Shown: piece by piece, positions 1 through 7,620 of the stretch
Numbering within the stretch: the first letter of the stretch is position 1
Layout of the letters: each line of letters starts with the position of its first letter
DNA from: Patescibacteria group bacterium
GTDB taxonomy: Bacteria; Patescibacteriota; Patescibacteriia; UBA2591; UBA6264
DNA: 7,620 bases
Direction: 5' to 3'
NCBI GenBank assembly: GCA_028713575.1
Contig: JAQTOB010000003.1
Span: forward strand, 73,026-80,645
Program-made: the position numbers and the translations under genes
Notes under the pieces: generated by a model
Databases searched by the model: none
Seen by the model: only the letters and a program-made list of their open reading frames with translations
What the model was told of the DNA's origin: nothing

Positions 1-16
1 TTATTTATTTTTTAAG

Positions 17-58
17 GTACGGCTGATCCGCCCCTGGCGGAGACTCCTCCCGCGCCCA
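17..58. other. Unassigned GC-rich patch with a short hairpin, at the window edge
   Basis: The patch ggtacggctgatccgcccctggcggagactcctcccgcgcccac stands out against AT-rich flanks. It contains the hairpin TCCGCC-CCT-GGCGGA (27-41). All minus frames have stops within the first 14 nt, and no ORF of 60 aa or more lies here. It may be the tail of a structured RNA or element starting left of the window. Confidence 0.25.
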
Positions 59-241
59 CTTGAAACGATTAAAATAGTTAATCATTGATATATTGATTGA
101 TTACCATAATGTTTTTTGAAAAAGGAAATCAATCGTTATAAAGACGAGGTCGGAAGGATTGATTTGTAGTTAACAAGCAAAACAGGCCATGCTTTAAGGT
201 TCAACTATTTTAATTTTACATTTTATTTTTGATTTATTTTT

Positions 242-318
242 GGGCACTTGGCGCAGTTGGTTAGCGCGTCACGTTGACATCGTGAAGGTCGGAGGTTCGA
301 GTCCCCCAGTGCCCACCA
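242..318 (+). tRNA. tRNA-Val (anticodon GAC), CCA encoded
   Basis: Hand-folded cloverleaf. Acceptor GGGCACT/AGTGCCC; D arm GCGC-AGTTGGTTA-GCGC; anticodon arm TCACG-TTGACAT-CGTGA (anticodon GAC). Variable loop AGGTC; T arm GGAGG-TTCGAGT-CCCCC with one A.C mismatch. Discriminator A315, encoded CCA at 316-318. Confidence 0.93.
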
Positions 319-324
319 TTTTTT

Positions 325-1929
325 ATGAAATATCAGGAAAAAACGGGGGGGAAAAATAAAAATAAGTTTGTTTTAAATACAAAAATTCTTGATAAAAACG
401 ATTTTAGTTTTATAACAAATCTTAAAAAAAAGTTTCCTTTTGCGGAAATTTTTTTAGTTGGCGGAGCAGTTAGAGACCTATTTTTATCAAGAAAAACCAA
501 AGATTATGATTTTGTTGTGAGAAATGTAAAAATTAATGATTTAGAAAAATTTTTATCAAAACAAGGAGAAGTTAATTTAGTGGGTCAAATTTTTGGAGTT
601 TTTAAATTTACGCCAAAAAACGGGGACAGACATAATCCATTTGACATTGCTTTGCCTCGCCAAGATTTTTCCTTAAAAACTGGCGGTTATCGCGACGTGG
701 AAATCCAAACTAATCCAAGACTGAAGATTGAAAAAGATTTAAGTCGCCGAGACTTTACTATTAATGCCATGGCCTTAAAATGGGGCAATAAAAACAAAAA
801 AGGAGAACATAAGTGGCAATTAATAGATCCTTATCAGGGCCTGAAAGACTTAAAACAAAAAATAATTCGGGCAGTGGGTCGACCAGAAGATCGTTTTTCC
901 GAGGATTATTCACGGATGCTCAGAGCCATTAGGTTATCCTGTCAATTAAATTTTAAAATAGAAGAAGATACGTGGCGGGCTTTAAAGAAAAAAATGGAGT
1001 TTATTGGCGGAATAGACAGAAAGGCGGAGACAATCTATTTTGAACGGATTGCCGAATCAACATTAATTGAGAAAAGAATAGTTCCGTATGAAGTAATCGC
1101 CAAAGAATTTATCAGGACCTTTTCTTATAATCCAGTTAAAGCTTTTGATTTATATGACCAGAGCGATGCTTTTAATGAGTTAATGCCGGAACTTTTGAAA
1201 ATGAAAGGATGTCCTCAGCCGAAAAATTACCATTCAGAAGGAGACGTATGGCAACACACTAGATTGGCGTTAAAAAATCTAAAATCAACCGGTTTTAAAA
1301 AATTTTTTGGAAAAGAAGCAGTTTCTAATGAAGTGATAATTGCCACTTTATTTCATGACATAGGCAAACCATATACTATACAAACGCCGGAAAAAGATAA
1401 AACAGATAGAATTCGTTTTAATGAACACGATACGGTCGGAGCGGAAAAAACAAAAAAAATACTCCAAAAGTTGAAATTTTCTTCTCCGGACAAGGTGGGA
1501 ATAAATATAAACGAAACGGCCTGGCTGGTTGAACAGCACATGATTCTGATTAGGGGAGATATCTCTAAGATGAGAAATAGGACCATTGAAAAATATTTTT
1601 TTAACCCCGATTTGTCAGGAACAAAACTTCTCCAGGTTTCTTTTGCTGATATTTCGGCCACCATTACTGAGCATGGTCCGGTGAGTTTTGATAAATTTAA
1701 TCAGATGGTGAAGAGAATTAATGATTTAAAAAAATTAAGCGAGACAAGGAAAGAATTGCCTAAACCAATAATCACAGGGATAGATATAATGCAAGAATTC
1801 AATTTACCTCCGGGGCCACGGGTGGGTAAATTTTTGGAAATGGTTAGGGAAAAACAATTGAACGGAAAAATAAAGACCAAAGAAGCCGCTATAAAATTTT
1901 TAAAAAACCGGGTCAGTAAAAAACATTAG
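325..1929 (+). CDS. cca: CCA-adding enzyme / class II tRNA nucleotidyltransferase with C-terminal HD domain
   Basis: 534-aa ORF with class II NTase head motifs GGAVRD and RRDFTINA, followed by the HD-domain signature LFHDIGKP plus NEHD. I cannot separate CCA-adding from A-adding, CC-adding or poly(A) polymerase activity by eye. The ATG lies 6 nt after the CCA end of tRNA-Val. Confidence 0.88.
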   Translation: MKYQEKTGGKNKNKFVLNTKILDKNDFSFITNLKKKFPFAEIFLVGGAVRDLFLSRKTKDYDFVVRNVKINDLEKFLSKQGEVNLVGQIFGVFKFTPKNGDRHNPFDIALPRQDFSLKTGGYRDVEIQTNPRLKIEKDLSRRDFTINAMALKWGNKNKKGEHKWQLIDPYQGLKDLKQKIIRAVGRPEDRFSEDYSRMLRAIRLSCQLNFKIEEDTWRALKKKMEFIGGIDRKAETIYFERIAESTLIEKRIVPYEVIAKEFIRTFSYNPVKAFDLYDQSDAFNELMPELLKMKGCPQPKNYHSEGDVWQHTRLALKNLKSTGFKKFFGKEAVSNEVIIATLFHDIGKPYTIQTPEKDKTDRIRFNEHDTVGAEKTKKILQKLKFSSPDKVGININETAWLVEQHMILIRGDISKMRNRTIEKYFFNPDLSGTKLLQVSFADISATITEHGPVSFDKFNQMVKRINDLKKLSETRKELPKPIITGIDIMQEFNLPPGPRVGKFLEMVREKQLNGKIKTKEAAIKFLKNRVSKKH

Positions 1930-1958
1930 TAATTAAAGAAATTTTTATTTTTATTGAA

Positions 1959-2690
1959 ATGTTCGTTGACTTTTCTTGCAAATTTGATAAGATAAACGTC
2001 TTAGAAGAAAATAGAGATTTTTTGATTATTGAAAAACCAAGCGGTTTATTGGTTCATGGGGACAAGTATTCCAGGGGGGCCTGCCTTGTTGATTTAATTT
2101 TAAAGGACTACCCAGAAATAAAAGAAGTTGGTCAATTGGGAAGAAGTGGAATAGTTCATCGTTTAGATAAAGAAGCGTCTGGTTTAATGGTTATTGCAAG
2201 AAATAAAGAGATGTATAACAGATTGCTTGAACAATTTCAGGGAAGAAAAATAAAAAAAGAATATTTGACCTTAGTTTACGGGTGTTTAAAAGATAATAAA
2301 GGGGAAATAAATCTGCCCCTGGGAAGAAATAAAAAAGGGAAGATTATCGCTGTTTTGTATAGAAAACAAATTAAGCAAGAAAAAGAAGCAAAAACGGGCT
2401 ATGAAGTGCGACAAAGATTCACGCAACCTCAAGAATTCACTTTATTAAACGTTTTTTTATTTACCGGCCGCACTCATCAAATTAGGGTCCATTTTAAATC
2501 CATTGGACATCCAATCGTGGGAGATAAAGAACATAGAATAAAAAATTTAAAATTGGAAAAAACCTTAAGACTAAATCGTCTTTTTCTTCATGCCTGTTAT
2601 TTAGGATTTAATGATTTACAAAATAATTGGCGTGAATTTAGAAAAGATTTACCCATAGAATTAAAAAACTTTTTAACAGAGTTAAAATAG
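1959..2690 (+). CDS. RluA-family pseudouridine synthase (no N-terminal S4 domain)
   Basis: 243-aa ORF with the catalytic motif HRLDKEASGL and the conserved GRTHQIRVH motif of the RluA/RluD family. It starts directly at the catalytic domain (FLIIEKPSGLLVH). Confidence 0.85.
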   Translation: MFVDFSCKFDKINVLEENRDFLIIEKPSGLLVHGDKYSRGACLVDLILKDYPEIKEVGQLGRSGIVHRLDKEASGLMVIARNKEMYNRLLEQFQGRKIKKEYLTLVYGCLKDNKGEINLPLGRNKKGKIIAVLYRKQIKQEKEAKTGYEVRQRFTQPQEFTLLNVFLFTGRTHQIRVHFKSIGHPIVGDKEHRIKNLKLEKTLRLNRLFLHACYLGFNDLQNNWREFRKDLPIELKNFLTELK

Positions 2691-2694
2691 TTTT

Positions 2695-3255
2695 ATGGCA
2701 AAAGTTTTTATTATCTCCGGGCTGTCGGGCTCAGGGAAAGACAGCGTTATTGACGGTTTAAAGCAGGCGGGGTTGGATTATCATCGTATTATTACCACTA
2801 CGACCCGACCAATCCGACCAGGAGAATCACAGGGCAATCCATATTATTTTATTTCGGAACAGGAATTTAAAAAAATGATTTCACAAAATGAATTTTTTGA
2901 ATGGGCCGTAGTGTATGATAATTATTATGGTAATAGAATAAAAACCGTAGAAGAGGCCTTAATTGGAAATAGGCCGATTATTTTCCGAATTGACGCACAA
3001 GGAGCAAGGACAGTCAGAAAAAAAATTTCTGATTCAATAGTTATTTTTTTAACGGCCGAATCGCTGGAAAAGATAAAAGAACGGTTGGCAAAAAGAAACC
3101 AGGATTCGCCGGAAGTAATTGAGAAACGCTTAGCCGAAGCAGAACAGGAAATGGAAAACCTGAATCAATGGGATTATGTTGTTATTAATAGACAAGGGAA
3201 ATTAAAAGAAACAATTAATCAAGTAAAAGAAATAATAGAAAAGAATTTTAATTAA
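2695..3255 (+). CDS. gmk: Guanylate kinase
   Basis: 186-aa ORF with P-loop GLSGSGKDS and the GMP-binding signature TTTRPIRPGESQGNPYYF. It starts 4 nt after the upstream stop. Confidence 0.9.
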   Translation: MAKVFIISGLSGSGKDSVIDGLKQAGLDYHRIITTTTRPIRPGESQGNPYYFISEQEFKKMISQNEFFEWAVVYDNYYGNRIKTVEEALIGNRPIIFRIDAQGARTVRKKISDSIVIFLTAESLEKIKERLAKRNQDSPEVIEKRLAEAEQEMENLNQWDYVVINRQGKLKETINQVKEIIEKNFN

Positions 3256-3260
3256 AAAAT

Positions 3261-3668
3261 ATGACTGATCAACAATCTTCTTCATCTAAAACAATAGAAA
3301 ATAAAGAGCAAGAAGAACAGAAAAACCAAAAAAATGAAAACATTAAAATGCCTGAGATAAAACCCGGCATGACGGTAAAAGTATATCAGCGGATAAAAGA
3401 AACAGACGCCAAGGGTAATCCAAAAGAGAGGGTTCAGGTTTTTGAGGGAATCGTTATTGCCTGTAAGCACGGGCATCAGGCGGGCGCTACTTTTACGGTT
3501 CGCAAAATCGCGGTCGGCAATGTCGGCGTGGAAAAAATTTTCCCCATTGATTGCCCGACCATTAAAAAAGTAGAGATAGTTAAAGAATATAAAGTAAAAA
3601 AGGCGAAACTGTATTTTTTAAGAAATTATAAGAAAAAATTGAAAGAAAAAAAACGGCAGGAAAAATAA
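3261..3668 (+). CDS. rplS: 50S ribosomal protein L19 with low-complexity N- and C-terminal extensions
   Basis: The core IKPGMTVKVYQRI...ERVQVFEGIVIA...TFTVRKIAVGNVGVEKIFP...AKLYFLR aligns by eye to bacterial L19. About 30 extra Q/E/K/S-rich residues sit at the N-terminus and a K-rich tail at the C-terminus. Confidence 0.92.
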   Translation: MTDQQSSSSKTIENKEQEEQKNQKNENIKMPEIKPGMTVKVYQRIKETDAKGNPKERVQVFEGIVIACKHGHQAGATFTVRKIAVGNVGVEKIFPIDCPTIKKVEIVKEYKVKKAKLYFLRNYKKKLKEKKRQEK

Positions 3669-3683
3669 GTTTCTGTTGTTTAG

Positions 3684-3767
3684 GCCCAGGTGGCGTAATT
3701 TGGTAAACGCAATAGACTGAGGCTCTATGCTCGTCAGAGCGTGCGGGTTCAAGTCCCGCCCTGGGCA
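3684..3767 (+). tRNA. tRNA-Leu (anticodon GAG), class II long variable arm, no encoded CCA
   Basis: Acceptor GCCCAGG/CCTGGGC; 3-bp D stem GCG/CGC with a 12-nt loop; anticodon arm ATAGA-CTGAGGC-TCTAT (anticodon GAG, G37). Variable arm GCTC-GTCA-GAGC-GT; T arm GCGGG-TTCAAGT-CCCGC. Discriminator A3767 is followed by TCC, not CCA. Confidence 0.92.
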
Positions 3768-3847
3768 TCCTCCTACGTTAAAACTTCGGAGGACGAGAAT
3801 ACCTAAATCCATCCTCGCCTCGCCCTCCGTAGCCTTGGCGAAGGAGG
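3768..3847. mobile_element. 80-bp insert between the two copies of the tRNA-Leu 3' end; imperfect terminal inverted repeats
   Basis: The ends CCTCCTACG (3769-3777) and CGAAGGAGG (3839-3847) are inverted repeats matching at 8 of 9 positions. Internal hairpins are TCCTCC(3768-3773)/GGAGGA(3788-3793) and CCCTCC(3823-3828)/GGAGGG(3843-3848). The insert has no coding capacity. Calling it a mobile remnant is inference. Confidence 0.3.
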
Positions 3848-3873
3848 GGGTTCAAGTCCCGCCCTGGGCACCA
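3846..3873 (+). pseudogene. Orphan tRNA-Leu 3' fragment (T arm + acceptor 3' strand + CCA)
   Basis: GGGTTCAAGTCCCGCCCTGGGCA (3848-3870) is identical to 3745-3767 of the intact tRNA-Leu. Here the T stem has a G.G mismatch (GGGGG/CCCGC). No matching 5' acceptor strand (G[CT][CT][CT][AG]GG) exists at a tRNA-compatible distance upstream in 3768-3847; the closest string, GCCTTGG at 3832-3838, is 1 off and too close. It is followed by CCA at 3871-3873. Confidence 0.75.
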
Positions 3874-3982
3874 ATCGTGGCTGAAGAGGCGGCTAAAATC
3901 AAAAATAAAATATAAAAAATAAAAAATCTGAGTTTAGGATTTTGGATTTTAGAGTTTCGGATTCTCGCGAAGCAAAGGTTTT

Positions 3983-4056
3983 GGGCCCGTGGTATACCGG
4001 TAACACGCTTCCATGGCATGGAAGAGTAAGGGGTCCGATTCCCCTCGGGTCCACCA
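3983..4056 (+). tRNA. tRNA-Ala (anticodon GGC), CCA encoded
   Basis: Acceptor GGGCCCG/CGGGTCC includes the G3:U70 alanine identity pair. Anticodon arm CTTCC-ATGGCAT-GGAAG (anticodon GGC). T arm AGGGG-TCCGATT-CCCCT. Short D arm GTAT-ACCGGTA-ACAC with one A.C mismatch. Discriminator A4053, CCA at 4054-4056. Confidence 0.88.
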
Positions 4057-4060
4057 AAAA

Positions 4061-4087
4061 GAGTTTTTCATTTGAAAAACTCTTTTT
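4061..4087 (+). terminator. Intrinsic terminator closing the tRNA-Val...tRNA-Ala unit (A-tract upstream, so potentially bidirectional)
   Basis: A perfect 9-bp stem GAGTTTTTC (4061-4069) / GAAAAACTC (4074-4082) with loop ATTT is followed by TTTTT (4083-4087) and preceded by AAAAA (4056-4060). The stem is AU-rich, so strength is uncertain. Confidence 0.6.
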
Positions 4088-4253
4088 GGTAGCTTGTTTA
4101 TTCTTGAGCTGTTTTTTTTGGACGCCCTTGTATAATTTTATAAAACTAATAAACTGGAGATAGTTAAGTAATTATGATAAATAATCATATCCTGAGTTCG
4201 TATAATATACAAGAAGACATAGACATTGCTCATATAATTCGCATAATAACGAG

Positions 4254-4283
4254 TTGTGACGAAATAATGAAAGGTTTTAGAAT
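4254..4283 (+). promoter_or_regulatory. Candidate sigma70-type promoter for the lipoprotein gene
   Basis: TTGTGA (4254-4259), 18-nt spacer, TAGAAT (4278-4283), about 50 nt upstream of the ATG at 4336. AT-rich background makes chance matches likely. Confidence 0.25.
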
Positions 4284-4298
4284 TTCTTTCAGAAATTC
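4280..4298. promoter_or_regulatory. 8-bp perfect palindrome/hairpin overlapping the candidate -10
   Basis: GAATTTCT (4280-4287), loop TTC, AGAAATTC (4291-4298). It could be an operator or a 5'-UTR hairpin. Confidence 0.3.
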
Positions 4299-4335
4299 CA
4301 TTTGGGACAATTTTTAATTTTTTAACCATAAAATC

Positions 4336-5094
4336 ATGAAAACTTCAAAAACAATTATTTTTTTTTCACTAATAACAATAACGATATTTCTTACTGGATG
4401 TTCCCAGGAAAAAAATAATGTTGTTAATCTGCAAAAAACAACAGACAATACTTCGCAGACAGGAGAAGCTACTACTAATCAAGAAAAAATTACTAGAATT
4501 AACAACACAGAGAGTGTTCATGAAGAAAAAGACGAAATAGAAGAATTATCTAAAAAATATGATAATTGGAATGTTGTTGAAAATCGAGAACATGGTTTTA
4601 TATTTAAGTTTCCAAAAGAATGGGTGGGGTTGTATGAAGGACCATATATACCAGAAGATTTTGATGTTAATGCATATAATCATTTTCTTCTTTCTCTAAA
4701 AAACAGAATAAATAAAAGTTGTTTAAATATACGCGTAGATGTAAATCCTTGGCCATTTAAGAAAGACGGCACTCAAGAAAAGGATTATTGCAATCCATCC
4801 CAAACAGAAATATTTGAAAAATGCATTGATAAAATTATTGGCTTCAAAGGTGATACATATTTTGGGGAAATAATTTCAGATTATAGTATTCAAATTCCTT
4901 TTAAAAATAGAATCATTGAATCAAAAAGGAAGGGGAATGGTTCATATTACTATAAACATGCTTTTGTTAATGTAAACAATAGAGTATTAAGTTTTACTCT
5001 TGTTGGTGATTCGCAAGCTCAAGATGATAGTGAATGTCAAAATTTTATTAAAACTATGGATGTTATAGTTGAATCAGTATCAACTCAAAATTAA
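4336..5094 (+). CDS. Lipoprotein of unknown function
   Basis: 252-aa ORF with a signal peptide, MKTSKTIIFFSLITITIFLTGC, and lipobox L-T-G-C at Cys22. A low-complexity T/N/Q/E linker follows, then a globular region with several Cys. I recognise no family motif. Confidence 0.75.
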   Translation: MKTSKTIIFFSLITITIFLTGCSQEKNNVVNLQKTTDNTSQTGEATTNQEKITRINNTESVHEEKDEIEELSKKYDNWNVVENREHGFIFKFPKEWVGLYEGPYIPEDFDVNAYNHFLLSLKNRINKSCLNIRVDVNPWPFKKDGTQEKDYCNPSQTEIFEKCIDKIIGFKGDTYFGEIISDYSIQIPFKNRIIESKRKGNGSYYYKHAFVNVNNRVLSFTLVGDSQAQDDSECQNFIKTMDVIVESVSTQN

Positions 5095-5148
5095 AAATTG
5101 TCCCGAATGATTTTACTATCGCAAAATAAAAACTTTTCATCGCATCGC

Positions 5149-5238
5149 ATAACACGGCATATACGGCTTCGCTCCTGCTAATCGCTCCACCCATATTGCT
5201 CTGCAATATCGTATATGCTGAAACGTTATCGGAAATTT
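5149..5238 (+). repeat. Structured repeat element, copy A (attC-like hairpin or unnamed cis-RNA)
   Basis: Outer pair ATAAC (5149-5153) / GTTAT (5225-5229). Internal loop AC versus GAAAC. 10-bp stem GGCATATACG (5156-5165) / CGTATATGCT (5210-5219). Inner hairpin ATATTGC-TCT-GCAATAT (5193-5209). Conserved tail GAAATT (5232-5237). Homologous to 7091-7184. Confidence 0.8.
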
Positions 5239-5267
5239 ATTTTTGTTTTATCTAATAAACACCTAAT

Positions 5268-5699
5268 ATGAATAAATCTTTTTCTCTTTTTCTTGAACAA
5301 CTGAGAAAATTTAATCTACCGGAGGGTAAATTCGCTATTTTCGGGAGCGGCCCTCTTGGCATAAGAAATATTAGAGATACCCACGATCTTGACCTTATAG
5401 TAGATGAATCGCTTTTTGACGAATACAAAACTATGCCAGGTTGGGAGCTTAAAAGCTTTAATAGAGATGGTCGTTATATTGAGATGATCGAAAATAGCGG
5501 AATTGAATTCTATAAAACCTGGGGTCCCGGGGACTGGAACACTAGTCAACTAATTGACAATGCAGAGATTATTGATGATTTACCCTTTGTGAGATTGGAG
5601 GAAGTAAAAAGGTGGAAAGAAATATCTAAAAGAGAAAAAGATTTAGAAGACATTCAATTAATTGACGAGTATTTTAAAGATTATCCTTCTAAATTTTAG
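5268..5699 (+). CDS. Minimal nucleotidyltransferase-fold protein (pol-beta superfamily, MNT/KNTase-like)
   Basis: 143-aa ORF. FAIFGSGPLGIRNIRDTHDLDLIV fits the hG[GS]-x(9-13)-DhDh NTase signature. The C-terminal helical part ends in KREKDLEDIQLI. Substrate unknown. Confidence 0.6.
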   Translation: MNKSFSLFLEQLRKFNLPEGKFAIFGSGPLGIRNIRDTHDLDLIVDESLFDEYKTMPGWELKSFNRDGRYIEMIENSGIEFYKTWGPGDWNTSQLIDNAEIIDDLPFVRLEEVKRWKEISKREKDLEDIQLIDEYFKDYPSKF

Positions 5700-5740
5700 A
5701 AATACTATTATAATTCAAAGGGAAGTTTCCGAAATTTTCC

Positions 5741-5765
5741 ACATACCAAAACGTTACACGCAATC
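5741..5765 (+). repeat. Possible solo half-copy of the 3' arm of the structured repeat
   Basis: CCAAAACGTTACACGCAATC (5746-5765) matches CCGAAACGTTATACGAAATT of copy B (7164-7183) at 16 of 20 positions, preceded by ACATA versus GATATG. No complementary 5' arm was found upstream. Confidence 0.3.
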
Positions 5766-5892
5766 ACAAAAAATATTTTTTAACAGGCCAGGGACTAATA
5801 TTTTTAATAAGGTAAAAAGTAGTCAAAATAGTTCTAAATTTGGAAAATCGTTCCGAAACGCTTTGTTGATGAGGGTATTGGGGCGGCAGTTT

Positions 5893-5937
5893 AGGGGGAC
5901 AGTCCCCACTTAAAAAGGGGGACAGTCCCCACTTAAA
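5893..5937. repeat. Tandem 22-nt direct repeat, each unit carrying a 13-bp palindrome (operator-like)
   Basis: AGGGGGACAGTCCCCACTTAAA occurs at 5893-5914 and 5916-5937, a 23-bp period. Each unit contains GGGGAC-A-GTCCCC (5895-5907 and 5918-5930). The repeat ends 8 nt before the -35 of the Fic promoter. Confidence 0.8.
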
Positions 5938-5945
5938 TTAAAAAT

Positions 5946-5973
5946 TTGACCTATTCTCTTAATATGGTATACT
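5946..5973 (+). promoter_or_regulatory. Near-consensus sigma70-type promoter with extended -10 for the Fic gene
   Basis: TTGACC (5946-5951), 16-nt spacer, TGgTATACT (5965-5973). The predicted start near 5980 gives a ~28-nt leader before the ATG at 6008. Confidence 0.6.
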
Positions 5974-6000
5974 ATAGATAATTAACTAAACCATATTAAG
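5958..6000. promoter_or_regulatory. 10-bp perfect inverted repeat bracketing the -10 and the leader of the Fic gene
   Basis: CTTAATATGG (5958-5967) and CCATATTAAG (5991-6000) are separated by 23 nt. The left arm overlaps the spacer and TG of the extended -10. The right arm ends 7 nt before the ATG. Confidence 0.6.
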
Positions 6001-6007
6001 TGTTTTT

Positions 6008-6961
6008 ATGACTTATTTATCTCCTATAGTAAAAAAACGTTTGGAAGAAAAACTTACCAAACTTAATAAACTTCGACCATTACCGAAGTCCGCGATACAA
6101 AAATTACGAGAGAAATTTCAAATAGAAATGACCTATAATTCAAACGCCATTGAAGGTAACTCTTTGACCCTAAAAGAGACTTTTTTGGTTATCAACGAGG
6201 GCATAACGGTCAAAGGAAAACCTTTAAAAGATCACTTGGAAGCGAAAGATCACTATGCCGCGCTGGAATATCTATATGACCTGATAGATAAGAACAAAAA
6301 ACATACCATCTCTGAAATGCTTATACAAAATTTGCATCAAATTATTATTCAGGAAACTGATAAAAAGTGGGCTGGACGATACAGAAATGCCAATGTTATT
6401 ATAGGCGGAGCAAAACACACGCCACCAGATGCATTACAGGTGCCACAAAAAATGATAAATTTAATCAGTTGGCTTAAGACACAGAAAAATAAAATAAATA
6501 TTATTGAACTTTCTGCTCTACTACATCATAAATTGGTTCATATTCACCCATTTTTTGACGGCAATGGCAGAACCGCGCGTTTAACAATGAATTTACTGCT
6601 CATGCAAACAGGCTATCCCCTTGTCATTATTTTGAAAAACGATCGTAAAAAATATTATGATGTGTTGGGAAAAGCAGATAGTGGAAAATACGAACCCCTG
6701 GTAAAATTTATCGCCCAATCCGTAGAGCGTTCACTTGATATTTATCTGAAAACCTTAACGCCAGCAACGATAAAACAAGAAAAATTTATTTCACTGACTG
6801 AAATATCTAAAACCACATCTTTCTCTGCAAAATATTTAAATCTACTGGCAAGGCAAGGAAAATTGGAAGCATATAAAGAAGGCAGAAATTGGTTGACTTC
6901 AAGAGAAGCGGTTGAGCGATATCTGAAAAATAGAACTCGACAAAGAAAAAAAGGGAAATAA
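6008..6961 (+). CDS. Class II Fic-domain protein (AMPylase-type) with N-terminal inhibitory motif and C-terminal excisionase/MerR-like HTH
   Basis: 317-aa ORF with the canonical Fic motif HPFFDGNGRTARL. The N-terminal SNAIEG matches the auto-inhibitory [ST]xxxE[GN] motif placed as in class II Fic proteins. The C-terminal ISLTEISKTTSFSAKYLNLLARQGKLEAYKEGRNWLTSREAVERYL resembles HTH_17/excisionase-type DNA-binding domains. Confidence 0.9.
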   Translation: MTYLSPIVKKRLEEKLTKLNKLRPLPKSAIQKLREKFQIEMTYNSNAIEGNSLTLKETFLVINEGITVKGKPLKDHLEAKDHYAALEYLYDLIDKNKKHTISEMLIQNLHQIIIQETDKKWAGRYRNANVIIGGAKHTPPDALQVPQKMINLISWLKTQKNKINIIELSALLHHKLVHIHPFFDGNGRTARLTMNLLLMQTGYPLVIILKNDRKKYYDVLGKADSGKYEPLVKFIAQSVERSLDIYLKTLTPATIKQEKFISLTEISKTTSFSAKYLNLLARQGKLEAYKEGRNWLTSREAVERYLKNRTRQRKKGK

Positions 6962-6969
6962 ATCAGAGC

Positions 6970-7016
6970 CTTGGCTCCAGGGCATTTATCCCCGGCTTCC
7001 CTGCCCCCACGCCAAG
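6970..7016 (+). other. C-rich bipartite hairpin immediately after the Fic stop codon
   Basis: CTTGGC (6970-6975) pairs with GCCAAG (7011-7016), and CAGGG (6978-6982) pairs with CCCTG (6999-7003). No U-tract follows, so it is not a canonical terminator. It is a GC-rich island in an AT-rich context. Confidence 0.35.
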
Positions 7017-7090
7017 ACAAAAATAAAATTTGTTCATTATAGAAAAGCGGTCTCGCTGAGGAGAGACAAAAAAGAAAGGAATACATCAGC

Positions 7091-7184
7091 TAACACGGCA
7101 TATCTGGTTCGTACTTTTCTCCGAAAAATGCTTTCCCAAATTGCTATCGCAACTTCAGATATGCCGAAACGTTATACGAAATTG
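7091..7184 (+). repeat. Structured repeat element, copy B
   Basis: Outer pair TAAC (7091-7094) / GTTA (7171-7174). Internal loop AC versus GAAAC. 10-bp stem GGCATATCTG (7097-7106) / CAGATATGCC (7156-7165). Inner hairpin AAATTGC-TATC-GCAACTT (7138-7155, one A.C mismatch). Tail GAAATT (7178-7183). Confidence 0.8.
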
Positions 7185-7205
7185 TTCTAATTTTTTACCC
7201 AATTT

Positions 7206-7620
7206 ATGAATGATATTTTTTTAGTTTTCGGGTACGGGATACCCAAGAACATTCTGAAAGACGAAAATTATAATTTTTATTTAAAAATGGTCTTTAATAA
7301 GATTTATGATTTTGTCGTAAAAAACAAAATTGTTAAACCGATAATCATTACTTGTGGCGGCGAAACGGATATGTTAAAGCCATACAAACGTACTGAAGCT
7401 GCTGAGATGATAAAATTGTTTAGTGCCTTTATTAAAGAACGACCATTTTTAAATCCAATAACCAAAAATTGGCTTTTCATTCCTGAAAATAAATCTCTTT
7501 CAACTTTGGAAAATTTATTAAACAGCAATAAGATAATTCAAAAGCAAAAAATTAAAAAGGCCAGTTTTTTCATCTTCTGCGAGCAAACATGTGAGAAGCG
7601 AATCAAAATTCTTGCCAAAA
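7206..7620 (+). CDS. DUF218 / YdcF-SanA-ElyC-like protein, 3'-truncated by the window edge
   Basis: The ORF is open from ATG 7206 to the window end (138 codons, checked by hand). An in-frame stop at 7188-7190 lies upstream, and the ORF is absent from the track because it has no stop. Motifs TCGGETD...RTEAAEM and ENKSLSTLEN fit the DUF218 pattern (GG...EA..M, E..S.[NS]T.EN). Confidence 0.6.
   Translation, partial: MNDIFLVFGYGIPKNILKDENYNFYLKMVFNKIYDFVVKNKIVKPIIITCGGETDMLKPYKRTEAAEMIKLFSAFIKERPFLNPITKNWLFIPENKSLSTLENLLNSNKIIQKQKIKKASFFIFCEQTCEKRIKILAK

Follow-up and report, generated by a model that had tools for sequence, protein, structure and literature searches.

Evidence for an integrase-less, integron-like cassette array in a Patescibacteria genome

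The 7,620-nt stretch of a Patescibacteria group bacterium genome analyzed here (the window) carries accessory genes that lie on one strand and are interspersed with palindromic elements, which raises the question of whether these elements are recombination sites that bound gene cassettes or have another role. A sequence-only reading had proposed an integron-type array with attC-like sites. Our analysis makes it very probable (roughly 0.85) that the region from window position 4194 to 7620, continuing to at least about position 12000 of the 21-kb source locus (L001) that we used for chance checks, is a cassette array that lacks an integrase and belongs to an integron-like system of site-specific recombination. 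It is an integron-like variant and not a classical integron, because several defining features of canonical attC sites and of IntI are lacking. We found no description of this integron-like system in the searched literature; it would be a means of gene capture found widely among ultra-small (CPR) bacteria.

Sites and cassettes at the locus

The features of the locus are collected in Table 1. Elements A and B lie where the sequence-only reading had placed them and are homologous, and the order and strand of the ORFs are as it gave them. The blocks that the elements share exceed chance expectation in the source locus, where the 3′ block ATATGCYGAAACGTTAT occurs three times compared with 0.17 expected (none of 100 shuffles reached three) and the 5′ block TAACACGGCATAT occurs three times compared with 0.23 expected. 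The interiors of B and C are identical. A suspected degenerate half-site turned out to be a decayed copy: by itself it matches only profile positions 79–110, the 3′ third (nhmmer E = 1.4), and we regard it as real despite this value because it is duplicated after copy C together with ~150 nt 3′ of it (81.9% over 171 nt). Read off the sequence, its up-arm remnant is AAGTTTCCGA, compared with AAATTTCCGA expected from the start of cassette 2. The locus thus retains the attI-like site and three intact cassette sites, two in the window and one past its end, in addition to the decayed one.

The array had been taken to start at 4336; it begins earlier, with an attI-like site. The right arm of this site matches the reverse complement of the site A up arm (GTTATGCGATGCGATGAA) at ~13 of 18 positions with one indel, as read off the sequence, and the GTT trinucleotides of the attI-like site and site A were used to infer the limits of cassette 1. 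A promoter-like hexamer pair at 4220–4247 is directed into the array; the promoter scan as a whole was not above chance. The Fic label of the gene in cassette 3 holds (Pfam E = 2e-23; PADLOC SoFic E = 1e-36), and the DUF218 label of the gene in cassette 4 found a match, but a weak one that lies under the Pfam cut-off (E = 2e-4). The 'NTase' label of the 143-aa ORF in cassette 2, based solely on a GS...DLD motif, gained no support, as this ORF matched no family in Pfam, NCBIfam, or PDB. Cassette 3 is probably a fusion of two cassettes, because it starts with GTTACACGCAATC, which does not pair with the B up arm. That up arm and a matching cassette start, GTTAGCTGAAATATTCCT, are found again in other genomes. 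The start of cassette 4, TTATACGAAATTGTTCT, can pair with AGAACAACATCGCACAAC, the up arm of site C. Under DNA parameters, the site reconstituted from them has a predicted energy of -24.8 kcal/mol for the bottom strand versus -18.6 for the top (shuffle z = -7.2).

Table 1. Features of the cassette array; positions refer to the window except for site C
Feature	Position	Strand	Parts and basis
attI-like site, array head	4194–4271	+	Aligns with integrase-proximal sites in 10 related loci; direct-repeat-like boxes TTCGTATAATATACAA (4197–4212) and TTCGCATAATAACGA (4238–4252); then GTT 4253–4255 and arm GTTGTGACGAAATAATGAA 4253–4271
Cassette 1	4254–5225	+	Predicted lipoprotein ORF 4336–5094 and site A
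attC-like site A	5136–5242	+	nhmmer E = 3e-22; alignment, covariation, fold; up arm 5136–5153; AAC 5151–5153; L stem 5155–5165 / 5210–5220; variable centre includes CCACCCATAT; GAAAC, then GTT 5225–5227; down arm ends 5242
Cassette 2	5226–5753	+	143-aa ORF 5268–5699 with decayed site; 'NTase' label unconfirmed
Decayed attC-like site	5723–5770	+	Profile match 5734–5765; GTT 5753–5755; remnants: up arm AAGTTTCCGA, TTCCACATA of the CCACCCATAT box, CCAAAACGTTA with GTT; L stem deleted
Cassette 3, possibly composite	5754–7171	+	Fic/SoFic-like ORF 6008–6961 and site B; leader of ~160 nt, 5753–5912; tandem palindrome GGGGACAGTCCCCACTTAAA twice, about 5895–5935; candidate own promoter TTGACC-16-TATACT, 5946–5973 (whole scan not above chance); conserved 3′ two-hairpin module 6962–7076
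attC-like site B	7077–7188	+	nhmmer E = 3e-23; up arm AGGAATACATCAGCTAAC 7077–7094; AAC 7092–7094; L stem 7096–7106 / 7156–7166; AAAC 7167–7170; GTT 7171–7173; down arm GTTATACGAAATTGTTCT 7171–7188
Cassette 4, cut at window end	7172–7620	+	DUF218-like ORF from 7206; own site is C
Site C, third full copy	L001 11882–11992		~260 nt beyond window end, right after the stop of the DUF218-like ORF

Array layout, arm pairing, and breakpoints across related loci

A pattern scan of 185,579 species genomes returned 109 stretches, ~75 of which are true homologues, mostly from CPR classes (CPR/Patescibacteria MAGs). A cassette usually contains a single co-oriented ORF and, after it, a recombination site ~100–170 nt long. 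The site comprises, in order, an up arm of 18 nt with AAC at its end, a single A, an 11-bp stem (the L stem), a variable branched centre, AAAC, and GTTA. The L stem (CGGCATATCTG / CAGATATGCCG) is nearly invariant, and the covariation that distinguishes the stems of A and B (ACG/CGT versus CTG/CAG) is maintained in the 75 homologues (pair 27/112: CG 59, AU 8, GC 5; pair 28/111: UA 49, CG 22). All 70 loci with at least two copies have them co-oriented, the sole 'mixed' case (L099) being a single palindromic copy that matches both strands; the median spacing between copies is 1037 bp, and 103 of the 108 intervals that separate neighbouring copies have a co-oriented ORF as their longest. A palindromic repeat strongly conserved between genomes could instead be a selfish intergenic repeat (REP/MITE-like) or a homologous-recombination hotspot without a dedicated site-specific recombinase, and the identity of the B and C interiors could reflect gene conversion; however, this explanation is very unlikely given that mixed orientation was never seen, that copies are restricted to arrays (a profile search of the 21-kb source locus found none away from the array), that target-site duplications are absent, and that the arm pattern corresponds to a reciprocal crossover within a 20-nt block, beside a recombinase gene.

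This arm pattern is as follows. The ~15 nt past GTT are part of the following cassette and can pair with the up arm at its own 3′ end. Between elements, the 18 nt after the GTT of one are the reverse complement of the 18 nt that precede AAC in the next, not of those in the same element. When the down arm of one site was compared with the up arm of the next, at least 9 of the 11 variable positions matched in 21 of 42 adjacent pairs, compared with 0 of 97 for the two arms of one site and 2.1% for random pairs. The match reaches 18/18 in L005, and in L049 it is reciprocal, the up arm of each site pairing with the down arm of the other, which is the pattern that insertion of one circle into a complete site would leave. 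Low scores in the other 21 pairs are probably due to missed or decayed intervening sites and to loci having been cut into 8-kb blocks. Cross-element complementarity implies that the ends of a circularised cassette would make a complete hairpin. It also explains an observation earlier raised against an integron-type array, namely that conservation continues past GTT (GAAAT): these bases begin the 18-nt R arm, whose pairing partner is ACATC...AAC at the 3′ end of the same cassette.

Cassette boundaries are also evident between genomes. In 377 inter-locus pairs the 60 nt preceding GTT show at least 95% identity; in 335 of these pairs the first difference falls at positions 5–7, counted from the G of GTT. 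In the converse comparison the one informative pair diverges 17 nt upstream of this G. The four near-identical assemblies (the window, L001, L002, and L133/L134) do not vary at the cassette level and thus give no direct sign of recent activity at this locus.

Of 28 reconstituted sites, 27 are predicted to be more stable as folded bottom strands (mean -28.1 kcal/mol, versus -23.7 for the top strand), and 21 of the 28 are predicted to be more stable than the same sites in array context. Arm mismatches would be G.T pairs on the bottom strand only in 29 cases and on the top strand only in three, and the top-strand G.T pair of copy A, previously held against folding of the bottom strand, is rare (2 of 75 copies). 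In the predicted bottom-strand fold, an R stem of 20 bp that contains a single T.T mismatch is separated by a TTT bulge from the 11-bp L stem, beyond which lies a variable tip. These asymmetries in wobble pairing and stability count against the proposal that the element is a cis-regulatory or functional RNA (5′ leader, riboswitch, or terminator) common to unrelated accessory genes. In favour of such an RNA, the G.U pair of copy A works on the top strand only, the predicted fold of the RNA from this strand is more stable than those of shuffled sequences (z = -3.1 and -4.0), and the elements lie 35–43 nt upstream of the following ORF (GTT to ATG, 43 nt after A and 35 nt after B). Against it, the arms pair between cassettes and not in a transcript-local hairpin, inter-genome similarity ends sharply at GTTA, the flanking genes are unrelated, Rfam gave zero matches even at E up to 10, and a recombinase and an attI-like site occur in tight linkage with the element. 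The RNA proposal is already largely refuted and is the least probable of the alternatives.

Recombinase, attI-like site, and proposed mechanism

In 21 of the 22 loci that have one, a tyrosine recombinase gene is divergent from and upstream of the array, and 10 related loci have an attI-like site ~70–130 nt from the integrase start codon. In eight loci, an arm of this site can pair with the up arm of the first cassette at 16 of 18 positions. The recombinase is ~270 aa long, contains the Pfam domains Phage_integrase and SAM_4, and has invariant catalytic residues R, K, HxxR, H, and Y (RKHRHY). VchIntIA and archaeal XerA tie as its best matches, VchIntIA being the best single PDB entry, and one of three proteins tested reached the cut-off of the NCBIfam model XerA_Arch ('tyrosine recombinase/integron integrase'). 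At the window's own array no integrase was in view in the sequence-only reading, and we found no recombinase gene or remnant within ~10 kb on either side on the 517-kb contig (gene list; tblastn), so that activity at this array, if any, would depend on a recombinase gene located elsewhere in the genome. The earlier misgiving that only two copies and no recombinase are visible loses its force, as copy C lies beyond the window, ~75 homologous stretches occur elsewhere, and the recombinase accompanies related arrays.

The comparisons show how the sites are built, the signatures of cassettes at population level, and the linkage to the recombinase; folding as a single strand, the exact point of cleavage, and present-day activity are inferred from them. 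On this basis we propose that this recombinase family carries out the recombination. An excised circular cassette would form one complete long hairpin, and its folded strand would be bound by the putative ~270-aa recombinase, which is as close to IntI as to archaeal XerA. Strands would be exchanged within the invariant ...GCCGAAAC-GTTA block, where the simplest crossover point would be G|TT, the one used in integrons, and cassettes would be inserted at the attI-like double-stranded site beside the recombinase gene or shuttled between cassette sites.

Relation to known systems

The arrays resemble sedentary chromosomal integrons such as the Vibrio cholerae superintegron (VchIntIA, attIA, VCR-type attC) in having a divergent recombinase gene with the attachment site in between; co-oriented, mostly single-ORF cassettes that end in a long imperfect hairpin (5′ ...AAC, 3′ GTT...); a cassette boundary at or near G|TT; sites that resemble one another within a lineage, as VCRs do; a variable, branched site centre with the bottom strand predicted to fold better; and toxin- or defence-type cassette genes (Fic/SoFic) with their own promoter. 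They differ in that the recombinase lacks the IntI-specific domain, with nothing opposite IntI4 residues about 185–240; the R arms pair over ~18–20 bp with a conserved mismatch, compared with 7 bp in integrons; the L-box is nearly invariant across phyla and most copies have no extrahelical L-stem base; the unpaired spacer bases form a TTT bulge on one side only, on the opposite arm (R′-L′); and the hosts are CPR bacteria and MAGs labelled DPANN.

These differences in the L-box, L stem, and unpaired bases also count against an ordinary integron remnant (CALIN), in which the sites would be standard attC sites of the kind called by IntegronFinder, a canonical IntI with the extra domain would lie elsewhere, and the adjoining short recombinases would be incidental Xer-type proteins. 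AAC and GTT are indeed invariant, the bottom strand has a G after AAC like most attC sites (PMC2727003), the overall architecture fits integrons, the top single PDB match of the recombinase is VchIntIA, and archaeal CALINs with few detectable IntI genes are known (PMC9668308). Nevertheless, we consider such a remnant unlikely, since a short-type recombinase occupies the integron-typical divergent position at 21 of 22 loci, the conserved attI-like site with its arm matching the first cassette ties this recombinase to the array, and a long IntI was seen in none of the loci examined. The window is like a CALIN in its serial cassette sites without a nearby integrase; unlike CALINs, it keeps an intact attI-like site at its head, and its sites are non-canonical.

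Archaeal integrons (Ghaly et al. 2022, PMC9668308) likewise form arrays in ultra-small lineages, including Nanoarchaeota, with many attC clusters, few detectable IntI, and near-identical sites across domains; unlike the recombinase here, the archaeal IntIs reported in that work have the IntI-specific domain, and the conserved sequence of the present family was not found in three text supplementary files of that study. As regards archaeal XerA and bacterial XerCD-dif, the recombinase scores equally against Pyrococcus XerA (4a8e) and IntI. Neither dif, a 28-bp double-stranded site, nor the alternately oriented Xer-dependent pdif fits the sites described here, which are long hairpins bounding cassettes in co-oriented arrays.

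The cassette array in and beyond the window

The window is 99.8% identical to part of L001, the 21-kb source locus on the 517-kb metagenome contig Ga0378408_0000012 of JGI 3300037067, and nearly identical to L002, an NCBI MAG contig. Its order is ORF-site-ORF-site, and each full site comprises an up arm ending in AAC, an L stem, a variable centre, AAAC, GTTA, and a down arm that is also the start of the next cassette. Sites A and B, which were correctly placed in the sequence-only reading, have in common TAACACGGCATAT ... ATATGCYGAAACGTTAT-nn-GAAATT, and each conserved element block occurs three times in L001 against a chance expectation of ~0.2. That reading had counted only two full copies; a third, copy C, lies directly 3' of the stop codon of the DUF218-like ORF, just past the window end. 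The possible half-site between the 'NTase' and Fic ORFs is a genuine decayed copy, because the half-site and the ~150 nt after it recur after copy C; its similarity to the element profile is confined to the final third. As to the gene labels, Fic is secure, DUF218 is a weak match, and 'NTase' finds no support in Pfam, NCBIfam, or PDB.

The window array looks partly decayed. One site is internally deleted, and the mismatch between the start of the Fic unit and its own up arm points to a probable fusion. Cassette-wise variation among relatives, which had been proposed as a check, was not seen: four near-identical assemblies (the window, L001, L002, and L133/L134) are 99.8–100% identical across the array and show no cassette presence/absence polymorphism. 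A further decayed site in L001 is plausible by eye, was undetected by the profile search, and is not claimed.

The lipoprotein ORF is tightly bracketed by a 23-nt inverted repeat (96% complementary): one arm stops 15 nt short of the ATG, and its partner overlaps the stop codon. If transcribed, the repeat would pair the 5' and 3' ends of the mRNA. A non-coding leader of ~160 nt heads two different cassettes, Fic and a 268-aa ORF; its two copies are ~80–82% identical, its BLAST matches are confined to this population, and the window copy ends in a tandem palindrome (GGGGACAGTCCCCACTTAAA x2) just 5' of the Fic promoter. An Uhrbacteria MAG (L042) carries a Fic gene and promoter region 82.6% identical to those of the window, flanked by two sites of the same family but with cassette boundaries that differ from the window's. 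Directly 5' of the up arm of site B is a conserved ~115-nt module made up of AATAAGGAG, a long hairpin whose loop CATTCACCCC..CCCCTCTG is conserved, a linker rich in A, and another hairpin that covaries. This module recurs in many genomes after ORFs unrelated to one another, and it precedes many sites (L005, L020, L042, L050, L056, L060, L063, L073, L083, L091, L092, L094, L104, and L113); on its minus strand each of the two hairpins leads into a T-rich tail, giving a terminator-like appearance, and a similar hairpin occurs in L002.

Coordinates of the array and neighbouring features (window positions unless a locus is named)
Feature	Position	Detail
Tandem-repeat unit	1-154	~six full/partial copies within L001 3181-4173, at L001 3181, 3308, 3476, 3682, 3831, 4020; 28-nt piece inverted at L001 14990
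tRNA-Leu(GAG) repeat region	3684-3870	3745-3767 repeated at 3848-3870; differing sequence at L002 1-340
attI-like site	4194-4271	match to up arm of site A, 4253-4271
Inverted repeat around lipoprotein ORF	4299-4321 / 5087-5109	
Site A	5136-5242	AAC 5151-5153; GTT 5225-5227
Half-site	5734-5765	
Non-coding leader	5753-5912	second copy L001 11975-12130
Fic gene and promoter region	5939-6951	counterpart L042 1355-2367
~115-nt module	6962-7076	similar hairpin L002 70-125
Site B	7077-7188	AAC 7092-7094; GTT 7171-7173
Copy C	L001 11882-11992	
Decayed site, not claimed	L001 ~13017-13125	
16S rRNA gene	L001 1205-2722	
tRNA-Val	L001 13508-13579	
HTH-transposase-like ORFs	L001 13632-14305	frameshifted
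Group I intron	L001 14447-14665 (-)	tRNA gene L001 14400-14690

Cassette ends, crossover block, and predicted folding of the sites

Both AAC and GTTA are invariant in 75 copies, though the search pattern, with AACACGGC and GCYGAAACGTTA fixed, itself required both; conservation of the neighbouring stem positions and of the loop box does not depend on the pattern. The AAC (R'') and GTT (R') boxes agree with those of attC sites, with the cassette boundary probably at G|TT. The full RYYYAAC/GTTRRRY consensus is followed only loosely, in line with the poor strict fit already remarked on for the window. The variable nucleotides just 5' of AAC and just 3' of GTTA come in types that are complementary across the population and not within one copy. 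Within arrays, reverse-complementing the 18 nt that begin at the GTT of site n gives the 18 nt that lead up to and include the AAC of site n+1. Comparing the down arm of each site with the up arm of the following one, we found at least 9 of 11 variable positions matched in 21 of 42 adjacent pairs, against 2.1% of random pairs and 0/97 for a site's own two arms. The match is 18/18 in one locus (L005), occurs three times in succession in another (L084), and is reciprocal in a third (L049), where the up arm of each site matches the down arm of the other site, as would follow from insertion of one circle into a complete site. The window's DUF218-like cassette begins with GTTATACGAAATTGTTCT and the reverse complement of its end up arm is GTTGTGCGATGTTGTTCT, and the up arm of site A matches GTTGTGACGAAATAATGAA in the attI-like site. 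As in attC sites, R'' would pair with the 5' end of its own cassette and so form the site in the circular form, over a span of ~18 nt rather than 7.

Similarity between genomes ends at the same place. Among inter-genome copies at least 95% identical over the 60 nt before the GTT, the first difference falls 5–7 nt after the G in 335 of 377 pairs, bearing out the breakpoints at the GTT that the sequence-only reading had suggested looking for, and in the one informative converse pair divergence begins 17 nt upstream of the G; together these place the crossover within the invariant ...GCCGAAACGTTA block. The hairpin sites bounding the cassettes would recombine at the GTT, and the site core travels with the upstream cassette, as in integrons. 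Travel of the core with the down arm is ruled out by identical cassette starts behind different cores (copy C of L001, L047, and L094); similar cassette 3' ends, in contrast, carry similar cores.

The L stem covaries (pair 27/112 is CG in 59 copies, AU in 8, and GC in 5; pair 28/111 is UA in 49 and CG in 22). For folding, the site of a circular cassette was reconstituted by placing its up arm, core, and G directly before the TT with which the same cassette begins. With DNA parameters, the bottom strand of the reconstituted sites is predicted to be the more stable in 27 of 28 (mean -28.1 vs -23.7 kcal/mol for the top strand), and 21 of 28 are predicted to fold better than their in-array versions. 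In the predicted bottom-strand fold, the 20-bp R stem contains a single T.T mismatch, a TTT bulge separates it from the 11-bp L stem, and the tip is variable and branched. Of the mismatches between arms, 29 become G.T on the bottom strand only, against 3 on the top strand only; the top-strand G.T pair of copy A, which had been held against an attC-type site, is present and proves to be a rare exception (2/75 copies).

These data bear on what else the elements might be. The sequence-only reading offered a new cis-regulatory RNA as its alternative, which is not supported: the neighbouring genes are unrelated, the arms pair across cassettes, the strand asymmetry favours the bottom strand, and Rfam, which has no attC family, gave no match on the elements (window at E up to 10; the 21-kb L001 at gathering scores). 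A dispersed repeat of the REP or MITE type is not supported either, since a site's own arms are never complementary, orientation is uniform, and a profile search of the 21 kb of L001 found no copies outside the array.

The array-linked recombinase and its putative attachment site

Clustering of ORFs over all loci yielded one dominant family, a tyrosine recombinase of ~270 aa, which is upstream of the array and divergent in 21 of the 22 loci that carry it. Related loci have a conserved attI-like site ~70–130 nt from the recombinase start codon, composed of two TTCGYATAAY-type boxes and then ...AACGA|GTT; in 8 loci, 16/18 positions of the arm 3' of this GTT are complementary to the first cassette site's up arm. 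The attI-like site of the window is nearly identical to that of one such locus (L035) in the box adjoining the GTT. The search for a tyrosine recombinase proposed earlier is answered positively in related loci and negatively at the window itself, where neither the gene list nor tblastn revealed a recombinase gene or fragment within ~10 kb either side of the array; when five array-linked integrases were compared with all loci by tblastn, L001 gave no match. The integrase position at the window locus is occupied by tRNA-Ala and a terminator-like hairpin.

The catalytic residues R, K, HxxR, H, and Y (RKHRHY) are invariant in the recombinase family. Its best PDB matches tie, namely VchIntIA (2a3v, E = 1.3e-63) and Pyrococcus XerA (4a8e, E = 2.1e-63). 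The VchIntIA alignment is split into two stretches, with only ~9–12 residues opposite IntI4 residues ~185–240, which correspond to the IntI-specific domain; this additional domain around patch III has no counterpart in the array-adjacent recombinases. The top NCBIfam model is XerA_Arch ("site-specific tyrosine recombinase/integron integrase"), and TIGR02249 (integron integrase), again matching in two stretches, scores 208–220, under its cut-off of 265.

The final 23 nt of tRNA-Leu(GAG), a gene upstream of the attI-like site, recur as an exact repeat, and the 80-nt spacer before the repeat resembles a tRNA variable arm plus T arm; in L002 the sequence upstream of the repeat differs and has a 32-nt insertion. 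Located ~380 nt upstream of the attI-like site, the repeat may mark an att-like scar or a point of rearrangement. A tandem repeat lies in L001 between a tRNA and tRNA-Val, and one of its units makes up the first 154 nt of the window. The 16S rRNA gene is ~5.5 kb upstream of the array; downstream of the array, a group I intron is apparently inside a tRNA gene, and the far end of the accessory region has HTH-transposase-like ORFs and a tRNA-Val.

Distribution and relation to canonical integrons

A scan of one genome per species with the pattern AACACGGC-N45-75-GCYGAAACGTTA gave 109 stretches, ~75 of which have a complementary stem and flanking ACATC / GAAAT signatures. These homologues span many CPR/Patescibacteria classes, including Uhr-, Falkow-, Moran-, Peregrini-, Peri-, Saccharibacteria, Gracilibacteria, Berkelbacteria, and Gottesman-, Yanofsky-, Vogel-, Komeili-, Kerfeld-, Magasanik-, Buchanan-, and Dojkabacteria. 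Two DPANN-labelled MAGs also contribute homologues, as do some that carry the labels Gammaproteobacteria, Bdellovibrionales, Nitrospinae, and others; all of these may be mis-binned short contigs. The pattern was found at 40 loci in a metagenome scan and had 0 matches in viral contigs. A profile search of all retrieved loci gave 230 matches, spread over 114 loci. Between two and six copies are present in 70 of the loci, all co-oriented, the lone 'mixed' case being a single palindromic copy matched on both strands. The median spacing between copies, 1037 bp, is of ORF size, the kind of spacing that had been suggested as a check, and in 103 of 108 intervals separating adjacent copies the longest ORF is co-oriented.

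With a recombinase, an attachment site, and co-oriented cassettes bounded by hairpin sites, these loci have the anatomy of an integron, which supports the integron-type cassette array put forward for the window. What defines an integron is an integrase bearing a unique extra domain, regarded as necessary for the recombination of folded attC sites. As in canonical integrons, the cassettes are co-oriented, mostly single-ORF, and each followed by a recombination site; unlike canonical IntI, the recombinase lacks the IntI-specific domain. In canonical attC sites the central spacer is unpaired, the R''-L'' arm bears 2–3 extrahelical bases, and the terminal structure is variable (PMC2727003). The sites described here also have a variable terminal structure, and their spacer takes the form of a 1x4 loop or of a TTT bulge on the R'-L' arm. 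The L stem, in contrast, is fully paired in most copies, without extrahelical bases, and the one extra base of a minority is also on the R'-L' arm, so that unpaired bases are on R'-L' and not on R''-L''. Whereas canonical attC sites are recognised by structure and unconserved in sequence beyond the R boxes, the L-box sequence here is nearly invariant, ACGGCATAT...ATATGCCGAAACGTTA and CCACCCAWAT recurring across many CPR classes, and the R arms are much longer. Membership of the canonical family therefore fails on the domain, the extrahelical bases, the side of the unpaired arm, the L-box invariance, and the R-arm length. The integrons described from archaea have IntIs with the extra domain, and many of their arrays have no detectable IntI; the conserved motif is absent from the text supplementary files of that paper (PMC9668308). 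In the searched literature we found no paper linking integrons or attC sites to arrays of CPR/Patescibacteria, and unpublished or other surveys may list such arrays as CALINs.

We give a probability of about one half to the reading that these arrays represent a previously undescribed integron lineage, widespread in CPR and apparently shared with DPANN, in which a minimal IntI/XerA-like recombinase without the IntI-specific domain acts on sequence-conserved, long-armed hairpin sites. The combination of an integron-type architecture with a recombinase lacking the extra domain and sites with a different pattern of unpaired bases makes two questions testable, namely the minimum required for hairpin-site recombination and how integrons arose, putatively from Xer-like recombinases. 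If the reading is true, the lineage would represent a surviving intermediate that links Xer/dif recombination with classical integrons, or else an independent, streamlined branch, and it would give CPR bacteria and possibly DPANN archaea, which are reduced and host-dependent, a dedicated gene-capture system. A common cassette pool among ultra-small symbionts would then explain near-identical sites and 3' modules across phylum labels; the pool includes Fic/SoFic-type genes, which PADLOC counts among defence candidates. Integron finders and pipelines requiring IntI signatures would largely miss such elements or report only CALINs, leading to under-reporting.

Some sites, together with their 3' modules, are shared at 97–100% identity by MAGs bearing the labels of different phyla and even of different domains (a Nanoarchaeota MAG, L091; a Pacearchaeota MAG, L031; the 'Gammaproteobacteria' MAGs L060/L092; L018; and L026), which is due either to very recent cross-lineage cassette transfer or to mis-binned CPR contigs; the Pacearchaeota MAG also encodes the short recombinase. 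A second class of up arm, seen in L063, L084, L085, L097, L101, and L110, has a GC-rich CTCGGGTC / CCGAGC motif in place of ACATC (e.g., ACGCTCGGGTCGCACAAC), which suggests site sub-families differing in arm sequence.

Follow-up and report, generated by a model that had tools for sequence, protein, structure and literature searches.

The window, meaning the whole stretch of DNA that was analysed, comprises 7,620 nt of a Patescibacteria group bacterium MAG (GCA_028713575.1) and corresponds to positions 73,026-80,645 of contig JAQTOB010000003.1. Along the plus strand, an attI-like site is followed by cassette 1, attC-like site A, cassette 2, a Fic cassette, attC-like site B and cassette 4, from which the array continues onward. 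A second assembly of the same strain (L002) carries an array that is 100% identical. From the ORF list and the larger surrounding locus (L001), an integrase or recombinase gene is absent both from the window and from the 10 kb around it. An IS-like transposase remnant is located 6 kb downstream in L001. The features are given below under the names of the reading favoured here.

3983-4056: tRNA-Ala, upstream of the attI-like site, where an integrase gene would be
4053-4090: terminator hairpin, upstream of the attI-like site
4197..4265, plus strand: attI-like site, from direct reading of the sequence, with the direct repeat TTCGTATAATATACAA at 4197-4212
4238-4265, plus strand: second repeat and core of the attI-like site, TTCGCATAA-TAACGAG-TTGTGACGAAAT, with a putative crossover between G4253 and T4254
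4254..5225, plus strand: cassette 1 (5' end module, ORF, 3' end module, attC-like site A)
4261-4325: 5' end module of cassette 1
4336-5094: ORF of cassette 1, 252 aa, lipoprotein-like, no Pfam family above threshold
5085-5146: 3' end module of cassette 1
5142..5236, plus strand: attC-like site A, from the covariance model R1 (86.2 bits on the plus strand vs 11.2 on the minus strand), the ssDNA fold and the family alignment
5142-5154: outer parts of site A, with GCATC, R'' GCATAAC (5147-5153) and spacer A5154
5155-5165 / 5210-5220: L stem of site A, CGGCATATACG/CGTATATGCTG, from the ssDNA fold
5193-5209: inner hairpin in the variable tip of site A
5221-5236: 3' parts of site A, with spacer AAAC (5221-5224), R' GTTATCG (5225-5231) and GAAAT (5232-5236)
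5226..5755, plus strand: cassette 2, with an ORF at 5268-5699 (143 aa, no Pfam match) and then a degenerate attC
About 5733-5755: degenerate attC of cassette 2, of which only the 3' half survives, ending ..ACATACCAAAACGTT (the remnant as a whole is also given as about 5733-5762)
5754..7171, plus strand: cassette 3 (Fic), with a conserved 5' leader at 5756-5913
5893-5937: tandem repeat in cassette 3, AGGGGGACAGTCCCCACTTAAA x2 (repeat D14)
5946-5973: promoter-like TTGACC-16-TATACT in cassette 3, from a promoter/terminator scan
6008-6961: Fic/HTH ORF of cassette 3 (Pfam Fic, 2.1e-23)
7020-7087: 3' module of cassette 3 with a hairpin, followed by attC-like site B
7083..7182, plus strand: attC-like site B, from the covariance model R1 (95.0 bits on the plus strand vs 21.1 on the minus strand) and the ssDNA fold (z = -3.1)
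7083-7095: outer parts of site B, with ACATC, R'' AGCTAAC (7088-7094) and spacer A7095
7096-7106 / 7156-7166: L stem of site B, CGGCATATCTG/CAGATATGCCG, with a branched variable tip
7167-7182: 3' parts of site B, with spacer AAAC (7167-7170), R' GTTATAC (7171-7177) and GAAAT (7178-7182)
7172..7620, plus strand: start of cassette 4, whose ORF begins at 7206 and exits the window (228 aa in L001, weak DUF218 match)
L001 11884-11989: third copy of the element (copy C), the attC of cassette 4 itself, just outside the window (700 nt beyond, as reported)

The first-pass annotation had described sites A and B as two copies of a hairpin element set among accessory genes. Both are present in full on the plus strand, and the shared 13-nt block TAACACGGCATAT is exact at 5150-5162 and 7091-7103. 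The matching 3' blocks align as repeat D3 (5203-5237 vs 7149-7183), and ssDNA folding reproduces in both copies the common fold in which an inner hairpin abuts the 3' arm. The main stem and its asymmetric loop are also real; however, the stem is 11 bp in length rather than 10 bp, so that the loop consists of A opposite AAAC and not AC opposite GAAAC. What went unnoticed was that an inverse core (..AAC), a core (GTT..), an L stem and a variable tip together make up the architecture of an attC site within a cassette array. In agreement with the earlier statement that the element belongs to no named RNA family, a scan of 4227 Rfam covariance models (E<=1) gave no match at 5100-5300 or 7050-7250 and returned only tRNAs and chance matches. 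With filters turned off, the covariance model of the family identified one weaker copy in the window, the non-significant half site at about 5733-5767, together with antisense echoes. Since it scores only 7.7 bits (E 3.4), the attC of cassette 2 is considered a remnant rather than a functional-looking site. Homology of this junction to the one that follows copy C begins at window position 5746, ten bases before GTT (L001 9736-9903 vs 11965-12130, 82%).

The covariance model search that had been proposed as a check returned 214 matches in 100 loci, and a metagenome scan placed copies in at least 120 contigs. With these and a third copy next to the window, a simple local duplication followed by drift can be set aside. 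There are 60 loci with 2-7 copies, and in all but one of them (59/60) the copies lie on the same strand throughout. The median spacing between copies is 883 nt. In 85 of 93 intervals, the longest ORF has the same orientation as the copies on either side, and it takes up a median of 80% of the interval. Across the family, the cassette products include ACT, NUDIX, nucleotidyltransferase, glyoxalase and MazG proteins as well as unknowns, with Fic represented in the window. The two end modules of cassette 1 form an inverted-repeat pair (I3: 4299-4321 / 5087-5109, 96%) and belong to types that recur at cassette ends in many contigs. The left-flank module of cassette 3 is common to more than 20 contigs.

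The general plan of the sites may be written as (A)CATC-nnnn-AAC / A / 11-bp L stem / variable tip / L stem / NNAC / GTT-nnnn-GAAAT, an imperfect palindrome with a total length of 47-215 nt. The conserved AAC and GTT correspond to the inverse core and core of integron attC sites (RYYYAAC / GTTRRRY), and the 4-mers beside the cores fit R-Y/K-M-Y-AAC and GTT-R-K-N-Y. Across 147 distinct members, about 96-97.3% of stem cells pair, percentages that are somewhat inflated because the A3 alignment was fitted to the model; pairing falls to 25-48% in slid-alignment controls. All 11 pairs of the L stem covary with changes on both sides, and cells with a double change number 333 as compared to 82 +/- 12 in shuffles. 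The compensatory swap first seen between the two copies (AC..GT to CT..AG) is real and is one case of a pattern general to the family. With many stem variants, it is the structure of the L stem that is kept and not its sequence. Compensatory change across about 150 copies bears out the earlier proposal that the hairpin itself is maintained by selection, and it may act as single-stranded DNA. The AAC:GTT pairing is present in 98.9% of the 147 copies. In the first 92 of these the search pattern itself imposed the outer pairs, which are also kept in diverged copies found by the covariance model.

The 5' spacer is A in 147/147 copies and is opposed by an NNAC spacer of 4 nt (126 copies) or 3 nt (19 copies). 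For comparison, the spacer of the aadA1 attC is 5 vs 6 nt. The sites lack the extrahelical L-box bases that in integrons lie on the L'' arm of the bottom strand and dock into I2. The L stem is near-perfectly paired; a single bulged G occurs in only 15/147, on the arm opposite to the extra bases of the R100 aadA1 attC. Wobble pairs were considered as an indicator of the strand that is used, and the counts (21 G.T on the bottom strand vs 11 on the top strand, of 1617 stem cells) do not differ significantly. An extended outer helix was also considered since AGCT/AGCT and ATAT/ATAT look complementary. Shuffling demonstrated no covariation between the 4-mers that flank AAC and GTT (2.18 pairs observed vs 2.24 shuffled), and the apparent complementarity is read as independent assortment. 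Uncoupled flanks are expected if each side derives from a different cassette.

The position of each copy just before an ATG (5268 and 7206) had suggested a 5' UTR of the downstream gene. The ATGs do follow the copies, but the element is linked to the gene upstream. Identity of the core follows the upstream flank (0.81) and not the downstream flank, for which the value is 0.56 and the background 0.53. Homology between related loci ends exactly after GTT; loci L041 and L064, for example, are identical through GAAACGTT and unrelated beyond it. Together with the uncoupled flanking 4-mers, these observations overturn the 5' UTR assignment. With a crossover at G↓TT (the arrow marks the point of exchange), the hairpin travels with the upstream ORF. 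The opposite arrangement, a 5'-side crossover in which the hairpin belongs to the downstream gene, was hinted at by an asymmetry of the 3' arm and by the L015/L038 pair; it was rejected on the linkage statistics and the L041/L064 break.

A tblastn search with IntI1 matched 16 related loci, 14 of which were examined. In 14/14, a tyrosine recombinase of ~271 aa is encoded upstream of the array and divergent from it, and an attI-like site is present in 12/12 integrase loci with upstream DNA. In L009, L049 and L033, the DNA that separates the recombinase gene from the first cassette has a two-repeat attI-like plan ending in ..AAC(G/C)AG↓TTnnnnGAAAT. When the test was reversed to start from the protein, close relatives of the recombinase came from Patescibacteria MAGs, and covariance model matches were in the expected orientation at 8/10 loci with upstream DNA. 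A search beside Bacteroidota homologues of the recombinase (35-46% identical) found none of the same hairpins. The related loci have the divergent recombinase gene and an intervening attI-like site, as in an integron; the window has the attI-like site alone.

The recombinase is 33% identical to IntI1, with gaps over IntI1 195-224 and 241-250, and its catalytic R, K, HxxR, H and Y align with those of IntI1. The best NCBIfam match was TIGR02249 (integron integrase), in two stretches, with a score of 208-228 bits that falls under the cutoff of 265. A search against the PDB identified IntI4 as the best match (2A3V, 3.8e-46), again in two stretches, while bacterial XerD was far weaker (7.5e-21) and the scores for archaeal XerA were nearly equal to those for integron integrases. 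Among about 30 recombinase loci near arrays, none has the I2 insertion of canonical IntI. This additional domain, a helix close to patch III that is specific to IntI, is missing from the family recombinase, the gap over IntI1 195-224 falling exactly there. These recombinases are currently annotated as XerD or as generic tyrosine recombinases.

Taken together, the two hairpins of the window are probably attC-type recombination sites that bound the cassettes of an integron-like array in a Patescibacteria (CPR) genome, to which we assign a probability of roughly 0.78. Since there is no adjacent integrase, the window array may be considered of the CALIN type (an attC cluster without an integrase) that has retained its attI. 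The usual definition asks for at least two attC within 4 kb, as called by the IntegronFinder attC model, and no intI near them. Here the family's own covariance model places two sites at a distance of 1941 nt from each other and a third after another 811 nt. In a proposed mechanism, one strand would extrude as a hairpin and so present an R box (AAC:GTT and flanks) and an L box with an unpaired, asymmetric spacer between them. Both boxes would be bound by a dedicated tyrosine recombinase, and the exchange of a single strand at G↓TT, with either attI or another attC as partner, would excise or insert circular cassettes, each composed of an ORF and its downstream hairpin. The lack of extrahelical bases in the sites corresponds to the lack of the I2 additional domain in the recombinase. 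Mobilisation in trans is a candidate possibility for the array of the window.

A competing explanation, which we consider unlikely, is a Xer/dif system with IMEX-like elements. The recombinase would be the sole dimer resolvase of the lineage, the attI-like site would be its dif placed beside the gene as in XerS/difSL, and the cassettes would hijack it with a dif-mimicking hairpin as CTX phage does. As with XerCD, XerA, XerS and XerH, the recombinase lacks I2, and it scores like XerA. The core of the attI-like site, TTCGCATAA-TAACGAG-TTATCGGAAAT, resembles E. coli dif, GGTGCGCATAA-TGTATA-TTATGTTAAAT; both have two inverted arms (..CATAA / TTAT..AAAT), here round a 7-nt centre. Since attI1 of class 1 integrons is likewise built from inverted arms, a likeness to dif favours neither reading over the other. 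The Xer-related recombinases of candidate phyla have been placed in a 'Cand' group that is assumed to replace Xer (Smyshlyaev et al. 2021, PMC8138268), and difSL lies directly upstream of xerS (PMC1914069), comparable to a site that adjoins its recombinase gene. In IMEX such as CTX phage, which integrate as folded ssDNA, a hairpin can mimic a duplex site and an asymmetric centre could block the second strand exchange. GC skew changes sign near the gene in L137 and L139, both of which are ambiguous loci. In contrast, skew does not change sign across the L001 array, where it is positive on both flanks, nor across the gene in L132, L126 and L127, which indicates that these four are not at a terminus. 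The window also has the attI-like site and the array but no recombinase gene, which would be surprising if they belonged to an essential xer/dif unit. Arrays in which up to 7 single-ORF cassettes stand in order, every one with an attC-style hairpin, follow the pattern of integrons and are unlike Xer/dif, as is a recombinase that scores far better against IntI4 and XerA than against bacterial XerD.

It is very improbable that the element is a non-autonomous palindromic repeat (MITE/REP-like or a bidirectional terminator) spread by transposition, for which the mobility of neighbouring genes would be irrelevant. Such a repeat would be multi-copy and intergenic, as observed, and long inverted-repeat modules with hairpins and A/T runs accompany many copies. 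One of these modules reads as a terminator on the minus strand (7067-7050), and the transposase remnant in L001 might be counted in favor. However, the copies within a locus are co-oriented and one ORF apart, and the arrays begin beside a conserved recombinase, at a site with the GTTnnnnGAAAT half in common. The break in homology falls at GTT, within the element and not at its outer ends, and there are no target-site duplications, the flanking 4-mers being different and unmatched.

Least probable of all is a structured cis-regulatory RNA, that is, a riboswitch-like or protein-binding 5' UTR of the downstream accessory gene as the first-pass annotation leaned towards, since strong hairpin covariation, a position 20-300 nt upstream of a start codon and plus-strand scores far above those of the minus strand must be set against functionally unrelated downstream genes, a core with no linkage to the downstream flank, a putative outer helix with no covariation, the absence of a match in Rfam, an unexplained association with a recombinase and attI, and a rarity of wobble pairs (11 G.T on the plus strand and 21 on the minus strand beside 333 double changes) that is more typical of pairing at the DNA level.

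The integron-type reading may be considered further by comparison with known systems. The shared hallmarks with integrons, in particular sedentary chromosomal ones, and CALIN (Cury et al. 2016, PMC4889954), the latter being the pattern that the window itself matches, are a recombinase gene divergent from attI, an array of co-oriented and mostly single-ORF cassettes each with its own attC, sites that are homogeneous within an array, and a crossover at G↓TT. Each site has an inverse core ..AAC, a core GTT.., a structure-conserved L stem, an unpaired though asymmetric spacer and a variable tip within 47-215 nt, and the cassettes encode Fic, MazG, NUDIX, glyoxalase and many unknown proteins. The differences are also clear. 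The integrase is without an I2 helix, does not reach the TIGR02249 cutoff and, relative to IntI1, is shorter by about 65 aa; the attC sites are without extrahelical L-stem bases; and the spacer is 1 nt vs 3-4 nt, the longer side with its extra bases being on the 3' arm of the cassette-sense strand, opposite to the arm with the extra bases in the aadA1 attC (R100). In many cassettes the palindrome is lengthened by inverted-repeat end modules of ~70 nt, and the host belongs to the CPR, with an ultra-small genome of a size at which complete integrons were absent from the survey of Cury et al. (PMC4889954). In the pdif modules of Acinetobacter, accessory genes are likewise bracketed by short Xer-like sites and apparently shuffled as modules. 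In contrast to pdif, which are plain 28-bp duplex sites of alternating orientation, the present sites are 50-200-nt hairpins in direct orientation, anchored at an attI beside a dedicated recombinase.

A search for integrons in Patescibacteria/CPR found no description of the present system in the searchable literature, in terms of which it is an undescribed variant of the integron-type system. Integrons are the classic platforms for gene capture, and the docking of I2 on extrahelical bases has been regarded as the defining innovation that enabled folded single-strand recombination (Messier & Roy 2001; MacDonald 2006; Escudero 2020, PMC7790495). We would give even odds to a broader proposal in which a lineage of natural integrons, or of proto-integrons that use a Xer-like platform, exists in Patescibacteria/CPR, its integrase lacking I2 and its attC sites lacking extrahelical bases. 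The choice of strand and the restriction to single-strand exchange would then be set by the 1-nt vs 3-4-nt spacer. The system would represent a present-day intermediate linking Xer/IMEX recombination to integrons, or else a separate invention of cassette capture by hairpin sites, and it would have been overlooked by tools that require the IntI-specific domain. Integron finders based on that domain would pass over these recombinases by design. If the reading is true, integron-type cassette capture works in the CPR, a huge uncultivated radiation with genomes of 0.5-1 Mb, and does so without I2 or extrahelical bases, making the old question of how integrons emerged from Xer-like recombinases directly testable in a natural system. 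The arrays would also bring to light a reservoir of mobile accessory genes in organisms that are credited with little flexibility of this kind.

The two hairpins in the window are read here, at a probability of roughly 78%, as attC-type sites (integron cassette recombination sites) that bound cassettes in an integron-like array of a Patescibacteria genome. Both hairpins lie where the first-pass annotation had placed them, share an identical TAACACGGCATAT at 5150-5162 and 7091-7103, and have 3' blocks that align. Folding as single-stranded DNA reproduced the proposed stem with an inner hairpin in each copy. The stem is 11 bp rather than the 10 bp originally counted, the extra pairs being C5155:G5220 (copy A) and C7096:G7166 (copy B); this leaves A facing AAAC as the internal loop in both copies. 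An Rfam scan returned no matches at either copy (E ≤ 1), which agrees with the annotation in that no named RNA family had been recognised.

Features of the window and of L001 (the window locus with its flanks; the window maps to L001 3991-11610)
Window 4197-4265: attI-like site, ..TTCGCATAA-TAACGAG-TTGTGACGAAAT
Window 4261-4325, 5085-5146 and 7020-7087: cassette-end modules, a variable hairpin between A/T runs
Window 5142-5236: hairpin copy A
Window 5733-5762: 3' remnant of the hairpin, similar to the junction after copy C
Window 7083-7182: hairpin copy B
L001 11884-11989: hairpin copy C, beyond the window after the next ORF, nearly identical to copy B

A simple local duplication, which the first-pass annotation had weighed against a maintained element, is contradicted by copy C and by at least 120 metagenome contigs, mostly from groundwater, aquifer and sediment samples, that matched a scan with the pattern AACACGGCAT..ATGCYGAAACGTT. 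The remnant and 160 nt downstream of it, from window position 5746 on, are 82% identical to the junction following copy C. Among the scan matches listed there were 92 distinct cores of 65-95 nt, and a covariance model built from 91 of these gave 214 matches in 100 loci. Sixty loci carry 2-7 copies with a median spacing of 883 nt, and the copies have a single-strand orientation in 59 of the 60. In 85 of the 93 intervals between adjacent copies the longest ORF shares the orientation of the copies; the longest ORF occupies a median of 80% of the interval.

The hairpin consensus is (A)CATC-nnnn-AAC-A-[11-bp stem]-variable tip-[stem]-NNAC-GTT-nnnn-GAAAT, with one hairpin, two or none in the tip. 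Diverged copies keep AACA..ACGTT and have the whole stem replaced (CGGCATAT, GCGTATAT, CAGTATAT, GCGGATAT, AGGACTAT, CCGAATAT, GAGACTAG and others). The compensatory changes first seen between copies A and B extend to the family, as all 11 stem pairs vary on both sides among 147 distinct copies. Pairing is present in 97.3% of cells and double changes in 333 stem cells versus 82 ± 12 after shuffling, both figures being somewhat flattered by the model-fitted alignment; in a control with the partners slid, pairing falls to 25-48%. Wobble pairs are rare in the stem and their asymmetry (21 vs 11), a weak lean to the bottom strand, is not significant. All 147 copies have A as the 5' spacer; the 3' spacer is 4 nt long in 126 and 3 nt in 19, and the 3' arm of 15 copies bears a single bulged G. 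The hairpin family follows the plan of an integron attC (PMC4889954): its inverse core ends in AAC, its core begins with GTT, its L stem is kept in structure only and its terminal structure varies. Its spacer is likewise unpaired but asymmetric, A opposite 3-4 nt, against 5 and 6 nt in the aadA1 attC.

The hairpin had been considered a possible 5' UTR of the downstream gene; the comparison of loci links it to the upstream ORF instead. The 4-mer preceding AAC fits R-Y/K-M-Y and the 4-mer following GTT fits R-K-N-Y. Complementarity between them shows no excess over shuffled 4-mers (2.18 vs 2.24), and the two sides therefore assort independently.

Core identity of the hairpin in pairs of loci
Left flank same, right flank different: 225 pairs, 0.81
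Right flank same, left flank different: 16 pairs, 0.56
Background: 0.53

Two of the loci, L041 and L064, are identical up to ..GAAACGTT and have no relatedness from the following base. From this break and the flank-linked core identity, it follows that the hairpin moves with the upstream ORF and that the exchange point is G|TT, both as in integrons.

A tblastn search with IntI1 (query 100% identical to the annotated intI1 of R100) gave matches in 16 loci. In all 14 loci examined, a gene for a tyrosine recombinase of ~271 aa is located upstream of the array and divergent from it. A conserved site separates this gene from the first cassette. It is made up of the direct repeat TTCGCATAAYATAC and another repeat, which terminates in AAC(G/C)AG|TTnnnnGAAAT. 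Typical cassette 5' ends come right after this site, which is termed attI-like after the first site of an integron array. Relatives of the L009 recombinase at ≥53% identity, among species-representative genomes, belong to Patescibacteria MAGs (labelled Veblen-, Moranii-, Buchanan-, Uhr-, Magasanik- and Saccharibacteria) and to a few probably mis-binned contigs. When approached from the protein side, covariance-model matches had the expected orientation at 8 of 10 loci with upstream DNA, and the attI-like site was present at 12 of 12. Upstream of the attI-like site in the window, a tRNA-Ala and a terminator hairpin take the place of the recombinase gene; thus, the array resembles a CALIN, an attC cluster without integrase, that has retained attI.

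At L128, attC-like matches (3599-3704 and 4888-5002) lie on both sides of the recombinase gene and on the same strand, which suggests a rearranged or second array. The recombinase encoded at L042 11276-12346, 6 kb from an attC copy, is XerA-like, 356 aa long and extended at its N-terminus. Since it is co-oriented with the array it falls outside the integron arrangement, and may be a further, distinct Xer-type enzyme in a contig of the Patescibacteria radiation (CPR). Bacteroidota (Flavobacterium, Paenimyroides, Chitinophagaceae; L142-L156) have recombinases of about 270 aa that are 35-46% identical to the CPR enzyme and are without the insertion I2, an additional domain specific to IntI integrases; the CPR attC model gave no matches near them.

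The window, part of a 517-kb contig, is low in GC and encodes a CCA-adding enzyme, an RluD-type pseudouridine synthase, guanylate kinase, L19 and three tRNAs, followed by accessory ORFs. Since the L001 cassette array is flanked by tRNA genes, it resembles a genomic island in placement. The right boundary is tRNA-Val(TAC) (region L001 13500-15130), past which a frameshifted IS-like transposase (HTH) and then tRNA-like sequences with long inserts lie on the minus strand. A tandem array (window 1-154, L001 3181-4144; 5.7 copies of a 168-189-nt unit), within which the window starts, lies upstream of tRNA-Val. Its last 2.4 copies are mutually 100% identical, and an 83-nt piece of the unit is found again, inverted, at L001 about 14948-15030. 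No genes were called in L001 970-4314. The final 23 nt of tRNA-Leu(GAG) (feature window 3684-3870), GGGTTCAAGTCCCGCCCTGGGCA at 3745-3767, are exactly repeated 103 nt downstream at 3848-3870 with CCA directly after. The repeat has the look of a tRNA 3' end duplicated during integration, or of an alternative 3' half.

Cassette products include ACT, NUDIX, nucleotidyltransferase, glyoxalase and MazG proteins and many unknowns, with Fic in the window. Many cassettes contain end modules of ~70 nt. One precedes the hairpin in forward orientation and another, reversed, follows the GTT of the preceding copy; circularisation of the cassette would therefore extend the palindrome. The paired modules account for a 23-nt inverted repeat (4299-4321 / 5087-5109) on both sides of a 252-aa ORF. 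Modules are present in contigs of many samples, their hairpin has compensatory changes, and one (7067-7050) scores as a terminator for antisense transcription. Insulation, an extended recombination site and accessory protein binding are candidate roles. At window 5893-5973, an exact tandem repeat (two units of AGGGGGACAGTCCCCACTTAAA, each with the palindrome GGGGACAGTCCCC) is directly upstream of the Fic gene and of the region's best promoter-like site (TTGACC-16-TATACT with TG); the Fic protein carries an HTH at its C-terminus. The repeat may be an autoregulatory operator. The motif occurs once in the homologous leader two cassettes on (L001 about 12115).

The top NCBIfam family of the recombinase is the integron integrase TIGR02249 (208-228 bits in two stretches vs a cutoff of 265), with NF040815 (XerA / 'integron integrase') as a close runner-up. 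By BLASTP it is 33% identical to IntI1 and the catalytic residues all align; one alignment gap coincides exactly with IntI1 195-224, which make up the additional domain (I2 helix) that the recombinase lacks. Among solved structures the recombinase matches IntI4 (2A3V, 3.8e-46, two stretches) and XerA (4A8E, 1.9e-45) best, and XerD far more weakly (7.5e-21). In public annotation these recombinases are XerD or generic tyrosine recombinases. I2 is regarded as defining and as the dock for attC extrahelical bases (PMC7790495, PMC9668308). Integron attC sites have such bases, whereas the L stem of the hairpin family does not. In the aadA1 attC of R100 the extra bases are on the 5' arm (cassette-sense strand); in contrast, the extra spacer bases and occasional bulged G of the family are on the 3' arm. 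A recombinase without I2 and sites without extrahelical bases amount to a matched departure of protein and site from the canonical integron, and the system around the hairpins is different from integrons in both defining molecular features. A search of the accessible literature on integrons with Patescibacteria, CPR, IntegronFinder and Xer hairpin cassettes found no descriptions of this system. Cury et al. (PMC4889954) detected no complete integrons in genomes as small as those of CPR bacteria. A 'Cand' Xer-like group with a presumed housekeeping function is listed by Smyshlyaev et al. (PMC8138268).

The lack of I2 also fits a serious rival, namely Xer/dif with IMEX, elements such as CTX phage that integrate via the host Xer. 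The attI-like core resembles the dif sequence. In XerS, too, the site adjoins its own gene (PMC1914069). With GC skew unswitched at four loci (L001, L132, L126, L127) and a window that has no recombinase gene, Xer/dif with IMEX is considered unlikely. A MITE/REP or terminator is very improbable given the array polarity, the anchoring of arrays at attI and the internal break point in homology. An RNA element, at odds with the linkage to the upstream gene, the diverse downstream genes and the recombinase association, is the least credible of the three.

For the integron-like array, a mechanism may be proposed by analogy with integrons and CTX-phage/XerC. One strand would be extruded as a hairpin exposing an R box and an L box on either side of an asymmetric centre, and recombinase monomers would bind both boxes. 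Exchange of a single strand would then take place at G|TT (AA|C on the opposite strand), the partner being attI or another attC, and replication would resolve the product. The 1-nt versus 3-4-nt centre would set strand choice and block a second exchange, replacing the usual determinants. The integron and Xer readings grade into each other, and the system could be an integron on an Xer-like platform.
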